From: an uncultured bacterium
GTDB lineage: Bacteria; Chloroflexota; UBA5177; JANWHV01
Length of the DNA: 64,000 nucleotides
NCBI GenBank assembly: GCA_963729625.1
Contig: CAVSOU010000014.1
Location: forward strand, 32,001 to 96,000
Reading direction: 5' to 3'
The translations under genes and the position numbers were made by a program. A model generated the notes under the pieces. That model ran no database searches, was not told where the DNA came from, and worked only from the letters and a program-made list of their open reading frames with translations. This document shows, piece by piece, positions 1 to 64,000 of the stretch; within the stretch, counting starts at the first letter, position 1, and every line of letters starts with the position of its first letter.

Positions 1-242
1 CTGAGAGCCTCGGCGCAAGCGCGTACTTCGCCGCCACGCCCGCGGCGCTTCGCGAGGCGCTGGAGCATGCGTCCCGCGCCACCCAGACGGTCGTCATTCA
101 GGTCCCCGTGGATGTCGATGCCCGAGTGCCCAGCTACGACGGCTGGTGGGATGTACCGGTGGCGGAAGTCTCCGCGCAACCCGCTGTCGTACAGGCTCGC
201 CACGACTATGATGCTGCTCGCACGAGGCAGCGGTACTTCTGA
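1..242 (+). CDS. iolD: 3' end of IolD-like TPP-dependent trihydroxycyclohexanedione acylhydrolase (inositol catabolism), partial
   Basis: Not in the ORF track. The frame from nt 3 reads ...VPSYDGWWDVPVAEVSAQPAVVQARHDYDAARTRQRYF-stop (TGA 240-242). WWDVPVAEVS...QRY matches the IolD C-terminus as I recall it. Confidence 0.75.
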   Translation, partial: ESLGASAYFAATPAALREALEHASRATQTVVIQVPVDVDARVPSYDGWWDVPVAEVSAQPAVVQARHDYDAARTRQRYF

Positions 243-264
243 TTAGGCGAAATGGAAGCTCGCA

Positions 265-756
265 GTGGGTGAATCGCTGTCGGACCGGCTCATCGCGCTT
301 CTGCGCGACAATGGTGCTGACTTCGAGGTGCTGCAGCATGAGCCGGTTCGCACGAGCGCCGAAGCCGCCCTGGTTCGTGGAACGACCATGGAGCAGGGGG
401 CCAAGGCGCTCGTATTTCAGACCGCGGACCGGCTGCTTTTGCTCGTGCTTCCGGCGAATCTGCGTGTGGACTCACGTGGGTTCAGGCACGCGCTCGGCGT
501 ACGCAGCCTGCGGATGATAGCAGCCAGTGATTTGTTGCAGCAGTTCGATCTCGAAGTGGGAGCGGTACCGCCATTCGGCCGCCTGCTCGGGTTGGAAACC
601 TATGTCGACGAGCGGCTGCTCGTCCAGCCGCGCATTGCATTCAATGCCGGCAGCAAGACAACCTCCGTCTTGCTGGCCACGGCAGACTACCTGCGTCTCG
701 AGAAACCCACCGTCGGCAGCTTCGCGGAGGAGTCCCTTGAGGCAACGCAATCTTGA
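265..756 (+). CDS. yeaK: YbaK/ProX-superfamily aminoacyl-tRNA deacylase, YeaK (ProXp-y)-like
   Basis: RLIALL..GADF, GAKALV (conserved Lys), GAVPPFG, IAFNAG and TADYLR resemble E. coli YeaK. Confidence 0.8.
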   Translation: MGESLSDRLIALLRDNGADFEVLQHEPVRTSAEAALVRGTTMEQGAKALVFQTADRLLLLVLPANLRVDSRGFRHALGVRSLRMIAASDLLQQFDLEVGAVPPFGRLLGLETYVDERLLVQPRIAFNAGSKTTSVLLATADYLRLEKPTVGSFAEESLEATQS

Positions 757-819
757 GCTCACAGGCCGGCCGGGCCTTTATAGACTCCTCGCGCGTGAAT
801 CAAGCACCAGGAGGCACGG

Positions 820-1734
820 ATGCAACTTAGCTTCGCGACGACGGCGGTGCCGGAGCTATCGCTCACCGAGGTAATCGCGCTCGCGGGAAGAATGCGCTAT
901 CAAGCGGTCGAAGTGCAATGCTGGCCTCGCAGCGGGTCGCCGGGAGTGACCCACATCGACGTCGCGGAGTTCAATGCCGATTCGGCACGTCGCATTCGCG
1001 AACTGCTCCAACGTGAAGGAATCGCTCTTTCGGCCCTTGCCTGCGTTCCTGCGACGGATGGTGAACTTCCCGATGGCTTGCAGGTCCCCGCCGCGCACTT
1101 GCACGCACTGGTCGACGCCGCGCACATGCTCGAGGTCCCGCGCATAATCACCTGCGTGAACGCCGCGCCAACAACGCCTGGCTGGTCCGACGCAATCGCT
1201 CGCTTGGGAGCGCTCGCAAGCTACGCGTCACATCGCTCTGTCGTCGTGTGCCTCGAGCACGCGTGGCTTGACCCGACCGGGCGACATCCCGAAACGGGCG
1301 AGCCGATCGCGCCACCCCTTGCCTGGTGGGAGCATGTCTGGAGGAATCTGCCGAGTCCGAGCATCGGGCTGAGCTATGAGCCGCTGATACTTGCTCGCCT
1401 GGGCGTCGACGAGGTTGCGCCGATCCTGGCGCTTGGAGGCACGATATGCCAGGTTCGCGCAACCGACAGCTGGCCTCGGCAGCTTGCCGCCGGGGGCGGA
1501 CTCACCGCAGCGCAGACACGCGTGCGGTGGGATGCCATCATCGCCGCGCTGGGAGTGTCCGGCTTCACCGGTCCCATCACCGTCCGGTTGGGGCCTGAGC
1601 TGCAGAACATCGAGCCTGGAGGCACGCGTCGACGCGCTCCGCCATGCGTCTGCCTACCTTCGAGGGCATCTGGCTTCGTCGCATCGGCTCCGAGCCTGAC
1701 GGTCTGTGACCTCTTGGTGAGATACCAAGACTGA
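820..1734 (+). CDS. Sugar phosphate isomerase/epimerase (xylose-isomerase-like TIM barrel) with degenerate metal ligands and a probable 3' frameshift
   Basis: RBS GGAGG; MQLSF...YQAVEVQCWP..THIDV; WDAIIAAL..SGFTGPI. The family-like final helix lies in the +1 frame, ending at 1699. Confidence 0.65.
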   Translation: MQLSFATTAVPELSLTEVIALAGRMRYQAVEVQCWPRSGSPGVTHIDVAEFNADSARRIRELLQREGIALSALACVPATDGELPDGLQVPAAHLHALVDAAHMLEVPRIITCVNAAPTTPGWSDAIARLGALASYASHRSVVVCLEHAWLDPTGRHPETGEPIAPPLAWWEHVWRNLPSPSIGLSYEPLILARLGVDEVAPILALGGTICQVRATDSWPRQLAAGGGLTAAQTRVRWDAIIAALGVSGFTGPITVRLGPELQNIEPGGTRRRAPPCVCLPSRASGFVASAPSLTVCDLLVRYQD

Positions 1735-2090
1735 CATTGCGTTGCCGGCGCAGAGATTGGGGCGTCCTCGGTCGCTGTGAATATGGCCAATCGACGTTGA
1801 CGATCCATCTGCAGTGCTCCTGGTCAGTCATGTGTGCTCTGAACCGGCGCCGCGGAGCCCTTAACTGCCCTGTTGCCGTAGCGTCAGGCTGAGGTCGCCA
1901 CCGTTCGGTCGCGGCTCCTGCCTGCCACTCAGCAGCCATCCGCGGCCCGTTGGTACCATACACAGGCAGTGGTAGTTGGCAGGGCGCGGACGTGTGGTGC
2001 GGCACGGCGGCGTTTGTTGCGACGAACTACGTGAGTCGCGACTCGGCAGCCGGATCCGACCCTGGCCGCGTTCTGAGTGCGGAGGTGAGC

Positions 2091-3467
2091 ATGGGCAACG
2101 TAGGCAAGGAATCGGCCCTCGATCTCTCACAGAAGATCATGACATTGCTCTTTGGTCCCCCGTCAGTGCGCGCGTTCGCGACACGCTACTGGGACGGAAG
2201 CAATGAGCAATCTGGCGGCACGTCGACGGCTCCGTTTACTATAATCCTGCGCCGGCCCTGGGCGTTGCGACGGCTTCTCTTTCCGCCTACCGAGATCGCG
2301 GCGGCTGAAGCGTACCTCAGGGACGATTTTGACGTCGAGGGCGACATGGAACAGGTAATGGCTCTCGAGCAATCACTCGGGGAGTCGATTCGGTCGCCTT
2401 TGCGCCTTGCCCGCATTCTGTCACTTGCAAGGCGCCTGCCGCCTCCCGAAACCGGCGAGCCGCTGAGTGGGCGCTCGGCCGAACCGCGTCGTACTCTTGG
2501 CCGTCGCCACTCACGCAGGCGAGACTCGGCGACAGTGAGATCTCATTACGACGTTGGCAATGACTTCTACAGCCTGTGGCTCGATAGCCGACTCGTCTAT
2601 TCGTGTGCGTATTTTCCCACGGGGGAGGAGGATCTTGACGTTGCGCAAGAGGCGAAGCTCGAGTACATCTGCCGCAAACTGCGCCTGAAGCAGGGTGAAA
2701 CTCTGCTGGATATCGGATGCGGCTGGGGCGGGCTCGTGCAGTATGCTGCGGAGCATTACGGCGTTAAGGCCACGGGCATCACGCTGAGCGGCGAGCAGGC
2801 GCGCCTCGCCCGCCAGCGCATTGCCGGCGCCGGCCTGAAGGACCGAGTGCTGATCGACGTGCGCGACTACCGGGAGATTCCCGGCGGGGACCGCTTCGAC
2901 AAGGTCGTGAGCATCGGCATGCTCGAGCACGTCGGTCGCGCCCACATGAACCAATACTTTGACGTTGCCCGGCGAGTCACCCAACCTGGCGGGCTATTCC
3001 TTGCACACGGGATCGTGGATCAGGTGGCTCCTCAAAGCGGCCTTTCACTCGGGCATCTGGCCAACCGTGCGCGCGGCTCGGGCAGGTTCATCGACGAGTA
3101 TGTGTTTCCTGACGGCGAGCTTCTTGCGACGTGGGAGTTAGCCAGAGCGGCGGCTCACGCAGGCTGGGAGCTTCGCGACGTCGAGAATCTGCGCGAGCAC
3201 TATGCGCGCACGTTGCGCCACTGGGTCCGAAGGCTCGAGATGCATCACGACGACGCTGCTTCCCTCGTGGGCGAGCCGACCTACCGCGTGTGGCGGCTGT
3301 ACATGTCTGGCGCGGCGCACGGCTTCGCGCGTGGGGACCTCGGCATTATCCAGCTGCTCCTGTCGAACTGCGTCGAAGGCGGCGCTTGCACGCTTCCGCC
3401 GACGCGTGCCGATCTCTATCAAGAGACAGAGAAGCGGGGGGTGGTTGCCTCGTCGGCATCGAACTGA
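2091..3467 (+). CDS. cfa: Cyclopropane-fatty-acyl-phospholipid synthase family SAM methyltransferase
   Basis: HYDVGNDFY, YSCAYF, LLDIGCGWG, VSIGMLEHVG, YVFPDG, HYARTL. ATG 2091 follows GGAGGT. Confidence 0.9.
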   Translation: MGNVGKESALDLSQKIMTLLFGPPSVRAFATRYWDGSNEQSGGTSTAPFTIILRRPWALRRLLFPPTEIAAAEAYLRDDFDVEGDMEQVMALEQSLGESIRSPLRLARILSLARRLPPPETGEPLSGRSAEPRRTLGRRHSRRRDSATVRSHYDVGNDFYSLWLDSRLVYSCAYFPTGEEDLDVAQEAKLEYICRKLRLKQGETLLDIGCGWGGLVQYAAEHYGVKATGITLSGEQARLARQRIAGAGLKDRVLIDVRDYREIPGGDRFDKVVSIGMLEHVGRAHMNQYFDVARRVTQPGGLFLAHGIVDQVAPQSGLSLGHLANRARGSGRFIDEYVFPDGELLATWELARAAAHAGWELRDVENLREHYARTLRHWVRRLEMHHDDAASLVGEPTYRVWRLYMSGAAHGFARGDLGIIQLLLSNCVEGGACTLPPTRADLYQETEKRGVVASSASN

Positions 3468-3550
3468 AATGTGCTTTGCACCCCCGCAAACTCCCCGGGC
3501 TAGAGGCCAGCGTTTCTTTCACGCTAAGACTCGCGCGTGAATACTGCAGG

Positions 3551-4459
3551 TTAGTCGGGCGCTGCGGGCGCGGGCCGCGCTCGCCGTGCGGCGGCTGGCA
3601 GCCTCCCGGCCGTTGACAGGTATGAGCCGAAGATAATCAGCACGAAGCCGAAGACCGTGCTCACGCTGAGTGGTTCGGCGAGAAATGCGACGCCGAGCAG
3701 CACCGACACGACGGGATTGACGTAGGTGAACACCGTACCCTTGCTGGCGCCAACTTCGGCTACGAGTGCGAAGAACGTCAGCTCGGCGAGCGCCGTGCAC
3801 ACGAGACCCAGGACCAGAAGACTTACGACCACGTCAGCACCTGGCATGTGCGTCGGCAGCCGTGTAGCCGCTATTGGGGCAAGAAGAATCGTCGTAATCG
3901 CGCACTCGACAGCTACTACTCCCAGACTCGGTAACCGCGAGTACGTACTGGCTCGCAGCATGAGGGCGCTGGCCGCGTAGCAACACGTGGCAATCAACAC
4001 CATGAAAGCCCCTACGAGGCGCATACTTCCGCCTCCGATATCGAGGCCAAACAGCACTGCGACGCCCGCCGCCCCGATCACGAGCCCCACAAAGCGCACG
4101 CCGTCCACCTGCTCGGCGCGGTCAAAGTGAAGCGCGAATAGCGCCACTAGCATCGGTTCCGCGGCGATAATCAAGCTGGCGAGAGATGACGCGATGTGTT
4201 GCTCGCCGTAGCTGATCAGCAGAAACGGAATGGCGATCTGCACCAATGTGAGTCCTGTGATTGGCAGGATCTGACCGGCAAGCTGTCGCAGCGCTCCGCG
4301 AAACCAGGCCACTGGCATGAGCACAACAGCAGCGATTCCAACCCGGGTACACACCACGATCGACGGATCGACGGCCTTTACCGCGATCTTGATGAAGAAG
4401 TAGGGGATGCCCCAGAACAGCGAGATCGCGACGAAAAGCATCCAGCCTCTTGGGGTCAC
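3551..4459 (-). CDS. EamA/DMT family transporter
   Basis: About 10 hydrophobic segments; WGIPYFFIK, PFLLISYGEQ, YVNPVVSVLLG. Confidence 0.9.
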   Translation of the reverse strand: MTPRGWMLFVAISLFWGIPYFFIKIAVKAVDPSIVVCTRVGIAAVVLMPVAWFRGALRQLAGQILPITGLTLVQIAIPFLLISYGEQHIASSLASLIIAAEPMLVALFALHFDRAEQVDGVRFVGLVIGAAGVAVLFGLDIGGGSMRLVGAFMVLIATCCYAASALMLRASTYSRLPSLGVVAVECAITTILLAPIAATRLPTHMPGADVVVSLLVLGLVCTALAELTFFALVAEVGASKGTVFTYVNPVVSVLLGVAFLAEPLSVSTVFGFVLIIFGSYLSTAGRLPAAARRARPAPAAPD

Positions 4460-4722
4460 GATCCGTTTCTCCCGACGTGTCTCGATCGGCGCATGCCCTT
4501 AGGCTAGCAGCCCTGCCGGAGGGATGTCACTGGAGCTCCAGTTCGGCGCATGAAAGGCGACGGCTGTGGCCGGCCGCAAGGGACCACGGTCAAGTCCTGG
4601 GCCACCGTATGGGCGTTCGCAGGAGCGAGGACCACGACGCCTGCCGAGGCGACGGCACCGACTACCGGCGCGCAAGGAATGCCCGAGTCGGAGGTGCATG
4701 CACCTTCGCCTGAGAAGCACGC

Positions 4723-5373
4723 TTAGCTGAAGTTTCCCGTGCGGATCGCAGAGGCCTGCGAGTTGAGAATCTCCTCGATCCGATTGCACGAAGCCAGGCT
4801 TGGCAAGAGCACGAGTGTTCCGCCAATCGCGTCGCCCTCGACCACGATCTTCGTTTCGATGAGAATCCCATAGGCTTGGGTCTGGGCCATCTCCACCACA
4901 ATAGACTGGAGTACAGCGGCCCACATGTCACGGACGACAAACGGTGGCGAGGGTAGGACGGTGAGCTTGGTGGTGTCGGCAACCGCATTGAGAAACGCTG
5001 AAGCGGCGACATTTCCGAGCTCGCTAACCATTGAATCGGCAAGGTATCGCATCTCCGGCGTGTCAAGGTCGTCGGTCATAAGAAGCACGCGCGAGATGAA
5101 GTCCGAGGCTTCCGGCGCCATGCACAGTGCTACGTGGCCATCGATGTCACCGGAAAACGCGACGTACACGGCCGTAACCGGGCTCTCCGCGCCTGGGTCG
5201 TAACAGTCAAGCAGATCTTCCAGCCGAGTGTACGCCGCACGGGAGCCACGGAACTGAATGTCGCGCTCCACGAGTCCAGCGAGCTGGGCGCCCGCGTAGG
5301 CGAGGGCATCCATGAACACGGCGGCCAATGTCGGAGTGAGGACGGGAAGTGCTTTACTCGCCACCTCGTCCAT
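4723..5373 (-). CDS. cheC: CheC/CheX-family chemotaxis (CheY-P) phosphatase
   Basis: SMVSELGNVAASAFLNA and PSPP motifs; the first repeat is degenerate. ATG 5373 follows GGAGGA; extended -10 TGCTACCCT at 5479-5471. Confidence 0.75.
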   Translation of the reverse strand: MDEVASKALPVLTPTLAAVFMDALAYAGAQLAGLVERDIQFRGSRAAYTRLEDLLDCYDPGAESPVTAVYVAFSGDIDGHVALCMAPEASDFISRVLLMTDDLDTPEMRYLADSMVSELGNVAASAFLNAVADTTKLTVLPSPPFVVRDMWAAVLQSIVVEMAQTQAYGILIETKIVVEGDAIGGTLVLLPSLASCNRIEEILNSQASAIRTGNFS

Positions 5374-5595
5374 GGTGCTAACTCCTCCAATGCGCTCATG
5401 CCAACTTCGCTCGAGTAGCTTGTCAACGCTCATGCATTGCGGTGGCGATCAGGCCTCAAGCTGCGGCATCAGGGTAGCATCACCCGCTCTTGTGAGTACC
5501 CGCCACTTTGGTGCCAGGTGAATGTAGCTGATGATATTTGACAGACTACTAAAGAGGTATTCGGCACAATGTGGCAGATCACCAGTGCATATGGC

Positions 5596-5622
5596 TACAC
5601 TTTTGGCAGAATCTGCCGATAG
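5596..5622 (+). promoter_or_regulatory. Candidate sigma28 (FliA/SigD) promoter for the HDOD gene
   Basis: TACA-N15-GCCGATAG versus consensus TAAA-N15-GCCGATAA, about 40 nt upstream of ATG 5662. Confidence 0.55.
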
Positions 5623-5661
5623 GTACGTGAGTAGCAGTCAGGACATGCGGGGAGGGCATAG

Positions 5662-6510
5662 ATGGTCCAGCCAACAGTCTCCGGGGAGAACAATCCTCCG
5701 GCGCCGTTTCAGATAACCAAGAAGACGCTGCAGTCTTTGGCGCCGCTGCCTGCCACGGCCGTACAGCTGCTTGCCCTTCTGGATCAGCCGGACACATCCT
5801 TGCGCAAAATCGCAGACGTGGCCAGTCGCGATGTGGGTATTGCCGCGGCGATGCTTCGCATGGCCAACTCGCCGATCTTCGGCATGCGCGGCCGGGTAGG
5901 AAGTATTGGTGAGGCCATACGTCTCATCGGTACTGCCCAGGCTCGCCTGCTGGTGCTTACCTGGGGCGTGGCGCAGGCAGGACAAAAGGAGCTTTGGCTC
6001 TACGGTCTGCCCTCAGGCGCCTTCTTGCGCCACAGCGAGCTGGTGGCAACACTCTCCATGGCTATAGCGCGCGAGGTACAGTACCCGGCTTCAGGGGTTG
6101 CGTACAGCGCAGGCCTGCTGCACGACATTGGCAAAGTGATCATTAACGCTATCGTCGTTCAGGGTGGGCCAGGAGCGCCAAAACCCGAAGCGTTCGTGAA
6201 CGAGCATGCGCAGCCCGCGGCGAGCATCGTAACTCTGGAGCGCGATGGTGTGGGCACCGACCACGCCACCGTCGGTCGCGATCTGGCCACGCTCTGGTCG
6301 CTTCCGACGGAACTGAGCGACGCCATGTTCTTGCACCACGCGAACCCGGTGAGAAGCCCCCCATCGTTGGCCGCGATCGTCGCGCTTGCAAACGCGGTCG
6401 CGGGCCAGGTCGACGAACGCTATCCCGCGGTGCTAAGAGCGGCGTTCCCGGAGACCCACTTGGTTCCGATCGATACGCTCGTTGCGCTCGCACAGGAGGC
6501 CCTCGAGTAG
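5662..6510 (+). CDS. HDOD-domain signal-output protein
   Basis: LAPLP, D..IAAAMLRMANSP.FG, AGLLHDIGK, DHATVG..LA..WSLP, HH. Confidence 0.9.
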   Translation: MVQPTVSGENNPPAPFQITKKTLQSLAPLPATAVQLLALLDQPDTSLRKIADVASRDVGIAAAMLRMANSPIFGMRGRVGSIGEAIRLIGTAQARLLVLTWGVAQAGQKELWLYGLPSGAFLRHSELVATLSMAIAREVQYPASGVAYSAGLLHDIGKVIINAIVVQGGPGAPKPEAFVNEHAQPAASIVTLERDGVGTDHATVGRDLATLWSLPTELSDAMFLHHANPVRSPPSLAAIVALANAVAGQVDERYPAVLRAAFPETHLVPIDTLVALAQEALE

Positions 6511-6539
6511 GTTCCTCCTATTGAGACGTGCGCGGTTCT

Positions 6540-6902
6540 CTAGGGCTCGGCGTGAACGGCGGTTGAAGGCTCGGTGGTCAGAACGTGCTCGACCACTCGA
6601 ACCAGCTCGGCGCGCGGTCGCGCACCAACCAGGCGCTTGATTTCCTTGCCTCCCTGGAACATGGAGATTGTCGGAATGCCCTGGATGCCGTAGCGCATGG
6701 CCACCTCGGGACTGTCGTCGACGTTCACCTTGACTGTGCGAAGCCGCCCCTCGTACTGGCCGGCCAGCTCTTCGACGATTGGTCCGACCATCCGGCACGG
6801 GCCGCACCAAGGCGCCCAGAAGTCGACAAGGACAGGGACGGTCGACTGAAGGACAGTCTTCTCGAATCCCTGGTCGTCGGTCGATATCACATGCATGCTC
6901 AT
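6540..6902 (-). CDS. trxA: Thioredoxin
   Basis: VLVDFWAPWCGPC and GIPT. Start reassigned to ATG 6902; extended -10 TGGTACGCT at 6956-6948. Confidence 0.95.
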   Translation of the reverse strand: MSMHVISTDDQGFEKTVLQSTVPVLVDFWAPWCGPCRMVGPIVEELAGQYEGRLRTVKVNVDDSPEVAMRYGIQGIPTISMFQGGKEIKRLVGARPRAELVRVVEHVLTTEPSTAVHAEP

Positions 6903-6996
6903 TGCTTGATCCTTGCTACCAACGCGTAATCCACCAAACGGTACTTCAGCGTACCATACCCTGCTACGGTATACAAACCGAGTGCTTGGCTGCGTC

Positions 6997-8115
6997 TTAC
7001 GATGGGAAGAAGCCCGCGAAGTGCTCGCGCCTGACCGAGGACGCCAGCGCCCGCCCGATGAGCTGAAGATCGGGTATTGCCTGCACGACATCCGGATGTC
7101 GCAGGCGGCTCACGTCGGTGATCCGTTGCAGTCCGTAGCCGTCGAGCGACGCACGCGACAGATCGATATCGTAGCGCAGGTACGTGAAGAGCTTCGGCTC
7201 GACTGGACCCCGGTTGCCTCTCAGGTCGCCGACCTCGGAGTCAATCGGTAGGCCTGCCCTACAGCGCCCGAAAATGCGACACAGCATGTCCTGCTGCACG
7301 GTGGACGCTGAAAGCATTGCCTGAGGCACGGTCGTGGCCTGGTAGAACAGCGTCATACGCTCGGGCGTTAGCCCTGGTTCGGCGCGCGATGACATACCCG
7401 TTCCCACCGACACGAGCAGCATACGATCTTCGCCACAGGGCCACCTGAGCCGATATTCATCCACCGTAGCCGAGAGGAATAGCTGAAAGGCCGGATTTGC
7501 AAATGGCGTCAAACTGCCGTCGACAAATATGTGATCGCGGTCGCCCACCGTGATCACCTCAGGTGGGAAAAAGATCGGAGCGGCGGTGCTGGCGCGTACG
7601 AGCTGCCACAGTGGAAATTGCAAGTTGCACGAGGGCAGTTCCGGATCATTGAACAGTGCGGCGGGGTTGTTCGATACCGGCCACGGAGAGTCAGTGGTGG
7701 CATCTCGGAGCATGATCAGCAGCAGTGTCCTCAACCTGTCACTGCCAAGCGTCGTGCCGGCGCCGAGCCTCTCCTTGAGCATCACTGCCAGTGGCTCGTC
7801 ATCGTACTGAAAGCGCAGCCTATCCCGCAGTCGCGCGGGGCTGAACATGAGTGGCCCGCTCTCCTCGTAGAGCGAACGAATCTCGTCTGTCGGCAGTCCG
7901 ACGGCCAGCCCGGCTGCGATAATCGCCCCAGTACTCGTTCCCGCGATGTAGTCAAAGCAGTCCGCGAGTACCAGATGGGGTTCTCCGTACGCTTCACGGG
8001 CCAGTCGCTCGATCTGCATGAGTACTTCGATGCTCAATACTCCCCGGATTCCTCCTCCATCGATGGCCAGCAACTTTCTCGGTCCACTCGCTGCCAGGAC
8101 CTCGCCCACCGACAT
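6997..8115 (-). CDS. Patatin-like phospholipase
   Basis: DGGGIRG oxyanion loop, GTSTG nucleophile, ASTAAP..F, FVDGS (DGG variant). Confidence 0.9.
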   Translation of the reverse strand: MSVGEVLAASGPRKLLAIDGGGIRGVLSIEVLMQIERLAREAYGEPHLVLADCFDYIAGTSTGAIIAAGLAVGLPTDEIRSLYEESGPLMFSPARLRDRLRFQYDDEPLAVMLKERLGAGTTLGSDRLRTLLLIMLRDATTDSPWPVSNNPAALFNDPELPSCNLQFPLWQLVRASTAAPIFFPPEVITVGDRDHIFVDGSLTPFANPAFQLFLSATVDEYRLRWPCGEDRMLLVSVGTGMSSRAEPGLTPERMTLFYQATTVPQAMLSASTVQQDMLCRIFGRCRAGLPIDSEVGDLRGNRGPVEPKLFTYLRYDIDLSRASLDGYGLQRITDVSRLRHPDVVQAIPDLQLIGRALASSVRREHFAGFFPS

Positions 8116-8260
8116 CTAGATCCTCCCAAACCGCAATTCAGCTGAGCCTGAAACACGCTCGAGCGCCGCCTCCGGTCCCGAGCGTGGATTGGTGCGCTGC
8201 CAAAACAAGGCCGATTCGACCCCGTTCAGGGCCGATGGCGAGCATGCAGGAGTTGCACGT

Positions 8261-9445
8261 TCAGGTACTGACGCCGACGACGAGGCCAAGGCCGAACGTC
8301 CCTCCGCCCACGATAAGGCCAGCGAGCGTCATTTCAAGGCCGGAAAACCACCAGCTTCGCAGTGTGAAAAGGGACTTCGCGGCACCCACGCCGAAGTGCG
8401 CTAGCAACGATACGGCGAACGCGATGACCAATCCGCGGGCTCCGCCGACGAAGAAGAACGGGATCACCGGGATAATCGCGCCCAATCCCGTGCTCACCAG
8501 GCCGGCGACTGCCGCGGTCCAGGGGTCCTTCCCCTGTTCGAGCCCGCCGAACTCTTCGACGGCAAGAGCGCTGAGCATGGCCTCCGGGCTGCGGGACAGC
8601 TTTGCGACGAAGTCTTCTGCTTCAGCCTTGCTCAGTCCCTTGAGTTGGTAGAAGAGCGCTAGTTCCTCCGCCTCCTCTGCCGGATGGATCTCCAGCTCTC
8701 TTCTCTCTTGCGCGAGGGTAGCTTCGGCTATCTCGTTGGCTGAACGTGCCGCCAACCAGGCTCCCACGCCCATGGAGAGCGCGGACGCAATCGCCCCGGC
8801 AAGGCCTGCTGTGAGCACGCTGACCCTCGTGGCCCCTGTGGCGCCGGACACGCCGGCGACGACGCCGAAGACTGCTGCCAACCCATCATTGGCCCCGTAG
8901 ATGGCATCGGACACCCAGCCCGAGCTCGTGTGGTGTCGCTCGCGGCTGAGCATGCGGTCCAGGCTGGCCTGAATCGTTTCCTTCGACTCCACCGGCAAAT
9001 GTAGCGCGGATTGTCCCAGCATGTCGCTCACGGCCATCGCGTGCGATCGTTCGTCCCGCCTGAGTTCCTGCAGCACGGCATCAGTGGCTGGATCGCCCGT
9101 TGGCCTTCCGTATTGGTGGAGAACCTCCTCGTCCTCTGCCGCTTCGCGGGCGCGAAGGAGCCGGTCGATCGGGGCCAGTCGCGCCTGCATACGAAGCCAC
9201 GAGGAAATATGCACCGTCGAGGGATCGGGAATCTCGACGTGCAACTCGCGAAGACGCGCCTCGATAATGCTTCGGTGCTTGCCCTCCGCGTCAGCTATCG
9301 CGCGGAGTATGCCCGACCGGTGATTATCAGGTTCTCGCGCCGCTATGACGTCGTAGACGTACCGAGCCTGAATCTCACCGCGCCAAGCGGCGAGCAAGCG
9401 CTGGGCGGCCGCCGCCGATGCTTCCTGACTGGTTTCTTGCTTCAT
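8261..9445 (-). CDS. VIT1/CCC1 Fe/Mn transporter with N-terminal rubrerythrin/ferritin-like domain
   Basis: N-terminal ExxH motifs (EGKH, ERSH); IYGANDGL, ALSMGVG, ERREL...PAEE.EEL. RBS AAAGGAG precedes ATG 9445. Confidence 0.9.
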   Translation of the reverse strand: MKQETSQEASAAAAQRLLAAWRGEIQARYVYDVIAAREPDNHRSGILRAIADAEGKHRSIIEARLRELHVEIPDPSTVHISSWLRMQARLAPIDRLLRAREAAEDEEVLHQYGRPTGDPATDAVLQELRRDERSHAMAVSDMLGQSALHLPVESKETIQASLDRMLSRERHHTSSGWVSDAIYGANDGLAAVFGVVAGVSGATGATRVSVLTAGLAGAIASALSMGVGAWLAARSANEIAEATLAQERRELEIHPAEEAEELALFYQLKGLSKAEAEDFVAKLSRSPEAMLSALAVEEFGGLEQGKDPWTAAVAGLVSTGLGAIIPVIPFFFVGGARGLVIAFAVSLLAHFGVGAAKSLFTLRSWWFSGLEMTLAGLIVGGGTFGLGLVVGVST

Positions 9446-9623
9446 GCCGCGGCGTGCTGCTCCTTTCGTGACAGCGCCTCTTGAACGACACATGCCACTC
9501 CGAGGCGTGTTTCTTCTATGCTATCGCGCTCGGTCATGTTCGGTGTCAGGCCTCACAATAGACGAGCAGGAATCTGCGTAAGGGCGCACACGTCACGGGA
9601 CGCGGCGCCCGACGCGATCAGCA

Positions 9624-10118
9624 TCATGCCAATGTGGAGAGCCAGACAGCAAGCGCGACGATCGCGACATTGACGAACAGGTTGACCACCGAGAGTTGTA
9701 TGGACCGCAACTGAAGCGACTTTCGCCGCTCGGGCTCCAGAATGCTGGTGGCCTGGCCTGCCGATTGCTCGAGACGGGGGCCGTAATATGCCCCGTGGAT
9801 GCAGGTCAGCACGAGCACGATTGCCACCAACACAATCTTGGCGATTAATACGTGGCCCCACTTCGAGTCACGCAGAATCGATGCGGATACACCATGTGCG
9901 TTCGCGTTAAGCAGCCCGGTGACGAGCAGCACGGCGAGCGACAATCCGCCATAGACGCCGAATCTGCGGCCGACAAGACTGACAATACGCACGCGCTCGG
10001 GCTCGGACAAGGAGTGCCTGACCACTGGAAGTAGCACCATGAAAAGGAAGAGCTGGCCGCCCAACCAAAACATGGCTGCCATCACGTGCAGCCACAAGAT
10101 CACGGCCGCCGAGCTCAT
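9624..10118 (-). CDS. CopD/DUF4149-like four-helix membrane protein
   Basis: WLHVMAAMFWLGG, LLVTG, LIAKIVLV..., H..YYGP. Confidence 0.75.
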   Translation of the reverse strand: MSSAAVILWLHVMAAMFWLGGQLFLFMVLLPVVRHSLSEPERVRIVSLVGRRFGVYGGLSLAVLLVTGLLNANAHGVSASILRDSKWGHVLIAKIVLVAIVLVLTCIHGAYYGPRLEQSAGQATSILEPERRKSLQLRSIQLSVVNLFVNVAIVALAVWLSTLA

Positions 10119-10172
10119 TCACACTCTCGCATGTGTGATGCCTTCGCGTTCGCGCGCGCCAGGGCCGTCGGC

Positions 10173-11210
10173 TCAAACCGGTGTCGCGATGCGCCAGTAA
10201 AGCTCTTCGTCTATTTGTCCAGTCTCGATGAGGTGGCGTATCTGCTTGAGGCGTGTAAACGCCCTGAACGCAAAGGTATCGGGTGACATGCGAATGGACA
10301 TAAAGACCTCATGGAGCTCACGCGCACCTGTCGCCGCGTCGCGGCTACAGCTGAATGCCGGCATGTGCGCTCGGATCTTCTCGAAGGACACCCGGTAGCT
10401 GCGGTTGTCCTTGTCTGGCTTTCCAAACGTGACCGTGCATCCCGGAAACGCCTCTGCCACTATCGTGGCGACTTCCCTGACCCTGTAGTTGAAGCGCGAG
10501 TCGCCAACATTGAACACCTGATTGTGCACGGCGGCTGGCGGCGCATCGAGCGTACACGCTATCGCCTCGCAGATGTCGAGGACATGCACGAGCGGCCGCC
10601 ATGGCGTGCCGTCACTGGTCATGGCGATCGTGCCTGTCGTCCATGCCAGGCCGGCCAGGTTGTTGAGCACGATATCGAAGCGCATCCTTGGTGACGGGCC
10701 GAACGCAGTGGCATTGCGCAGGAACGTCGGCGAGAAGTAGTCACCCGCCAATGTCTGCACGTCGCGCTCCACCAGGAGTTTGCACTCGGCATATGCAGTC
10801 TGCGGATTCGGGACGCTTTCCTCAGTCATGATCTCGTCCGAGCCTACCCCGTAGACGCTGCAGGACGACGTGTACACGAAGCGACGCACGCCCGCCTCTT
10901 TGGCCAGCTTGGCCAGCCGCACGCTGCCAATATGATTGATCCGGTAGGTAAGTCCCGGGTTCTGCTGACCCAGTGGATCGTTCGACAGCTCGGCCAGATG
11001 CACAACTGCATCAACACCTGCGAAGTCCTGGACATCCAGCGTGCGTATGTCCTTACGAATTGACGTGGCGCCAGGGTCGATCGTGCCGTAGAGCAGACCG
11101 TCGCGATAGAAGCCGGTGTCCAATCCGGATACCTCGTGACCGCGTGCCTTGAGCACCGGGACCAGCTGTGAGCCGATATATCCGTCTGTCCCGGTAACAA
11201 GTACGTTCAT
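10173..11210 (-). CDS. NAD-dependent nucleotide-sugar epimerase/dehydratase (extended SDR)
   Basis: VLVTGTDGYIG, HLAELSNDP, SSCSVYG, YAECK (YxxxK). Start reassigned to ATG 11210. Confidence 0.9.
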   Translation of the reverse strand: MNVLVTGTDGYIGSQLVPVLKARGHEVSGLDTGFYRDGLLYGTIDPGATSIRKDIRTLDVQDFAGVDAVVHLAELSNDPLGQQNPGLTYRINHIGSVRLAKLAKEAGVRRFVYTSSCSVYGVGSDEIMTEESVPNPQTAYAECKLLVERDVQTLAGDYFSPTFLRNATAFGPSPRMRFDIVLNNLAGLAWTTGTIAMTSDGTPWRPLVHVLDICEAIACTLDAPPAAVHNQVFNVGDSRFNYRVREVATIVAEAFPGCTVTFGKPDKDNRSYRVSFEKIRAHMPAFSCSRDAATGARELHEVFMSIRMSPDTFAFRAFTRLKQIRHLIETGQIDEELYWRIATPV

Positions 11211-11239
11211 TCGAATTATCTCCCTGCGACTGCGCTGCG

Positions 11240-11884
11240 TCAGAGCGCGATCTTCTTGCTGTAGAATGCCTCGGCGAAACCCGACGGCGATGCAGACTCC
11301 ATGCCCCGAATACGCAACAGCGAATAGAACAGGTCCGAAGTGAACCAGTGTTTGCCTCGCTGAGTACCAAAACACGCCAATAAGTGGTCAATCTTTGCCT
11401 GGCAGGTCTCCCTGTCCAGGTGAAAATACACATTTGGCACGCCGAAGTCGCCGTCGTACTTGGGAATCTCGTATTCAAGGATGAGGTGGTTCCTGAACGT
11501 ATTCCAGGTCAGCTCGTTGACGAGGCGATGATCCTGGTGCGCATCTCTTGCCTGATGAGTGAAGATCACATCAGGAAGGAAAGCGGACTTGAGGGCCTCA
11601 AAGCAATCCTTGATCTCCGCGCCCGTGTACGGAAAGTACCCGTCTCTAAATCCGTGCACGTCTATGGTGCGCGACGACGCCTGCGCCAACATCAGTTCAG
11701 CGCTCTGCCGTGCCTCAGCGGCACGCTCGCCACCGGCGCCGAACACTACCCAGCGAACGTCGGCCTCGGGACACATCGCGAGCAACCGGAAGACGGTGCC
11801 GCCACATCCGATCTCGATGTCGTCACTATGTGCCCCGAGGCACAGCACGCGTCTCGGTGGGCTGGCGAAAGTCAGGGCCTGCAT
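11240..11884 (-). CDS. PIG-L/LmbE family N-deacetylase
   Basis: AHSDDIEIGCGG and HQDH Zn-binding motifs. Confidence 0.9.
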   Translation of the reverse strand: MQALTFASPPRRVLCLGAHSDDIEIGCGGTVFRLLAMCPEADVRWVVFGAGGERAAEARQSAELMLAQASSRTIDVHGFRDGYFPYTGAEIKDCFEALKSAFLPDVIFTHQARDAHQDHRLVNELTWNTFRNHLILEYEIPKYDGDFGVPNVYFHLDRETCQAKIDHLLACFGTQRGKHWFTSDLFYSLLRIRGMESASPSGFAEAFYSKKIAL

Positions 11885-11900
11885 GCTCGTGCGTGTCCTT

Positions 11901-12695
11901 CTACCCTACGCGTGGGACCGGCTTGAGCCAGACTTCCCAGGGAACGTCGCCACGCGCGTACATGTCATCAAATTGCTGCTTCTCTTTGAAGGTGTCCATA
12001 CACGACCAGAAACCATCATGCTTGTAGGCGGATAGCTGATTCTCGGCAATCAACCGCTGAAACGGCTCGTGGACCAGTTCATCTCCGGGCTGAATGTAGT
12101 CAAATATCTCATGCTTGAAAACGAAGAACCCGCCGTTAATCCGAAAATCTGCATCGCGCGCGTCATGGATGCTGCGCACAGCGCCATCGGGGTCGATTGT
12201 GACGCGATGGAACGTTTGCGTCGGTCTGACTGCCACGAAGCAGCCAATTTTCCCCGCGTCGCAGAAGTGGTCCAAGAGGGTAGGCAACGCCAAATCGGTC
12301 AGCCCATCGGTGTAGTTAGCCAGGAAGACCTTCTCGCCATCGAGATACGGTTCAACTGCCTTCAGCCGCTGACCGATGTTGGAGGTCAATCCGGTGTCGA
12401 TGAACGTAATTCGCCAATTCTGAATATCGCTGCTCAGAAGCTGCAGGTTTCGCCCGCCATCGGATAAGGTGAAGTCATTGGAGACAGCTTCGTTGTAGTT
12501 GAGAAAATACTCCTTGATCACATGCGCCCTGTAACCCAAGCACAGGATGAAGTCCGTATGTCCGTAGTGAGCGTAGTACTTCATCACGTGCCACAGTATT
12601 GGGTGGTTACCAATCGGAACCATCGGTTTCGGCACGCTTTCAGAGAATTCCCTGAGGCGCATGCCCAATCCACCACAGAACAATACTACCTTCAT
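11901..12695 (-). CDS. rfbF: Glucose-1-phosphate cytidylyltransferase
   Basis: GGLGMRL...PKPMVPIG, FILCLGY, INGGFF, FWSCMDT. Confidence 0.85.
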   Translation of the reverse strand: MKVVLFCGGLGMRLREFSESVPKPMVPIGNHPILWHVMKYYAHYGHTDFILCLGYRAHVIKEYFLNYNEAVSNDFTLSDGGRNLQLLSSDIQNWRITFIDTGLTSNIGQRLKAVEPYLDGEKVFLANYTDGLTDLALPTLLDHFCDAGKIGCFVAVRPTQTFHRVTIDPDGAVRSIHDARDADFRINGGFFVFKHEIFDYIQPGDELVHEPFQRLIAENQLSAYKHDGFWSCMDTFKEKQQFDDMYARGDVPWEVWLKPVPRVG

Positions 12696-12798
12696 CGCGC
12701 CTCACTCCCTTGATTGTGGGCGGACACGCTATCCGACTGGCTCTGTTCGCGCCGACGGCCTGCGGTTGCCGCAGGTACCGGTAGTCTAAACGTACCAC

Positions 12799-13680
12799 TC
12801 ACAAACGGGATGCGCTCGTCTCACCCGCGGTCGCTTCGGAGAGCTGCATCGGTTGCAGCGGTTGAGCGGACGCCAGCCTGTATGCGCCTCGCGGGCGGTG
12901 CACCCATTCGCGTAGAATCGTCTTCAAGACACGAAGGCCGTCCGGACCTGCTCGAAGATTACTTGCTCCTGTGAGACGACTTGCTTCGAAGCTCGGCACT
13001 TCGATAACCTTGAGTCCGGCGTTGGCCACCCGCACGTTGATCAGCGTTTCCACCTCGAAACCGTCGGCGTCCACGTTCAGTGCCGATAGATGGCGGGCCC
13101 AGAAAGCGTTGTAACCATAGCAGAGATCCGAGTAATCGGTTCGGAACAGGAGGTTGACGCAATGGGTCAGCACCAGATTCCCCAGACGTCGCACCAACGT
13201 GATATCGGCGCTCCCTCCTCCTTCCAGGAATCTAGAGCCCTTCGCGAAGTCCGAGCCGGCAAGCAACGCACTCACGAAAAGTGGTATTTCTTGACCGTCA
13301 GCAGATCCGTCGGCGTCCAGCATCACGATAATGTCTCCGCGAGCAGCGTCGAACCCGCATGCCAGCGCGCTGCCCTTTCCACGCCGGGATTCCTGAACCA
13401 CTTTGATGCCCGGCCAGTGCGCGGATGCCACCGCGACCGTGTCGTCCGCGGAGTGGCCATCGACCAGAATCACCTCATAGACGTCGTTTGGAATACGAGC
13501 TAGCACATGCGGAAGGTTTAGGGCTTCGTTCTTTGCTGGTATTACCACGCTGACGCGTGGCCAGCTCGTGTTCGTAGTGCGGCGCCGATCCAGCATCGGT
13601 GCAGGTGCGTCCTCCGATGCACCGCGCGCCATTTCGTAGCACGTGCCTGCAGGCTCTAGGTGCGACGTTTTCAGTTGCAT
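12799..13680 (-). CDS. GT2 glycosyltransferase (DPM1-like, polyprenyl-phosphate type)
   Basis: SVVIPAKNE, VDGHSAD, GKG, DADGS, GSRF, DLCYGY, FEVETL. Start uncertain; ATG 13680 follows GAGGGG. Confidence 0.85.
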   Translation of the reverse strand: MQLKTSHLEPAGTCYEMARGASEDAPAPMLDRRRTTNTSWPRVSVVIPAKNEALNLPHVLARIPNDVYEVILVDGHSADDTVAVASAHWPGIKVVQESRRGKGSALACGFDAARGDIIVMLDADGSADGQEIPLFVSALLAGSDFAKGSRFLEGGGSADITLVRRLGNLVLTHCVNLLFRTDYSDLCYGYNAFWARHLSALNVDADGFEVETLINVRVANAGLKVIEVPSFEASRLTGASNLRAGPDGLRVLKTILREWVHRPRGAYRLASAQPLQPMQLSEATAGETSASRL

Positions 13681-14071
13681 CGTCAGTGGGCTTCCCCTCT
13701 TGCACTTTCCAGGCTCAGTGTATGGTTGACCATTCGGGCGACAGCCTCCAAGCACCGCAAGGAGCGAGATCTGATGTACGCGACCCCCTCCGCACGACGC
13801 GGCTCCATCGCCAGGCATGAGCTGCTCCGGTCCCACTCGCGGGTCAAAGTGTCTCGAATACTTGCGAGGAAGGCCGGCCAGAGGCGAGGGCGTGCTCCGT
13901 CGCCGGATTCAGCGGCGAGCTACCAGAACATGTTGCGCCCCAGCGGACCCTGCAGCACGGCGCGTAGACTGGCGGCGATGCCAGAGGACCGCTGCCTTCG
14001 CGCCACGTGAATCTCTTCCCTATCTTGCGTAACCGCGACATTTACGATTGGCTACAACTGTTCCTGACTCC

Positions 14072-14100
14072 AGAATAGATAGAACTATTCATGTAGTCAA
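14072..14100 (-). promoter_or_regulatory. sigma70-type promoter for the GT2-rfbF operon, overlapped by an inverted repeat
   Basis: TTGACT-17-TATTCT on the minus strand; GAATAG-N6-CTATTC palindrome at 14073-14090. Confidence 0.55.
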
Positions 14101-14283
14101 TACTGCTTAAGCTGTTGTGGCGTGCCACCTCGATGGGATAGGTAGCCGTGCCAGACCCGTGAGTATGAAGAGATTGACCGCATTCTACTGGCAAGTTAGG
14201 ACGGGAGCCAGTAGCATTCTCATCAATGGCATGTCAGAGCCGGCCCGTGACCGACTTCAATACATCGCTCCGGCGCCAATGAA

Positions 14284-15525
14284 ATGAGCCCGTTGATTGG
14301 TGCTCATTCAGTGATCCCCGCACGGTTCGGTCGCGCCGATCGTCTGGGTGTGGCTTCTCAGCGCCTGCGGCTGGCATGCACGCTTTTCGTGTTAGTTGTC
14401 TCATTGTCACTCGCGGGAAATACGCGCGTGAACGCAGGGCGTCAAGGCGATCAATTTCAGAACACTGTCGCCCTCGGCATCACGATCAGTCTTGGATCTG
14501 AGACCGTGTTCAGCAATCCCGGGCTCCTCGACGCCTACGCGTCGCTCACCGGCAGAATGCCTGCGATCGTCAACGTCGGCAGCGACTGGGAGCACTACCC
14601 GGAATTCAACGCCACAGTCATGGGGGCGATCAGATCCCGTGGCGGCATGCCGATGTGGACCTGGCTTCCGGACAACTACAACCTCGCGGGTTATCAGCCC
14701 GGTTTCAAGCTCACGACCATTGCGTCAGGGGCCTACGACGACTATATCAGACGTTTCGCAATGGACGCGAAGAACTGGGGCTTTCCTTTCCTCCTGAGAT
14801 TCGCTCACGAGATGAACGCGACCTGGTACCCGTGGAGCACGGGGACGGGAAACGCCAATGGGAATAGTCCAAGCGACTACATCGCGGCATGGCGGCACGT
14901 TCACGATATCTTCACTAGCGTCGGCGCATCGAATGTGCTATGGGTCTGGTGCGTGAACACGGAATCTCCCAGTGCCACGCCGATAGCGCAGGACTATCCG
15001 GGCGACGCGTACGTTGACTGGGTCGCGATGGATGGGTATAACTTCGGGTCAACGGTGCCGAACGGCCAGTGGCTATCACTTGCCCAGGTTTTCTTGCCCA
15101 CGTATCAGGACATCAGCAGGTTGACGTCCAAGCCCTTGATGATCTCGGAGCTCTCTAGCGCCGAACAGGGTGGCGACAAGGCGGCCTGGATTACTGATGG
15201 CTTGCTCAGCGCGTTGCCTTCCCTGCTGCCTCGCGTGCGGGCGGTGCTGTGGTTCGATGCTGTCGACGGCTATGACTGGCGAGTCGACACTTCAACAGCA
15301 TCATTGACTGCATTTCGACAGGTTGTCGCGTCGCCGATGTTCCAGAGTACCTTTGATCCCTTTGTCGTGGACGACGCTCCTGTCCCAGCGGCTCCGCAGG
15401 CGCTGCCTACCATTGTGGTCGCTCATGGTCCGCCACCTCCGCCGGCGCGGAAGCCGGTGCGAGGGTCCAGGACGGCGCGAAGGACATTTCGATGGGGCAG
15501 TCCGCGATCGCCTATCCCGTCGTGA
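14284..15525 (+). CDS. GH26 glycoside hydrolase (beta-mannanase-like), exported or anchored
   Basis: N-terminal hydrophobic helix; LRFAHEMN (acid/base), YPGD.YVDW.AMDGYN, KPLMISE (nucleophile); Pro-rich tail. Confidence 0.85.
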   Translation: MSPLIGAHSVIPARFGRADRLGVASQRLRLACTLFVLVVSLSLAGNTRVNAGRQGDQFQNTVALGITISLGSETVFSNPGLLDAYASLTGRMPAIVNVGSDWEHYPEFNATVMGAIRSRGGMPMWTWLPDNYNLAGYQPGFKLTTIASGAYDDYIRRFAMDAKNWGFPFLLRFAHEMNATWYPWSTGTGNANGNSPSDYIAAWRHVHDIFTSVGASNVLWVWCVNTESPSATPIAQDYPGDAYVDWVAMDGYNFGSTVPNGQWLSLAQVFLPTYQDISRLTSKPLMISELSSAEQGGDKAAWITDGLLSALPSLLPRVRAVLWFDAVDGYDWRVDTSTASLTAFRQVVASPMFQSTFDPFVVDDAPVPAAPQALPTIVVAHGPPPPPARKPVRGSRTARRTFRWGSPRSPIPS

Positions 15526-15636
15526 TTTCTGACATTGCCGCGCAGGCGGGACCGTTGAGCGCAGCCAGGTTTCGCCACGTCAACGTGCGTCATCTGGCAC
15601 ACTGAAGCATAGTGCTCGGGCGGCGAATGGGAAACG

Positions 15637-16764
15637 ATGATGGCGGACAGGCGCTTGGCGATTACTGTGCTTCCCCCGATGTACCTCGAGTCGAGCGTTG
15701 TGCAGTCCCGACAGCCGTTGGTCTCAATAATCATCGACAACTATAACTATCGCGAGTTTCTCCCCTTGGCCATATCGAGCGCGCTCGGGCAGACGTACCC
15801 GAAGGTGGAGGTCGTCGTGGTAGACGACGGTTCCACTGACGGCTCGCAGTCAGTCGTTCAGGGTTACGGCGACCGCGTCACGGCGATATTGAAGGCGAAC
15901 GGCGGGCAGGCTTCGGCATTCAACGCGGGGTTTGCACGCAGCAGTGGCGAGATCGTTGTCTTTCTGGACTCAGACGACATATTGTTGCCGAATGCAATCT
16001 GCCTCGTCGTAGACGCGTTTCGAGACGACCCCCGTCTGGCAAAGGTTCATTTTCACATGTCTGTCATCGATGCCGAAGGTCGCCTGACCGGTGCGTCAAG
16101 ACCCCCCGCTTACGCGACGATGCTCGATGGCGACCTGCGCCGGCACTATCTGACGTTTCCCGACGACGTATGGCGGTTGCCCACAAGCGGAAATGCATTC
16201 GCCGCGGCGGTGCTTCGCCGGATTCTCCCAATCGACGAAGCAGCGTATCGGGGCGGCGCGGATACGTATCTCACGCATGTCGCTCCACTTTATGGACGGG
16301 TCCGCTATTTGCCCTGTGAATGCGCGTACTACAGGATCCATGGGCAGAACAACTACGAGTTGGATGGCACGAGACTGAATCTGGCCAGGATTCGGCGGAA
16401 TGTAACCCACTCGCGGCAGACGCACATCCACATCAATGCTCATGCAGTTTGCGTTGGCCTGCTCGACGGTCAGCGCGAGATACTCTCGGTCTCCTACATA
16501 ATCAACCGCATGATCTCGCTCAGGTTGCAGCCCAGGCAGCACCCAGTGGCTGGTGACTCGCGGTGGAAGCTCTTCGGACTTGGCATGCGCGCGTCTGCCG
16601 AGCGCTTCGATGCCGGGCCTGCCATGCGGATGGCGTACGTTGGCTGGTTCATCGGCATGGCGCTGGGACCGCGCCCGCTGGCGTGGCGGCTCGCACGTCA
16701 AATGGTATTTCCGCAGACCAGGCCGCGCCTCAACCTGGTGTTGAAGGTCCTCGGTCGTGGTTAG
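15637..16764 (+). CDS. GT2 glycosyltransferase
   Basis: VSIIIDNYNY, VVDDGSTD, NGGQASAFN.G, FLDSDD, YRIHG. Confidence 0.9.
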   Translation: MMADRRLAITVLPPMYLESSVVQSRQPLVSIIIDNYNYREFLPLAISSALGQTYPKVEVVVVDDGSTDGSQSVVQGYGDRVTAILKANGGQASAFNAGFARSSGEIVVFLDSDDILLPNAICLVVDAFRDDPRLAKVHFHMSVIDAEGRLTGASRPPAYATMLDGDLRRHYLTFPDDVWRLPTSGNAFAAAVLRRILPIDEAAYRGGADTYLTHVAPLYGRVRYLPCECAYYRIHGQNNYELDGTRLNLARIRRNVTHSRQTHIHINAHAVCVGLLDGQREILSVSYIINRMISLRLQPRQHPVAGDSRWKLFGLGMRASAERFDAGPAMRMAYVGWFIGMALGPRPLAWRLARQMVFPQTRPRLNLVLKVLGRG

Positions 16765-18040
16765 CGCCCGCGTCGCTGGCGTGCCGTCGCAGCGGAGGTT
16801 TCACAGGACCGTGCTGGCCAATGCGGGGTCGATATTGACCACAAACGCCATAAACATGGCGCTCGGGGTGCCGTACTGGTGGATTGCGGCACGCTGGTTC
16901 GATCCCTCCGCAGTTGGCTTCGCGTCTGCGGTGAATGCGGGCATGAACCTCATGGGCACGCTTGGCATGCTCGGGCTCGGCACGCTGCTCATCGGAGAGC
17001 TCCCGCGCCGGCCGGCAGAGCGTGAGCGCCTCCTCAGCACCGGCTTGCTCGTCGCCGCTGTGGCCGGAGGTCTGCTCGGCACAGGATTCGCCCTCATGGC
17101 TCCTCATGTCTCAAGTGGGTTGCGGAGCCTGGCAGGCAGCCCGGCGACTGTCGCGCTGTTTGCCTTAGGTGCGGGACTGACATCCCTTGCTCTCGTGCTT
17201 GATCAGGCCGTGGTCGGGCTGCTCAGGTCGTCACTGCAGGTGTGGCGGAACTCTGTATTTGGCATATCGAAGCTTCTCGCGCTGGTTGTAGCCGCGGCTT
17301 TCGCCGCTCGCGGCGGGCTGACAATTTACGCAACCTGGGTCTTCGGGCTTGTCGTCTGCTTGCTCGCGCTGGCTTCGCAGACTGGCGCCCTGCATCACGC
17401 ATGTCGGCCCAGCATGGCGGCGGTGCGCAGACTTGGTTGGCAGGCGCTGGGGCACCACGTGCTGAACTCCGCGCTCCAAATCAACAGCCTGGCAATGCCA
17501 CTCGTAGTCACTGCGGTTCTGTCCACGACTGTGAACGCCTACTATAGCATTGCAGGACTCATCTCTGCGCTCGTCTATGTGGTTCCCACCGCACTTGCCA
17601 CGGTTCTCTTTGCACTAGGAGCCAGCGATCCAGCGGCGATCGCCGACCGCGTTCGCTTCACCCTCGTGCTGTCGCTAGCCTTGACTGCTCTGGCCAGTCT
17701 CGTGCTTGTGTTCGCGTCCGTGCCGATCCTCGACGTGTTCGGTCACGGCTACGCACGGCACGCTGCCGTGCCGCTGGTCGTATTCGCTCTGGGGGCGATT
17801 CCATTGTCGATTCGCGAGCACTTCGCGGCGATACAGCGCCTGAGGGGCCGGCCGATTGGCGCTGCGCCGTACGTCCTTGCCGGCAGCGCGCTCAAGCTCG
17901 TGCTGGCAACGAAGGGCGCGACCATGGATGGGCTGGTCGGCCTGAGCGTAGGCCTCCTGGTGGCAAGTTGTGGTGAGGCGCTCGCGCTTGCTCGTCCCGT
18001 GTACTTGGTTGCGGCCGGGCGCGCGCCGGGCTTTGTGTGA
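16757..18040 (+). CDS. Wzx-like oligosaccharide flippase (MOP superfamily)
   Basis: About 12 hydrophobic segments, YWWIAAR..PSAVG; overlaps the upstream GT2 stop. Confidence 0.8.
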   Translation: MVSARVAGVPSQRRFHRTVLANAGSILTTNAINMALGVPYWWIAARWFDPSAVGFASAVNAGMNLMGTLGMLGLGTLLIGELPRRPAERERLLSTGLLVAAVAGGLLGTGFALMAPHVSSGLRSLAGSPATVALFALGAGLTSLALVLDQAVVGLLRSSLQVWRNSVFGISKLLALVVAAAFAARGGLTIYATWVFGLVVCLLALASQTGALHHACRPSMAAVRRLGWQALGHHVLNSALQINSLAMPLVVTAVLSTTVNAYYSIAGLISALVYVVPTALATVLFALGASDPAAIADRVRFTLVLSLALTALASLVLVFASVPILDVFGHGYARHAAVPLVVFALGAIPLSIREHFAAIQRLRGRPIGAAPYVLAGSALKLVLATKGATMDGLVGLSVGLLVASCGEALALARPVYLVAAGRAPGFV

Positions 18041-18132
18041 ACACCTGTTGGTTTCCAACGGCTTGCGCGGGGCGCGAAAGAGTCCATGCAGTGGCCATGT
18101 ATGCTGCAGACTAGAGAGTGAAGGGACATTCC

Positions 18133-19110
18133 ATGTCGGTCGCCGAACCTGCCAAGACCGGCCAGCTAGACAGTGTGCCAGGACAACGTGTGCTCGATCC
18201 GCGAGTCAGCGTGGGAGTGCCGGTATACAACGGAGAGAAGTACCTGCGGCTGGCGCTGGACTCGCTGCTCGCGCAGACCTTTCCCGATTTCGAGGTGATC
18301 ATCTCGGACAATGCGTCGACAGATTCGACAAACGAAATTGCACTGGACTATGCGCGACGCGATCACCGGATCCGGTACTACCGGCAGGCACGGAACCACG
18401 GCGGTGCCTGGAACTTCAACCATACTGTGGAGCTGGCGCGCGGTGAATACTTCAAGTGGGCTGCGCACGACGACGTCCTCGCTCCTTCATTTCTGGAACA
18501 GTGTGTGGCGGCGCTGGACTCCTCGCCGCGTTGCGTGCTGGCTGCGCCGCGCACGGTGAAGATCGATGAACAGGGAAACGAGCAAGTCAGAGTTGGCATG
18601 CGACTCCGCACCGAATCGTCCTCGGCTGCAACACGGTTTCACGACCTGATTCGGGTCCCGCACGGCTGCTACCAGGGTTCCGGACTTATCCGTATAACCG
18701 CGCTCCGAATGACGCCGCTTATCGACATCTATGCTGGATCAGACCGCGTTCTCCTTGCCCGACTCGGCCTCATCGGCGAGTTCTACGAGGTGCCGGAGTA
18801 CCTCTTCTTCTCCAGAAGCCATTCCGCGCAGTCTGTTCGCTCGAATCGCTACGATCGCATGTGGTGGTTTGATCCGACGAAACAGGGACACATAGCGCTA
18901 CCTGCTTGGCGCATATTCGGCGAGCTGGTGGAGTGTGTCTGCGAGGTGCCGCTGAGCTCCGCCGATCGCGCCAGGTGCCTGTTCGACGTGCTGCGGTGGC
19001 CGCTCTGGAACGGCAACGGGATTGAGATGGCGATCGACGTTGCTCGGGCGATCGCAATGGCGCCTCGCGCCATTCTGGGCGCCCGATGCGCAGGCGACAA
19101 GAGCGTCTGA
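18133..19110 (+). CDS. GT2 glycosyltransferase
   Basis: VSVGVPVYNGEKYL, ISDNASTD, YFKWAAHDD. Confidence 0.9.
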   Translation: MSVAEPAKTGQLDSVPGQRVLDPRVSVGVPVYNGEKYLRLALDSLLAQTFPDFEVIISDNASTDSTNEIALDYARRDHRIRYYRQARNHGGAWNFNHTVELARGEYFKWAAHDDVLAPSFLEQCVAALDSSPRCVLAAPRTVKIDEQGNEQVRVGMRLRTESSSAATRFHDLIRVPHGCYQGSGLIRITALRMTPLIDIYAGSDRVLLARLGLIGEFYEVPEYLFFSRSHSAQSVRSNRYDRMWWFDPTKQGHIALPAWRIFGELVECVCEVPLSSADRARCLFDVLRWPLWNGNGIEMAIDVARAIAMAPRAILGARCAGDKSV

Positions 19111-19368
19111 CCAATCATTGGGCGATCGCCACTGTGCGTGAGACACGCGCTCCGGTTGTAACCGCGACCTATACGGCGGTGCAAGTGCACACCACGGGCG
19201 GCGCCAACCTGCTAGGATACATCGCGAGGACGTTGACCATTCTCTTAGTTTGACCCGCACCTGCAGCAGCACTGAGGGGCAACCCACAGCAGCACCATCG
19301 CGCACTGCGGTCGGAACAGGCGTCTTCGATCTCACAAGGACGCTTGCTCATAGTGGACAGGAGGCAGC

Positions 19369-20493
19369 ATGAGTGACAGACTCGAGCATGATTCTCGCGT
19401 TACAGGGACCAGCTACCCGGAGGGTTCTCGTTCAGGCCAAGTTTCCTCGGAGCGTTTCTCGGTTTACGACGGCCGGCAGGTTCATCGCTACTCGTTGACC
19501 AACGCCGGTGGCATGAACGTGCGGATTCTCGACCTCGGGGGCATTGTTCAATCGATTGACGCCCCCGACGCGTTTGGTAATCTTGCAAACGTTGTCTTGG
19601 GTTATGCGGATCTCGATGGCTACGTGCATGACGCAGCCTATTTTGGCGCCATTATCGGACGTTTTGCCAATCGAATTGCCGGCGGCACATACGAGGTGGA
19701 TGGTGTCAGCTACACGGCAGCGCTCAACGATGGACCGAACTCGCTTCACGGCGGCGCGCGTGGCTTTAACTCGATGGTGTGGGATGCCACGCCCCTGCAC
19801 GTCGACGGTGCCGCCGGACTTCGCCTTACTCGAATGAGCCCGGAAGGTGAAGAAGGCTATCCAGGAACGCTTTCGCTGGAAGTCACCTACATGCTCAAGA
19901 ACGACAACTCACTGGAAATCCGTTACGCGGCCAGCACCGACAAGCCGACGGTGCTCAATCTGACAAATCACAGCTATTTCAATCTCGCGGGACAGGGATC
20001 GGGGAACATTTATGGCCATGTGCTGGAGCTCAATGCAGATCGATATACGCCGGTCAACGCGAACCTGATCCCTGTTGGTGCTCTTGAACCTGTCGCAGGA
20101 ACACCACTCGACTTCACGAGACCGCTCCCTCTGGGTGCGCGCATTCGTGATGGCCACGATCAGCTTGTTCTCGCTCATGGTATCGACCACAACTTCGTGG
20201 TCAATCGGACAATCGGGGACTCCGGATCCCTCGTCCTTGCCGCCACGGTGCACGACCCTCAGAGCGGTCGGACGCTCGAGTGCTTGACGACGGAGCCGGG
20301 AATCCAGGTATATTCCGGAAACTTCCTGCGTGGTGATGCTCGCCTGGCCTGCGGAAAGACCGCTCGGCAGGGGGACGGATTCTGCCTTGAGACGCAGCAC
20401 TTTCCTGATTCGCCAAACCAGCCGCACTTCCCGAGCACCGTTCTGCGTCCTGGCGCTTCGTTTGAATCTACGACCGTGTACCGATTCCGATAG
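19369..20493 (+). CDS. galM: Aldose 1-epimerase (galactose mutarotase)
   Basis: GRFANRI, LHGG, GYPG, NLTNHSYFNL, DHNF, CLETQHFPDSPN; RBS GGAGG. Confidence 0.95.
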   Translation: MSDRLEHDSRVTGTSYPEGSRSGQVSSERFSVYDGRQVHRYSLTNAGGMNVRILDLGGIVQSIDAPDAFGNLANVVLGYADLDGYVHDAAYFGAIIGRFANRIAGGTYEVDGVSYTAALNDGPNSLHGGARGFNSMVWDATPLHVDGAAGLRLTRMSPEGEEGYPGTLSLEVTYMLKNDNSLEIRYAASTDKPTVLNLTNHSYFNLAGQGSGNIYGHVLELNADRYTPVNANLIPVGALEPVAGTPLDFTRPLPLGARIRDGHDQLVLAHGIDHNFVVNRTIGDSGSLVLAATVHDPQSGRTLECLTTEPGIQVYSGNFLRGDARLACGKTARQGDGFCLETQHFPDSPNQPHFPSTVLRPGASFESTTVYRFR

Positions 20494-20720
20494 CCGGTAT
20501 TCACGACGCTCTGGCCAGATCTCGGCGCCCACGAAGGGTAGTCCGCCTGGCCGACTGCCGTGCACGCACGATGCCTGCTGGTTCATACGAGCGCGCATTC
20601 TGCGGTGCCGGCCGCTGGGCATTGCCCGAGCGCAGGAAGTATGATGTAGAAGCAGACATCCGCGCACGGCGATGGCCTGCCTGACACGCGGACTTGAATC
20701 CCGGAGTGAGTACCGAACAG

Positions 20721-21617
20721 ATGGCGAAATCGGGTCGGAAGAGATATTGGCGTGCCGAGCGCCCAGAGCGTGCCAGCATCCCGTTTGCTACACAGCCCGA
20801 CTATGCCGAGCCCGGCGACGATATGTCGGACCCGGATTCGGTCTGGGAGATGCTGGCGCGCGACGTGCGCATGGATCCGACGGAGGCCGAGCCCATCAAG
20901 ATGGGCTTCGTCAAGCGCCTGTTTTCCGCACTGTATGACCACCTGGGTTCGCTTATTCTGTTGAATCTCGCCGTGGCGCTACAAGTACTGCTGGGGGTGG
21001 CGGTCGGACTCGCCTTCGGGGCTGTTCTGTTCGCAAGCTCGATTGTCGGCATTGTCGTCGCTGCCCTGATCATCATCGCCGTCGCGGCGCCGGCCTTTGC
21101 CGGCATGTTCAACTACGCGCGGTGCCTCTTTTCCGAAGATGAAAGCGCAACGTTGTCACGGTATGTCGCGGGGATGCGCGCATTGGCGAGGCGAAGCTGG
21201 GCGTTGATGGGCCTGCAGGCGGCCACCGGGGGCCTGCTCGTCCTCTCCGTCAGATTTTACGCGAGTCTCGGCGGCCCGGTGGCGTTCGGCGCCGAGCTGC
21301 TTATCCTGTTTCTTCTTGTTGTCTGGGCCATGGCAGGTTGCTACGCGTGGCCTCTGCTGGCACGCGGCCTCGAGATGTCGTTGATTCTCCGCAACTCAAT
21401 TGCCCTGGCGATGGTCGCACCTGGCAGCACGATCGTCATGCTTGTAGGGCTGCTTGCGGTCAGCACATTGTTCATCGTAATACCGGTCGGCGCTGTGCTC
21501 CTGCTGTTTGCCGTTTGGGCCGTAACCGAGAACGCGTCGACATCACGATTGGTGCGCGTTATTCGAGAGCGGCAAGAAGCGCTTGCGCGTCGCAATGACG
21601 GCGCCGATTCGACCTAG
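20721..21617 (+). CDS. Integral membrane protein (DUF624/YesL-like)
   Basis: About 6 TM segments with a YAWPLL motif; start uncertain. Confidence 0.55.
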   Translation: MAKSGRKRYWRAERPERASIPFATQPDYAEPGDDMSDPDSVWEMLARDVRMDPTEAEPIKMGFVKRLFSALYDHLGSLILLNLAVALQVLLGVAVGLAFGAVLFASSIVGIVVAALIIIAVAAPAFAGMFNYARCLFSEDESATLSRYVAGMRALARRSWALMGLQAATGGLLVLSVRFYASLGGPVAFGAELLILFLLVVWAMAGCYAWPLLARGLEMSLILRNSIALAMVAPGSTIVMLVGLLAVSTLFIVIPVGAVLLLFAVWAVTENASTSRLVRVIRERQEALARRNDGADST

Positions 21618-21788
21618 TCCCGCCTGCGCACCGCGAGCGGCTCGGTCGGCCGGCACGCCATGTCGGCCGGCAACCGTACGCGGTTGCCTCGTGTGCGTGC
21701 CCTGCCGGCCCATCGGTTGTGGTTCGGTCCGGAGAAGGTTCTGTCTTCACTACTCGGGCACCGCAACGGTTGTGCCTGGGCCGTGCCG

Positions 21789-22556
21789 ATGCACGTGAGA
21801 TCCGGCGTGATCGCCCAGTCCTACGTGCCCTGGATTGGGGTTACGGGATACACCGTTCGTGTGCCGGGTATGCAGCGACTTCAGCCTGGACAATACATGC
21901 TTTGCGCGTCGAGCGCACTGTCCTGGCAGGTGCTTCCCGACGTCTGTGTGCCAACTGCTCACGACGCGGTTACAGGCACCGTCGACATCCTGATCACTGA
22001 TGGAACAGCGGCGATTCGCTGGGAGATAATGGCCAAATCCTCCATGCCATTGACGGTAACCGCCCCGCTCGGCAAGGGCTTCACATTCGACACCCGGGTC
22101 CGGCGCGCCCTGCTCGTCGACTACGGGTCGCCCGCCGCGCCTCTGCTCTTTCTTGCAAGGAATCTGGTCGAGGGCGGAGTCGAGGTAGTCTATCTTGCCG
22201 GCCGCGCGCTGGAGTCGTGCCCCGTCCCGGCCTCAGCTCTTCCGCCGGAAATCGAATACAGACCTGTTGACGACGAATCTCGCGGCTCCGGCGACGTACT
22301 TCGTGCTGTCGACGAACTCTCCCAGTGGCCGGACGCTGTATTTCTCTCCGGCTCCCGATCGCGCTTGCTTGATGTCGCGACGCTGCTGAGGCGAAAGCTG
22401 CTGCGTCTTCGCCGCGGCTTCGCGCAGGCAGTCGTCTCCCCAGATACATTGCCCTGCGGCGTAGGGGCCTGTGGCCTCTGCGCTATCGAGACGCGGTCGG
22501 GCACGCGCAGGCTGTGTCGAGATGGTCTCGTTTTCGACCTGCTAGATCTTGCGTGA
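21789..22556 (+). CDS. PyrK-like (dihydroorotate dehydrogenase electron-transfer subunit) 2Fe-2S protein, divergent
   Basis: LQPGQY, APLGKGF, C-terminal CGVGACGLC-x11-C.DG.VF; start uncertain. Confidence 0.7.
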   Translation: MHVRSGVIAQSYVPWIGVTGYTVRVPGMQRLQPGQYMLCASSALSWQVLPDVCVPTAHDAVTGTVDILITDGTAAIRWEIMAKSSMPLTVTAPLGKGFTFDTRVRRALLVDYGSPAAPLLFLARNLVEGGVEVVYLAGRALESCPVPASALPPEIEYRPVDDESRGSGDVLRAVDELSQWPDAVFLSGSRSRLLDVATLLRRKLLRLRRGFAQAVVSPDTLPCGVGACGLCAIETRSGTRRLCRDGLVFDLLDLA

Positions 22557-22639
22557 CCATGCCTACGTGCCGGAACGACCGGCGCGCAAAGTAGGTGGAG
22601 CGCGGAGGGCCCGGACGATGGATCGCTCGTGTGCGGCCG

Positions 22640-24046
22640 TCATTGCGGGTTCGGTTCGACGTCACCATCGGGCTTTTGCCTCCGCTGGGCCGGCGATGTG
22701 AACCTTGCAGTCGGATTCTTTGCCAGCAAGACCCTGCAATAGGCGCTCACGCGATCGTGATCTTCGCGCGTGTACTGCAGAAACTGCACGCCTATGATGT
22801 CCTCTTCACGCCACGCCGTCTTCCCGATCAGGTGAACGGCCTGCGGCAAACCGGGCAATGCAAGCTTGATTTGGAGCACGTCTCCGGGAATCGGTCTCGC
22901 GGCGTCTCCATTCAGCCGACATCGCACTCCGCCGGGACTGATGTCGACAATGGTGCCTGCGCTGTACGCCGCGCTCGCGAGGTCGTGCAGGCTGATCTGA
23001 GCCGGCAAGGAGCAAGGTACGCGAATGTATTGGCGTTCATTCCGGTTCACCGGCGGAGCCGGCTCGAGCACTGGCAGGATATGGCCGGCCACCGCCAACT
23101 CGACATGGTGCAGGCCGTTTTGCATGGTCGTAGCCAGATAGAGGTCCCCTGAGGCAACCAGCTCACACTGCCATGCCTGCGTACGCACGTGGATGTCCCC
23201 GCGGGTGTCGACCGTCGCGAGGCGCACCTGGTCGAGCGTCACAGCCGTCGCCGACAGCACATGTGCCTTCTTCGCGGGCGAGCCCGTTACTACTCCGGCA
23301 ACCGTGACCGCGGCGGCATTGCTCTGCAGATGCGCTTCGATCACGCTCCCCTTTACGAAGATGTCCGCGTTTGCCGTTACGCGCGCACCCTCGCTCACCG
23401 AGCCGGTGATGAATATCGGCAGCGTCGGGGAGTCGATCCTTGCGCCCGTTCCGACATCGCCTTCGTGGATGAATGCGGGAAACACGTCAATCCGCATATG
23501 TTGAAAGACTGCTTCTCCATCGCACGCTGCCACCAGCGTCATTCGGTCGTCGCCAAGCGTTGTATTCATGCCGGATGGCAGCAGGGGATCCTTTGGCGGC
23601 CTCGGCTGAATTACACCCCGCCGCAGGTCATGTCCGGGCCGACCGGGCTTGCCAGGGTGTCTCCTTACCAGCGGCGTCCCGGCCTTCACTGCCATCCGAT
23701 TCAGGCGGAAGGAATCACCGGCGGCCACGACAGGTACATTTACGAGCAGCTCGAGGCTGCCGTCTGTCGGAGCCACTGGCGGGAACGCTGAAACCACGCT
23801 GAGCCATTGTCCCGGCGACGACATCTCCAGGGCCGCGGCGACATCCGAATATGGCGGCGGATTCGTGACGCCAAGGCGCTCGCACTCAGTACAGAGCTGG
23901 GCATAGAGATCGCGTGCACTCAGGCCGGATGAGTTTCGAGGCACAAGCAGCTGCAGCGCACTGTCATCAGGAAGAACCCGGAGTACCAGGACTGGTTTTG
24001 CTGCCACGCTCGTGACTCCGTTTGCGCATTGCTTGCACACCGTCAC
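22640..24046 (-). CDS. FapA (DUF342) family protein fused to a C-terminal PilZ domain
   Basis: PP..P.DG, PG.PG.DL.G.., LVAACDG, GDV...ITGSV.EG..V.A..DI.V.G.V (DUF342-like); then RQYIR (RxxxR) and DISPGG (DxSxxG). Upstream TTGCAC-17-TACACT at 24083-24055. Confidence 0.75.
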   Translation of the reverse strand: MTVCKQCANGVTSVAAKPVLVLRVLPDDSALQLLVPRNSSGLSARDLYAQLCTECERLGVTNPPPYSDVAAALEMSSPGQWLSVVSAFPPVAPTDGSLELLVNVPVVAAGDSFRLNRMAVKAGTPLVRRHPGKPGRPGHDLRRGVIQPRPPKDPLLPSGMNTTLGDDRMTLVAACDGEAVFQHMRIDVFPAFIHEGDVGTGARIDSPTLPIFITGSVSEGARVTANADIFVKGSVIEAHLQSNAAAVTVAGVVTGSPAKKAHVLSATAVTLDQVRLATVDTRGDIHVRTQAWQCELVASGDLYLATTMQNGLHHVELAVAGHILPVLEPAPPVNRNERQYIRVPCSLPAQISLHDLASAAYSAGTIVDISPGGVRCRLNGDAARPIPGDVLQIKLALPGLPQAVHLIGKTAWREEDIIGVQFLQYTREDHDRVSAYCRVLLAKNPTARFTSPAQRRQKPDGDVEPNPQ

Positions 24047-24135
24047 TTATGGGCAGTGTAGGGTCGACGGAAGGGGCGTGCAAGGCTTCCGTGGACCTCT
24101 GCCTGTTGCGACTCAGACCAGTATTGCGCGAGGTG

Positions 24136-24885
24136 CTATGCAAGTACCTGGATCGGCGCCCTCGGCAGGCCGCCACTGACAAATCGGACATGACAGCGAT
24201 CCGTGATCTGCTCTTCCGCCTGGCGATCCCTGCGTGACACGCATTGACTTCCGAAAAGGTAGTACCGCCACGGCAAGTCGGCCGACTTCCTGATGCCCAC
24301 TCTCCTGGAAACGACGATTGGCTGCAGCGCAGTCGGTGCGTCGACGATCAGCAGTGGTGGCCTGGAGAGGTCGTGCCCGTCCAGGGCAGCACCAATGGCG
24401 AGGCCTTTGCCGATATTCCCTGGTCCTCGCAGCAGCTCATCTGGGTCCGTGATTCCTCTCAGTCGTTGCATCACTTCGATGCCGTGAACCGGCTCCATGG
24501 CGCGGAGCAATACAGCGGACGCTGGGCCGTGATCTTGCGTTGTGACGACGTTCAGCATGGTGTGAATGCCATAACATCGATAGACATACGCTCGTCCCGC
24601 GGCGCCGAACATCGATTGGTTGCGACGTGTGACTCCGCGGAATGAGTGGCTGGCCTGGTCCAGATCGCCGGCGTAGGCTTCGGTCTCCACAATCCTCGCC
24701 ACGAGTAACTCGGGACCAAGCAGGCGAATGATCAGCTTCCCGAGCAGCTCGCGCGCCACAATCGTGGCCTCGCGGGCCATGAACTGGCGATCAAGCGGTG
24801 GATACCCGTCGTATGGGGCCGGCAGGAGGGCAATCTCAGCCCAATCCGGGGCGCTAGTCGCGCGCCGAAGGCTCTCTGGGCTCAT
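24136..24885 (-). CDS. mpg: DNA-3-methyladenine glycosylase (MPG/AAG family)
   Basis: VARELLG, RIVETEAY.G..D.ASH, AYVY..YG.H, AVLLRA.EP, GPG, RVGI. Confidence 0.9.
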   Translation of the reverse strand: MSPESLRRATSAPDWAEIALLPAPYDGYPPLDRQFMAREATIVARELLGKLIIRLLGPELLVARIVETEAYAGDLDQASHSFRGVTRRNQSMFGAAGRAYVYRCYGIHTMLNVVTTQDHGPASAVLLRAMEPVHGIEVMQRLRGITDPDELLRGPGNIGKGLAIGAALDGHDLSRPPLLIVDAPTALQPIVVSRRVGIRKSADLPWRYYLFGSQCVSRRDRQAEEQITDRCHVRFVSGGLPRAPIQVLA

Positions 24886-26260
24886 GCTCTTCCGACGGTG
24901 CCGGCTGGGCGAGGAGCTTGATCTGCACCTTGTCGGCATGTCTGTTTGAGACGCTCAGCACTGTGATCACCGCCTCGTCATCGACTTCGATCACCGCGCC
25001 GACCGTCGGTAGGTCCTCAAGCCGGTCGATGATAAAGCCGTTGAGTGTGTCGTAGTCTTCAGACTTGAGTGCGAGGTGTATCTCGTCTTCGAGGTCCTCC
25101 AGATAGATCCTTCCGTCGACGACGTACGCATCCGGACCAATCTGCTCGATCGTCGGTTCGGAGCCGGGCTTGTCATACTCATCCTGTATTTCGCCGACAA
25201 TCTCCTCGAGCAGATCTTCGATGGTCACTATTCCGGCGGTACCGCCCGATTCGTCGATCACGATTGCGATGTGTATCTTTCTGGCCTGGAACTCCCTGAA
25301 CAGGTCGCCGACGCGCTTTGTTTCGGGAACCTCGAAGGGCTTCCGTCCAAGCTCCCGAACGGACATGTCGTCCTGGCCATCTCGGAGGGCTCTCAGCAAG
25401 TCCTTTACATAAATTATACCAGTAACCTTATCGATTGACTCGGCGTAGATTGGTATGCGGGATCGGCCCTTTTCAAGCGCAATGTCGACTGCTTCCTTGA
25501 CGGTGAGATCTGCTTGTACGGCGGTGATGCGAACACGCGGTACCATCACTTCCTTGGCCATCGTCTCTTCGAATTCGATGACGCCGTGGATCATCTCCTT
25601 CTCTTCTTCTTCGATCACGCCTTGCTGCTCGCTCAGTGAGACGAGGCTGATCAGCTCGTCTTCCGTGACAAACGGGCCAGTGCGTGGCTTGATGCCAAGG
25701 AGGCGCATGACCAGGTCGGTCATGGCGCGGAGCAACCCTATCAGCGGTCTGAGGAGCGTCGTGAGACCTATTACCGGTCTGGCAAAACGCAAAGCAGTCG
25801 GCTCGGCAGTGTGAATTGCAAGGGTCTTTGGAATTATCTCGACTACCACGAGCACGACGGCCGAGGTGACGATGGGAGCGATGACGGCACCCAGATTGTC
25901 ACCCAGCAGACCAACGAGAATTAGCGTTGCCAGCGTCGACGCCACGATAATGGCGACGCTGTTCACAATCAGGATGGCCGAAAGGAACTGGTTAGGGTCA
26001 CGTATCAGCAACGCAACCTGATTGCTGCCCTTCACACCTTGGTCGAGCAAATGGCGCGTTCGCAGGCGGCTGAGTGAAGTCAGCGCTGTCTCCGCGCCGT
26101 TCGCAAGCGCGGAAAGCAGCAGGCAGGAAAGCAGTCCAATGGCTTGAAGGGTATCCGCACCATCCCAGGCATGGCCGGCGAGCGCAAGCACTGGCTGTCC
26201 AAGCACGCGAGGATTGCCGGTGAGCACGCCGGCCACGTGAGCCAAATGATGAACGACCAC
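24854..26260 (-). CDS. HlyC/CorC (CNNM/DUF21-CBS-CorC) family membrane protein
   Basis: ETAL, EIIPK, EVMVPR, SRIPIY, DESGGTAGIVTIEDLLEEIVGEIQDEYD, YDTLNG. Confidence 0.9.
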   Translation of the reverse strand: MVVHHLAHVAGVLTGNPRVLGQPVLALAGHAWDGADTLQAIGLLSCLLLSALANGAETALTSLSRLRTRHLLDQGVKGSNQVALLIRDPNQFLSAILIVNSVAIIVASTLATLILVGLLGDNLGAVIAPIVTSAVVLVVVEIIPKTLAIHTAEPTALRFARPVIGLTTLLRPLIGLLRAMTDLVMRLLGIKPRTGPFVTEDELISLVSLSEQQGVIEEEEKEMIHGVIEFEETMAKEVMVPRVRITAVQADLTVKEAVDIALEKGRSRIPIYAESIDKVTGIIYVKDLLRALRDGQDDMSVRELGRKPFEVPETKRVGDLFREFQARKIHIAIVIDESGGTAGIVTIEDLLEEIVGEIQDEYDKPGSEPTIEQIGPDAYVVDGRIYLEDLEDEIHLALKSEDYDTLNGFIIDRLEDLPTVGAVIEVDDEAVITVLSVSNRHADKVQIKLLAQPAPSEEHEPREPSARD

Positions 26261-26290
26261 TAAGGCCTTTCTCCGATGCTGGCCATGCTC

Positions 26291-27229
26291 CTATCTGAAA
26301 AGCGCGCTTACCGAGACATCCTCGTGGATTCGCTTGATCGCCTCGGCAATGAGCGGAGCAACAGTCAACACTTCGATCTTATCACCCTTTTGGACCTCTG
26401 TAACTGGAATTGAGTTTGTCACCACCAGGTGGCGTATTCTGCTTTCGGCTATCAATTCCGCGGTGCGCCCTACCAGAGGTGCGTGCACACCGAACGCATA
26501 GACCGCCTTCGCCCCTCGTTCCAGCAACATGTTTGCAGCCTCGAACAGCGTTCCGCCGGTGGAGATAATATCGTCAACGATTATCGCGTTCTTGTCGCGG
26601 ACCTCGCCGACCATCTCGATCATCTCGGCGACATCCGGTGCGGGTCGCTGCTTGGCGATAATTGCGAGCGACGCGCCGAGACGCGCGCGAAAGTCGTTCG
26701 CACGAAGCACGCCGCCCGGATCCGGTGACACGACGACCACGTCGTCCAGCTTCATTTGCTTGCAATGCGCCACCATCACGTTGGCGGAACGCAGGTGGTC
26801 GACAGGAATGTCGAAAAAACCCTCGATGGCCGGCGTATGCAAGTCCAGCGTGAGCACGCGGTTTGCGCCCGCGACCGTGATCAGATTGGCGACCAGCTTC
26901 CCGGTGATTGGCTCGCGGCCGACGCTCTTCTTCTCCTGCCGCGAATAGCCAAAATACGGTATCACCGCTGTGATTCGTCGCGCTGATGCACGGCGCAGCG
27001 CTTCGATCATGATCAGTAGCTCCATGATATGGTGATCGACGGGGCGGCAGGTTGGTTGCACGACGAAGACATCGGCACCTCGGACGTTATCCTCGATGCG
27101 GACCCGGGTCTCTTCGTCTCTAAACGTGCCGACGAACGCGCGCCCAAGCGGGATGCCCAGAATCTCGGCGATCTCGCCGGCGAGCGACGGGTTCGCCGAA
27201 CCAGTAAATACCTGGAGCCTTCCCTCCAT
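26291..27229 (-). CDS. prs: Ribose-phosphate pyrophosphokinase
   Basis: PYFGYSRQ, DLH, VVSPDPGG, IVDDIISTGGT. Confidence 0.97.
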   Translation of the reverse strand: MEGRLQVFTGSANPSLAGEIAEILGIPLGRAFVGTFRDEETRVRIEDNVRGADVFVVQPTCRPVDHHIMELLIMIEALRRASARRITAVIPYFGYSRQEKKSVGREPITGKLVANLITVAGANRVLTLDLHTPAIEGFFDIPVDHLRSANVMVAHCKQMKLDDVVVVSPDPGGVLRANDFRARLGASLAIIAKQRPAPDVAEMIEMVGEVRDKNAIIVDDIISTGGTLFEAANMLLERGAKAVYAFGVHAPLVGRTAELIAESRIRHLVVTNSIPVTEVQKGDKIEVLTVAPLIAEAIKRIHEDVSVSALFR

Positions 27230-27234
27230 CCGAT

Positions 27235-28611
27235 CTACTCCTCACTCTCATGCGTTCGCGGCTGGTTGCCGAGCACTGTACCGCGCCGTATTTCCCTCGC
27301 GGGCGTCCCGGCCACGGTCGTGTTATCGGGCACGTCGTGCAGCACGACACTGCCAGCGCCGGTATACGCGCCATCTCCAATGACGATCGGTGCACGCAGC
27401 ATCGTGCCGACCCCGAGAAACACCTTATCACCGATTGAGGTCTTGTGCTTCTTCGCCCCATCGTAATTGGCGGTGATGGTGCCGGCTCCAACGTTGACGT
27501 GATGACCGGTGGTTGTGTCTCCCAGATAACTGAAATGTCCCATCTTGGTACCTTCGCCGATGAAGCTGTTCTTGGTCTCGGCGAAATTTCCGAGATGTAC
27601 GTCGTCGGCAAGCGTCGACCCCGCGCGCAAATGTGAGTAGGGACCAACGTGCACGTGATCGCCCAATTCGGAGAACTCAATCTGCGACGATATGATCGTA
27701 CAGTCATTTCCGATCGACGATGCGACAATCCGGCTCTGCGCGCCGATATGGCATCGCTCGCCGATCGTGACGCCCGGCTCCACGATCACGTTCGGCTCGA
27801 TGACGGTGTCTCGCCCAATGGACGCGTCGGCCGCGATATACACTGAGGCCGGATCGATCAGCGTCACGCCGGAGGTCATAATCGTCTCGTTCACGCGCCG
27901 TCGCATGATCGCTTCGGCGTGCGCCAAACCAATTCGGTCGTTGATGCCGACGAATTCATCCGCCGACGCGCCAGGCACGACCAGGAGCCCACCGGCCGCG
28001 GCCGCCAACTCAGCGGCGTCGGTGAGATAGATTTCGTCGTCCCCGTGCCTCGGCAATGTCGGCATCGTATCTTCAAGCCACTGTGCATCGATCACGTACA
28101 GGCCGGTGTTGATCTCATTGATCATGCGCTGGGTTTCGGTCAGCCATTTGTCTTCGACGATCGCGAGGGGTGCTCCGCCTGGATCGCGGATAATCCGGCC
28201 GTAGCCGTCTGGCCGCGCGACGTACGCGGACTGGACTGTCAGTGTGGCTCCGTGCTCGCGGTGCCGCGCCCTCAGGTTGATGAGCGTCTCGGCCGTGATC
28301 AGCGGCATGTCCCCATACAGCACCATCAGCTCAGTGCATGGCGCGCTGATCGCCGCAAGCGCGATGCTTACGGCATGGCCGGTTCCGCGCTGCTCGTGCT
28401 GCACCGCAGTCTCAACGTCCGCTGGAAGCAGACCGCGCACGATCTCGTGCTCATGTCCGATGACGTAGAGGGGCGTTAGGTCTGGTACGGATGCAACGGC
28501 GCGATGTACATGCTCGATCATCGCCAGGCCCGCGACCTTGTGTGCGACTTTCGGAAGTGCCGACTTCATGCGCGTGCCCTTGCCCGCCGCGAGCACAATG
28601 GCAACAGTCAT
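27235..28611 (-). CDS. glmU: Bifunctional UDP-GlcNAc pyrophosphorylase / GlcN-1-P acetyltransferase
   Basis: LAAGKGTRMKS..PK, GTGHAV, GYGRI, EINTG, hexapeptide repeats, GAGTITANYDG; RBS GAGGAGG. Confidence 0.97.
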   Translation of the reverse strand: MTVAIVLAAGKGTRMKSALPKVAHKVAGLAMIEHVHRAVASVPDLTPLYVIGHEHEIVRGLLPADVETAVQHEQRGTGHAVSIALAAISAPCTELMVLYGDMPLITAETLINLRARHREHGATLTVQSAYVARPDGYGRIIRDPGGAPLAIVEDKWLTETQRMINEINTGLYVIDAQWLEDTMPTLPRHGDDEIYLTDAAELAAAAGGLLVVPGASADEFVGINDRIGLAHAEAIMRRRVNETIMTSGVTLIDPASVYIAADASIGRDTVIEPNVIVEPGVTIGERCHIGAQSRIVASSIGNDCTIISSQIEFSELGDHVHVGPYSHLRAGSTLADDVHLGNFAETKNSFIGEGTKMGHFSYLGDTTTGHHVNVGAGTITANYDGAKKHKTSIGDKVFLGVGTMLRAPIVIGDGAYTGAGSVVLHDVPDNTTVAGTPAREIRRGTVLGNQPRTHESEE

Positions 28612-29021
28612 TCGAAGGCACCTCCTCTAGACGCCAATACTAAATGCCAAAATTGGCTCGCGTGGGGGGTGGTAGCTCGCCGATCTCCGCCGGCCGGGAG
28701 GAATGCAGGTCCACCGAGCTTTGCAATAGACTCGCCCGGCCAGCTCTCCAAGCCGTCATGCCGCACCTCGCCGTGCGCGCTCCGGCTATCAGTGTAGCAG
28801 GTGGCGTCGGGTAGAAGGCTCAGATACTCGGGGCCGGGCGCCAGACCGATACGCGGCGTGAGGCGCAGTCTTGGATGGCTGCAACAAGCGCGGCCCGTTG
28901 CGCAAGCGTCAACGTGAAGGAGCGTCAATGAGCGCTGCCAAGGCGAGAAGCAGGACCAGGGGCGGCGCTTGGCATGGCCGCAACGAGGCGCGCACAGATT
29001 CTGGCGGCGGCGGAGATGTGC

Positions 29022-29243
29022 CTATATTTGCCAGTCGAAAGCCCCAGCAACGTCCTCGTCGTCGATGCCGGCCATGGCACGCGCGATATGCCGCGCATTC
29101 GACTCCTCATGCCTTTGAATGCCGGCAGCGACCGCCTGACCAATCGCGGTTGCCAGACCATCGAGGGCTCGCGGCTCATCGGGTGACCATCCTGCGAGTG
29201 CTAATCGTGCGGCGTCTGTTACGATCTTGATCAAGTCCTCCAT
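29022..29243 (-). CDS. Small acidic, helical hypothetical protein (73 aa)
   Basis: RBS-like GGTGGAG before the ATG, protein-like composition, same strand directly after cvpA. Confidence 0.55.
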   Translation of the reverse strand: MEDLIKIVTDAARLALAGWSPDEPRALDGLATAIGQAVAAGIQRHEESNARHIARAMAGIDDEDVAGAFDWQI

Positions 29244-29284
29244 CGCGACTCCACCTTGGCTGCTCGTTTCACGCGTACCGCACG

Positions 29285-29878
29285 CTATTTCTTCGGAGGC
29301 GTCGGCGTTCCAAATGGCTCACCGAGGAACGGTGCATTATCCTTAACCAGTCGAATCATGCTGTCTCGCATGCCGGCGGGGAGCATGTTGGTCAACTGTG
29401 GCACGTTCTCCCACAGCCAAACGGCAATCTGGGCCTGATGAACTTGCTTGTTGAAATCCGTAGAGTTGAACTGCGCCAATCCTGCCAGCAGGATCATGCT
29501 CAGCAGTACGCCGCGCGCCAGCCCAAGTGCGAGGCCGCCAACACGGTCGATCCAGCCAAGCATAAGGAACCGTTCGACCCACACGAGCAAGTTGGCCGCA
29601 ATTTCGACGACGATCACAATGGCAACGAACGCAATGAGAAACGCCCATCGACCGTTGATCGCCGGGTGCTGGATTCCTGCCTGTTTGAGAGCCGGGTCAA
29701 TCTGAACCGCCAACTGACCTGCGAATAGCGCTCCAAGGACGATTCCGGCGATCCCTGCTATAGATCGGAGCAGGCCTCGCCAGAGTCCGAAAAGCCCTGA
29801 GACCACGATAATGCCGGTGATCGCCGGGTCCAACCAATCGGAACTAGAATTGGCAGCTGCTGCGGCGTTCAAGATCAC
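29285..29878 (-). CDS. cvpA: CvpA family membrane protein
   Basis: WLD....GLWRGL, LGWIDRVGG..LG..RG. GTG 29878 follows GGAGG; extended -10 TGCTACTAT at 29936-29928. Confidence 0.85.
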   Translation of the reverse strand: MILNAAAAANSSSDWLDPAITGIIVVSGLFGLWRGLLRSIAGIAGIVLGALFAGQLAVQIDPALKQAGIQHPAINGRWAFLIAFVAIVIVVEIAANLLVWVERFLMLGWIDRVGGLALGLARGVLLSMILLAGLAQFNSTDFNKQVHQAQIAVWLWENVPQLTNMLPAGMRDSMIRLVKDNAPFLGEPFGTPTPPKK

Positions 29879-29971
29879 GGCGTATCCTCCGGTAATGGGC
29901 AACCTTGCGCGGCCAAGCCCCAGTCGCATAGTAGCACAGGACGCTGCTCCGAAATAGCCTAACCCCGGACA

Positions 29972-30112
29972 AAGCTATCCGCACGGAGCCGCCCGCCCGC
30001 TGCGGAAGAATGGAAGGGCGATCCATTGGGTACCGCCGGGGTACCTGCCCGAAGGGCGGGTCGTCGCGAGTCGTGGTACCCGGTCCTGCAGCCGGCTGTG
30101 CGTACGGTAGAC
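29972..30112. ncRNA. Unassigned highly structured intergenic RNA candidate
   Basis: Nested complementary segments CTATC/GGTAG, CGCAC/GTGCG, AGCCG/CGGCT, GCTGC-GGA/TCC-T-GCAGC, AATGGA/TCCATT, GGGTACCGC/GTGGTACCC, ACCTGCCC/GGGCGGGT. Confidence 0.4.
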
Positions 30113-30124
30113 ACTTCAGTCTAA

Positions 30125-30158
30125 GCGATGGCCCGCGAAGCGGGTCGCGGGCCATCGC
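30125..30158. terminator. Perfect 14-bp hairpin downstream of padR, probable terminator
   Basis: GCGATGGCCCGCGA-agcggg-TCGCGGGCCATCGC; only a short U-tract. Confidence 0.6.
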
Positions 30159-30250
30159 GTGCTGCGGCCAGTGGGCGCGATGTGACATCATGCTCAAGAT
30201 GTCCACCGAGTTACCGCCGCGGACATCTTCAGCAGGACCGTGCGCCGGTG

Positions 30251-30850
30251 TTACACGTCGGTTGTCGGCGGTGCCGGCGGTGCCGGCGGTGCCGGCGGTG
30301 CCGCCGGCTCGGCAAGAATGCTATAGATCTCCCGACGAGCACGGTCGATCGCATCGCGGAGCCTGGCAAGCCTTGCCGGGTCTCCACTGGATGTTCGGGC
30401 TGCCTGCACGACAGCACGGCCAAATTCGAACACCTCGCGGCCGAACGCCCGAACCTCAGGCGAAGCGCCAAATTCGGGTGGACCCCAGTGGTGGCCGGTT
30501 CGCTCCCGGTTGTGAGACTCCAGGTACTCGCGGCCCTCGTCGGTGATCGAATACACGCGTTTGCCGTCTTCGGTGACAGACCGGACGTAGCCTCGATCCT
30601 CGAGCATCTGCAGTGTGGGATAGACAGAGCCGGGGCTTGGCGAATAGAAGCCCGAGAAGCGGCTCTCGAGCTCCTTGATCATCTCGTACCCGTGCTTCGG
30701 CCGCTCCTTCAGGAGGTCCAGCAGCAGAAACTTGATGTCTCCGCGCCCGAACCGCCGTTCAGGTCCCATGCCAAAACGCCGTCCAAAACCGTTCATCCAG
30801 ATGTACCCCCTCCAGTGCGCTCCGGGCCCGCAGTATGTCGACGCAGTCAT
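30251..30850 (-). CDS. PadR family transcriptional regulator
   Basis: RGDIK..LL.LL.ERP.HGYE.IKEL, PSPGSVYPTLQMLED.G, K.VYSITDEG, ARREIY.ILAE. ATG 30850 follows GAGGAGG. Confidence 0.92.
   Translation of the reverse strand: MTASTYCGPGAHWRGYIWMNGFGRRFGMGPERRFGRGDIKFLLLDLLKERPKHGYEMIKELESRFSGFYSPSPGSVYPTLQMLEDRGYVRSVTEDGKRVYSITDEGREYLESHNRERTGHHWGPPEFGASPEVRAFGREVFEFGRAVVQAARTSSGDPARLARLRDAIDRARREIYSILAEPAAPPAPPAPPAPPTTDV
30267..30302. repeat. 9-bp tandem repeat (GGCGGTGCC)x4 encoding the Pro/Ala tail of PadR
   Basis: Four exact copies read directly from the sequence. Confidence 0.9.
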
Positions 30851-30881
30851 TGCTGATCCCTCCTCGGTACATAGATAGCGA

Positions 30882-30905
30882 CTGCTAGCGATATATCGAT
30901 AGTAG
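30882..30905. promoter_or_regulatory. Candidate PadR operator palindrome
   Basis: CTGCTA-g-CGATATATCG-a-TAGTAG; perfect 10-bp core at 30889-30898, about 40 nt upstream of padR. Confidence 0.6.
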
Positions 30906-31081
30906 ATCCCGTGCGGGTTCAGCGCAAGTACTTGAACTGCAACATGGCGAATGCAGATGGGATGTCGCAAGGATTGGCCACGTCGCTCGCGGCAGAAACC
31001 GTGTACCGTGTAGCGTAATTGCTGGAGCCGGACGGCGCCGGCCGTTTGTTCGTGCGGGACCGACCCTGGAGGACCTGCGGT

Positions 31082-31372
31082 ATGGCACAGACCTTCCGAG
31101 TAGCCTACGTAAAACAACCGGGATCGAACCTGATCATCGTCTTTGTTACGCCGTTCTTTCGCGACCTAACTTTCGACCAACAATGTGTGCTTTCAGACGA
31201 ACTGCAAGCCAGGGCAAAGGCGGCGGGCATGCGAGGCCAGGTTGGGTTCGTCTGGACGGATAGGGACGGGACGATGGGATTTTGGGCGCCCAAGCAGTTC
31301 GATTCGTTCCTGAGCAAGCTCAGTCCGCTGATACTTGCCAAGAGTCTTGACCGCACGCTGACAATCGAATAG
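31082..31372 (+). CDS. Hypothetical small alpha/beta protein (96 aa)
   Basis: RBS GGAGGA; MAQTFRVAYVKQ.G.NLIIV...ELQARA..AG..G.V..VW....G.M.F.AP reads as a globular protein. Confidence 0.7.
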   Translation: MAQTFRVAYVKQPGSNLIIVFVTPFFRDLTFDQQCVLSDELQARAKAAGMRGQVGFVWTDRDGTMGFWAPKQFDSFLSKLSPLILAKSLDRTLTIE

Positions 31373-31421
31373 CGGCCCGAACCGGAGAATCAGGTGATCG
31401 CGCGTGGTGACCGGAGGGCTA

Positions 31422-32660
31422 TCAGCGAGCTCTATGGCTGACTTCCGCCCGCATCGTCCCCCTGCTGGCTACCGTCCGAGAAGCGACGGCGGCAAAGAGT
31501 GTGGGGACGCGGAGATGCGCGAACAACGGTACGAGGGCGGCGGTGATCCAGCAGAGTGTGCCGACCATGCGAGGGCCGATCTCCACGGCACCGATTGTCG
31601 TAGCGCCTGCGACCATCAAGAAACCGGAAAACCACTCTGCCGTTTGGGCGTTGCTCCGGATGGGAATACTCTCCCTGAAATGCAGGAGCGCCAGAGGCCG
31701 GACCAGCGCCCCGACTAGTAGAAGGAGCGCTCCCGGCAGTCGTTGCCAAATGTCAGCCGCAGGAACCAGGAGCATGCCCGTGACCGCGCAGAGCAGAATC
31801 GGACAGTCTAGCGGCCGCAGATCCGGCGACCTGCGACGCTCTACGCGGAGTGCGCGCTGCATGCCGACAACGGGACGAATATCGCCGGCACGCGCGCGCC
31901 ACGCACGCCATAGTCGACGCCAGCACCAGTATGTGGCAAGGCACGCACTGACCAGCGCGAAACTCGCAACACAGTCGAGTACGTAATGGTTCGCCGTAAC
32001 AACTACCGTTGCGACCATGAGGGTTGGGAATAGCAGCGACAGCATACGCTGGTCCCACCTGCGGCCTGCCACAAACAGGCCCAGTCCCGTAACAAGTGCC
32101 CAAACCATATGGATACTGGGCATCGCCGCGTACGGATCGTACCCGCCGAGCTCCCGCAACTCCTGTGCGGACGCGGTCATCATCGTCACGTCTTGCATGC
32201 CGTATGGCTGACCTACAAGCACGAATCGGGGAGGCGCCACGGGATACCATGCCGCGATGAGTATACCGATGAACGTGGCAGCAATCGCGAGAATGCACAG
32301 CCGTGTGAACAGGCGGGGCCTAAACAACAAGACCCAGAGCAGCAGTGAGGCTACCCACGGGACCTGGCCACCGGCATAGATCAGCTTGGACGCCGCCCGG
32401 ACCGCGGTATCGTCAAGCAGGGGGCTGAGCAACGGCGGCCGACCGTGATGCAGTGCGAGATACTGGAGGCGAGGCTCGATCAGGATGCCCAATCGCTGCT
32501 CGAGGCCCACCAGGGCCTCCGCGTGCTCATGCGCCAGAGCAGGCTCTTTCGGCACAGACCTATTGACGCGCCCGTAGAGCTCCAATGCGGCTATCGCCAC
32601 GACAAGGTGCGGAGCCATGCGCGGCAGGTTCGCACTGACGCGCAACAGCCTGTGTCTCAT
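31422..32660 (-). CDS. PAP2_3 (AUR1/IPC-synthase-like) membrane phosphotransferase with extra C-terminal TM domain
   Basis: YPVAPPRF, AAMPSIH, TANHYVLD; ATGA overlap with the upstream paralog. Confidence 0.8.
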   Translation of the reverse strand: MRHRLLRVSANLPRMAPHLVVAIAALELYGRVNRSVPKEPALAHEHAEALVGLEQRLGILIEPRLQYLALHHGRPPLLSPLLDDTAVRAASKLIYAGGQVPWVASLLLWVLLFRPRLFTRLCILAIAATFIGILIAAWYPVAPPRFVLVGQPYGMQDVTMMTASAQELRELGGYDPYAAMPSIHMVWALVTGLGLFVAGRRWDQRMLSLLFPTLMVATVVVTANHYVLDCVASFALVSACLATYWCWRRLWRAWRARAGDIRPVVGMQRALRVERRRSPDLRPLDCPILLCAVTGMLLVPAADIWQRLPGALLLLVGALVRPLALLHFRESIPIRSNAQTAEWFSGFLMVAGATTIGAVEIGPRMVGTLCWITAALVPLFAHLRVPTLFAAVASRTVASRGTMRAEVSHRAR

Positions 32661-34045
32661 GATGCCCTTTCCCGACCAACGGCGCTCAGCGGTTGCCGCA
32701 AGATCGTCGCAGGCGCCGCGTCGGCTTTTGCCACCCGGACACGAGCAATCAGCGGTAGCAGCGCGGCGGCAAGCCAGAGTACGGCACTGCCGAACCGAGC
32801 GTTCGCATCGCCCGCGCCCACACATGTGCTGCCTACTACGAACAGGAAGCCGCAGTACCAGTCGGTCCTGTCAGCACGCGTGCATAGAATGTCACCATGC
32901 TGGATCCGATGCCGAACGACTGGCGGCACGGTGGCCAAGCACACGAGCAAGCCAAGACCGATCGCGCGCTGCGCAGGATCGCTTGAAATGATCAGGATCA
33001 CTGCCATCGTGGCTCCGAGAGCGAGCGGGCGATCCAGGGGGCGCAGATTGGGATTGCTCCGACGCTCATGTACCGGAAATGCGGACGCGAAAGTACGCTT
33101 GTGATTGGCTCTTCGAGGGCGCCGTGCGCAGACCCTCACACGTGCGCGTTCAGCCAGAATGCACGCTACCACGAGCACCACGGACGCGATACAGTCCAGG
33201 ATGTAGTGGTTACCCGTGACGATTACGGTTGGCACCATGGCGGCCGGAAACAACGCGGCCAGGAGCCGTTGCCATGAGGATGTGGCTGCAGCGTACAGGC
33301 CGAGACCGGTCAGCGCTGCCCAGAGCATGTGAGTGCTCGGGAGCGATGCGAAGGGGTCAAACACGGACTGCCGCACGAGCGCCGCTTCTGACTGAAAAGG
33401 ATGAAGCACGTCAACGACCCCATACAGAGGGCCGGTCATGGCAAACCGTGGCGGCGCAACAGCATAGAGTGCGGAGAACGCGATCGCAAGCAACGTGCCG
33501 GCAACGAGTACGTTCCTTATCGGAGCGAACCGCTCTCGATGGAACACGTATAGCCAAAGTAACATCGCCGCCAACCAGTGCAGTTGACTACCTGCATAGA
33601 CCACGCGGACGATCTGCCGGATTGCGCCTCCGTCCAGAAGTCCGGAACCGGCAAGTGAGCCGTGCTGCAACGCAGCCCGCTGCACCGTTCCTTCGACCGC
33701 GATCCCGATGCGGCGCTCCAGGTCGATGAGCGCGGTCGCATGGGCGTGGGCGAGTGCGGTCTGGCGCGGCGCGCGCAGGCTGATGGCGCGATAGAGCTCG
33801 TAGCCACCCAACAGTATGATGACGTTCGGCACCGCCTGCTTGAGGTTCTTGCAGCACGCACACACGAGTGGCATGCGTGATGAGCGTTTGTACGAACGCA
33901 TCTCGCAGTTGCTCTTGCCGCGAGCCAGCAGGCGCGCGATCGCACCGGGGAAGTCTTTCGGGCTTCGACGCTGCGATTCGGTGCCGGCACTCAGCGGCAG
34001 CATTGTTGGCTCGCCCGCGTCGTCCCGCTGCCGAGAGATAGACAC
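32657..34045 (-). CDS. PAP2_3 (AUR1/IPC-synthase-like) paralog with the same C-terminal extension
   Basis: YAVAPPRF, ASLPSTH, TGNHYILD; start uncertain. Confidence 0.8.
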   Translation of the reverse strand: MSISRQRDDAGEPTMLPLSAGTESQRRSPKDFPGAIARLLARGKSNCEMRSYKRSSRMPLVCACCKNLKQAVPNVIILLGGYELYRAISLRAPRQTALAHAHATALIDLERRIGIAVEGTVQRAALQHGSLAGSGLLDGGAIRQIVRVVYAGSQLHWLAAMLLWLYVFHRERFAPIRNVLVAGTLLAIAFSALYAVAPPRFAMTGPLYGVVDVLHPFQSEAALVRQSVFDPFASLPSTHMLWAALTGLGLYAAATSSWQRLLAALFPAAMVPTVIVTGNHYILDCIASVVLVVACILAERARVRVCARRPRRANHKRTFASAFPVHERRSNPNLRPLDRPLALGATMAVILIISSDPAQRAIGLGLLVCLATVPPVVRHRIQHGDILCTRADRTDWYCGFLFVVGSTCVGAGDANARFGSAVLWLAAALLPLIARVRVAKADAAPATILRQPLSAVGRERAS

Positions 34046-34517
34046 CTCAGGGCGTGGCTACATGCGCATCGCGATAAGCGGCCAAGCATGGGCAAGCCAC
34101 GGTTCAAGCAACTCATATCCTGATGCCCAAAACTCCACATTGGTTTCGCGCCGGATACCAGTATCAGTTAACCATGTGTCGAGCCTCAATTGTATTACCC
34201 ATTCGTGTGTTCGCGTTTCAGGGGGACGACAACGACCGCGATGCGCAGCACGTCGCACATGACGCTCGCGCGATCATGGCGGGTGTCAAGCTGCGGAATC
34301 GTGTTTCCGGCAGAGGCGGCCAGGCCATAGCCGAGCTGACGGTCGACAATTTGTGCTTCAGCCGGCCGCGCACAACAGTTCGCGTGCGTCACTCACCCAT
34401 GCCTTCATCCGCAGGGTCAACGTCCTGCCGCGCCTTAAGCAACCCGGCCCGAACCATCGGTTGCTTGTCTCCTCTGTGCCGGTCGGGATTGCTCGGGCGG
34501 GCTCCGTCGACCGCCCG

Positions 34518-35486
34518 TCACTTAATGGCGAGGGCGTTGGCCGGCGATCCTGAGCCGCCGATCTTGTTCAGCGGCGCCGCAGTAAACAATCCCTCGTACA
34601 CCCTGTCCGTAGCGCAATGCTGGGCGAGAGCGTCTAATACGAATAGCTCACCCACCGCGAGGCCCAGGAGTGGGATCATATGATAGTGCAAGAACCCGTC
34701 GACGCTGCGCACATCCGGAGGCAGCGACTCGACCGTGGGGCAGTCTGCCGCAACAGCCGCAAGATGATGATCCCAGAGCCACGCGAGCGTACAGTCCTCT
34801 CGAGAAAGCCCTGGGGCGGGAAAGTACGGCTGCGCCGCCAGCCATTCGCGTGTTGCCGGGGACGTGGTCTCATACCAGCCGATCCAACCAAACCGCAGAA
34901 GCAGAATATCGCCGTCCTCGAGCGACACACCCTGGTATTCCAGCGTGGCGTCGACGTCGTCTACGGTCACGACCACCTGTTGACTGTTGTCGACAGAGCG
35001 GCCTTGGCTCCGATAGTAGGCCTCGACATCGGCCAATACAAATCGCCCGGCGATGCCGCGACGTCCCCAGTTATCGATGCCGTTGCGGCTGCCAGGGCGC
35101 CCGGTGATGTCGTCTATTGTCCGACCGTTATAGTAGCCGTATTCAGGATGGGCCATATGTGATAGCGCGTCCCATTGGCTCGACGCTTGTGGCCAGAAGC
35201 TATCGTAGTGGTCGTCCGTTCCCGGATGGACGATCGGAGCGAGGTCGGTAATTGTGTGTTTTAGGGCGCGCCGGCCAAGGATCGGCGGGTTTGGCATTTC
35301 GAGGTCCCAGTTCAACGAGAAGACACGCCCTTTGCGCACCAGCGCGGCAGCACGGCGCACACGCTCGGGTGTGAGCAGATTGATGGTGCCAACTTCGTCC
35401 TCGGTGCCGAAGACGCCCCACGCCGAGTGGGCCGGTTTCGAAGTATCGATCGGCAGGCTCGCGTAGGTCGGCAGATTTGTGGTCAT
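34518..35486 (-). CDS. Cyclase family (kynurenine-formamidase-like) metal hydrolase
   Basis: WG.FG..DE.GT.NLLT, SSQWDALSH, GDILLLRFG, AVAAD...VE, LH, GEL, GSPANALAI. Confidence 0.85.
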   Translation of the reverse strand: MTTNLPTYASLPIDTSKPAHSAWGVFGTEDEVGTINLLTPERVRRAAALVRKGRVFSLNWDLEMPNPPILGRRALKHTITDLAPIVHPGTDDHYDSFWPQASSQWDALSHMAHPEYGYYNGRTIDDITGRPGSRNGIDNWGRRGIAGRFVLADVEAYYRSQGRSVDNSQQVVVTVDDVDATLEYQGVSLEDGDILLLRFGWIGWYETTSPATREWLAAQPYFPAPGLSREDCTLAWLWDHHLAAVAADCPTVESLPPDVRSVDGFLHYHMIPLLGLAVGELFVLDALAQHCATDRVYEGLFTAAPLNKIGGSGSPANALAIK

Positions 35487-35549
35487 ACCCAACGCAGTAA
35501 CCCTCTCGTCACACTTGTTCTTCTCAACAACGGCGCTTGCCAGAGCGCG

Positions 35550-36338
35550 TCACTCCCGGTAGGCGGACAAAGCGCCAGTAATGTATGCCACGACCTCCTC
35601 GGCTGTGGTGCTCTTCTTCGGGAGATCCGCAACTTTTTGTCCACGGCGGAACACGACAACCCGGTTGCAGACCGACCACAGGTGTTCCATGTTGTGACTG
35701 ACGATGACCATGGCGATGCCGCGTTCGGCCATGCGTTCAATCAGCGACAGAACCTCGCGCGACTCGCGAACCCCCAGAGCCGCGGTGGGCTCGTCGAGCA
35801 GCATGCAGCGTTGACCCCAGAATGCTCCTCGCGCGATTGCCACGGCCTGGCGCTGGCCGCCCGACATCCGGTTGAGCGTGTTGGAGCGAAGGTCCGGAAT
35901 GCTGATGCTCAGCTCGGCAAGCGATGCAGCTGCCGCGGCGGCCATGGCTCGTTTGCGCATGGCAAGAAACGGCCGCATCCACCCCTGATAGACCGTCTCG
36001 CGCCCAAGGAAGAAGTTCTCGGCCACTGTAAACGAGCCCAACAGCGCGAGATCCTGATACACCGTCTCGATACCGTATTGGCGCGCATCGGCCGGCGAGG
36101 CAAGCGTCACCGGGACGCCATTTATAGCGATGTTCCCATGCGTCGGCATATAGACACCGGAGAGGATCTTGACGAAGGTTGACTTACCGGCGCCATTGTC
36201 TCCTACCAGACCCACGATGTCGTGATCCCAAACATCGAGCGAGACGTCATCTAGGGCCTGCACGCCGCCGAAGCGTTTGGAGATCGCGCTCGCGCGCACC
36301 AACGGGAGTGCGCCGGCGGACACATTCTCTTCTACCAT
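35550..36338 (-). CDS. Sugar ABC transporter ATP-binding protein (single domain)
   Basis: GDNGAGKS, VYQDLAL, MSGGQRQ, LLDEPTAALG, SHN. Confidence 0.93.
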   Translation of the reverse strand: MVEENVSAGALPLVRASAISKRFGGVQALDDVSLDVWDHDIVGLVGDNGAGKSTFVKILSGVYMPTHGNIAINGVPVTLASPADARQYGIETVYQDLALLGSFTVAENFFLGRETVYQGWMRPFLAMRKRAMAAAAAASLAELSISIPDLRSNTLNRMSGGQRQAVAIARGAFWGQRCMLLDEPTAALGVRESREVLSLIERMAERGIAMVIVSHNMEHLWSVCNRVVVFRRGQKVADLPKKSTTAEEVVAYITGALSAYRE

Positions 36339-36438
36339 CTGGGTACTCCCGTCTCGGCCTTGAGCGCAAACTGGATAGTCGCGCGTGACGGCGTCGTATC
36401 TCGACCTGGACAGGTCATGTTCGGGTCGTCGCACATGG

Positions 36439-37500
36439 TCATCCGCCTGACCGCGCGTAGCGCCTCCCCAATGTGCTGAGGGCAACGGCTACTACCAGCA
36501 GGCCTCCCGACAACATGTACTGAGCGAACGTCGAGGTACCAACGATAGCCAGCCCGTTGAATCCGACCGCCACGGTGATCACGCCGATGGCCGTCCCTAC
36601 CACGTGGAACTGGCCGTCGCGCAAGGCCGCCGAACCCAGGAAGGCGGCGGCATACGCTTGCAGCATATAGGCGTCGCCGGCGGTTGTGTCTCCACTGCCC
36701 AGGACAGACGCGGTCAAAATGCCGGTGGCGGCCGCGCAGACGCCCGCTATCGCGAAGGCCGCGATGCGCACGCCGTCCACACGGATGCCATAGCGCCGCG
36801 CGATGTCCGGATCGTCGCCTACTGCCCTGAAATGCTGGCTGAAAATCATGACATTAAGCAAGTACCAAGCCAGGGCAAGCACGACGAGCATGATGATGAT
36901 GGGATTCGGAATCCCCAGGGTGCTCCCCAGGCCGATTTGCACGAAGGACTGCGCAGAGGTCTTCAGGTCGACCGGGACGCCACCAGTGTAGGCATAGTTG
37001 AGTCCGACGATCAGCGTTCCGGTGCCCAGCGTAGCAATGAACGCGTTCACACCGAGCTTCGTCACGATGAATCCGTTGATCAGACCTATTACAACGCCCA
37101 ACATCAGCACGACCAGGATAGCCAACGGGATTGGCAGCCCCTGATTCGAGATCAGGCCGACCACCATGACGCACGCGAAGCTGGCGTGATAACCGATGCT
37201 CAAGTCAAAGTTGTTGGTAATAAGCGGCACGGTGAGTCCGGCGGCGATAATCATCGTGGGGGCAAGGTCGGTGATGACGTTGCGGGCGTTGCTAAAGGTG
37301 GCAAACGACGATGGTGCAAGGCTTGAGAAGATGATGATCAAGGTGCCTAAAGCCACGAGCGTGCCATAGGTGCCGAAGAAGGCCAGTAGCTGCAGTCGTA
37401 GCGACAAACGCGACGTTGCGGCCTGGTCAGCACGCGCTTCGGCCCGGCGAGATTGTGAATGTTCCACCGCCGCGTCGGGGACGTCGGCTCCGGACGACAT
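36439..37500 (-). CDS. Sugar ABC transporter permease (RbsC-like)
   Basis: FDLSIG, GLING, FIATLG, AVG.....A...GI.V, AAAFLG. Confidence 0.92.
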   Translation of the reverse strand: MSSGADVPDAAVEHSQSRRAEARADQAATSRLSLRLQLLAFFGTYGTLVALGTLIIIFSSLAPSSFATFSNARNVITDLAPTMIIAAGLTVPLITNNFDLSIGYHASFACVMVVGLISNQGLPIPLAILVVLMLGVVIGLINGFIVTKLGVNAFIATLGTGTLIVGLNYAYTGGVPVDLKTSAQSFVQIGLGSTLGIPNPIIIMLVVLALAWYLLNVMIFSQHFRAVGDDPDIARRYGIRVDGVRIAAFAIAGVCAAATGILTASVLGSGDTTAGDAYMLQAYAAAFLGSAALRDGQFHVVGTAIGVITVAVGFNGLAIVGTSTFAQYMLSGGLLVVAVALSTLGRRYARSGG

Positions 37501-37640
37501 GCCTAGATTCCTTTCACAGCCTGGGACAAGTGGAAGGTCGACGGCCTGAGCCCGCCGCAGGCTCAGGCCGTGTCGATCGGGTGGCGGCCGAGCGCACGAA
37601 TGCCATGCATTCGACGACGCCACACCTGCGTCAGCGCATC

Positions 37641-38609
37641 TTACTTGATCTCAGGGTGGGCCTTGATGAACGAAGCGACGTTGTGCTTCGACACCAACAC
37701 GTAGACTTCTGGTATTGTGACGGGCACCCACTTAGAACCCTTGGCAGTAATAGCCGGAATGGCATCCACTAGCTTGCGACCCGTGCCCTGCAGATCGTGC
37801 CAGAGCGTAGCGGTCATCCAGCCAGCCTGAACCGCCTGCAGCGCGGGTGCGGTAGCGTTGAAGCTATAGACCTTGACACCTGTCCGGCCTGTTTGCTTCA
37901 GCGCCGCGATCGCTCCGAGAGCATTGTCGTCGTAGCAGTTATAGATCGCGAAGTTCTGTGCGCTGGACGCGGGGTTGGCGGCGAGCCAGGACAGCGTAAA
38001 GGACTTGGAGGTTTCCGCCGCGCCAGGAATCCTGATTTCATGTGAAGTCAACTGGATGCCAGGGTATTGCTTGACGGTCTGCTCGAGGTACGTGGCGCGC
38101 TCGAAACAAGGCAACCCAGGATGCCAGGTCAGGTTCAGCACCCTTCCCTTGCCCCCGTTGTCCTTGAGCAGCATGGCCACAACCGGATCGGGCGTGCCAT
38201 CGTCAGTATTCATGGAGATGCCAGGCGCCATGCCCCCGCCCAGCGTCAGCACCGGAATGCCGGCGGACTTGGCTGCGGTCAGCCCCTGGGTCAAGCCTTT
38301 GGAGCTAAAGGTCGTGATGAGAACGGCTGTAACACCCTTCTGCACGAGATCCGTGATCGCGATGTTTCCCTGCGTCAAGCTCCCGTTTGAGTCGATGGTT
38401 TGTACGGCATACCCTTTTGTCTTCGCGTACGCGGTCGTCGCGTAAACCATATTCTGCGTATCTTCATCCGACGCCGACATGGTTACAATGCCGAGCGACA
38501 ACCCGCCCTTGGCCGCAACCTGGTGGGGCGCGGTCGAAATGCCGCCCGCAACTAGCAAGCAAACAGCAACGGTCCTCAATACCGTTCGGCCACTATACAA
38601 TCCAAGCAC
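37641..38609 (-). CDS. Sugar ABC transporter substrate-binding protein (RbsB-like)
   Basis: Signal peptide; class I binding-protein pattern (AK.AGIPV, DDNALGAI.ALK..G...VKV). Confidence 0.88.
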   Translation of the reverse strand: MLGLYSGRTVLRTVAVCLLVAGGISTAPHQVAAKGGLSLGIVTMSASDEDTQNMVYATTAYAKTKGYAVQTIDSNGSLTQGNIAITDLVQKGVTAVLITTFSSKGLTQGLTAAKSAGIPVLTLGGGMAPGISMNTDDGTPDPVVAMLLKDNGGKGRVLNLTWHPGLPCFERATYLEQTVKQYPGIQLTSHEIRIPGAAETSKSFTLSWLAANPASSAQNFAIYNCYDDNALGAIAALKQTGRTGVKVYSFNATAPALQAVQAGWMTATLWHDLQGTGRKLVDAIPAITAKGSKWVPVTIPEVYVLVSKHNVASFIKAHPEIK

Positions 38610-38780
38610 TGTCTCGCCTCCGGCATATGCGTGCCACAGTGCACGCGTTCAATTCAATGGCTGCGTCATTGTTTGCGCTGTCCGTGATGAAATAGCCTCC
38701 ACTTCCTCCTTTCCCTGCTGGCGGAGGCCACATGCACAAAAGGTTGGGAATTCAGCAGGACGCCACCTGGTTCGGCCGAA

Positions 38781-38809
38781 ATCATAACGTTTTCCCAAGG
38801 CCATGTCAA
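38781..38809 (-). promoter_or_regulatory. sigma70 promoter with overlapping LacI-type operator, ABC operon
   Basis: Minus strand TTGACA-tggccttgggaaaacgt-TATGAT (17-bp spacer). Confidence 0.8.
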
Positions 38810-39130
38810 TAGGGTGCGATAGCCCAACCTCGTTGCGATTGCGCGGGGGACGTCGCACATACACGGTGTCAGGGCAGCACGCGGGCAGGCCTTGTCCTGT
38901 GCGCTGGCGTGCACAAGACATGTTCAGTAGCGTCATGCCACACGCGCTTCAGCTCTGGCCTGCGGCAGCTACCGACAGTCGTCCTGGTGATCGACGATTC
39001 AGGGCTGTGCGAGCAGCCCTTGCCCAGGCCCCGGCAACAGTGCGCGTTCCCGCGTGAGGCACAGAGTGATCTGCCAGCTACTCGATTCGCCGGCGCCATC
39101 CGGCTACGGCAGCGTCACCTGCCATTCACG

Positions 39131-39159
39131 TTGACATGGCACAGGGAAAACGTTATGAT
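39131..39159 (+). promoter_or_regulatory. sigma70 promoter with overlapping LacI-type operator, lacI-family gene
   Basis: TTGACA-tggcacagggaaaacgt-TATGAT; 26/29 identical to the divergent promoter. Confidence 0.8.
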
Positions 39160-39204
39160 GCGTGCCGATACGAATACGGCGCAGTCAAAGGGTGAGAGAT
39201 CAGC

Positions 39205-40251
39205 ATGGCGAATGAGACGATCGAAGACGTCGCCCGGCTGGCCGACGTGAGCATCGGCACGGTCTCTCGGGTGCTTAATGGCACCAAGCGGGTGAGTCCG
39301 CAAACGAGGGCGCGCGTGCTGGCCGCAATCGATCAGCTGCAGTATTCTCGCAATGCTGCAGCTCATCGTCTGCGCAGCCGTTCGACGAAGTCTGCGGCGC
39401 TGATAATGTCTCATCTGGCCAACCCCACGTTCGGACCGATTATCACAGGTATCGAGGAGACTCTCTCCGACCATGGCTACACGCTTATGCTGTGCGACTC
39501 CAATCAATCTGCTCAACGTGAAGCTCAGCATGTCGGCACGGTGGCGCAGGAGCGCATTGCCGGGCTGATCATCATACCATCTACGTTGTCCGGTGCCGTA
39601 CTGGAGCCCTTGTTCAGAAGGCACGTACCCATCGTCTGTCTTGACCGTCGACTGCACGACGTGTCGATCGACACGGTGATCCTGGACAACCGCAGGGCCG
39701 CACGGATGGCAACCGAACACCTGCTCAACCTGGGCCATCGCCGCATTGGACTGATTACGAGCATGATGTCGACGCCAGGCATCGAACGGCGTGAGGGGTT
39801 CGTCCACGCCCTGGAGGCGGCTGGAGTGCCGCTGGACGAGCGGCTCATCCGAGAAGGATCGTACACGGCGGATCGAGCCTATCAGGCTGCCACCGCGATG
39901 CTGAGCGAATCACCTCCGTCGGCACTTGTGGTGGCGAACTTCCCGATGGTGCTCGGAGCAATGCAGGCCCTGCACGAGCACGGTCTGACGGTCCCCGACG
40001 ACGTCTCGCTGGTCGGTGTCGACGACGCGCCCTGGCTCCCGTACATGCGTCCGCCTCTGACGGTAGTCAGCCAGCCCTACAAAGTGCTTGGGCAGACGGC
40101 GGCATGCATGTTGCTCGATCGCATCACAGGCGACAAATCCGGCGTGCCAGCGCGTGAGGTGATGCTCGATCCGTTCATGGTGATCCGGGGCTCGACTGCG
40201 CCGGTCGGCATGGCACGCGCGGGGAGCACCAAGATCTCCAGCACTCACTGA
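39205..40251 (+). CDS. LacI family transcriptional regulator
   Basis: TIEDVARLADVSIGTVSRVLN, hinge AA..L, GHRRIG, VPDDVSLVG.DD, PPLT.V.QP, RGST. Confidence 0.96.
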   Translation: MANETIEDVARLADVSIGTVSRVLNGTKRVSPQTRARVLAAIDQLQYSRNAAAHRLRSRSTKSAALIMSHLANPTFGPIITGIEETLSDHGYTLMLCDSNQSAQREAQHVGTVAQERIAGLIIIPSTLSGAVLEPLFRRHVPIVCLDRRLHDVSIDTVILDNRRAARMATEHLLNLGHRRIGLITSMMSTPGIERREGFVHALEAAGVPLDERLIREGSYTADRAYQAATAMLSESPPSALVVANFPMVLGAMQALHEHGLTVPDDVSLVGVDDAPWLPYMRPPLTVVSQPYKVLGQTAACMLLDRITGDKSGVPAREVMLDPFMVIRGSTAPVGMARAGSTKISSTH

Positions 40252-40304
40252 ATTGGGGCGTAGGTACCACCCGAAGCCGGGCCACCGGCCGGACTACAAT
40301 GGGG

Positions 40305-40376
40305 CTGGGGTGCCAGGATTCGAACCTGGGAATGCCGGTTCCAAAGACCGGTGCCTTACCACTTGGCGACACCCCA
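40305..40376 (-). tRNA. tRNA-Gln(TTG), CCA not encoded
   Basis: TGGGGTG/CACCCCA acceptor stem, CCGGT-CTTTGGA-ACCGG anticodon arm, GGTTCGAATCC T arm; promoter TTGACA-17-TACCTT at 40414-40386. Confidence 0.97.
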
Positions 40377-40637
40377 TCTGGTAGGAAGGTAGCGGTCGTC
40401 GTGCGCGTTGTCAATGCAAATTCGCGCCGATCCCGTATGATGAATCTCGAGCATCTATTCATCGGGAGAGTGCATTCATGCGAGGATACACGTCGTCACG
40501 AGGTCCTCGAGCGCACGCCGATCCATGCCCTCTTTCCTCGGTTACGCGATACACTTGGCTAGGTTGCGGTTGGCTGTGACTCCGCCCGCTTCAGCCTCCG
40601 CTTCCCTGCATTTCGCACGTCATCACCTGGACGACGA

Positions 40638-42143
40638 GTGACGTTGCGCCTCATCAACCTGGTATTGTTTGCCGCATTGGTGCTCGGAACGTGTGGCATG
40701 GCGACGCCGCTGGCGAGGGCCGGCGGCGCGCCGATCTATGATCTGGGCGGCATTACCCTGCTCGTCCGGACTGGTGACGAACAGATTGATACGGCCGAGC
40801 GCTACGCACTTGCCGTGCTTGGGGCAGACTATGACGGCACGGTGCATACAGCGGCCACGGATTATTACTCCAATCCCTGGGTTCGCGACAGTTTCGCGTG
40901 GGGTATGTTGCCGTCGTTGCTCGATGCAAGCGTGGCGTCGTACACGTCTACCGAGCTCCAGTACTGGTTGCCGCGTCAGCAACGATTTGGCGGCTGGGTC
41001 ACCGCACCCGAATCCGGGTATTTCGACGAGACCGCAATCCTGATTTCCGCCGTGCTGGACGCATATGAGATTTCGGGCGACATCGGGCTGGTCCGTCAGG
41101 CTGTGCCGCGCCTTGTTCGCGGCTGGGCCTGGCTGCAACACAGCTACGTCAGTCCGGACCGCGGCAGCACTTACCTCCTGTATGCCAACGTGCCTCCTCA
41201 CGTTGCGACCGACTGGGCAGACCAGGTGGCGCGCAGTGGATATGCGACGCAACTCGAAGCGCTTTGGTATTCGGCGACGAACAGCCTTTCGATCATGGAG
41301 CGACTGCTGGGGAACCGCACCGCGTCAACCCAATTCGCCACATTTGCCTCTCACATTAGGTCCGACATCAACAGGATGCTCTGGACAACGGCTGCGCCTT
41401 ACGCGACAGATGCAGCCCCAGTCGGAGGTTTTGGCCATTATCGCTCCTGGTTGGGTCCTCGCGACTACTTCGAGCTCGACAGCAACTTCCTGTGTGTACT
41501 CTACGGCATCGCCGACAGTAGCCAGGCGCGAAGTATCACCGGATTCGTCCGGCAGCACCAGACCTATTTGCTTGGTCTGAACACGAGCTACGGCGTTCCG
41601 GCGAAGGTGCTCTACGGCGATTACGCCCCGGCGGATTATGCCGGCAGGCACGAACGCCTGGGCCCGGGCAAGTACCAGAACGGCTATTGGCCTATAGTAG
41701 GGTCTCTGGCCGCGATGGCCTTTGCGACGGTCGGCGACACTGCGGAATCCCGGGCAATTCTCGCACAGATCGGTGCGGCGTTCGTGCGCGAACGCGATGT
41801 TCGCGAGTGGTACACGCAGGACGGCGACGGATCGGGCGCGCCGGCGTTTCAGTGGGCTGCACGCATGTTCGTCACGGCACTGTACTCCGCGTATCTCGGC
41901 ATACAGCCCTACACCGTTGATCGAGGGGAGAGGCTGACGGCAGGAATCCAGCTGCGTGCTCCCGACGGAGGCGGCTCCGCGGATATCGCATTCCATGGAC
42001 GCACTCTTCACGTCTCGGTCGACCGATCAGGGTCGTCGCCCTACGTAGCGCTTAACGGAAGGATTCTACCTGGAACACAGGTTCCTGGCGCGCTGCTGTG
42101 CGCGGGTTGTACTTTGGAATCACGCTGGGGTTCGCCGGCCTGA
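40638..42143 (+). CDS. Secreted six-hairpin (alpha/alpha)6 glycosidase-like protein
   Basis: Signal peptide ending ARA; WVRDS, FDET, DW.D, YQNG.WP, VREWY, FQWAA; exact GH family not assignable. Confidence 0.65.
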   Translation: MTLRLINLVLFAALVLGTCGMATPLARAGGAPIYDLGGITLLVRTGDEQIDTAERYALAVLGADYDGTVHTAATDYYSNPWVRDSFAWGMLPSLLDASVASYTSTELQYWLPRQQRFGGWVTAPESGYFDETAILISAVLDAYEISGDIGLVRQAVPRLVRGWAWLQHSYVSPDRGSTYLLYANVPPHVATDWADQVARSGYATQLEALWYSATNSLSIMERLLGNRTASTQFATFASHIRSDINRMLWTTAAPYATDAAPVGGFGHYRSWLGPRDYFELDSNFLCVLYGIADSSQARSITGFVRQHQTYLLGLNTSYGVPAKVLYGDYAPADYAGRHERLGPGKYQNGYWPIVGSLAAMAFATVGDTAESRAILAQIGAAFVRERDVREWYTQDGDGSGAPAFQWAARMFVTALYSAYLGIQPYTVDRGERLTAGIQLRAPDGGGSADIAFHGRTLHVSVDRSGSSPYVALNGRILPGTQVPGALLCAGCTLESRWGSPA

Positions 42144-42189
42144 GCTGTGCTAAAATCCCTAAGAGATTTTGCCGAACGCAAGGTGTAAA

Positions 42190-44247
42190 ATGCGCTTTCG
42201 TATCGATTCCAGACTGCTTGATCGCTTCCCGAATGCATGCATTGGACTCGTTGTCGCCTACGATCTCGACAACCGCGGGAACAGCCCGGTCATCACAAAT
42301 CTGCTGAGGAGCTCCGAATCGGATGTGCGGGAGCGATTCGCGACCGAGAACATGCTCGCGTTGCCCGCGTTTGTCACGTGGCATGAAGCATTTGCCAGGC
42401 TGGGCATGAGCGCAAAGCGATTCAAGATCTCGGTCGAAGCGCTGGCTGCACGTGTGCTGAAGGGCGCGCGACTGCCCGACCTGAATCCCGCCGTCGATCT
42501 GGCCAATGCATTATCCCTCAAGTACTTGCTCCCTCTTGGCGCTCACGACGTCGATCGCCTTCGTGGAGACATCGTCGTCGGCCCCGTACGCCCAGGGGCG
42601 GCGTTCACTCCGATGGGCGGCTCGAAGCCTGAAACGGTCGATCTGGAGGAGATCGTGTACGCGGACGACCAGGAGGTGCGCACGCGAAGGTGGGTGTGGC
42701 GGGAGGGCGAGCATTCACGGGTCACGGCCACGACGCGAACGGTGTTGTTTCCCATCGATGGGTGGATTGGACTCAACGATTCGGATGTGCGTTCGGCAAA
42801 GGTCGAGCTCGCTACCCTCCTCGAGGAGCAGCTCGGCGCGCATGTACGGACGTTCTTCCTGGATCGAAGCACTCCCGAAGCGGTGCTGGAACCCGACGAT
42901 TCGCGTCAGGATCAGCCCATTTCTACCCACGATGGGTTTCGCATGGCCGGAGTCGCGTATCGCGAGATTCCCTCCGAGCCGGTCACCGTCAAGGCGGAAG
43001 CTCTCGAGCCGGTGGTTGAGCAAGCGCGGCCAACGATCCGTCGCGCCGGGCCCTGGGGCAAGCAGGACGCGATCTCCAGCCTGCTGAATCGGGCCACCGA
43101 ACATGTCGTGATCCGTGAAGAGCTGGAGGGGCGGCTGCGAAGCGGCGACCGACTGCGCGTTAAGCTCGGGATCGATCCGACGAGTCCCCATGTGCATATC
43201 GGCCATGCCGTCGTATTGCGGAAGCTTCGTGCCTTTCAGGACCTTGGGCACACGATCTGCCTCGTCATCGGCGACTTCACAGCTCAAATTGGCGACACAT
43301 CCGACAAGTCGGCCATGCGACAGATGCTCTCCGAGGAAGACGTTTATCAGCACCTGACAACCTACAAGAAGCAGATATCTCAAATACTCGACGAGTCGAA
43401 AGTCGAGTGGAGCTACAACACCGACTGGCTAGGCTCGCTTCGCTTCAAGGACGTGGTCGGACTGGCGGCCAATTTCACCGTCGCTCAGATGCTTGAGCGC
43501 GAGAGCTTCGCCAAACGCTACGAAGCTGGACAGTCGATCGGTCTGCAGGAGTTCCTGTACCCGCTGATGCAGGGGTACGATTCGGTCGCTCTGAAAGCAG
43601 ACGTCGAAGCAGGCGGCACGGACCAGCTCTTCAACTTGATTGCCGGTCGCACGTTGCAGCGTGCATTCGGGCAGCCGCCGCAAGCAGTGCTCACCTGCCC
43701 ACTCCTGCTGGGCCTCGACGGCCGCAAGATGAGTAAGTCGTACGGTAACTTCATCGCACTTGACGAGCCGGCCAAAGATATGTACGGGAAAGCAATGTCC
43801 TTTCCGGACGAGCAGATTCTTCCATGCTTCGAGCTTTGCACAGACGTTCCGCTCGATGAGCTGGACACCATCGCGGACGCGCTGGAGGCAGGGCAGAATC
43901 CAATGATCGCGAAGAAGCGGTTGGCCTTCGAGATCACACGACTTTACCACTCCGAGGCGGCGACCCGATCGGCTCAAGAGGCATTTGAACGCGAGGTGCA
44001 GCGCAGGGAACGCCCTGCCGACATTCCAGTCGTCACGCTTGACCGTGGAGGTGAGTGGCTGCTGGCGGACCTCGTCGTGGCAACGGGCCTCTCCAAATCA
44101 AAGGGTGAGGCGCGGCGAAAGGCCGCTGAGGGCGCCGTGTACTACGACAATACACGTGTCATTGATCCACTGGCGTCCATAGAGGTCCGGGATGGCATGG
44201 TGATCAAGCTCGGCAGGCACTATCGCCAACTCCGACTACCCACATAA
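42190..44247 (+). CDS. tyrS: Tyrosyl-tRNA synthetase with N-terminal B3/4 domain fusion
   Basis: 42190-~42890: SVEAL..R.LKG..LP..NP.VD..N..SLKY.LP.G..D, EIVY.D, TRRW.WR (B3/4). From 43066: VKLGIDPT, HIGH (43195), YPLMQGYD, GGTDQ.FN, KMSKS (43726), C-terminal S4 domain. Extended -10 TGCTAAAAT at 42148-42156. Confidence 0.93.
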   Translation: MRFRIDSRLLDRFPNACIGLVVAYDLDNRGNSPVITNLLRSSESDVRERFATENMLALPAFVTWHEAFARLGMSAKRFKISVEALAARVLKGARLPDLNPAVDLANALSLKYLLPLGAHDVDRLRGDIVVGPVRPGAAFTPMGGSKPETVDLEEIVYADDQEVRTRRWVWREGEHSRVTATTRTVLFPIDGWIGLNDSDVRSAKVELATLLEEQLGAHVRTFFLDRSTPEAVLEPDDSRQDQPISTHDGFRMAGVAYREIPSEPVTVKAEALEPVVEQARPTIRRAGPWGKQDAISSLLNRATEHVVIREELEGRLRSGDRLRVKLGIDPTSPHVHIGHAVVLRKLRAFQDLGHTICLVIGDFTAQIGDTSDKSAMRQMLSEEDVYQHLTTYKKQISQILDESKVEWSYNTDWLGSLRFKDVVGLAANFTVAQMLERESFAKRYEAGQSIGLQEFLYPLMQGYDSVALKADVEAGGTDQLFNLIAGRTLQRAFGQPPQAVLTCPLLLGLDGRKMSKSYGNFIALDEPAKDMYGKAMSFPDEQILPCFELCTDVPLDELDTIADALEAGQNPMIAKKRLAFEITRLYHSEAATRSAQEAFEREVQRRERPADIPVVTLDRGGEWLLADLVVATGLSKSKGEARRKAAEGAVYYDNTRVIDPLASIEVRDGMVIKLGRHYRQLRLPT

Positions 44248-44327
44248 CGTGGTGCGTGGATGGCGTATGAAGCGCTGAGATCTCGGCAAACATACGTGCA
44301 ACACGTGCTCTATACCGGAAGCCAATC

Positions 44328-45107
44328 ATGGCTGAACTAGGACCTGGTGAAGCAGTCTATCGCAACCTCTGCGAGATGTGGCGCTCAGTTGGACGCCATT
44401 CAGGCGGCAACTCGAGTTTCGTGGTCGAGGATCGCGAAGACATGCTTCTCGTCAAGTCGCAGTTTGCGCATCGCGTGCCGCACATGGTTCTGGATCCGCG
44501 GGTGACGCCGGGGATGGAACACGCATGGACTCGATCGATCATCCGGGAGTGGGCAGGAGAATCGGTCGCAGTCATGGTCGAAATCCCACCGGGCACGGAA
44601 GGTGGAGCTCTGGCTGCTTCGTTGCGCGAGGAAGGGTTCGTACGCGGAATGCGACCGTCCATCGGCATGACGCTCGAAGCGAAGCCAGCGTTTGACGTGC
44701 GAGACGATGCTTCGATTTCGCTCGCCAGCGACGGAGCGGACCTTGACGAGGCTCGCGAGGTGCTTGGGTCGGTGTTTGGCCTTCCGAGCCATGTTTTCGC
44801 ATTCTATACGCCACCGCACGTGGTCCGCACGTTTATTCTGCGTGAGTTTGGGATCGGGGTTGCCGCCGCGTGCCTGTGCCCGTTCGCCGGCGTCGCCGGC
44901 GTGTATAGCGTCGGCGTACTGCCAACTTCTCGCGGGAAAGGGTGTGCGCGACGTCTGGTGCTGTATGTGCTCAGCCAGGCCGCGCAAATGGGGCTGACAA
45001 CCGCCGTGCTGTCCTGTGAACACCACCTGGCACCGCTGTACCGCAGCCTTGGCTTCTCTGTCCGCTGCGAGCTGACAACATATTGGCTGGAGTCAGCGTG
45101 GCGATGA
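44328..45107 (+). CDS. GNAT family N-acetyltransferase
   Basis: GVYSVGVLPTSRGKG (motif A), LY.SLGF. Confidence 0.85.
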   Translation: MAELGPGEAVYRNLCEMWRSVGRHSGGNSSFVVEDREDMLLVKSQFAHRVPHMVLDPRVTPGMEHAWTRSIIREWAGESVAVMVEIPPGTEGGALAASLREEGFVRGMRPSIGMTLEAKPAFDVRDDASISLASDGADLDEAREVLGSVFGLPSHVFAFYTPPHVVRTFILREFGIGVAAACLCPFAGVAGVYSVGVLPTSRGKGCARRLVLYVLSQAAQMGLTTAVLSCEHHLAPLYRSLGFSVRCELTTYWLESAWR

Positions 45108-45190
45108 TCGGTTCCTGTAGTCCATGTTACTGCCGTCGCGCGGGCTCTGTGCTACCCTAAACAGCGGCTCGCGACACCCCCATCCGATGA

Positions 45191-47596
45191 GTGAACTGGG
45201 ACATGATTACCGACAAAGCGCTGCACACGCTTGAATATGACCGGGTCCTCGGCAAGGTCGCGGGGCACACCAGCTTCTCGCTGAGCAAGGAAATGGTTCT
45301 TGCTCTGCAGCCTTGCACCGAGCTCGACGAAGTGCAAGAACTGCAGGGCCGCGTTGCAGAGGCAATGCGCGTGCTCGATTCGCGCGCGGACGTTTCGCTG
45401 GGCGGCGCGCACGATATTCGCCAGGATGTCACGCGCGCGGCTCTTGGAGGAACACTTGACCCCGCCCAGCTGCTCGAGATCCTGGGCACGCTCGAGTGCG
45501 CTGAGCGCGTTCGCGGCACGCTCGCGCGCCTCACCGCCGACGACTATCCCTGGCTCGTGCAACTCCGAACTCGAATAGGCACGTTCAGGGAAATCATCGC
45601 TTTGATCCTTCAGACTGTGAGCCAGCAGGGTGAGATCCTGGATTCGGCCAGTCCGGCGCTTGCAAAGATTCGTGTCGATCTTCGGCTGGCCTATCAGCGT
45701 CTCATGGATCGCCTGCAGAGCATTCTGAGCTCACAGACGTACCGCAACGCGATACAGGAACCGATCATTACGATGCGCAACGGCCGCTACGTCATACCGG
45801 TGCGATCGGACATGCGTGGCGTCGTGCGGGGCGCCGTGCATGACCATTCGTCAAGCGGGGCAACCCTCTACGTAGAACCATTTCAGACCAGCGAGCTGAA
45901 CAACCGCTGGCGAGAGCTGCAGCTTCAAGAGCAGGAAGAGATCGCGCGCATTCTGCGCGTCATATCCGAACGTATTGCCTCGCAGGCGCCGTCGCTTCTA
46001 ACCACCGTCAATGCACTGGCGGAGTTTGACGTGACGCTCGCAAAGGCGCGTTTTGGCGGCTCCGTGCACGGCACGCTCCCGGTACTGGCAGCCGACGGCA
46101 GGGTCGATTTGCTCCAGGCCCGACATCCGCTGCTGTCCGGACACGTGGTGCCGATCAGTGTGCGGCTGGGCGACGAGTTTCGCCAGCTGCTCGTCACGGG
46201 TCCGAATACTGGCGGCAAGACCGTTGCGCTGAAGACGGTAGGGCTGCTCACGCTCATGGCACAGTCGGGGATTCCCATTCCTGCTGAATCGGGATCGCGC
46301 GTTGCGGTATTCGACGGCGTCTTTGCGGACATCGGCGATGAGCAAAGCATCGAACAAAGTCTCAGTACGTTTAGCAGCCATATGAACAACATTATTCGCT
46401 TACTTGACGAGCTGACCGACCGCAGCTTGCTCTTGCTCGATGAGCTGGGTGCGGGCACCGATCCCGCCGAAGGATCCGCGCTTGCGCGATCCCTGCTCAC
46501 ATACTTGCTAAAGACGCCCGCGCGCGTGATGGCCACAACCCACTATAGCGAGCTCAAGGCCTTTGCCTCGACGACTGACGGCGTGGAGAATGCGAGCGTC
46601 GAGTTTGACATCGACACACTCTCGCCGACGTTTCGCTTGAGCATTGGGTTGCCCGGACGGAGCAACGCACTTGCCATAGCCTCTCGTCTCGGCCTGCGGC
46701 CTGAGATCATCGACGGCTCGAGGGAGTTTCTCAGCTCTGAAGAGACGCGCGTAGAGACCATGCTCGCGCAAATAGCTCATGATCGCGAGACCGCGGCGGA
46801 GCTCTATGCCGCGGCCACCGAGGCTCAGAGACGCGCATCAGAGCTTCGATCTCGGCTCGAACAAGAGGTAGAATCGGTTCTTCACGAGCGAGACAGCATC
46901 CTGCGCGCGGCACGAGCAGCCGCCGAAGCCAGTGTGAGTGACCTTCGGCGCGAGCTTGACCGGGCTGAGGCGGAAATGCGCGTGCATGGCTCAACGCAGA
47001 CGGTCACGCTAGCGGCTCTGCGCGATCGCGTCGAGCGCGCATCCGAGCACCAGGCCAAGGCGCTTGCGGAGCCCGCAAACTCCATCCTCCAGGCAGCGCC
47101 GCCATCAGCTCCGATTTCAGACCGAGCAATTAGCGTGGGCGACCGCATACAGGTACTTCGCACGGGGCAGGACGGGACCGTAAGTGCTATCCCGCCCGGA
47201 AGAAGCGACATTGAAATCCAGATCGGCGCGTTCAAGATGCGCGCCAAGCTGAAGGACGTTCGTCTCGTCGCCCGCTTGGAGGATCTTGCGCCTGTGGACG
47301 AGTCGCGCTATGGTGGCGGGACACAGATAGTAAGAAGCGCAGGACCGGCGCCGAGCCTGGACTTCGACATGCGCGGTTGGAGAGTGGACGAAGTCATACC
47401 CGAGCTCGAGCGCTACCTCAACGACGCATACATGTCGAACATGCCGTTCGTCAGGATCATACATGGGAAGGGAACTGGCGCGCTTCGACAGGTCGTCCGT
47501 GAGGAGCTCGCGACCAATCCGCTGGTCAGCTCGTTTAAGGGCGCCGATGATCACGCGGGTGGCGAAGGAGTGACGATCGCGCACCTGGCCGTGTAG
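45191..47596 (+). CDS. mutS2: MutS2 endonuclease/ATPase with Smr domain
   Basis: R.GRYVIPV, HD.SSSG.T.YVEP, TGPNTGGKT, DIGDEQSIEQSLSTFS, DELG.GTDP, IIHGKGTG.LR; start may be ATG 45203. Confidence 0.96.
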   Translation: MNWDMITDKALHTLEYDRVLGKVAGHTSFSLSKEMVLALQPCTELDEVQELQGRVAEAMRVLDSRADVSLGGAHDIRQDVTRAALGGTLDPAQLLEILGTLECAERVRGTLARLTADDYPWLVQLRTRIGTFREIIALILQTVSQQGEILDSASPALAKIRVDLRLAYQRLMDRLQSILSSQTYRNAIQEPIITMRNGRYVIPVRSDMRGVVRGAVHDHSSSGATLYVEPFQTSELNNRWRELQLQEQEEIARILRVISERIASQAPSLLTTVNALAEFDVTLAKARFGGSVHGTLPVLAADGRVDLLQARHPLLSGHVVPISVRLGDEFRQLLVTGPNTGGKTVALKTVGLLTLMAQSGIPIPAESGSRVAVFDGVFADIGDEQSIEQSLSTFSSHMNNIIRLLDELTDRSLLLLDELGAGTDPAEGSALARSLLTYLLKTPARVMATTHYSELKAFASTTDGVENASVEFDIDTLSPTFRLSIGLPGRSNALAIASRLGLRPEIIDGSREFLSSEETRVETMLAQIAHDRETAAELYAAATEAQRRASELRSRLEQEVESVLHERDSILRAARAAAEASVSDLRRELDRAEAEMRVHGSTQTVTLAALRDRVERASEHQAKALAEPANSILQAAPPSAPISDRAISVGDRIQVLRTGQDGTVSAIPPGRSDIEIQIGAFKMRAKLKDVRLVARLEDLAPVDESRYGGGTQIVRSAGPAPSLDFDMRGWRVDEVIPELERYLNDAYMSNMPFVRIIHGKGTGALRQVVREELATNPLVSSFKGADDHAGGEGVTIAHLAV

Positions 47597-47599
47597 CTG

Positions 47600-47791
47600 C
47601 TATTGCAGGAGGAGCTCAAAGTTGGGCTCTTCGCGCTCGCCCGTGATGCGCTTCACAAGCCTGCCGGTCAGACCGGCGACATCGTCACCGAAGATCGCGG
47701 CAAGCGTCGATCCCAGGCCGAGACCCAAAGCGATACCAACAAGCATGCCCAGGAAGAACGGCTTCCGCCTCGAAGCAACCTTCTCGCTCAC
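47600..47791 (-). CDS. Small single-TM protein
   Basis: Gly-rich hydrophobic helix FFLGMLVGIALGLGLG, C-terminus NFELLLQ; directly follows rsfS. Confidence 0.6.
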   Translation of the reverse strand: MSEKVASRRKPFFLGMLVGIALGLGLGSTLAAIFGDDVAGLTGRLVKRITGEREEPNFELLLQ

Positions 47792-47816
47792 ACCCTGCAG
47801 CCAATCAGGTTCAACA

Positions 47817-48209
47817 CTACTGCAACCGCACAACGATCTGCGCCTGCTCCCACAGCTGCTCCAACCGATAGTAGGCTCGTTGATCGGCGGTCATGATGTG
47901 CAGGATCACGTCACCGTAGTCGAGTAGCACCCACCCATCGGCAGGAGTACCCTCGCGTTTGTAGGGCGGAACGTCTAGCGCGTCGAGAGCTTCCTCAACG
48001 CCCTCGGCGATTGCCCGAATCTGTCGTTCGACGACGGCAGAACAGATAACAAAGTAGTCAGCTAGACTTGAGATCTTGCGAACGTCGAGCAGTACGATAT
48101 CCAGTGCTTTTTTGTCGGAGGCCGCGTCCACCATCTTGCGCGCGGTGTCAAGCGAGCTCAGCGCAGGGAGCCTGCTCTCAGGGAGCGAATCTTCGAAATG
48201 CATCGTCAT
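47817..48209 (-). CDS. rsfS: Ribosome silencing factor RsfS (Iojap)
   Basis: DKKA.DI..LDV, ADYFVICS, RQI.AI, EG....WVLLDYGD...H......R.YY.LE.LW. Confidence 0.95.
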   Translation of the reverse strand: MTMHFEDSLPESRLPALSSLDTARKMVDAASDKKALDIVLLDVRKISSLADYFVICSAVVERQIRAIAEGVEEALDALDVPPYKREGTPADGWVLLDYGDVILHIMTADQRAYYRLEQLWEQAQIVVRLQ

Positions 48210-48356
48210 GTGGCTGATTGTACCATTGGCCACGGAACCACGAAATAGCCTGAGGTGGACGCGACTGCACGATGGCGCCTGATGGAGTCCGTCAGCCATG
48301 CATACCACATGATCCGGTGCAGTCCTCCGGTCGAGTGCCGTTGAGGGCGCTGGCAA

Positions 48357-50888
48357 TTACGTGCTCGGTGTCTCGTAGCTCGATTCCGACAGGCGCACGC
48401 TTCCTTGTTCGTCGCGGAACGAAGCGCCCAGCCGGTGCATCAGCGTCCTGCGGATCCGATTCATCGTCTTGTCGACTTCGTCGTCAGTCAGGGTGCGGTC
48501 ACCAGTCTGAAAATCAAGTGCAAAGGCGAGACTCTTCTTGGCTGCCGGCAGTTGATCGCCCCGGTAGACGTCGAAAAGCGTGATTGCAGCCAAGAGTCCT
48601 TTGGCTGACCGCCTGACTTCATCAAGCACGGTTTCCGCCTGGCACGAGGTGTCGACCACGACGGCGATGTCGCGCTTTGCCACCGGCTGGCGCGGATAGT
48701 CCGCAAAGGTTCGCTCGTGAGAGGCGCGGGCGGCAAGCGCATCGAAATCGAGCTCGGCGATATACGCGCGTCTGGGTGGGAGGTCCCATCGGCCGGCAAT
48801 CGTCGGATGCAGCTCGCCGAGGAATCCGAGCGAGACGCCGCCGAGCTCCAGCGATGCCGCACGGCCAGGGTGCAGCAACGGATGGGCGCGGGCGACCATC
48901 GACCAACCGCCCACTCCTAGCCGCTGAAGCAGCGTCTCGACCACTCCCTTAATATCGAAGAAGTCGAAGCTTTCACGACCAGTTGCCCAGGATACGCCCT
49001 CCCTCATGCCGGCCATGGCGACCGCAAGGACCCGCCGCTCAATGGGCAACCCCTCGCGTTTGGCAACTGAACAGACGTCCAGCTCGAAGAATGCCGCGCG
49101 CTCCTCACCCAAGCGCAGATTGTCGCGAAGCGCCTCGAGCAGTCCAGCCAGCAGCGTTGGGCGCAAGAACTCCCGGTCCGGGCTCAACGGATTCACGACA
49201 CGCACTGCGGAAAAAGTGCTTTCGCCGGAGGCAAGGGCTGTGGGGTTGGGCAATATGTGCGCGAGCCAGGGTTCAGACGCACTTTCTGGCCGAAGCAGGG
49301 ACAGCGAGCGGATGCTTGTGAGACCACTGCTGCTGGCTTCGTCCAGGCCGCAACCAAGCAGGATTGTCCTCGCGGGCCAATAGTGCTGGAGTCCAACGGA
49401 TTCGGGCCGGGGAGGAACCGAACCTTCGAGCAGCGTCTCGGGGATCGCGTCAAAGCCGGTGACGCGCGCCACCTCCTCCACGAGATCGGCGGCTCCGTCC
49501 AGGTCCTCGCGCCACCACGGAACGGTCACTCGGAGAGCGCTGTCACTCACAGTCTTCGTGACGAACCCTAGCGACGTCAGATTGGAAACGATAGTGTCGG
49601 TCGGCCAGTCGACGCCAAGCAGTCGTTTGACTTCTGAGGTCGAGAAATCAATGATCTGGGGTGCCGGATCGTCGCCTCCAACCCACATCACGTCCGATTC
49701 GACACGGCCACCTCCCAGCTCGGCTATCAGCGTTGCAGCGCGCCGCGCGGCCCTTGCCGCCAACTGAACCGGCAGGCCCTTCTCGAAGCGAGTCGACGCC
49801 TCAGTACGAAGGCCGAGCGCGACGCTGGTTCGCCGGATGCTGCGAGCGTTGAAGGTGGCGGCCTCCAGCAGGATGTTCGTGGTCGTCCCGCCAACTTCGG
49901 TGTTCTGGCCGCCCATGATCCCGGCGATGCCGATAGCGTGGCTGGCGTCGACGATCAGCAGCATGTCCTGCGTGAGCTCGCGTTCGACGCCGTCCAACGT
50001 GACGATCTGCTCGCCTTCTCGTGCCCTTCTCACGCGCAGGCTGGGGCCCGCCAGCGTGTCCAGGTCGTACGCGTGCAACGGTTGACCGAGCTCCAACATG
50101 ACATAATTCGTGACATCCACAACATTGTTGATTGCTCGCACTCCGGCGGCCTGGAGCCGGTCGGCAAGCCACTGCGGCGATGGGCCAATTGTAATCCCCC
50201 CGATCACACATGCGGATACACGCCTGCATAGATCAGGGTCTTCGATTGCCAGGGTAACGTCGGTCCGTGTCGTCGCAGGAAAGTCTTCCGGTTGGGGCAG
50301 AGCCCGGAGGGTGCCTCCGGTCACAGCCGATACCTCACGCGCCATGCCATATATCGACAGGCAATCAGGCCTGTTCGGAGTGATATCGAGCTCGAGCACC
50401 CATTCGCCGATCAGATGCGACAAAGGCTGCCCGGGAACGGCCTGCCGGCCCGATCCAAGCTGGATCGCCGAGGCATCAAGGATCAGGATTCCCTCATGAT
50501 TATCATTGAGGCCAAGCTCTTTGCCCGAACAGACCATTCCCTCGGAACGAATGCCCCTCAGCACCTTTCCCTCGAGCGGCCTGTCCTGACCGGGCAGCGT
50601 CTTGCCTACGCCGATATATGGCACGAGAGCGCCCTCGAAGAGATTTGGGGCGCCAGTGACCACAGTTTGGGTCCGGCCGCCGAGGTCGAGCGTAGCCAGC
50701 AGGAGGTTGTCGGCGTTCGGGTGTCTGTCGAGCCGTTGCACCCTGGCGACGAGAATCTCATCGAAGCGGCTACCGGTGTTCTCGACGCGTTCCACGAGCG
50801 ATCCGCTTGACGTCAGACGCTCGGCCAGTTGCTTTGGCGAGAGCTGGACGTCCACGTACGATTGAAGCCATCCCAGCGGTAGTCTCAT
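48357..50888 (-). CDS. pheT: Phenylalanyl-tRNA synthetase beta subunit
   Basis: HPNAD.L, TPNRPDCLS..G.ARE, INNVVDVTNYVMLELGQPLHAYD, DLVEEVAR, RDIA.VV, FDVY.G, TLTD.EV. Confidence 0.97.
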   Translation of the reverse strand: MRLPLGWLQSYVDVQLSPKQLAERLTSSGSLVERVENTGSRFDEILVARVQRLDRHPNADNLLLATLDLGGRTQTVVTGAPNLFEGALVPYIGVGKTLPGQDRPLEGKVLRGIRSEGMVCSGKELGLNDNHEGILILDASAIQLGSGRQAVPGQPLSHLIGEWVLELDITPNRPDCLSIYGMAREVSAVTGGTLRALPQPEDFPATTRTDVTLAIEDPDLCRRVSACVIGGITIGPSPQWLADRLQAAGVRAINNVVDVTNYVMLELGQPLHAYDLDTLAGPSLRVRRAREGEQIVTLDGVERELTQDMLLIVDASHAIGIAGIMGGQNTEVGGTTTNILLEAATFNARSIRRTSVALGLRTEASTRFEKGLPVQLAARAARRAATLIAELGGGRVESDVMWVGGDDPAPQIIDFSTSEVKRLLGVDWPTDTIVSNLTSLGFVTKTVSDSALRVTVPWWREDLDGAADLVEEVARVTGFDAIPETLLEGSVPPRPESVGLQHYWPARTILLGCGLDEASSSGLTSIRSLSLLRPESASEPWLAHILPNPTALASGESTFSAVRVVNPLSPDREFLRPTLLAGLLEALRDNLRLGEERAAFFELDVCSVAKREGLPIERRVLAVAMAGMREGVSWATGRESFDFFDIKGVVETLLQRLGVGGWSMVARAHPLLHPGRAASLELGGVSLGFLGELHPTIAGRWDLPPRRAYIAELDFDALAARASHERTFADYPRQPVAKRDIAVVVDTSCQAETVLDEVRRSAKGLLAAITLFDVYRGDQLPAAKKSLAFALDFQTGDRTLTDDEVDKTMNRIRRTLMHRLGASFRDEQGSVRLSESSYETPST

Positions 50889-50923
50889 GCATTACTGCAG
50901 CTTTCGCCGCCATTCCCTTCGAA

Positions 50924-51964
50924 CTACGCAAACTGCCGCAGGAAGCGCAGGTCATTTGCATTCAATAGCCGGATGTCGTTGATGCCGTAGCGCATCATCG
51001 TGATGCGCTCAGGGCCCATGCCGAACGCAAAGCCACTGAACTTGGCGGGATCGTAGTCCATGTTCCTCAGAACCTGAGGATGCACCATTCCTGCGCCGCT
51101 GATCTCCAACCAACCTTCATACTTGCACGTGCGGCAGCCTTCTCCACCACAGACGAGACACGAAAAATCGAATTCGGCGCTGGGTTCGGTGAACTGGAAA
51201 TGATGCGGGCGGAACCGCACTTTGCAGCCCAGTATTTGCTTGGCAAAGCTGGCGAGAACGCCTTTCAAGTCACTGAAGGTCACATGCTTATCCACTGCCA
51301 GACCTTCGCACTGCCAGAAGTAGCTCAAATGCGAGGCATCTTCCTGATCGCGGCGGAAACACCGCCCGGGAGCGATGATCCGCACAGGAGGACGTTGGCT
51401 CAGCATCACGCGCGCTTGCACGGGCGACGTATGCGTGCGCAGCACGATGCCTCCGGGCACATCCACGTAGAAGGTGTCCATCGTATCGCGTGATGGACTG
51501 TCCTGCGGGATGTTAAGCAGCTCGAAGTTGTACTTGTCCCACTCGACCTCCGGCCCTTCGGCCACCGTGAAACCCATAGAGCCAAAGATCCGTACCAGGT
51601 CACGCAGCGTTTCACGCACAGGATGAGGCAGACCGAGCCGCGGGTTTCTGGCTGGAAGGCTGACGTCGACGGCTTCTCGATCGAGACTGTTCAGCAAGGC
51701 GGCCTGCTGGAGACTCGCACGCGCCGCTTCGTGCGCCGCCTCGAGCACCTTCTTCGCCTCGTTCATGGCCTGGCCTGCTACCGGCCGTTCTTCTCGCGGA
51801 AGTGCGCCTAACCCCTTGAAATGAGCGGTCAGCGCTCCGTTCGTGCCGAGGTACTTGATGCGCCACTGTTCCAGGGCAGCCAGGCCATCGAGACCGATGA
51901 GCGCGGATTCTGCTTCGCTGCGAAGCGCCTGTAGCCGCGCCACAAACTCGTGTGCCTCATTCAC
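50924..51964 (-). CDS. pheS: Phenylalanyl-tRNA synthetase alpha subunit
   Basis: LRTHTSPVQ, PGR.FR.D, RFRP..F.FTEPS, CxxC-GxGCxxC insert, GFAFGMG.ER. Confidence 0.97.
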   Translation of the reverse strand: MNEAHEFVARLQALRSEAESALIGLDGLAALEQWRIKYLGTNGALTAHFKGLGALPREERPVAGQAMNEAKKVLEAAHEAARASLQQAALLNSLDREAVDVSLPARNPRLGLPHPVRETLRDLVRIFGSMGFTVAEGPEVEWDKYNFELLNIPQDSPSRDTMDTFYVDVPGGIVLRTHTSPVQARVMLSQRPPVRIIAPGRCFRRDQEDASHLSYFWQCEGLAVDKHVTFSDLKGVLASFAKQILGCKVRFRPHHFQFTEPSAEFDFSCLVCGGEGCRTCKYEGWLEISGAGMVHPQVLRNMDYDPAKFSGFAFGMGPERITMMRYGINDIRLLNANDLRFLRQFA

Positions 51965-52069
51965 GTTGAAAGTACTCCATCATCTTCTCATTGCCATCCC
52001 TGGCGTTCTTCAGCAGTCAACCGTTGCCCGCATCGGCTTCGCCGTGCAACGGGAACAGGCTGGCTCATC

Positions 52070-52879
52070 TCATCGCATCGGCTTGATGCGGACATCCGGC
52101 CGCTCGGACCGCGCCAATCCAAGGTGTTCGGCAAGATCGCCCTTGTTCAAAGCGATGCAAAGGCGATCAAACGAGTCGACGAAGAGCAACGCGGCACCTA
52201 CCGGAGCGTCGTCAAACGTGCGCGTGATCTGAACCTCGATCACCTTGTTGCCGACGTCGACGGATGCTTGCATGGCGGCGCCAAGCACCGCAAGAAGATC
52301 GGCGGGAGCGGCCAGAGCCAGGCTGCCAAATTCATTGACTGCTACCACCTTCGTGCGTATCTCATCACCGGCGATCGTGCTGACAGGCTCAAGTAGTCTC
52401 ACCAGCGTCGAGTGGTCGATGGTAGGTCCCAACAGGTGCATTGTCACGCCGTGCGAGACATGGGCAGCCGCAGGGCAAAAGATATCGCGCGCGTGGAATG
52501 TATTCGACACAGGCTGGTGGCGGAAGTCCGGGACCGTCAGCTCGACCGCCGATTCTATGCCACCGAGCGCCTCAGCGGCCGCGATCAGCAGGCCGTTGTC
52601 GGGTCCAATCAGGATGTCGCCGCGCCGCGCCGCAATGGCGATCGGCCTGCGCATTGTGCCAACGCCGGGATCGACAACTGCCACGTGCACGCATTGCGGA
52701 AAATGGCGAACCACCGATCGAAGCATCCAGGAGCCGGACTCGACGTCAAAATGCGGGATGCTGTGCGAGATGTCGACGACTATCGCTCGCGGGCTAATCG
52801 AGGCGATAACGCCCTTGCACTGGCCCACCGACGAATCGCTCAAGCCGAAGTCCGTGAGAAACGAGATAATGGCGTCCAC
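52070..52879 (-). CDS. DUF62 SAM hydroxide adenosyltransferase (chlorinase/fluorinase superfamily)
   Basis: LTDFG, DISH, VVDPGVG..R, GPDNG, S.TFHARD.F, FG.L; the Asp/Arg/His triad of the hydrolase branch is present. Confidence 0.88.
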   Translation of the reverse strand: MDAIISFLTDFGLSDSSVGQCKGVIASISPRAIVVDISHSIPHFDVESGSWMLRSVVRHFPQCVHVAVVDPGVGTMRRPIAIAARRGDILIGPDNGLLIAAAEALGGIESAVELTVPDFRHQPVSNTFHARDIFCPAAAHVSHGVTMHLLGPTIDHSTLVRLLEPVSTIAGDEIRTKVVAVNEFGSLALAAPADLLAVLGAAMQASVDVGNKVIEVQITRTFDDAPVGAALLFVDSFDRLCIALNKGDLAEHLGLARSERPDVRIKPMR

Positions 52880-52909
52880 GACCTTCACCGCCCTGAATAA
52901 CGCGCTGAA

Positions 52910-53160
52910 CAACATGACAGCCGGACAATCGCTGGGGCGAAGCCGGCTGCGTCGCGGTACCACCCAGATTCACGGCGAGCCAAACAGGTTCGCCGCCTCT
53001 GCCCCGGGTAACGGTCGGTGCCGCGGCAGCCTTGCGCGCGACGCGCTGAACTGCCGGCTCAGGAGTGAATAACGCGGTTCGTCGCCGGTTCAAGCGCTTG
53101 CAGCCGCGGCGCTTAATCTCTGGAAATGGCGTGAACTTCCGCGCGCGTCTCCGTCACTGC
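52910..53160 (-). promoter_or_regulatory. T-box riboswitch, Phe (UUC) specifier
   Basis: Minus strand: GCAGTGACGGAG kink-turn start, AGAGA bulge, GGCTGCAA distal loop, specifier TTC (53069-53067) before A-CTCC-TGA, CCGTTA box, T-box AATCTGGGTGGTACCGCG (52970-52953) pairing with CGCCCC. Extended -10 TGATACATT at 53177-53169. Confidence 0.9.
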
Positions 53161-53186
53161 GTGTTGACAATGTATCACAGAGCGAT

Positions 53187-53215
53187 TTGCCTGCCGAGGA
53201 TGCCTGCTCTACACT
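53187..53215 (+). promoter_or_regulatory. sigma70 promoter for tRNA-Ile2
   Basis: TTGCCT-17-TACACT, about 20 nt upstream of the tRNA. Confidence 0.6.
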
Positions 53216-53234
53216 CGAAGCATGCGCGGCGCGA

Positions 53235-53307
53235 GGGCCCTTAGCTCAGCGGTTAGAGCTCCCGACTCATAATCGGTTGGTCCCCGGTTCGAATCCGGGA
53301 GGGCCCA
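53235..53307 (+). tRNA. tRNA with CAT anticodon, most likely tRNA-Ile2 (lysidine); CCA not encoded
   Basis: GGGCCCT/AGGGCCC acceptor stem, CCGA-CTCATAA-TCGG, GGTTCGAATCC. Resembles E. coli ileX and lacks initiator features. Confidence 0.9.
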
Positions 53308-53319
53308 CTCTTCTCTTGA
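53266..53319 (+). repeat. attL: 54-bp direct repeat, copy 1 (tRNA anticodon loop to 12 nt past the tRNA end)
   Basis: CTCATAATCGGTTGGTCCCCGGTTCGAATCCGGGAGGGCCCACTCTTCTCTTGA, identical to 63102-63155. Confidence 0.97.
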
Positions 53320-53371
53320 ATGAGAGAAACCAACAAAGCCAACGGGCCGATTGGCTGCAAGCACATCGTTC

Positions 53372-53571
53372 CTCATCGCCGAGAATCCGATGGCCAAGAT
53401 GCGTCGCCCATGGTCGGACAGAAGCTTGTCCCCGTCGCATCCGACGACGACCTGGATAAGCTGCTGAACACCGTGCGCGGACACGACTTTCTCTCGATTC
53501 GGGATCGGGCCATCATCGCGCTTCTTGCCGACACAGGCATGCGACTTACCGCGTGCACGGACATCGAGGTA
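53372..53571 (+). pseudogene. Tyrosine recombinase/integrase remnant
   Basis: LIAENPMAKMRRP (frameshift near 53405) MVGQKLVPVASDDDLDKLL...DFLSIRDRAIIALLADTGMR (box I); no box II or catalytic Tyr follows. Confidence 0.8.
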
Positions 53572-53845
53572 GCGAGTCCCCGCGGTTCCCAGAACGGGCT
53601 GCCCATCTCCCGCCTGGTTCCCATGCAGGAGGCTGGGACTCTCCCATCGCCCGTCGATCCGCTAGCCCTGACCCTGGCACGCCCGACGGCGCTGCGACGC
53701 CTGTTCCAGTCGCTGCGGCACGCCCGCGGTGTACGCAGCCGGTGCCGGTCGGAAGAGATTCAGCCGGCATTGATCGACGCGGTCGCTCCTGCGGGGCGCA
53801 ACTTTGCAGCATATGTCCCCTTTCTAGCCGAGGCCAGAGAGTGCA

Positions 53846-56800
53846 TCATCCAGTCTTCGTCCACTGGCCGGGCAGCAGTGCCCCACGGTCCAGACATGGA
53901 TCGAAGCCGGCTCGGCTGATGATCAGCAGATTCTTCTGGCGCAACCAGCGATAGACGCCTGGAGGGGGATCCTGGTGTGGATTGTCCGAGCAGAAGCCGT
54001 TCTGATTTGCCGGCAAGTAGCCGGTCATGGTAAGGCGGCCGGCCGGCGTGGCCGTGAAGTACTCTTCGACCATGAAGTCGGGGCTCGCCACGTCGACCGC
54101 AGCGCCGGTGTGCACGCTCACGGGAGAGAAGCCGACCCAGCCAGGTCCGATCGTGATTGTGGGCTCGGTGCCTACCCAGTCGGAGGTATTCGGGTCGTGG
54201 GCGGCAATCCCGTCCGCGTTCTGAAAGGTGCGGCGATACGTGCCTACGAGCGAAGCAGGCACAGTCGTCACGATCGCGGGCCGGGACACCGGCTGCTCGC
54301 CGAACAGGAGCGCGGCCACGTGCAGGCCAACGTCCTCGGCACTATTTTGCAGCTCGTTGCCAAATATGACGATCGTCACTCCCGCGTCGGGAAAGCGCAT
54401 GTTGAGGGTGGAAAAGCTATTCCATGCGCTGTCGGTGTAGATCACGCGGCGGCCGAGCGCGGTGCCTATCTGCCACAGGTAGCCTATCCCGCGCGGGGCA
54501 ATCCCAGGGTCCGTCTGGCCGATGCTCGCACGTGGGGCAAAGAGCGTGGCCAAATACGGGCGCGAGAGCAACTTTCCGGCGAACAGCGCGTTGTCATAGG
54601 CGTAGACGTCATGCACAGTGGTATATGCCTGAAAGGAGTCGTTATACACGGTGTTGTGATCCAGATCGGCGCCGTGGTAGGCGCGCGCAACGACGCTCGA
54701 TGCCATGGCATCGGTGAGCCGCCAGGTGTTCTTCATACCGAGGGCGCTCAGGTTGCTGTTGAGGACGAAGTTCTCCCAGGACCCGTGGGAGGTCTGCTCG
54801 ATAATCGTGCCGAGGACAAGCGCGCCGCACGTTGAGTAGTTGATAGTCGAACCGATCCGCCCAAAGAGACCGCGCAACGGCATGTCCTGACACCGTCCGA
54901 TCGACCACTGGGTGGTCTGGCCGGCACTGCCCCAGCTGTAATCGGGCAGACCGGCGGTGCCGTCGAGCACCATGCGCACGGTGATCTGCCTCCAGCTTGG
55001 TGGGCAGCTCGAGAGGTACGTGCAGATCGGCGTTTGCCAGGCCAGCCTGCCGCGTTGGATCAGTTGCAGGGCGCCCAGGACGGAGAGGCTGTCACTGACG
55101 CCGACGGCCGGATAGGTAGTGGCGGGCGTGTTGGGGGAACGGTGCAGGCGATCGGCCAGGCCATAGCCCTTCTCCAGCACGACCGCGCCCTGTCGCGCCA
55201 CCAGCACGGTGCCACTGAGCTGTTGATGTGCCGCGAGGTCACCCAGATAAGCGTCGACGGTGGCGGCAAGGCTCGGCGGCCGTGTCGCCATCGACGCGCG
55301 CGCCCACACGCCTATTGCCACGACGACCAGCATCGCTAGCAGCCCGGCCGCGGCCGCCAATCGGTGGCGCCGTACCAAGGGCCGTGCTACCACCCGTGCC
55401 TCCGCGTGCAGCGCGGCTACGGCGGCTTCCAGCTCCTTGGCCGACTGGAAGCGCCGTCCCGGATCCTTTGCCAGGGTCTTCTGGATCAGGGCGTCCCAGC
55501 CAGCCGGGATGGCGGGATTGAGGCTGCTGGGCCGAGGCGGGTCGTCCTGCACGTGCTTAATCGCCACGGTCAGTGCGTCCTCCCCCTCGAAGGGCGGCCG
55601 GCCGGTCACCATGTGGAAGAGCAGGGCGCCGAAGGCGTAGATATCGGTGCGGCCGTCGATCCTCTTCCCCGCGATCTGCTCCGGGGCCATGTAGAGGGGA
55701 GTGCCTATACGCATGCCGGTGGTAGCAATCGTCTGCGGCGAGGCGTCGGGCTGGAGGAGGCGCGCGATGCCGAAGTCGGTTACTTTGACCTGGTCGTCGC
55801 CCACCACCATGACGTTGTCCGGCTTGATGTCGCGGTGCACGATCCCCTGCGCATGGGCGTACGTAAGTGCCGCAGCCACCTGCAGAGCCAGCCGCTTGGC
55901 GCGAGGCAAAGGCAGCGGCACAGTGCGGAGAATCTGGCCAAGCGTAGGGCCGTCGAGTAATTCCATGATGATACAGCAAGCATGTTGCTCGGCGAACGTA
56001 TCGTGGATCCGCACGATGTTGGGGTGGGACAACGTGGAGAGCATTGCGCCTTCCTGCTGGAAGCGCAGCAGGACGTCGAGGTCGATCTCTGTTCGGGCCA
56101 GCACCACCTTGGCGGCTACCATGGCGCCGGTCGCGCGGTCGCGGGCGCGGAAGACCCGCCCCATGGCCCCGGCGCCGATCTCCCCCTGCAGCTCCAGCCG
56201 TCCACCAAGTGACCTGGTCAGTTGGTCGATAAGCCGAGGATTGCCCTTGGTACGCCGGTAGACAAAGCCCGCGAACTCCTCCGAGACCTCATGCTGGCCC
56301 ATTTCGGCCGCCACCATGCTCGTGGTCTCCTCCAGCGACAGGCGACGCAGGCCCAAGCGCTCCATCACGCCTTCGCGTGCCAGGGCCTGCACCAGCTGGG
56401 AAAGCTCGGGGTGCTCCTCGCCGAGCCGCGCATCACGGAAGCTTCCGGCCAGCAGGATACGCGAACCGCGGATTGCCCGGGCCAAGTGCCCGAGCAGCCG
56501 GAGGCTCTGGCCGTCGGCCCAGTGCAGGTCGTCCAGTAGCAGCGCCAGCGGGACAGACTGGGCGACGAGCTTCAGCAGATCGGCCACAGCGCCGGCGATC
56601 TGCTGCTGTTCCACTGTGCTTGACGCCAGCGCAGTGCTACCGGCCTGCGCCTCGCGGATCAACACTTGGATCCTCGCCCAGCGCCGTTTTACCTCCGCTT
56701 GCGAGCCGGCCGGCACGGCTGCGACTAGGTCGGTGAGCGCTTCCACAAAGAGATAGTGGGGAGTGGTCTGCTCGGCGGGGTAGCAACGACCCGTCGCCAC

Positions 56801-57265
56801 TACGCAGCCGCGACTTCGAGCTTCGACCATCAGCTCCTGTACAAGCCGCGTCTTCCCTATTCCCTGCTCGCCATGGAGCAGGACCAACTGTCCTTCGCCC
56901 TCCATCGCTGCCTCCAGCAAAGCCCAGAGACGCCCCCGCTCTTCCTCCCGCGCCACCATCGGCCGGGCCGGCAGAGCGCCAAGAAAGCTGCCTTCGGGCG
57001 GGCCGTCATCGGTCGGTGCTATGGCAGTCGCGGCCAGTGCCGCGTGCTCGAACATCGCGCGATCCACCGCCGACAGTCCGAGGGCATCGGCCAGCCGGCG
57101 TACCGTGTAGGCTCGGGGACGGGTCTTGACGCTGCGTTCAAGGTCGCTGATAGCGCGCACGCTCAACCCGGCGTGGTCAGCCAACTCTTCCTGGGTCAAG
57201 CCTACGGCGACCCGGAAACGGCTGAGGAGGCTGGCGAAACCGGGCGGCTGTGCAGGGTCCATCAC
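53846..57265 (-). CDS. Multidomain membrane signalling protein: XRE-HTH + STAND/AAA ATPase + Ser/Thr kinase + TM + extracellular beta-lactamase-like domain + C-terminal domain
   Basis: LTQEELA..AGLSVRAISDLER; GEQGIGKT, LLLDDLHWAD, T.GNP; GAGAMG, VAAK, HRDIKPDN, DFG, YMAPEQ; hydrophobic helix ~55365-55300; LSGTVLVA..G......GYGLAD, ITVR..L..TAGLPDY, LGMKNT. Confidence 0.85.
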   Translation of the reverse strand: MMDPAQPPGFASLLSRFRVAVGLTQEELADHAGLSVRAISDLERSVKTRPRAYTVRRLADALGLSAVDRAMFEHAALAATAIAPTDDGPPEGSFLGALPARPMVAREEERGRLWALLEAAMEGEGQLVLLHGEQGIGKTRLVQELMVEARSRGCVVATGRCYPAEQTTPHYLFVEALTDLVAAVPAGSQAEVKRRWARIQVLIREAQAGSTALASSTVEQQQIAGAVADLLKLVAQSVPLALLLDDLHWADGQSLRLLGHLARAIRGSRILLAGSFRDARLGEEHPELSQLVQALAREGVMERLGLRRLSLEETTSMVAAEMGQHEVSEEFAGFVYRRTKGNPRLIDQLTRSLGGRLELQGEIGAGAMGRVFRARDRATGAMVAAKVVLARTEIDLDVLLRFQQEGAMLSTLSHPNIVRIHDTFAEQHACCIIMELLDGPTLGQILRTVPLPLPRAKRLALQVAAALTYAHAQGIVHRDIKPDNVMVVGDDQVKVTDFGIARLLQPDASPQTIATTGMRIGTPLYMAPEQIAGKRIDGRTDIYAFGALLFHMVTGRPPFEGEDALTVAIKHVQDDPPRPSSLNPAIPAGWDALIQKTLAKDPGRRFQSAKELEAAVAALHAEARVVARPLVRRHRLAAAAGLLAMLVVVAIGVWARASMATRPPSLAATVDAYLGDLAAHQQLSGTVLVARQGAVVLEKGYGLADRLHRSPNTPATTYPAVGVSDSLSVLGALQLIQRGRLAWQTPICTYLSSCPPSWRQITVRMVLDGTAGLPDYSWGSAGQTTQWSIGRCQDMPLRGLFGRIGSTINYSTCGALVLGTIIEQTSHGSWENFVLNSNLSALGMKNTWRLTDAMASSVVARAYHGADLDHNTVYNDSFQAYTTVHDVYAYDNALFAGKLLSRPYLATLFAPRASIGQTDPGIAPRGIGYLWQIGTALGRRVIYTDSAWNSFSTLNMRFPDAGVTIVIFGNELQNSAEDVGLHVAALLFGEQPVSRPAIVTTVPASLVGTYRRTFQNADGIAAHDPNTSDWVGTEPTITIGPGWVGFSPVSVHTGAAVDVASPDFMVEEYFTATPAGRLTMTGYLPANQNGFCSDNPHQDPPPGVYRWLRQKNLLIISRAGFDPCLDRGALLPGQWTKTG

Positions 57266-57470
57266 GTGACTTTCTGCAAAAGGCTGAGCAGGGCGCTCTT
57301 GGCGATCGCACTACCCAATCTGCCGGGCAGTACAAGTGACACGTCTATGTTACTTATGACACAATAGCGCTGTCGCCGCGAGGTGCTCGTGCCTCACTGG
57401 ACGGTTGCGACACCGAGGCGCGCTTGTGCGCGAACGACAGGTCGGATCGTTGCACGCCGGGAGATCAACA

Positions 57471-58511
57471 ATGAGTGTCAACCGAACACGACGAGCACTG
57501 CGGCTGGCGATCAGCACATTCCTGCTGCTTGGTGTTGTGTGGCTGCCGGGACGGACCCAGGCGATCGGTACTGCACGGCCGGCTGCTGCTAGACCAGACT
57601 GGACCGCGCAGACCTCCGGCACCAGCGTCTACTTGGACGACGTCGACTGCCCGAACACGACCACCTGCTTCGCCATAGGTCACGACGGCACGCTCCTCGC
57701 GACCACCAACGGGGGCGAAACGTGGACCCGACAGACGTCCGGTACCGCGGAAGTGCTATACGGCATTAGCTGCCCGAGCGCTACCAGGTGTGTTGCCGTG
57801 GCACTCGACGGCACGATTCGCGCGACTGCCGACGGCGGGAAGTCGTGGATCCTGCAGAACTCCGGCACGGAGAACTCTCTGGCGAAAGTGAGCTGCCCGA
57901 GCACTACGACCTGCCTCGCCGTGGGTCCACAAGGCACCATTCTTGGCACCAACAACGGCGGCAAGAGCTGGAGCAGGCAGGTATCCATTACCTCAAACGA
58001 CTTCACCGGCCTCAGCTGCCCGAGCACGCGGATTTGCTTCATAGTAGGTGTGAACGGCACCATCCTGACTAGCACCAACGAGGGCAGCAAGACGCCGACC
58101 TGGAGCCTGCAAACCTCCGGCACCCTGGACTTTCTGATCGGCCTCAGTTGCCCAAGCACCACTACGTGCCTCGCCACGGGAGACAACGATGCCATCCGGG
58201 TCACCACTAACGGCGGTAGGGCGTGGAAGCTACTCACGTCCAACACCAGTTCGTGCAGAACACATGGCCCTGGGTGCGCGACAATGAGTATCAGCTGTCC
58301 AAGCGTCACCACCTGTTTTGCCATGACAGACCTGGGCACCTTTGTGGCCACCAGGAACGGGGGCAAGACGTGGGTCCCGCAAACTGCCCCGAAGCTACCT
58401 CAGAATCCTGCCCATCCTACGTGGGCGCGGATGGCTTATCTGGACTGTCCGAGCACCAGCACCTGCTTCGCCGTGGGCGACAGGGGCGTCATCCTGCGCC
58501 TTCGGAGATAG
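57471..58511 (+). CDS. Secreted BNR/Asp-box (YCF48-like) beta-propeller with seven Cys-paired repeats
   Basis: Signal peptide; 7 x [S/D]CP[S/N]xxxC, most followed by G..GT...T.[N/D]GG.[T/S]W..Q. ATG 57471 follows GGGAG. Confidence 0.85.
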   Translation: MSVNRTRRALRLAISTFLLLGVVWLPGRTQAIGTARPAAARPDWTAQTSGTSVYLDDVDCPNTTTCFAIGHDGTLLATTNGGETWTRQTSGTAEVLYGISCPSATRCVAVALDGTIRATADGGKSWILQNSGTENSLAKVSCPSTTTCLAVGPQGTILGTNNGGKSWSRQVSITSNDFTGLSCPSTRICFIVGVNGTILTSTNEGSKTPTWSLQTSGTLDFLIGLSCPSTTTCLATGDNDAIRVTTNGGRAWKLLTSNTSSCRTHGPGCATMSISCPSVTTCFAMTDLGTFVATRNGGKTWVPQTAPKLPQNPAHPTWARMAYLDCPSTSTCFAVGDRGVILRLRR

Positions 58512-58816
58512 CAGCTTCCATCGAAGCGACCACATCAATAGTGCGCGGGTCGCCGCCGGTCATCATGGCTCTGGATCTCAGTCACCCGTGTCCCGCTCCG
58601 CAGATTCACGCTCGGTTGCATCGTCAACGGCAGGATCCGCTGACGCCCATACAGCGTCGAACGTGGCAGTCAGGCCGGCCGCCGCGCTGCCACGGGGCGT
58701 CGCAGTCACCCCCCTGTTCGTCGCCGGAGTGATGCGCGCCAGTCGGCGCCTGCGTTCCCGAGTCGGCGACTCCGGAACATCCTGCTAATCCCGAGAACTT
58801 GCGCGCCTGCCGGGCA

Positions 58817-58848
58817 TTGTGTGGGTCTTGTGTGGGTTCGCACGTGGG
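58817..58848 (+). promoter_or_regulatory. Helically phased direct repeats, candidate transcription-factor site
   Basis: TTGTGTGGGT at 58817 and 58828 (11-bp period), third GTGGG at 58844. Confidence 0.45.
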
Positions 58849-58953
58849 AAACGAACAGCCACGGGTCCAGAGTGGATCACAGGGATGGCAGGCGGTGGGA
58901 GGTGCGATACGCGTAGCGACCTGAGAATAGCGCGGGGAAGGAGGGGAACCACA

Positions 58954-59229
58954 GTGCCTACCTACATGGTTGAACGTGTCCTGCCAGGCGCCACAGTGGA
59001 ATCGCTCGAGGCCATGTGCCAACAGCTTCAACGCACGTGCAACGGCACTGCCGAGGGCAGCGAAGTGCGCTACCTGCGCAGCACGTTCACGCCGGGCGAC
59101 TCACGCTGCCGCTGCCTGTTCGAGGCGCCCAACGATGACCTGGTGCAGGCGATGAACGAGGTGGCTCAGATCCCGTATATCCGGACCCTTCTCGCCGTGG
59201 AGCTTATCCCCAACGACGTGAAAGAGTAG
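58954..59229 (+). CDS. DUF4242 (SCO4226-like, putative nickel-binding) small protein
   Basis: RBS AAGGAGG; PTYMVER.LPG, VRYLRS...P.D..C.CLFEAP....V...N..A..P. Confidence 0.8.
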   Translation: MPTYMVERVLPGATVESLEAMCQQLQRTCNGTAEGSEVRYLRSTFTPGDSRCRCLFEAPNDDLVQAMNEVAQIPYIRTLLAVELIPNDVKE

Positions 59230-59497
59230 CCCATGGTGACACGTTGACGTCTCCTGCGCGCCTACGGGATCGATATGCAATCTCGCAGCACGACTGCACG
59301 GACCGCGGCATCGCGGCCGAGGATGACTAACCTACCAAGAGAAAGAGGATGGGATGAAACAGCTGGCTGGATGCCGGCCGGGACAAGGCTCTGAGTCCTC
59401 GGATTGCAATTGATTCGACCGCATGGACCATCTGTCTGCTTGCGCAGTCACCCGATCGGCAAGCGGCAGTGGGTGACCGTTCAGGAAGGAATAGAGC

Positions 59498-60592
59498 ATG
59501 AAACGATTCCTCGTTCTCCTCCTCGCCAGCCTGGTCATGGGCATAGGGGCCCCAGCGCTCCAGACGCACGCAGCGAATCACAGCACGTTGGCGGCGGCCA
59601 TGGGAACGCCGCCTACCACGCTGGGCGCGCAGATCGAAACGTATCTCACGGGGCTCGCGGCCAAGAACCAGCTGAGCGGCGTTGTGCTGGTGGCATGGCA
59701 CGGCACGGTGCTCCTGAGCCACGGCTATGGCATGGCCGACCGGGAGCACTCGGTGGCCAACTCACCAAGCACGAAGTATCCGCTCGCCGGCATCAGCTTT
59801 GCCATGTCACTGGTCGCCGCCCTCAAACTGGAGGAGCAGCGCACGCTCCACGACGGGGCGCTGGTCTGCGCCTATTTGCCCTCCTGCCCGGCCGCCTGGA
59901 AGCACCTCACTATCGGTATGGTGATTGACAACACAGCCGGACTTCCCAACTGGGATTGGGAGCATCAGGGGAACACGGTCGCAGATTCGCTGGCCGGCTG
60001 CCAGTCCGAGGCACTGAGCATCACGGTGGACTACCAGAACTGCACAGTTATCGTGCTGGGCACCATCTTCGAGAAAGTGACGGGCAAGCCGTGGGCTACC
60101 GTGATGCGCGCCGCACTCTTCGGGCCGGCCGGCATGGCGCACAGCGGCAGGATAACGGACGCGTTAGTGCCGCCCGCAAGAGCCAGTGCCTACTCGGGCG
60201 ACCAACCGAACCCCGGCACGCACTTCAACACCTACTATCACGTCTACGCCACGCTGCAGGATGTCTACGCGTACGACAACGCCATCTTCGGGGGAAAGAT
60301 CATCTCACAGCATGCCCTGCAGCGGCTCCTGGCACCGAAAACCGAAGTCTCACCGCCCGACGCGGGCATCACCGCTGAGCAGCAGGCTGCGCAATGGAAG
60401 CTCGGGACGCTCGGCGGACATCGAGTAGTCCTTACCACTGGCAGCTCCGCCGCGTTCACTGCGGCCAACGTGCGCTTCCCTAATGACGACGTGACGGTCA
60501 TTGTCCTCAGTAATGAAGATCAGAACGACGTGGAGGCTGTGGCTGTGCAGCTGGCCGAGCTGGTCCTTGGTATACGTCCGACGCCGGCGTAG
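59498..60592 (+). CDS. Secreted serine-hydrolase/beta-lactamase-fold protein lacking the SxxK motif
   Basis: Signal peptide; LSGVVLVA..G...LS.GYGMAD, YPLAGISFAMS at the SxxK position, TAGLP, YQN, FGPAGM, TVIVLSN. Confidence 0.85.
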   Translation: MKRFLVLLLASLVMGIGAPALQTHAANHSTLAAAMGTPPTTLGAQIETYLTGLAAKNQLSGVVLVAWHGTVLLSHGYGMADREHSVANSPSTKYPLAGISFAMSLVAALKLEEQRTLHDGALVCAYLPSCPAAWKHLTIGMVIDNTAGLPNWDWEHQGNTVADSLAGCQSEALSITVDYQNCTVIVLGTIFEKVTGKPWATVMRAALFGPAGMAHSGRITDALVPPARASAYSGDQPNPGTHFNTYYHVYATLQDVYAYDNAIFGGKIISQHALQRLLAPKTEVSPPDAGITAEQQAAQWKLGTLGGHRVVLTTGSSAAFTAANVRFPNDDVTVIVLSNEDQNDVEAVAVQLAELVLGIRPTPA

Positions 60593-60828
60593 GTTGGGGA
60601 CCCGGCAGCCACCATGGGCGTTAGGAGCAACATTCGAATCGCGGGACGCCGACCTGAGGCGGTCGGTGAATGAGGCGGCTCACGTCCCCGACGGCCGGAT
60701 GGTCGTCGCCTTCGACCTCACCTCGGATGCACGCATGGGCGGAGCACAGATAGGCTTCCGACGCACCTCGTACCTAGAGCAATGCAAAACGGGCACATGG
60801 AAGTGCACAGCGAAAGGAAGAAGACGAG

Positions 60829-62694
60829 ATGAGACGACTGATCATAGCGATCTGTCTGGTGCTTGTGGGATGGTGCGGCACGGGTCTGGAGGGAGGTCAA
60901 GCTCTGGCCGCCTCGCTCTGCGTTGGAGGTGGACCTGGCTGCTACTCGACAATTGCTGCAGCCATCACTGCAGCGCACGACGGCGATGTGATTCGCATTG
61001 GCCCAGGCACATTCGCCGGGGGCATCAGCATCGACGTCAGTGTGCAGATCATTGGGGCGGGAGCGGGCGCGACGATCATCTCGGGCGGGGGCCCGGTAGT
61101 GACGATCGGGATTCCGAACGCGGCCGCGGAACCAACCGTGAGTATCGCTGGCGTGACGGTGACCGGCGGCGTGAACCATACCTTCCCCAGCCCCTCGGAC
61201 GCAGAAGGAGGCGGCATCTATGTCTCCCCCTCTGTCGGAGGAGGCGCCCTCACCACGGTGACGATATTCAACTGCGCCATTAGCGGAAACAGCGCCCAGT
61301 CGCTCGTCGGTGACGGAGATTCACCGTCCAACTCCACCAGCAGAGGCGGCGGCATCGCTAACTCCGGGACCTTGGCGCTCGTCAACACTACGGTGAGCGC
61401 CAACACTGCGGCTTGGCATATCAGCCCGGCGCCGGAGCCGGACTTTGACAAAGCCGAGGGCGGCGGCATCGCGAACAATGGCACGGGCACGTTGACCCTG
61501 CGCAACAGCACCGTCAGCGGCAACAGCGCGACTCTCACCACGACTGAGACCTCACGTGGCGACGGGGTAGGTGGCGGAGGCATTCTCAACCAAAATACAA
61601 CGCTGACCGTAGAGAATAGCACCATCGTCAATAACACTGCGAGCTCCGTCACCGCGGCGACCACAAACTTCGACTACGCCATCGGCGGAGGCGTTTTCTC
61701 TGGTGGCACACTGACCGTCAAGAACAGCACGGTCGGCGGCAACTCGGTCAGCTTCTCCACGGCGGCAGTGCAACCCAACCTGTTCGTGCACGGGGGTGGG
61801 ATCGAAGACGGCGGCACGGCGAACATCGACGGGACCGCCGTCAGCGGCAACTCCGTGACGGCGACGACCACCTCGCTAGACGCTAATAGCGGCGTCGGCG
61901 TGGTGGGCGGCGGCATCCACGTCGATGGGACGGCGACCATCCGGGGCAGCCAGATTACCGACAACAGCGTGACGACGACTGCGTACGGCGGCTTTGCCGC
62001 GGCCAACGGCGGCGGCATCGACGACGACGGCTCCCTCGTCCTGCTGGCCAGCAGCGTCCGCGACAATCACACCAGCACCACCCTGACGTCCACGCAGACC
62101 GGTGCGAGTGCCTTTGCCACCGGCGGCGGCATGGATGTGGACGGATCGGCCTCTGTTCTGGGCACGACCTTTAGCGGCAATAGCGCCACGTCGACGACTC
62201 CCGCGGCGACAGCCCCGTTCCCAGGCGGCACCTACGCCTTGGGGGGAGGACTCAATGTCGCGGGCGGGGACGTTCCGGTAGCGACGGTGGCTATGACGGA
62301 TAGCATCGTCGTCGGCAACCGCACCTCTGCCAATTCCACCTCAGGCACGGCGGATGGACCGGGCGGTGGCATCGCAAACAGCGGCATGCTGACCATGCGC
62401 AACACTGCCGTGGGCAACAACACCTCCAGCGCAAACGGCCCTAGCGGTTTCGCGGGAGGCGGGGGCATATGGAACGATCTTCCCCCAGGCCCGCCGTCCC
62501 ATCTGGCTCTCACCGACAGCGCGATCAGCCGCAACAGTGCGATTGGGAGTAGTCAGGGTATCACGGTGCAGGGCGGAGGCCTGTTCAGCGGCTCTAGCGA
62601 CGGCTCGACGGTGATGGCGACCAGGATCGTCATCGCCTTGAACACGCCGGGCAACTGCTACCCACTGCACGTCGTTTCAGGCTGCTTTGGCTAG
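60829..62694 (+). CDS. Secreted parallel beta-helix (GGGI/Pmp-like repeat) protein
   Basis: Signal peptide; Y.TI.AAI.AA..GD.I.I.PG; about 11 GGG[I/V/L/M]...L...NS.V.GN repeats; Cys pairs at both termini. Confidence 0.8.
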   Translation: MRRLIIAICLVLVGWCGTGLEGGQALAASLCVGGGPGCYSTIAAAITAAHDGDVIRIGPGTFAGGISIDVSVQIIGAGAGATIISGGGPVVTIGIPNAAAEPTVSIAGVTVTGGVNHTFPSPSDAEGGGIYVSPSVGGGALTTVTIFNCAISGNSAQSLVGDGDSPSNSTSRGGGIANSGTLALVNTTVSANTAAWHISPAPEPDFDKAEGGGIANNGTGTLTLRNSTVSGNSATLTTTETSRGDGVGGGGILNQNTTLTVENSTIVNNTASSVTAATTNFDYAIGGGVFSGGTLTVKNSTVGGNSVSFSTAAVQPNLFVHGGGIEDGGTANIDGTAVSGNSVTATTTSLDANSGVGVVGGGIHVDGTATIRGSQITDNSVTTTAYGGFAAANGGGIDDDGSLVLLASSVRDNHTSTTLTSTQTGASAFATGGGMDVDGSASVLGTTFSGNSATSTTPAATAPFPGGTYALGGGLNVAGGDVPVATVAMTDSIVVGNRTSANSTSGTADGPGGGIANSGMLTMRNTAVGNNTSSANGPSGFAGGGGIWNDLPPGPPSHLALTDSAISRNSAIGSSQGITVQGGGLFSGSSDGSTVMATRIVIALNTPGNCYPLHVVSGCFG

Positions 62695-63101
62695 CATCCG
62701 GCAGATTGGCCCGCCCGGCCCGTGGCGACCATCAGCGTCTGGACCACTGCAGGGACCGGGGCAGGACCTGACCGGCTGACGATTCGCGACGGCCCCGACA
62801 CGCCGGGGCAGCAAGGAGTGCGCTTGCTGCCCCGGTGACCCTGTTGGAGAAGTAGCCACTACCGCTGTCACCATCGTCTGTGTGCTCCAGTCAACCATGA
62901 TGCCGATCTCCGAGATCGTCAACACCTGGTACTCTAGGATCAAGCCTCAGCGCATGATCGAACTGGGTCGGATGGGCAGGGTCGTGACCAGATGAGGGAC
63001 GGGCCGAGGACCTTCCGTTGGGAGCAACCAACAATGCACTTTTCGTTGCGCCTCCGGACCCTGGTGGCCTCTGGTAAGCACATCGCTCTGGAGCTGCCCA
63101 C

Positions 63102-63155
63102 CTCATAATCGGTTGGTCCCCGGTTCGAATCCGGGAGGGCCCACTCTTCTCTTGA
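63102..63155 (+). repeat. attR: 54-bp direct repeat, copy 2 (displaced tRNA 3' half)
   Basis: Identical to 53266-53319; no tRNA 5' half upstream. Confidence 0.97.
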
Positions 63156-63277
63156 GGAAGACGAGCACACCGCCCGAACTTATCTTATCCGGCTGAGCGC
63201 GGCGCTCGAGCACCAACCGGATCGTATGATCTCTAGCAGGCAGATCTTGGTGCATGGCGCTGTCGATTTTTGCTTAG

Positions 63278-63365
63278 CAGTTCGAGCGGGGCATCCTCGC
63301 CGCGAACCGCAGTCCAGGACCATCAGCGCGTACATCGAGGCGCCGCACTTCTTCAATTCTTACCA
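63278..63365 (+). pseudogene. Probable integrase N-terminal (SAM-like) domain remnant
   Basis: QFERGILAANRSP (frameshift) RTISAYIEAPHFFNSY resembles the F.R.L.A.N.SP.TI..Y pattern of integrase N-termini. Confidence 0.5.
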
Positions 63366-63391
63366 ACGCATCCGACCCCAGAGCTGCCAGT

Positions 63392-63735
63392 GATGTTGTG
63401 GTGACCTGCGAAGGGTCGGGGGTTGCGTCGCGCACCACGACGGAGATTGCCAATCCGTGCGTGGTGATTGAAGTGCTGTCTGAGAGCACCGAGCATTACG
63501 ACAGGACGCAGAAGTTCGAATACTACCGTGCCTGTGAGAGCTTGCTCGAGTATGTGTTGGTTAACACGGATCGGCAGCTCGTGGAGGTGTATCGGCGAGA
63601 CCCCGATGGGCACTGGGGCCTCTTCAGCATGCATGGCCCGGCCGACAGCGTGCGGTTGGCCGCGCTCGACGTCACCTTCCCGGTGAGTACCCTCTATGAG
63701 CGCACCGATGTGCCCGAGACACTCCCAGCCAAGAG
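63392..63735 (+). pseudogene. 5'-truncated Uma2 (DUF820) PD-(D/E)xK family endonuclease
   Basis: DVVVTC...NP.VVIEVLSESTE.YDR..KF..Y....SL.EYVLV; the N-terminal part with HEY..G is missing. Confidence 0.75.
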
Positions 63736-63784
63736 CGCTCGCCCCGGACGGCGCCGACGGACCTGGATGGCACGCATGGGCCCG

Positions 63785-64000
63785 CCAGCTGCCCCTGCTG
63801 GGCCAGATCGCCCAAGCGGAAGCCAGAAGGCATCTGCGCGCAGGTAATAGCTGCCGCCAGGACCGCACGTATCCGCGCCTTGTTCAGATCGATCCCTCCA
63901 ATGCGGGTACGGCCAAGGTGGGACGAGGTCGGCACGGGTCGGACGCCGCGCCGGAGACGAGGGCCCGATCCAGCTTGAAGATGGAGTCCAGCCAGCGATT
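63785..64000 (-). pseudogene. Frameshifted fragment of an uncharacterised, probably mobile-element-associated protein
   Basis: NRWLDSIFKLDRALVSG (frameshift ~63935) VPTSSHLGRTRIGGIDLNKARIRAVL.A......P.GF...DLA. Family recalled from memory; runs off the window edge. Confidence 0.45.

Follow-up and report, generated by a model that had tools for sequence, protein, structure and literature searches.

Tyrosyl-tRNA synthetase (TyrRS) is a textbook case of a synthetase that is accurate without an editing site, and the B3/4 domain of PheT, the beta subunit of phenylalanyl-tRNA synthetase (PheRS), hydrolyses Tyr- and m-Tyr-tRNA(Phe). The closest described relative of the B3/4 module that we analyze here is CtdA, a free-standing canavanyl-tRNA(Arg) deacylase presented in three papers (PMC10018355, PMC12449066, PMC12268091), excerpts of which place its pocket at N105, G116, E118, C166, Q173 and I189, report N105 and G116 as functionally essential by mutation (S. 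enterica numbering), list E118, C166 and I189 as defining substrate binding, and describe a helical insert made up of helices within residues 28-92. The same excerpts list H265, G318, E334 and others as the tyrosine-recognizing residues of E. coli PheRS. In the excerpted text of the 2025 paper (PMC12449066), a CtdA-2 clade is described that shares ~20% identity with CtdA-1 and, in its bacterial members, is missing the C166 position and the RRWxWRQ motif, and divergent CtdA members are said to possibly have other specificities. Our literature search found no paper on a B3/4-TyrRS fusion.

Such a fusion is present in the window, i.e., the whole stretch of 64,000 nucleotides that was analyzed, and its features are as follows.

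42180..42185, + strand: Shine-Dalgarno-like AAGGTG, with the ATG at 42190 located 4 nt downstream (direct sequence reading)
42190..44247, + strand: fused gene of 685 aa plus stop, made up of B3/4 module, tether and TyrRS (ORF list, translation, Pfam, NCBIfam)
42190..42894, + strand: CtdA-type B3/4 deacylase-like module, residues 1-235 (PDB sequence search, domain model, Foldseek)
42505..42753, + strand: predicted aminoacyl pocket stretch (CtdA pocket residues mapped via phmmer alignment; conservation among fusions)
42895..43056, + strand: disordered, length-variable tether, about residues 236-289 (pLDDT, alignment of 120 fusions)
43057..44016, + strand: TyrRS catalytic (Rossmann) domain (PF00579; HIGH at 336-339, GDFT, LYPxxQxYDS, KMSKS at 513-517)
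44017..44244, + strand: TyrRS C-terminal S4-like tRNA-binding domain, residues 610-685 (PF22421 at 26.8 bits, S4 at E 0.089, fold pLDDT >90)

The open frame (42169..44247, + strand) encodes 692 aa from a TTG and 685 aa from the ATG at 42190. An earlier note, made from the sequence, had described an uninterrupted 685-aa ORF with a complete B3/4 domain, a linker of ~55 aa and a TyrRS, and had called it a natural fusion; the ORF list, translation, Pfam, NCBIfam and model all confirm this architecture, the linker length agrees with the low-confidence stretches of the model, and the fusion is in frame and conserved across 23 verified genomes. There is no stop or frameshift between the two halves in this gene or in those of the 22 other, independently assembled genomes, and since both domain matches (E 4.3e-25 and 1e-74) occur in one frame, they are not due to chance. 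Contigs assembled from four metagenome runs, none of which contains more than 0.15 of the sequence words sampled, cover 42742-42892 and 42909-43104 without indels, in pieces of 151-295 nt, none of which crosses the junction.

Our analysis demonstrated that the module is of the complete free-standing (CtdA) type, and not of the PheT type. The Pfam B3_4 match covers residues 64-192 (88.7 bits, E 4.3e-25), and CtdA is the best sequence match of the module among solved structures (9f7e, E 2e-19; 9mkl, E 5e-16), compared to E 7e-4 to 0.04 for PheT chains. In Foldseek, the module model (pLDDT 95.8) has the same fold as CtdA over its full length (TM 0.85/0.88 over 225 columns for 9mkl, and 0.82/0.83 over 225-227 columns for 9f7e), including the CtdA-specific helical insert, which is present as model helices 33-49, 59-70 and 81-90. 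The B3/4 domain of PheRS beta shares the superfamily fold yet is far more distant (E 6e-10 or weaker, TMq 0.40-0.57), and the PheT-specific helices and neighboring domains are absent from the module. Sequence search and Foldseek thus both favor CtdA over PheT, as the earlier note had proposed, and the separate B3/4 domain that it had seen in the pheT of this window (48357..50888, - strand) is a canonical B3_4 (227.9 bits). In architecture, the module differs from the free-standing CtdA in being joined to TyrRS. The tether that joins them has pLDDT <50 at 236-245 and 248-282, and across 120 fusions its columns show an occupancy of 0.36-0.44 and a conservation of 0.13-0.18, with a gap between the two domain matches of 7-75 aa. 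A disordered tether of variable length is what is expected for intramolecular hand-over, and not for a rigid new active site.

The TyrRS part matches tRNA-synt_1b (PF00579) at residues 320-601 (250.6 bits) and the NCBIfam model tyrS (TIGR00234) at residues 293-660 (337 bits vs a cut-off of 113.8), is of the Thermus/TyrZ-like type, and has its best PDB matches in 6bqy (E 1.9e-95) and T. thermophilus 1h3e (E 4.5e-87). HIGH (336-339) and KMSKS (513-517) are both present in the translation, as first read, and the S4 domain reported alongside them stands as a folded C-terminal domain (pLDDT >90) with marginal Pfam scores: SYY_C-terminal (PF22421) at residues 610-667 falls just short of its 27-bit cut-off at 26.8 bits, and S4 reaches E 0.089 only, with S4 above threshold in relatives. 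Alignment of 75 fusions showed H336, G338, D369, Y457, Q461, D464, K513 and M514 to be invariant. The GD and YxxxQxxD residues of 2ts1 and 1h3e correspond in the alignment to D369, Y457, Q461 and D464, and we take these four, from the B. stearothermophilus TyrRS literature, to be tyrosine-binding residues. A relaxed tyrosine pocket was looked for in the alignments of these 75 fusions and none was found; with all four of these residues invariant the pocket looks canonical, and nothing points to a loosened specificity for which editing would be needed. A search of the whole assembly identified the fused gene as its only tyrS, and the gene would thus be the housekeeping TyrRS of the cell, with tyrosylation of tRNA(Tyr) expected from homology and from this sole-copy status.

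The fusion is common to over 100 protein clusters (42-75% identity), and was verified in 23 of 401 sampled Chloroflexota genomes with 10 family codes, a count that leaves out two further likely fusion genomes, one unpublished (G226) and one in which the gene is split at contig ends (G186). In 22 of the 23 verified genomes it is the sole tyrS. It is thus no rarity, but the usual form of TyrRS in many lineages of Chloroflexota. The module is accessory and dispensable. In one genome of the same genus with the same neighbors (G002), the module of ~670 nt has been cleanly lost and the linker and TyrRS kept, with tyrS starting at a TTG that matches L224, where the equivalent codon in the window is CTG; a search of this 83%-complete genome for a free-standing copy of the module did not find one. 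In addition, 3 of 127 fused modules (P0048, P0051 and P0054), all from one sub-lineage, have lost N106, G117, H119 and R171 with the frame intact. A GNAT gene downstream of the fusion was considered as a partner and rejected, as its conservation does not extend beyond the genus to which the window belongs (5 of 26 fusion loci).

The predicted pocket of the module is formed by N106, G117, H119, D120, T165, R166, R167, W168, V169, W170, R171, E172 and P188. Alignment to CtdA showed that the counterparts of N105 and G116 are kept as N106 and G117, and the two proteins share the essential Asn, the essential Gly and the RRWxWR(Q/E) motif. In contrast, E118, C166 and I189 of CtdA, i.e., its canavanine specificity residues, are replaced by H119, T165 and P188, the Tyr ahead of the catalytic Asn is replaced by Ala, and the Asn of CRRWNWRQ is replaced by Val (TRRWVWRE). 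The motifs DLANA, GAHD and FPID singled out in the earlier note are present in the translation, and the contrast that it drew with DIYN/GGED is roughly right, with the CtdA-type motifs being DLYN and GGEN/GGED; the pocket differs from CtdA exactly at the specificity positions H119, T165 and P188. A role in canavanine or tRNA(Arg) editing is unlikely because the partner is TyrRS. The positions of PheRS H265 and G318, as given in excerpts of the CtdA papers, are Gly117 and Glu172 (Glu/Gln172) in the module. Membership of CtdA-2 was considered and rejected, since the module has TRRWVWRE where divergent sequences in the part of the PMC12449066 supplement covered, with clade labels that we infer, read PTADSKRT/TVSDSERT.

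N106 and G117 are invariant in all 75 aligned fusions and present in 124 of 127, and H119, D120, T165-W170, P188 and D190 are found at >=90% among the 75. Across 120 fusions, conservation is about 0.75 for the B3/4 pocket blocks and about 0.75 for the TyrRS core. Judged by these alignments, the putative catalytic Asn/Gly pair and the predicted pocket of TyrRS-fused modules are under strong conservation. The pocket changes also track the fusion partner. Modules fused to TyrRS contain His119 (122/127), Thr165 (126/127), Val or Ile at 169 (125/127) and Pro188 (122/127), and those fused to ArgRS, LysRS or a class II enzyme contain no His119, no Val or Ile at 169 and no Pro188 (0/41 each), with Glu or Asp at 119 (41/41), Tyr105 (41/41), Asn169 (40/41) and Cys165 (28/41) in their place, counts that overstate the number of independent events as related sequences share labels. 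The pocket thus has an acidic residue where the partner handles a basic amino acid and a His where it handles an aromatic one, in agreement with a specificity that is adapted to the near-cognates of each partner. In a tree of 187 modules (FastTree only, midpoint-rooted, half of the rows), 19 of 19 rows fused to ArgRS, LysRS or class II enzymes are located in the clade with the CtdA signature and 63 of 64 TyrRS-fused rows in a His/Thr clade (support of 91 for the split). On this tree, 8 changes of the TyrRS label are needed, and well-supported branches force at least 4 of them, so that modules of a single pocket type were fused or split more than once.

B3/4-TyrRS belongs to a broader pattern: CtdA-like modules are also found attached to ArgRS, LysRS and further partners. 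The B3/4-ArgRS and B3/4-LysRS fusions contain the same module family, mostly at the N-terminus and on a synthetase without an editing domain of its own, and they keep the CtdA-type pocket and belong to the other major clade. The family is also joined to non-synthetase partners (GNAT, an amidase and tRNA_bind). The sister group of the TyrRS-fused modules on the tree is formed by free-standing proteins of Bacillota and Chloroflexota, of ~233 aa and with <=49% identity to the module over its full length, which share its signature (H119, D120, T165, P188 and D190 invariant in 36 aligned sequences); one example is P0124 of Desulfovirgula thermocuniculi. The 2025 phylogeny lists proteins of this His/Thr type under the name 'CtdA', and its alignment, in the excerpted part of PMC12449066, includes one entry from Sphaerobacter thermophilus. 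Using a species-level genome collection, we found 439 free-standing relatives, a set biased by being gathered by similarity to the query module, and with best matches mostly in Bacillota. No tyrS, ArgRS or class I LysRS frame is located within 8 kb in the best 80 loci of these 439, and only the fusion thus ties the His/Thr subfamily to tRNA(Tyr). The synteny of these 80 loci gave no functional clue, as the neighbors are heterogeneous (68 same-strand neighbors scanned, of 122 within 400 bp); those that recur do so in close kin only (8 MerR/GyrI-like, 5 QueG, 3 Asp/Glu racemase and 2 YbaK-type).

We consider that the module is probably a tethered editing domain that acts after transfer, on tRNA(Tyr) to which an analogue of tyrosine has been wrongly attached. 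TyrRS would charge tRNA(Tyr), a step expected from homology, and would at times attach a non-protein amino acid of near-cognate type, with a tyrosine analogue modified on its ring as the most plausible case; the tethered module would catch the tRNA by its 3' end, either still bound or newly released, and may hydrolyse the ester bond via the Asn106/Gly117 pocket that it shares with CtdA, where the re-tuned His119, Thr165, Val169 and Pro188, together with the small residue at 105, would admit the analogue and exclude tyrosine. The deacylase activity, tRNA(Tyr) as its target and the type of substrate are each predictions. By analogy, the module resembles the B3/4 domain of PheT as partly described in the literature, i.e., a cis post-transfer editing domain on an aromatic-amino-acid synthetase with the same catalytic Asn. 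PheT accepts tyrosine, whereas a module on TyrRS must reject it, and the earlier argument that it cannot keep tyrosine specificity on tRNA(Tyr) without futile cycling is logically sound. Of the substrates proposed along with that argument, our analysis points to none of Phe, m-Tyr or DOPA, and D-Tyr is disfavored, as D-aminoacyl-tRNA deacylase (DTD) coexists with the fusion in 19 of 23 genomes.

The module could instead be a general trans-editor, i.e., an active deacylase for an aminoacyl-tRNA other than tRNA(Tyr) that is fused to secure co-expression or placement near the translation machinery. This would account for the closest free-standing His/Thr proteins standing alone in many Bacillota and Chloroflexota, away from tyrS in all of the best 80 loci, and for the partners outside the synthetases, and it is consistent with the long disordered tether and a full-length model (pTM 0.60) that predicts no fixed docking on TyrRS. 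We nevertheless consider it unlikely, since the clean sorting of pockets by synthetase partner is hard to explain if the partner is irrelevant, and since CtdA acts on the tRNA of ArgRS, the very synthetase to which its sister modules are fused. Somewhat more doubtful is a non-catalytic domain that serves in extra tRNA binding, chaperoning or regulation with no hydrolysis. The sub-lineage with in-frame modules that have lost the pocket residues and the viability of G002 without the module would fit such a domain, and B3/4-like folds without editing roles do exist, e.g., a ribosome-associated human protein found by Foldseek (8xp3, chain JC), but nothing in the module is more conserved than the residues on which CtdA activity depends and those that line the pocket, and pure binding would need neither these residues nor a partner-specific pocket.

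TyrRS activates D-tyrosine with poor stereoselectivity, DTD is the known proofreader of the resulting D-Tyr-tRNA(Tyr), and DTD works through chirality and not through a side-chain pocket. A module that removes D-tyrosine would be at home on TyrRS, and canonical DTD was not found in 4 of 22 other fusion genomes, 3 of which belong to one genus (G021, G045 and G078; 99, 97 and 81% completeness). We rate this as improbable: canonical DTD (TIGR00256) scores above its cut-off in 18 of these 22 genomes and in the window's genome (172 bits), where it is a separate gene of unrelated fold and family, and the side-chain-specific, partner-matched pocket of the module is unlike chirality-based DTD. We give hardly any credence to an artefact or to two separate proteins, whether through a merge in assembly or gene calling or through an internal start that yields a separate TyrRS. 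The start of the G002 tyrS at the position matching L224 and a Met at linker residue 252 would allow for the latter, but the G002-equivalent codon is rejected as a start since it is CTG here, and no Shine-Dalgarno sequence is seen ahead of M252, in agreement with the earlier reading, which saw no convincing internal ribosome-binding site or start before the TyrRS part. A merge is contradicted by a single stop-free frame in 23 independently assembled genomes and in divergent clusters, and by the indel-free metagenome contigs. The reading that we prefer remains the first one, in which an analogue of tyrosine is removed from tRNA(Tyr) after transfer.

The textbook picture of a synthetase with no editing would need to be qualified if a conserved TyrRS, present as the sole copy, carries a deacylase module. 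The fusion also serves as a "Rosetta stone", as it suggests a concrete, testable class of substrate for a large uncharacterized subgroup of B3/4 proteins, namely tRNA(Tyr) that bears an analogue of tyrosine. More tentatively, and with slightly less than an even chance in our judgement, B3/4 proteins with the His/Thr pocket may form an unrecognized family that proofreads aminoacyl-tRNA(Tyr), free-standing mostly in Bacillota (by best matches) and fused to TyrRS in Chloroflexota, with CtdA-like modules acting as a plug-in editing toolkit for Tyr, Arg and Lys synthetases through partner-matched pockets. If true, TyrRS would for the first time be known to have an editing system with side-chain specificity, directed against a natural tyrosine antimetabolite. 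That the pockets match the partner in fusions to TyrRS, ArgRS and LysRS suggests that editing may be gained in a general, modular way, and such modules would be natural scaffolds from which proofreading of non-canonical amino acids could be engineered. Two examples of the ArgRS/LysRS-type fusions, P0317 and P0327 from Candidatus Dojkabacteria, are annotated only as 'arginine--tRNA ligase', and a triple architecture also exists, in which a YbaK-type editing domain precedes B3/4 and TyrRS (P0299).

The B3/4-TyrRS fusion lies in an open frame at window positions 42169..44247 (+) and comprises 685 aa counted from the ATG at 42190, which is preceded by AAGGTG with a spacer of 4 nt. Pfam places B3_4 at residues 64-192 (88.7 bits) and tRNA-synt_1b at residues 320-601 (250.6 bits), with marginal C-terminal matches to SYY (26.8 bits, cut-off 27) and S4 (E 0.089), and the NCBIfam tyrS model reaches 337 bits (cut-off 113.8). 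These ORF, Pfam, and NCBIfam results bear out every particular of the single-ORF fusion that the earlier note had claimed. The surrounding features are as follows:

40303-40376, minus strand, tRNA-Gln
40638-42143, MGH1-like glycoside hydrolase (weak Pfam match)
42190-44247, plus strand, B3/4-TyrRS fusion gene
44328-45107, GNAT acetyltransferase, immediately 3' of the fusion gene and kept within the genus only
45191-47596, MutS2/Smr
48357-51964, minus strand, pheT (48357..50888) and an adjoining 346-aa ORF, probably pheS
53235-53308, tRNA-Met

The same note was right that pheT carries its own B3/4, a canonical B3_4 (227.9 bits) that is the only other such domain in the assembly (5.4 Mb, 21 contigs, 87% complete), and no second tyrS was found there, the only other match being weak (30.6 bits) and under the cut-off.

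The TyrRS half can be aligned over its whole length with Thermus-type TyrRS structures (6bqy, E 1.9e-95; 1h3e, E 4.5e-87), with HIGH, GDFT, LYPxxQxYDS, and KMSKS all in place, and the classical tyrosine-binding Asp/Tyr/Gln/Asp positions are invariant across 75 aligned fusions. The N-terminal 235 residues match CtdA, the free-standing deacylase of canavanyl-tRNA(Arg) (9f7e, E 2e-19; 9mkl, E 5e-16), whereas matches to PheRS beta chains are much weaker (E 7e-4 to 0.04). The model of this module (pLDDT 95.8, pTM 0.92) likewise superposes on CtdA with TM 0.82-0.88 and rmsd 2.5-2.9 Å over 225-227 columns, and on PheRS beta chains with TMq of only 0.40-0.57, so that by sequence and by model the domain is of the free-standing type, as proposed previously. 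The full-length protein (pLDDT 90.3) is predicted to be two rigid domains joined by a disordered tether, since pLDDT exceeds 90 in each domain and is under 50 at residues 236-245 and 248-282, with a pTM of 0.60. Across 120 full-length fusions, the tether has low occupancy and no conservation, and the spacing between domain matches runs from 7 to 75 residues.

The best 120 matches among 5.8 billion clustered proteins are mostly proteins of 635-784 aa with PF03483 and PF00579, at 42-75% identity, and where source names exist these fusions are listed as "tyrosine--tRNA ligase" of Chloroflexota. Of 401 evenly sampled genomes of the phylum, 86 have a module relative (E <= 1e-10) and 388 a tyrS match; the tallies 38/41, 86/401, and 388/401 take in the unpublished genomes G018, G055, G175, G226, and G343, none of which counts among the confirmed fusions. 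The earlier note had called for relatives to be inspected for a stop in the linker and for the taxonomic spread of the domain combination; at the high-identity places, both domains were confirmed in one stop-free frame in 23 of the 401 genomes, from 10 family codes, a count that leaves out G226 and G186 (split at contig ends). One frame, in G004, is truncated by a contig end. Each confirmed genome has exactly one tyrS, except G076, where four match pieces correspond to two fused copies, and the fusion is therefore the housekeeping TyrRS of the lineages that bear it. The two G076 copies (L112:3342-5543 and L113:231-2324) have TyrRS halves whose match to the TyrRS of the window is divided into two stretches, suggesting that the catalytic domain carries an insertion. 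In genomes from other families of the same class, the fusion is absent and TyrRS is of a distant type (~31% identity).

A tyrS without the module, along with degenerate copies of it, indicates that it is accessory to TyrRS. In G002, of the same genus as the window and with an upstream gene 64% identical, tyrS (L009:1507-2895) is followed by a homologue of the downstream GNAT gene and encodes 462 aa that align, with 68% identity, to the fusion from residue 224 onward. In the DNA alignment, the linker is retained and the ~670 nt of the module are missing, with a TTG start aligned with the CTG for L224, and no free-standing copy was found in this 83% complete genome. In 3 of 127 fused modules (P0048, P0051, and P0054), N106, G117, H119, and R171 are lost with the frame intact; these same three lack B3_4 in the precomputed Pfam list and appear to be in decay or repurposed.

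The aminoacyl pocket of CtdA, as defined in a 2025 NAR paper (PMC12449066), consists of N105, G116, E118, C166, Q173, and I189; according to that paper, CtdA is inactive with N105A, G116H/W, or Q173G, and C166 tunes its specificity. We transferred these positions using a phmmer alignment to 9mkl, with the chain index taken as the paper number plus 2 from six matching residues, and the window protein carries N106, G117, H119, T165, E172, and P188 there. We then used phmmer to group 399 proteins according to partner, and aligned the modules of these proteins.

Residues of TyrRS-fused modules (n = 127) and of modules fused to ArgRS (37), class I LysRS (2), or a class II enzyme (2) (n = 41), numbered as in the 685-aa protein
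Position 105: TyrRS-fused Y 5/127; Arg/Lys/class II-fused Y 41/41
Position 106: N 124/127; N 41/41
Position 117: G 124/127; G 41/41
Position 119: H 122/127; H 0/41, E or D 41/41
Position 165: T 126/127; C 28/41, T 10/41
Position 169: V/I 125/127; N 40/41
Position 188: P 122/127; I/V/L/Y 41/41

From these alignments, the predicted catalytic core is kept throughout and the putative specificity lining tracks the fusion partner: on basic-amino-acid enzymes it is acidic, and on the tyrosine enzyme it combines His with residues that are smaller or hydrophobic. Two other assignments were rejected: the CtdA-2 of PMC12449066, because the sequences attributed to it lack the RRWxWRQ motif that the module has, and a PheT-like pocket, on alignment to PheT chains and to the pocket given in the same paper.

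A FastTree tree of 187 modules (alternate TyrRS-fused and alternate free-standing rows plus the 19 other fusions then known, thus omitting about half of the former two and 22 ArgRS fusions found later) separates, with support 91, a 58-row clade from a 129-row His/Thr clade. The former holds all 15 ArgRS, 2 LysRS, and 2 class II fusions with free proteins of the CtdA signature, and the latter 63 of the 64 TyrRS-fused rows, 59 of them in a weakly supported group with 2 free rows (support 37) that neighbors another with 62 free and 3 fused rows. Explaining the TyrRS label takes 8 changes, and well-supported branches force at least 4 of these. With a root placed at the midpoint only and with relatives sharing labels, the tree shows clustering and recurrent fusion or fission inside one pocket type, but no direction.

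TyrRS is a dimer that binds tRNA(Tyr) across its subunits. On balance, we favor the module as a tethered editor that removes a non-cognate product from tRNA(Tyr) and excludes tyrosine. The putative N-terminal deacylase, on its flexible tether of ~50 residues, could capture the aminoacylated CCA end before or right after release and would hydrolyze the non-cognate product while sparing tyrosine. Candidate substrates are ring-modified tyrosines (L-DOPA, halogenated or nitrated Tyr) or natural antimetabolites. An assembly artefact, or two separate proteins, is hardly credible beside the stop-free frames of the confirmed genomes. A non-catalytic domain, which we think improbable, would suit the three degenerate modules; the core residues persist in nearly all others.

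D-Tyr, suggested earlier as a substrate, is disfavored: canonical DTD is present in the genome of the window (172 bits) and in 18 of the 22 other fusion genomes, so proofreading of D-Tyr by the module is unlikely, and we give it very little weight. DTD2 was not found in the genome of the window, and canonical DTD (TIGR00256) was not found in G021, G045, and G078 (one genus, g14) or in G250, which are 99, 97, 81, and 76% complete, respectively; these could represent a lineage where the module takes over, or merely assembly gaps. Action in trans on other tRNAs is a minor possibility, with the partner-specific lining against it and the free-standing relatives in its favor. Searching a species-level genome collection with the motif [VI][RK]TR[RK]W[VI]WR gave 439 confirmed relatives, the best 80 mostly from Bacillota; no TyrRS, ArgRS, or class I LysRS frame lies within 8 kb of any of these 80 loci and their neighbors are heterogeneous, and therefore the link to tRNA(Tyr) comes solely from the fusion.

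The closest free-standing relatives (233-238 aa, at most 49% identity to the module) come from sources including Desulfovirgula, Anaeroselena, Clostridiales, Thermomicrobium, and Nitrolancea, and share the His/Thr signature, with H119, D120, T165, P188, and D190 invariant in 36 aligned sequences. In some Clostridium relatives (L065, L068, L082, L084, and others), the free-standing His/Thr gene follows a QueG-type epoxyqueuosine reductase gene, queuosine being a modification of tRNA(Tyr) among other tRNAs, and in some Peptostreptococcaceae (L070, L074, and L085) it precedes an Asp/Glu/hydantoin racemase gene; both arrangements occur within close kin only. In L023 and L029, a free-standing YbaK-type gene lies immediately 5' of the free-standing His/Thr gene.

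Our full-text literature search, with most subscription journals outside its coverage, found no description of a TyrRS-B3/4 fusion, and "fused" or "fusion" occurs nowhere in three CtdA papers (PMC10018355, PMC12449066, and PMC12268091). The combination is surely present in InterPro-style architecture tables, and any study of it appears to be missing. A Pfam scan also identified a CtdA-signature B3/4 N-terminal to a complete ArgRS (P0317, P0367, P0313, P0251, and others) in 15 of 36 long matches, and a dedicated search gave 27 clusters, with Candidatus Dojkabacteria the sole organism named and "arginine--tRNA ligase" the annotation. These proteins appear to be ArgRSs with natural editing in cis against canavanine-like analogues; the 2023 CtdA paper states that, until then, an editing domain had not been described for ArgRS. 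Further partners (P0327, P0349, P0333, P0308, P0356, P0330, P0351, and P0364) are class I LysRS (module N-terminal once, C-terminal once), a class II synthetase of the Asp/Lys/Asn type, tRNA_bind, a GNAT acetyltransferase, and an amidase. In G244, a 616-codon frame (L111:2290-4137 (+)) has the module at its C terminus and no Pfam match in its N-terminal part, and in G288, the module shares one stop-free 533-codon frame (L114:2630-4228 (-)) with a tryptophan synthase alpha chain, perhaps as a fusion, perhaps as two genes that abut. Finally, P0299 (825 aa) combines a YbaK-type tRNA_edit domain, the B3/4 module, and TyrRS in a single protein.

Follow-up and report, generated by a model that had tools for sequence, protein, structure and literature searches.

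A predicted transmembrane regulator joining an XRE-type DNA-binding head, a truncated STAND ATPase, a Hanks kinase and a dead beta-lactamase-like ectodomain in one chain

The window, i.e. the whole stretch of 64,000 nucleotides that was analysed, harbors a gene for an 1139-aa protein which we call the receptor (Table 1). The original prediction, made by reading the letters, was a single open frame combining all domains of a signaling system. This holds. The frame is uninterrupted and is the sole long one at the locus, and every domain which had been named is real. The order XRE-HTH, AAA_16, Hanks kinase, one TM helix, PF00144 fold, C-terminal domain stands as read; it is borne out by Pfam, with all four domain matches above the curated cut-offs, by the motifs and by full-length orthologues. 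At the 5' end GTG 57265 is directly followed by ATG 57262. The ATG is the likelier start because orthologues open with M-x-x-x-x-P-P.

A skeptic might suspect an assembly chimera or a decaying gene, as the host genome assembly comprises 21 contigs at 87% completeness and 5% contamination, and no sequencing run was found to contain an exact match to the receptor stretch. Against this stand the intact frame, the near-invariant junction, and an identical domain order in independent assemblies: all four Pfam domains are present in 25 of the 120 best homologues listed, and full-length orthologue frames exist in two other genomes of the same class (G013, G010). Neither a chimeric assembly nor confinement to one genome, both of which had been envisaged at the outset, was encountered. 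As far as sequence comparison allows, a chimera or a decaying gene appears refuted, and we regard it as hardly credible. Evidence for expression is weak: RNA libraries yielded only short contigs with 94-97% identity to the receptor, none of which spans the ATPase-kinase junction by 31 nt.

The receptor gene entered the genome on a 9.8-kb mobile island at a tRNA-Met. An island had been hinted at before; its extent is new. It is delineated by perfect 54-bp direct repeats, and the congener G001 has an empty site. The integrase remnant is weak, only residues 42-84 matching profile positions 5-46 of 172. As read from its sequence, the BNR/Ycf48-like protein has a signal-peptide-like N-terminus. The stand-alone paralogue of the beta-lactamase-like domain also lacks SxxK.

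Table 1. Features of the receptor gene and its island (positions in the window)
Feature	Position	Strand	Evidence
Receptor gene, 1139 aa	53846..57265	(-)	only long frame at locus
XRE-type HTH, residues 16-66	57068..57220	(-)	Pfam HTH_3 4.8e-11, HTH_31 7.3e-10
Truncated STAND/AAA+ module, residues 104-357: NBD and three-helix lid, without winged helix	56195..56956	(-)	AAA_16 2.3e-24
Walker A GEQGIGKT, residues 132-139	56849-56872	(-)	
Walker B LLLDD, residues 242-246	56528-56542	(-)	
GNP, residues 341-343	56237-56245	(-)	
Hanks-type Ser/Thr kinase, residues 359-609	55439..56191	(-)	Pkinase 4.6e-53, all catalytic motifs intact
Single TM helix, residues 636-654	55304..55360	(-)	hydropathy
Beta-lactamase/PBP-like fold without catalytic motifs, residues 673-979	54329..55249	(-)	PF00144 2.7e-31
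SxxK position, reads G-V-S-D	55091-55102	(-)	alignment to solved PF00144 proteins
Predicted C-terminal lipocalin-like beta-barrel, residues 985-1139	53849..54313	(-)	model pLDDT 84.8
tRNA-Met, island integration site	53235..53308	(+)	ARAGORN
54-bp perfect direct repeat, left copy (tRNA 3' part plus 11 nt)	53266..53319	(+)	
54-bp direct repeat, right copy, island end	63102..63155	(+)	
Integrase remnant	53320..53916	(+)	PF00589 E 0.0048, below cut-off
Secreted BNR/Ycf48-like propeller protein, divergent from receptor; likely start ATG 57472	57405..58511	(+)	PSII_BNR 4.9e-14
Tandem 11-bp direct repeat TTGTGTGGGtcTTGTGTGGG, candidate operator upstream of SCO4226-like gene	58817..58836	(+)	
SCO4226-like small protein	58966..59229	(+)	PF14026 1.9e-12
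Secreted stand-alone paralogue of dead beta-lactamase-like domain	59498..60592	(+)	40% identity to residues 654-1008
Secreted 621-aa Gly/Thr/Asn-rich repeat protein, last island gene	60829..62694	(+)	no Pfam match

The head of the receptor is an XRE-type HTH (HTH_3 43.0 bits, cut-off 23; HTH_31 39.5 bits, cut-off 27) which matches solved HTH proteins, phage 434 repressor among them. Q25, E26, S35, L42, E43 and R44 are invariant in 20/20 orthologues. Thus, the head is not vestigial.

In the ATPase which follows, Pfam AAA_16 matches residues 104-266. The Walker A motif lies exactly where it had been placed, and Walker A, Walker B and GNP are intact in the receptor and conserved: in the orthologue alignment G132, G135, G137, T139 and D245 are invariant, K138 and D246 are retained in at least 90%, and G341 and P343 of the lid GxP motif are invariant. 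A structural model of the module (pLDDT 93.9) predicts three helices after the last strand; its Foldseek matches include MuB, Orc1/Cdc6, MalT (8bob), ZAR1 and Avs3. A winged helix after the lid is absent. The Pkinase match starts at residue 359, i.e. 15 residues past P343 (about 12 had been estimated), and past the lid the model predicts a single helix and then directly the Gly loop of the kinase. A C-terminal repeat sensor (TPR, WD40, LRR) is missing too; the Pfam scan of the receptor returned no repeat family. As originally read, and as Pfam boundaries and model agree, the kinase sits where a STAND regulator has its winged helix and sensor. The receptor ATPase retains no more of a STAND module than NBD and lid, the kinase taking the place of winged helix and sensor arm. 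Lacking the canonical winged helix, the ATPase may not switch or oligomerise like MalT or AfsR.

The kinase motifs, said to be intact, are all present from Gly loop through APE: K386, E405, HRDIKPDN (477-484), DFG (497-499) and APE (527-529). Invariant in 20 orthologues are K386, E405, H477, D479, K481, N484, D497-F498-G499, P528 and E529; R478 is kept in 19/20. T515 and T516 of the activation loop are invariant. Conservation extends into the junction: S352, G354, G355, R356, L359, E362, G364, G366 and G369 are identical in 20/20 orthologues, which share just 41-66% identity overall. When 11 junction stretches were aligned, including five taken from family loci of greater divergence (L004-L008), L54-G55-G56-R57, L60 and G65 (stretch numbering) were invariant. 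The invariance of the ATPase-kinase junction indicates that the fusion is under selection.

The single TM helix of the original prediction corresponds to the sole strongly hydrophobic stretch in a hydropathy scan (KD19 2.50; next best 1.74). It is preceded by RPLVRRHR, i.e. positive charges are on its N-side. By the positive-inside rule the N-terminal 635 residues would be cytoplasmic and the C-terminal 485 outside. Invariant cysteines number six in the ectodomain versus one in the cytoplasmic part. Hydropathy, charge and cysteine pattern fit the layout of a membrane-tethered one-component regulator, albeit with a head of XRE and not of OmpR type.

A STAND NTPase with a kinase effector on a mobile island also brings to mind an anti-phage or abortive-infection system, and PADLOC and NCBIfam do report PD-T4-6, mad6, PglW and MADS6. 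We consider this very improbable. Of the 36 PADLOC families matched, the 25 listed are each confined to the kinase domain (residues ~350-650), and the other five island proteins match none of the PADLOC families. The sensor arm of defence-type STAND modules is absent, and an extracellular sensor behind a TM helix would be ill-suited to sense cytoplasmic phage proteins.

The ectodomain starts with a well preserved PF00144 fold (109.4 bits, cut-off 27; profile positions 4-318 of 329), for which 22 solved relatives were found. In alignments to solved PF00144 proteins the column of the nucleophile Ser is G722 and that of the Lys is D725. Accordingly, the SxxK site is dead, as had been claimed; however, not the Lys alone is missing but the nucleophile Ser as well. 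Neither a Ser nor a Lys occupies its column in any of the 20 orthologues; the residues are variable and non-catalytic. The YxN position is Y810-S-T812, with the Tyr kept in 17/20 and the Asn in 3/20 orthologues. The third motif is T944-D-S where distant relatives read H-x-G; T944 is invariant, and His or Lys does not occur there (0/20). Among close relatives of the ectodomain SxxK is found in 0/11, whereas 35/35 more distant relatives possess it, together with YxN and HxG. These alignments demonstrate that all three hydrolase motifs were lost in the subclade of the receptor and that conserved cysteines were gained, four of them invariant in the beta-lactamase-like domain.

Could it be an enzyme nonetheless, working with other residues, and signal through turnover of a wall or peptide substrate rather than through binding alone? 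The preserved fold, the frequently retained Tyr and the invariant T944 might be so construed. Yet the nucleophile and general-base positions are degenerate in 20/20 orthologues, the partner residues of the other two motifs are rare or gone, and the aligned active-site segments of the orthologues contain no invariant Ser or Lys as a substitute. We give this possibility a very slim chance. Binding of a muropeptide, a beta-lactam or a peptide by the dead domain, as originally proposed, would be reasonable. Acylation as in BlaR1, which also had been brought up, is excluded since the nucleophile Ser is absent.

The C-terminal Cys-containing domain exists, yet is longer than the approximately 130 aa first given, namely 155 aa. 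C1092 and C1124 are invariant. VIA-align of the barrel model yields Z-scores of 8.6-5.3, middling by the scale of the tool, with C-terminal domains of PF00144 enzymes (7spn, 1ei5, 8fek) among the matches; a Foldseek search with the model gave no match at E<=0.001 (E>0.01). More distant homologues combine PF00144 with PF11954; the Pfam scan of the receptor shows no PF11954 match.

Would the sensor act by severing the chain? Signal-dependent proteolysis near the membrane, as in regulated intramembrane proteolysis or in the logic of BlaR1, would free a soluble HTH-ATPase-kinase fragment to act on DNA. In its favor, few juxtamembrane residues separate the end of the kinase (~612) from the TM helix (636), and the predicted single-pass topology is typical of such substrates. 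However, neither the receptor nor the island encodes a protease domain, a sensor without a nucleophile Ser cannot be acylated, and ToxR and CadC are membrane-tethered regulators which work without release. Release by proteolysis is therefore improbable.

How singular is this architecture? The domain order is indeed rare: when 1.84 billion representatives were searched, just 46 of the 150 best matches ran through the ATPase-to-kinase junction in one stretch. The more usual kinase-first proteins gave two separate stretches, their AAA_16 part lying at residues ~430-550. In total, 123 junction-crossing proteins were found. A tree of the NOD-kinase core, built from 110 of these 123, requires 9 ectodomain and 8 head changes. 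Judged by this tree, the NOD-kinase core is a cassette for which ectodomains (beta-lactamase-like, NHL, Bmp) and heads (XRE-HTH, SARP) were swapped. Pfam bears out the SARP-NOD-kinase-NHL forms (P0093, P0137, P0141). A BTAD/SARP head is present in 18/110 tree rows, 17 BTAD/NHL and one BTAD without an ectodomain label. By these comparisons the receptor is no one-off; it is a member of a small, uncharacterised modular family.

The neighbors of the family genes are unconserved, with one exception which is new: a SCO4226-like gene is a recurrent divergent neighbor. It is divergent from and adjacent to the family gene in L009, L092, L093 and L094, and in the window it resides on the island. This makes just 4 of the 17 other family loci, and the four belong to a single subclade. 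Upstream lies a tandem repeat of the form TTGTGTGGG-N2-TTGTGTGGG, and diverged copies are at the same place in all four loci. We consider this conserved element a candidate operator. In the four intergenic regions it is found at 3-5 mismatches, as against 8 matches with <=4 mismatches in unrelated loci totalling 1.30 Mb; the motif was derived from the site in the window itself, and the family loci are related by descent. In the host genome 6 of 211 matches at <=5 mismatches are within 400 bp upstream of 27 starts of HTH paralogues, with ~0.4 expected when intergenic composition is ignored. One of the six, with 3 mismatches, precedes an XRE-HTH-NOD paralogue by 106 bp. No copies were detected upstream of the island's receptor, paralogue and repeat-protein genes; the receptor's own promoter region has no convincing repeat. 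As a rule, XRE heads recognise inverted repeats rather than direct ones.

With no operator found at its own promoter, the receptor might chiefly be a receptor kinase like PknB or PknD, which acts by phosphorylating other proteins and whose HTH-ATPase part is a regulatory or scaffolding appendage that tunes the kinase and not a transcription factor. In PknK the MalT-like region is thought to tune the kinase. The kinase is indeed the best-conserved and highest-scoring part, and the ectodomain types are those of known receptor kinases, e.g., NHL as in PknD. We take this alternative seriously, but consider it unlikely. The invariant HTH residues speak against a mere appendage, and a conserved DNA element and a target-like neighbor exist. 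Further, the head is exchanged for BTAD/SARP, a DNA-binding activator module, which makes sense only if the head is an output.

We thus favor, as probable rather than assured, a transmembrane one-component regulator in which an AfsK/AfsR-type kinase-regulator pair is fused in one chain and the dead ectodomain is the ligand sensor. Inside the cell, the single-pass protein would carry the XRE head, the NBD-plus-lid module and an active Hanks kinase joined without a linker. Outside, the disulfide-stabilised beta-lactamase/PBP-like domain and the lipocalin-like barrel would sense a ligand without enzymatic turnover. The signal would run inward: ligand binding may alter the pairing of kinase domains; the kinase may then autophosphorylate on the invariant activation-loop threonines and phosphorylate the ATPase module next to it, either in cis or, within an oligomer, in trans. 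Phosphorylation might set the ATP-dependent oligomeric state of this module and, with it, the arrangement of the HTH heads. Close to the membrane, the heads would then recognise tandem direct repeats and govern a small regulon, with the SCO4226-like gene and its element as the best candidate target and perhaps the island's secreted proteins. That kinase/ATPase activity gates DNA binding, as first proposed, would be reasonable.

Several known systems share parts of this plan. PknB, PknD and PknH have a cytoplasmic kinase, a single TM helix and an extracellular sensor, as the receptor is predicted to have. NCBIfam PknB_PASTA_kin matches residues 351-630 (1.9e-90) and the PknD model scores 2.1e-32, yet both remain below the equivalog cut-offs (304 vs 450 and 112 vs 839 bits). 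The receptor has no PASTA domains and carries a DNA-binding head and an ATPase N-terminal to its kinase. In kinase-first AAA_16 proteins of the PknK type Pkinase precedes AAA_16. The same two domains are in reverse order in the receptor; PknK-type proteins are soluble, retain a region downstream of AAA_16 and have neither N-terminal HTH nor ectodomain.

In BlaR1 the signal is perceived when the SxxK serine becomes acylated, and a zinc protease passes it on. Like BlaR1 and MecR1, the receptor would use a penicillin-binding-type fold as the extracellular sensor of a transmembrane signal protein; unlike them, it lacks the SxxK serine and lysine, and Pfam and NCBIfam scans of it detected no peptidase family. 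Its predicted two-domain ectodomain plan recurs in PF00144 serine hydrolases whose C-terminal domain is lipocalin-like (D-aminopeptidase 1ei5, esterase IS11 7spn, Ulm16 8fek, DUF3471 proteins), which differ in having kept the catalytic motifs and in lacking the cysteines gained by the receptor subclade.

With XRE-HTH-AAA_16-TPR regulators the receptor shares a homologous HTH, NBD and lid; one host-genome paralogue has 41% identity over residues 8-353 within a 1052-aa frame. P0116 and P0121 carry HTH, AAA_16 and TPR entries, and host-genome paralogues also have TPR. MalT is related by fold of the ATPase module. In both cases the homology ends at the lid, and kinase, TM helix and ectodomain take the place of winged helix and TPR sensor. 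ToxR and CadC have OmpR-type winged-helix heads and nothing between head and membrane. They resemble the predicted layout of the receptor, in which a single chain has a cytoplasmic DNA-binding domain at its N-terminus, crosses the membrane once and ends in a sensor on the outside, but here ~570 residues of ATPase and kinase intervene.

The closest parallel is AfsK/AfsR of Streptomyces, a Hanks kinase coupled to a DNA-binding STAND regulator of SARP-NOD-TPR type. According to PMC10936776, AfsR is phosphorylated by AfsK within the NOD, the final residue of Walker A included, which raises ATPase activity and oligomer formation. The SARP/BTAD-headed family members with AAA_16, kinase and NHL propeller resemble AfsR. 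By contrast, the receptor is one polypeptide, regulator then kinase; its NOD lacks winged helix, arm and TPR sensor, its head is XRE-HTH instead of SARP, and it would be membrane-anchored with an extracellular sensor. In effect, an AfsK/AfsR-type kinase plus STAND regulator and a ToxR-like membrane-tethered regulator would seem to have merged in one chain.

The receptor gene forms one uninterrupted frame of 1139 codons, in which GTG 57265 is directly followed by ATG 57262. Since the orthologues start at the equivalent Met, the protein probably has 1138 aa and begins at ATG 57262. Pfam places four domains over curated cut-offs, HTH_3 (16-66), AAA_16 (104-266), Pkinase (359-609) and Beta-lactamase PF00144 (673-979), i.e., exactly the HTH/ATPase/kinase/beta-lactamase architecture which the original prediction had read from the sequence; the Walker A coordinates proposed there, 56872-56849, also match the sequence exactly. 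The sole strongly hydrophobic segment comprises residues 636-654 and is immediately preceded by RPLVRRHR. Single transmembrane helices are oriented by the positive-inside rule, and on this basis residues 1-635 would be cytoplasmic and the remainder outside. The distribution of invariant Cys residues in the orthologue alignment, six in the ectodomain versus one in the cytoplasmic part, fits such a predicted topology.

A model of residues 85-360 (pLDDT 93.9) displays a five-stranded P-loop core with a long helical insert, followed by three lid helices, the last of which comes after GNP and passes directly into the kinase. There is no space for a winged helix, and a Pfam scan detected no repeat sensor. 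Foldseek comparisons returned MuB, Orc1/Cdc6, MalT (8bob), ZAR1 and Avs3, all AAA+/STAND ATPases, at TM scores of about 0.5-0.58, values which suffice to assign the model to this class and not for a finer placement. The receptor ATPase is a STAND module in truncated form. Among 20 aligned full-length orthologues (41-66% identity to the receptor) the junction between ATPase lid and kinase is nearly invariant: RRTKGxP at 337-343, then S352, G354, G355, R356, L359, E362 and the Gly loop of the kinase. The L-G-G-R, L and Gly-loop positions are likewise invariant across 11 junction stretches, five of which are from the more diverged loci L004-L008. The Hanks motifs are all invariant or almost so, and the activation-loop residues T515 and T516 are invariant. 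In the same genome the closest paralogues are XRE-HTH-AAA_16 proteins, about 800-1050 aa long, which resemble the receptor up to residue ~353, and two homologues of this type (P0116, P0121) run on into TPRs. Taken together, these sequence comparisons make the receptor gene look like an XRE-STAND-TPR regulator severed past the lid and fused to a receptor kinase.

An assembly artefact was considered as well. HTH, AAA_16, Pkinase and Beta-lactamase domains occur together in 25 of the 120 homologues listed, with 38-68% full-length identity, in assemblies from JGI, ENA, Logan and NCBI. Whole-genome searches found uninterrupted full-length frames in two genomes of the same class, one in G013 (53% identity over residues 4-1139) and two in G010 (45 and 41%). 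The same order in separate assemblies, these frames and the near-invariant junction rule out an assembly chimera as far as sequence comparison goes. Four sequencing runs were found, each containing 5% of the words; the matching reads mostly represent the HRD-motif region of unrelated kinases. RNA libraries yielded three longer contigs of 94-97% identity, covering 55829-56206, 55688-56047 and 57102-57275; none of them spans the junction (56194) by 31 nt, nor does any show transcription.

The ectodomain was mapped by alignment to the solved PF00144 proteins 8agr, 2qmi and 3tg9. G722 occupies the position of the nucleophilic Ser, D725 that of the Lys and T812 that of the Asn in YxN. The Ser column lacks Ser and the Lys column lacks Lys in all 20 orthologues. 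SxxK is present in none of the 11 close ectodomain relatives which have this region versus 35 of 35 more distant relatives (23-33% identity); the latter also keep YxN and HxG, the HxG position being T944 in the receptor type. We have considered that the ectodomain is still active as an enzyme; judged by these residues it is a dead enzyme. The last 155 residues are modeled as a beta-barrel (pLDDT 84.8) for which Foldseek gave no match at E<=0.001. VIA-align, the one tool on which the assignment relies, retrieved lipocalin-like proteins, among them the C-terminal domains of the PF00144 enzymes 7spn, 1ei5 and 8fek, at Z 8.6-5.3. As these Z values are middling by the tool's own scale, a lipocalin-like fold is likely, not proven. 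Distant relatives combining PF00144 with PF11954 agree with this. The label Anaerolineales on one of the distant ectodomain relatives is a hint at most.

As a single query against genome contigs the receptor found no relative, and a contig search with the receptor alignment settled on generic kinase patterns and gave only ordinary kinases of other phyla. Residues 231-470 searched against 1.84 billion representatives matched 70 proteins at E<=1e-30, and 46 of the best 150 cross the junction in a single stretch; proteins with the kinase first, the usual order, give two-stretch matches. Altogether, 123 junction-crossing proteins are among those gathered, and Pfam upholds the domain order in eight family examples. 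A core tree was calculated with FastTree only, from the 110 proteins with a near-complete core (13 of the 123 were dropped as partial), with head and ectodomain labels from BLAST seeds. The most frequent combinations are an HTH head with an NHL ectodomain (n=20), HTH with Bla and barrel (18), BTAD with NHL (17), HTH plus insert with NHL (13) and HTH with Bla (12); a few Bmp and propeller forms also occur. The insert has about 230 aa and carries the JGI name class 3 adenylate cyclase. The tree requires nine changes of ectodomain type (possible minimum three) and eight of head type, which indicates that heads and sensors were repeatedly swapped around a constant NOD-kinase core. Three proteins of 3000-3250 aa (P0145, P0146, P0151) have 4-5 separate lid-region matches and so probably carry several AAA_16-like modules per chain.

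Within the phylum, to which the survey was confined, the junction module is present in 9 of 21 genomes of the class, the window's own counted, and in none of four congeners or 380 other sampled genomes; the unpublished genome G018 is counted among those with no match. G010 (loci L010-L012) possesses 14 copies. Several stand in tandem, and some are split or have internal stops; one broken copy, C4:463220-464854, contains four TGA and one TAA. The copies in G010 point to a lineage-specific expansion with decay.

The receptor gene resides on an island at a tRNA-Met gene, bounded by a 54-bp perfect repeat. Directly past the tRNA is a remnant that matches Phage_integrase weakly (E 0.0048), beside which the island holds five genes. 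In the congener G001 the sequence that the window has right of the second repeat begins ~30 nt past the tRNA; this is an empty site. The GC content of the island is 64.3% versus 61.0% and 63.5% in the left and right 10 kb, respectively. The stand-alone paralogue on the island has the Cys pattern of the receptor ectodomain and no barrel. Its role could be that of a decoy or co-receptor, or it could have donated the ectodomain. The 621-aa repeat protein has neither a Pfam nor a PADLOC match and may form a parallel beta-helix. A defence system was considered as well; the PADLOC matches listed are confined to the kinase domain, which speaks against it. Directly before the tRNA lies a SAM hydroxide adenosyltransferase gene whose ORF has an N-terminal extension of ~30 aa, which may be a start over-call. 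Elsewhere in the window a tyrosyl-tRNA synthetase carries an N-terminal B3/4 domain. Normally this domain is part of the PheRS beta subunit; PheS/PheT are encoded only 4 kb away.

Features of the window with their coordinates
Feature	Position	Strand	Remarks
Tyrosyl-tRNA synthetase	42169-44247	+	692 aa; B3_4 71-199, tRNA-synt_1b 327-608
SAM hydroxide adenosyltransferase	52070-52963	-	SAM_HAT_N and SAM_HAT_C
tRNA-Met	53235-53308		
54-bp repeat, first copy	53266-53319		3' part of tRNA-Met plus 11 nt
Island gene 1	53846-57265	-	receptor
Island gene 2			secreted BNR/Ycf48-like protein
Island gene 3			SCO4226-like protein
Island gene 4	59498-60592	+	secreted stand-alone paralogue of the dead beta-lactamase-like domain; 40% identical, also without SxxK
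Island gene 5	60829-62694	+	secreted 621-aa Gly/Thr/Asn-rich repeat protein (GGGIxN..G.L..N.T.SGN)
54-bp repeat, second copy	63102-63155		
Tandem repeat TTGTGTGGGtcTTGTGTGGG	58817-58836		upstream of the SCO4226-like gene

A conserved operon was rejected: at four loci, orthologous or paralogous, the flanking genes are unlike those in the window and unlike each other, except for the SCO4226-like gene (PF14026). In 4 of 17 other loci (L009 in G013, L092, L093 and L094) this gene is divergent from and adjoins a family gene, regardless of the ectodomain type; in the window the BNR gene separates the two. The intergenic regions of L009, L092, L093 and L094 contain diverged copies of the tandem repeat with 3, 4, 4 and 5 mismatches, with the 11-bp period and the orientation kept; as background, 1.30 Mb of unrelated loci contain 8 matches at <=4 mismatches. 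Within the island the exact box TGTGTGGG is confined to the tandem site at 58817-58836, which is also one of three matches in the whole genome at <=3 mismatches. Another tandem copy of TGTGTGGG with 3 mismatches is positioned 106 bp upstream of a 798-aa XRE-HTH-NOD paralogue (G000 C8:182632-186160), between this gene and a divergent gene for a secreted 301-aa protein, a layout as at the SCO4226-like loci. At <=5 mismatches, 6 of 211 genome matches are within 400 bp upstream of 27 HTH-paralogue starts, regions that make up 0.2% of the genome, uncorrected for intergenic composition. In the receptor's own promoter region (57240-57500) a repeat search gave only short, chance-like repeats. The tandem TGTGTGGG repeat is a candidate operator, a lead and not a proof: it was the window that supplied the pattern, the loci share ancestry, and there was no control for intergenic composition.

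The anatomy most likely is that of a membrane-tethered one-component regulator in which two enzymatic modules lie between head and membrane; the alternatives considered were a simple receptor kinase to which a regulatory part is appended, and proteolytic release. In the regulator as we envisage it, binding of an outside ligand would alter kinase pairing, the kinase would modify the adjoining NBD-lid, and the modified NBD-lid would determine how the protein oligomerises and how its HTH heads are arranged on tandem repeats. A parallel for the last step is MalT, which binds direct repeats. For the coupling of kinase to ATPase the proposal draws on AfsK and AfsR: AfsK is reported to phosphorylate the AfsR NOD, the last Walker A residue included, and phosphorylated AfsR to have increased ATPase activity and to form more oligomers (PMC10936776). 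Tentatively, and rather as a bold conjecture than as an expectation, the NBD-lid-kinase cassette might be a distinct transmembrane signaling core. A ligand-controlled Hanks kinase would replace the STAND winged helix and sensor arm; kinase pairing together with cis-phosphorylation would convey the outside signal to the ATPase and set its nucleotide state and oligomerisation; tandem direct repeats on DNA would be read by the resulting oligomer at the membrane; heads (XRE, SARP, XRE plus cyclase-annotated insert) and sensors (dead PBP-like, NHL, Bmp) would be interchangeable, and the whole unit island-mobile.

Every part of the receptor is of a known kind. What appears new is how the parts are combined and in which order, a winged helix lost at a junction that is fixed, and the modularity of the family: for the terms searched, no description of HTH-AAA_16-kinase-ectodomain proteins was found in the open-access literature, and database pipelines merely auto-name them by domains. 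Bacterial Hanks kinases usually reach transcription via separate substrates, and identifying these is difficult. The receptor unites sensor, kinase, ATPase switch and DNA-binding head in one chain, thus the path from an outside signal to a promoter could be studied in a single protein, and the candidate operator with its SCO4226-like neighbour is directly and cheaply approachable. How a STAND ATPase can work once its winged helix has been given up at an invariant junction is a question that the receptor raises. The dead beta-lactamase-like ectodomain, of which the island also encodes a secreted stand-alone paralogue, clearly exemplifies an enzyme fold that has become a receptor. Finally, the SARP-headed relatives of the receptor are natural fusions of an AfsR-like regulator with a kinase, and as such support the notion of kinase control of STAND regulators as a general design.
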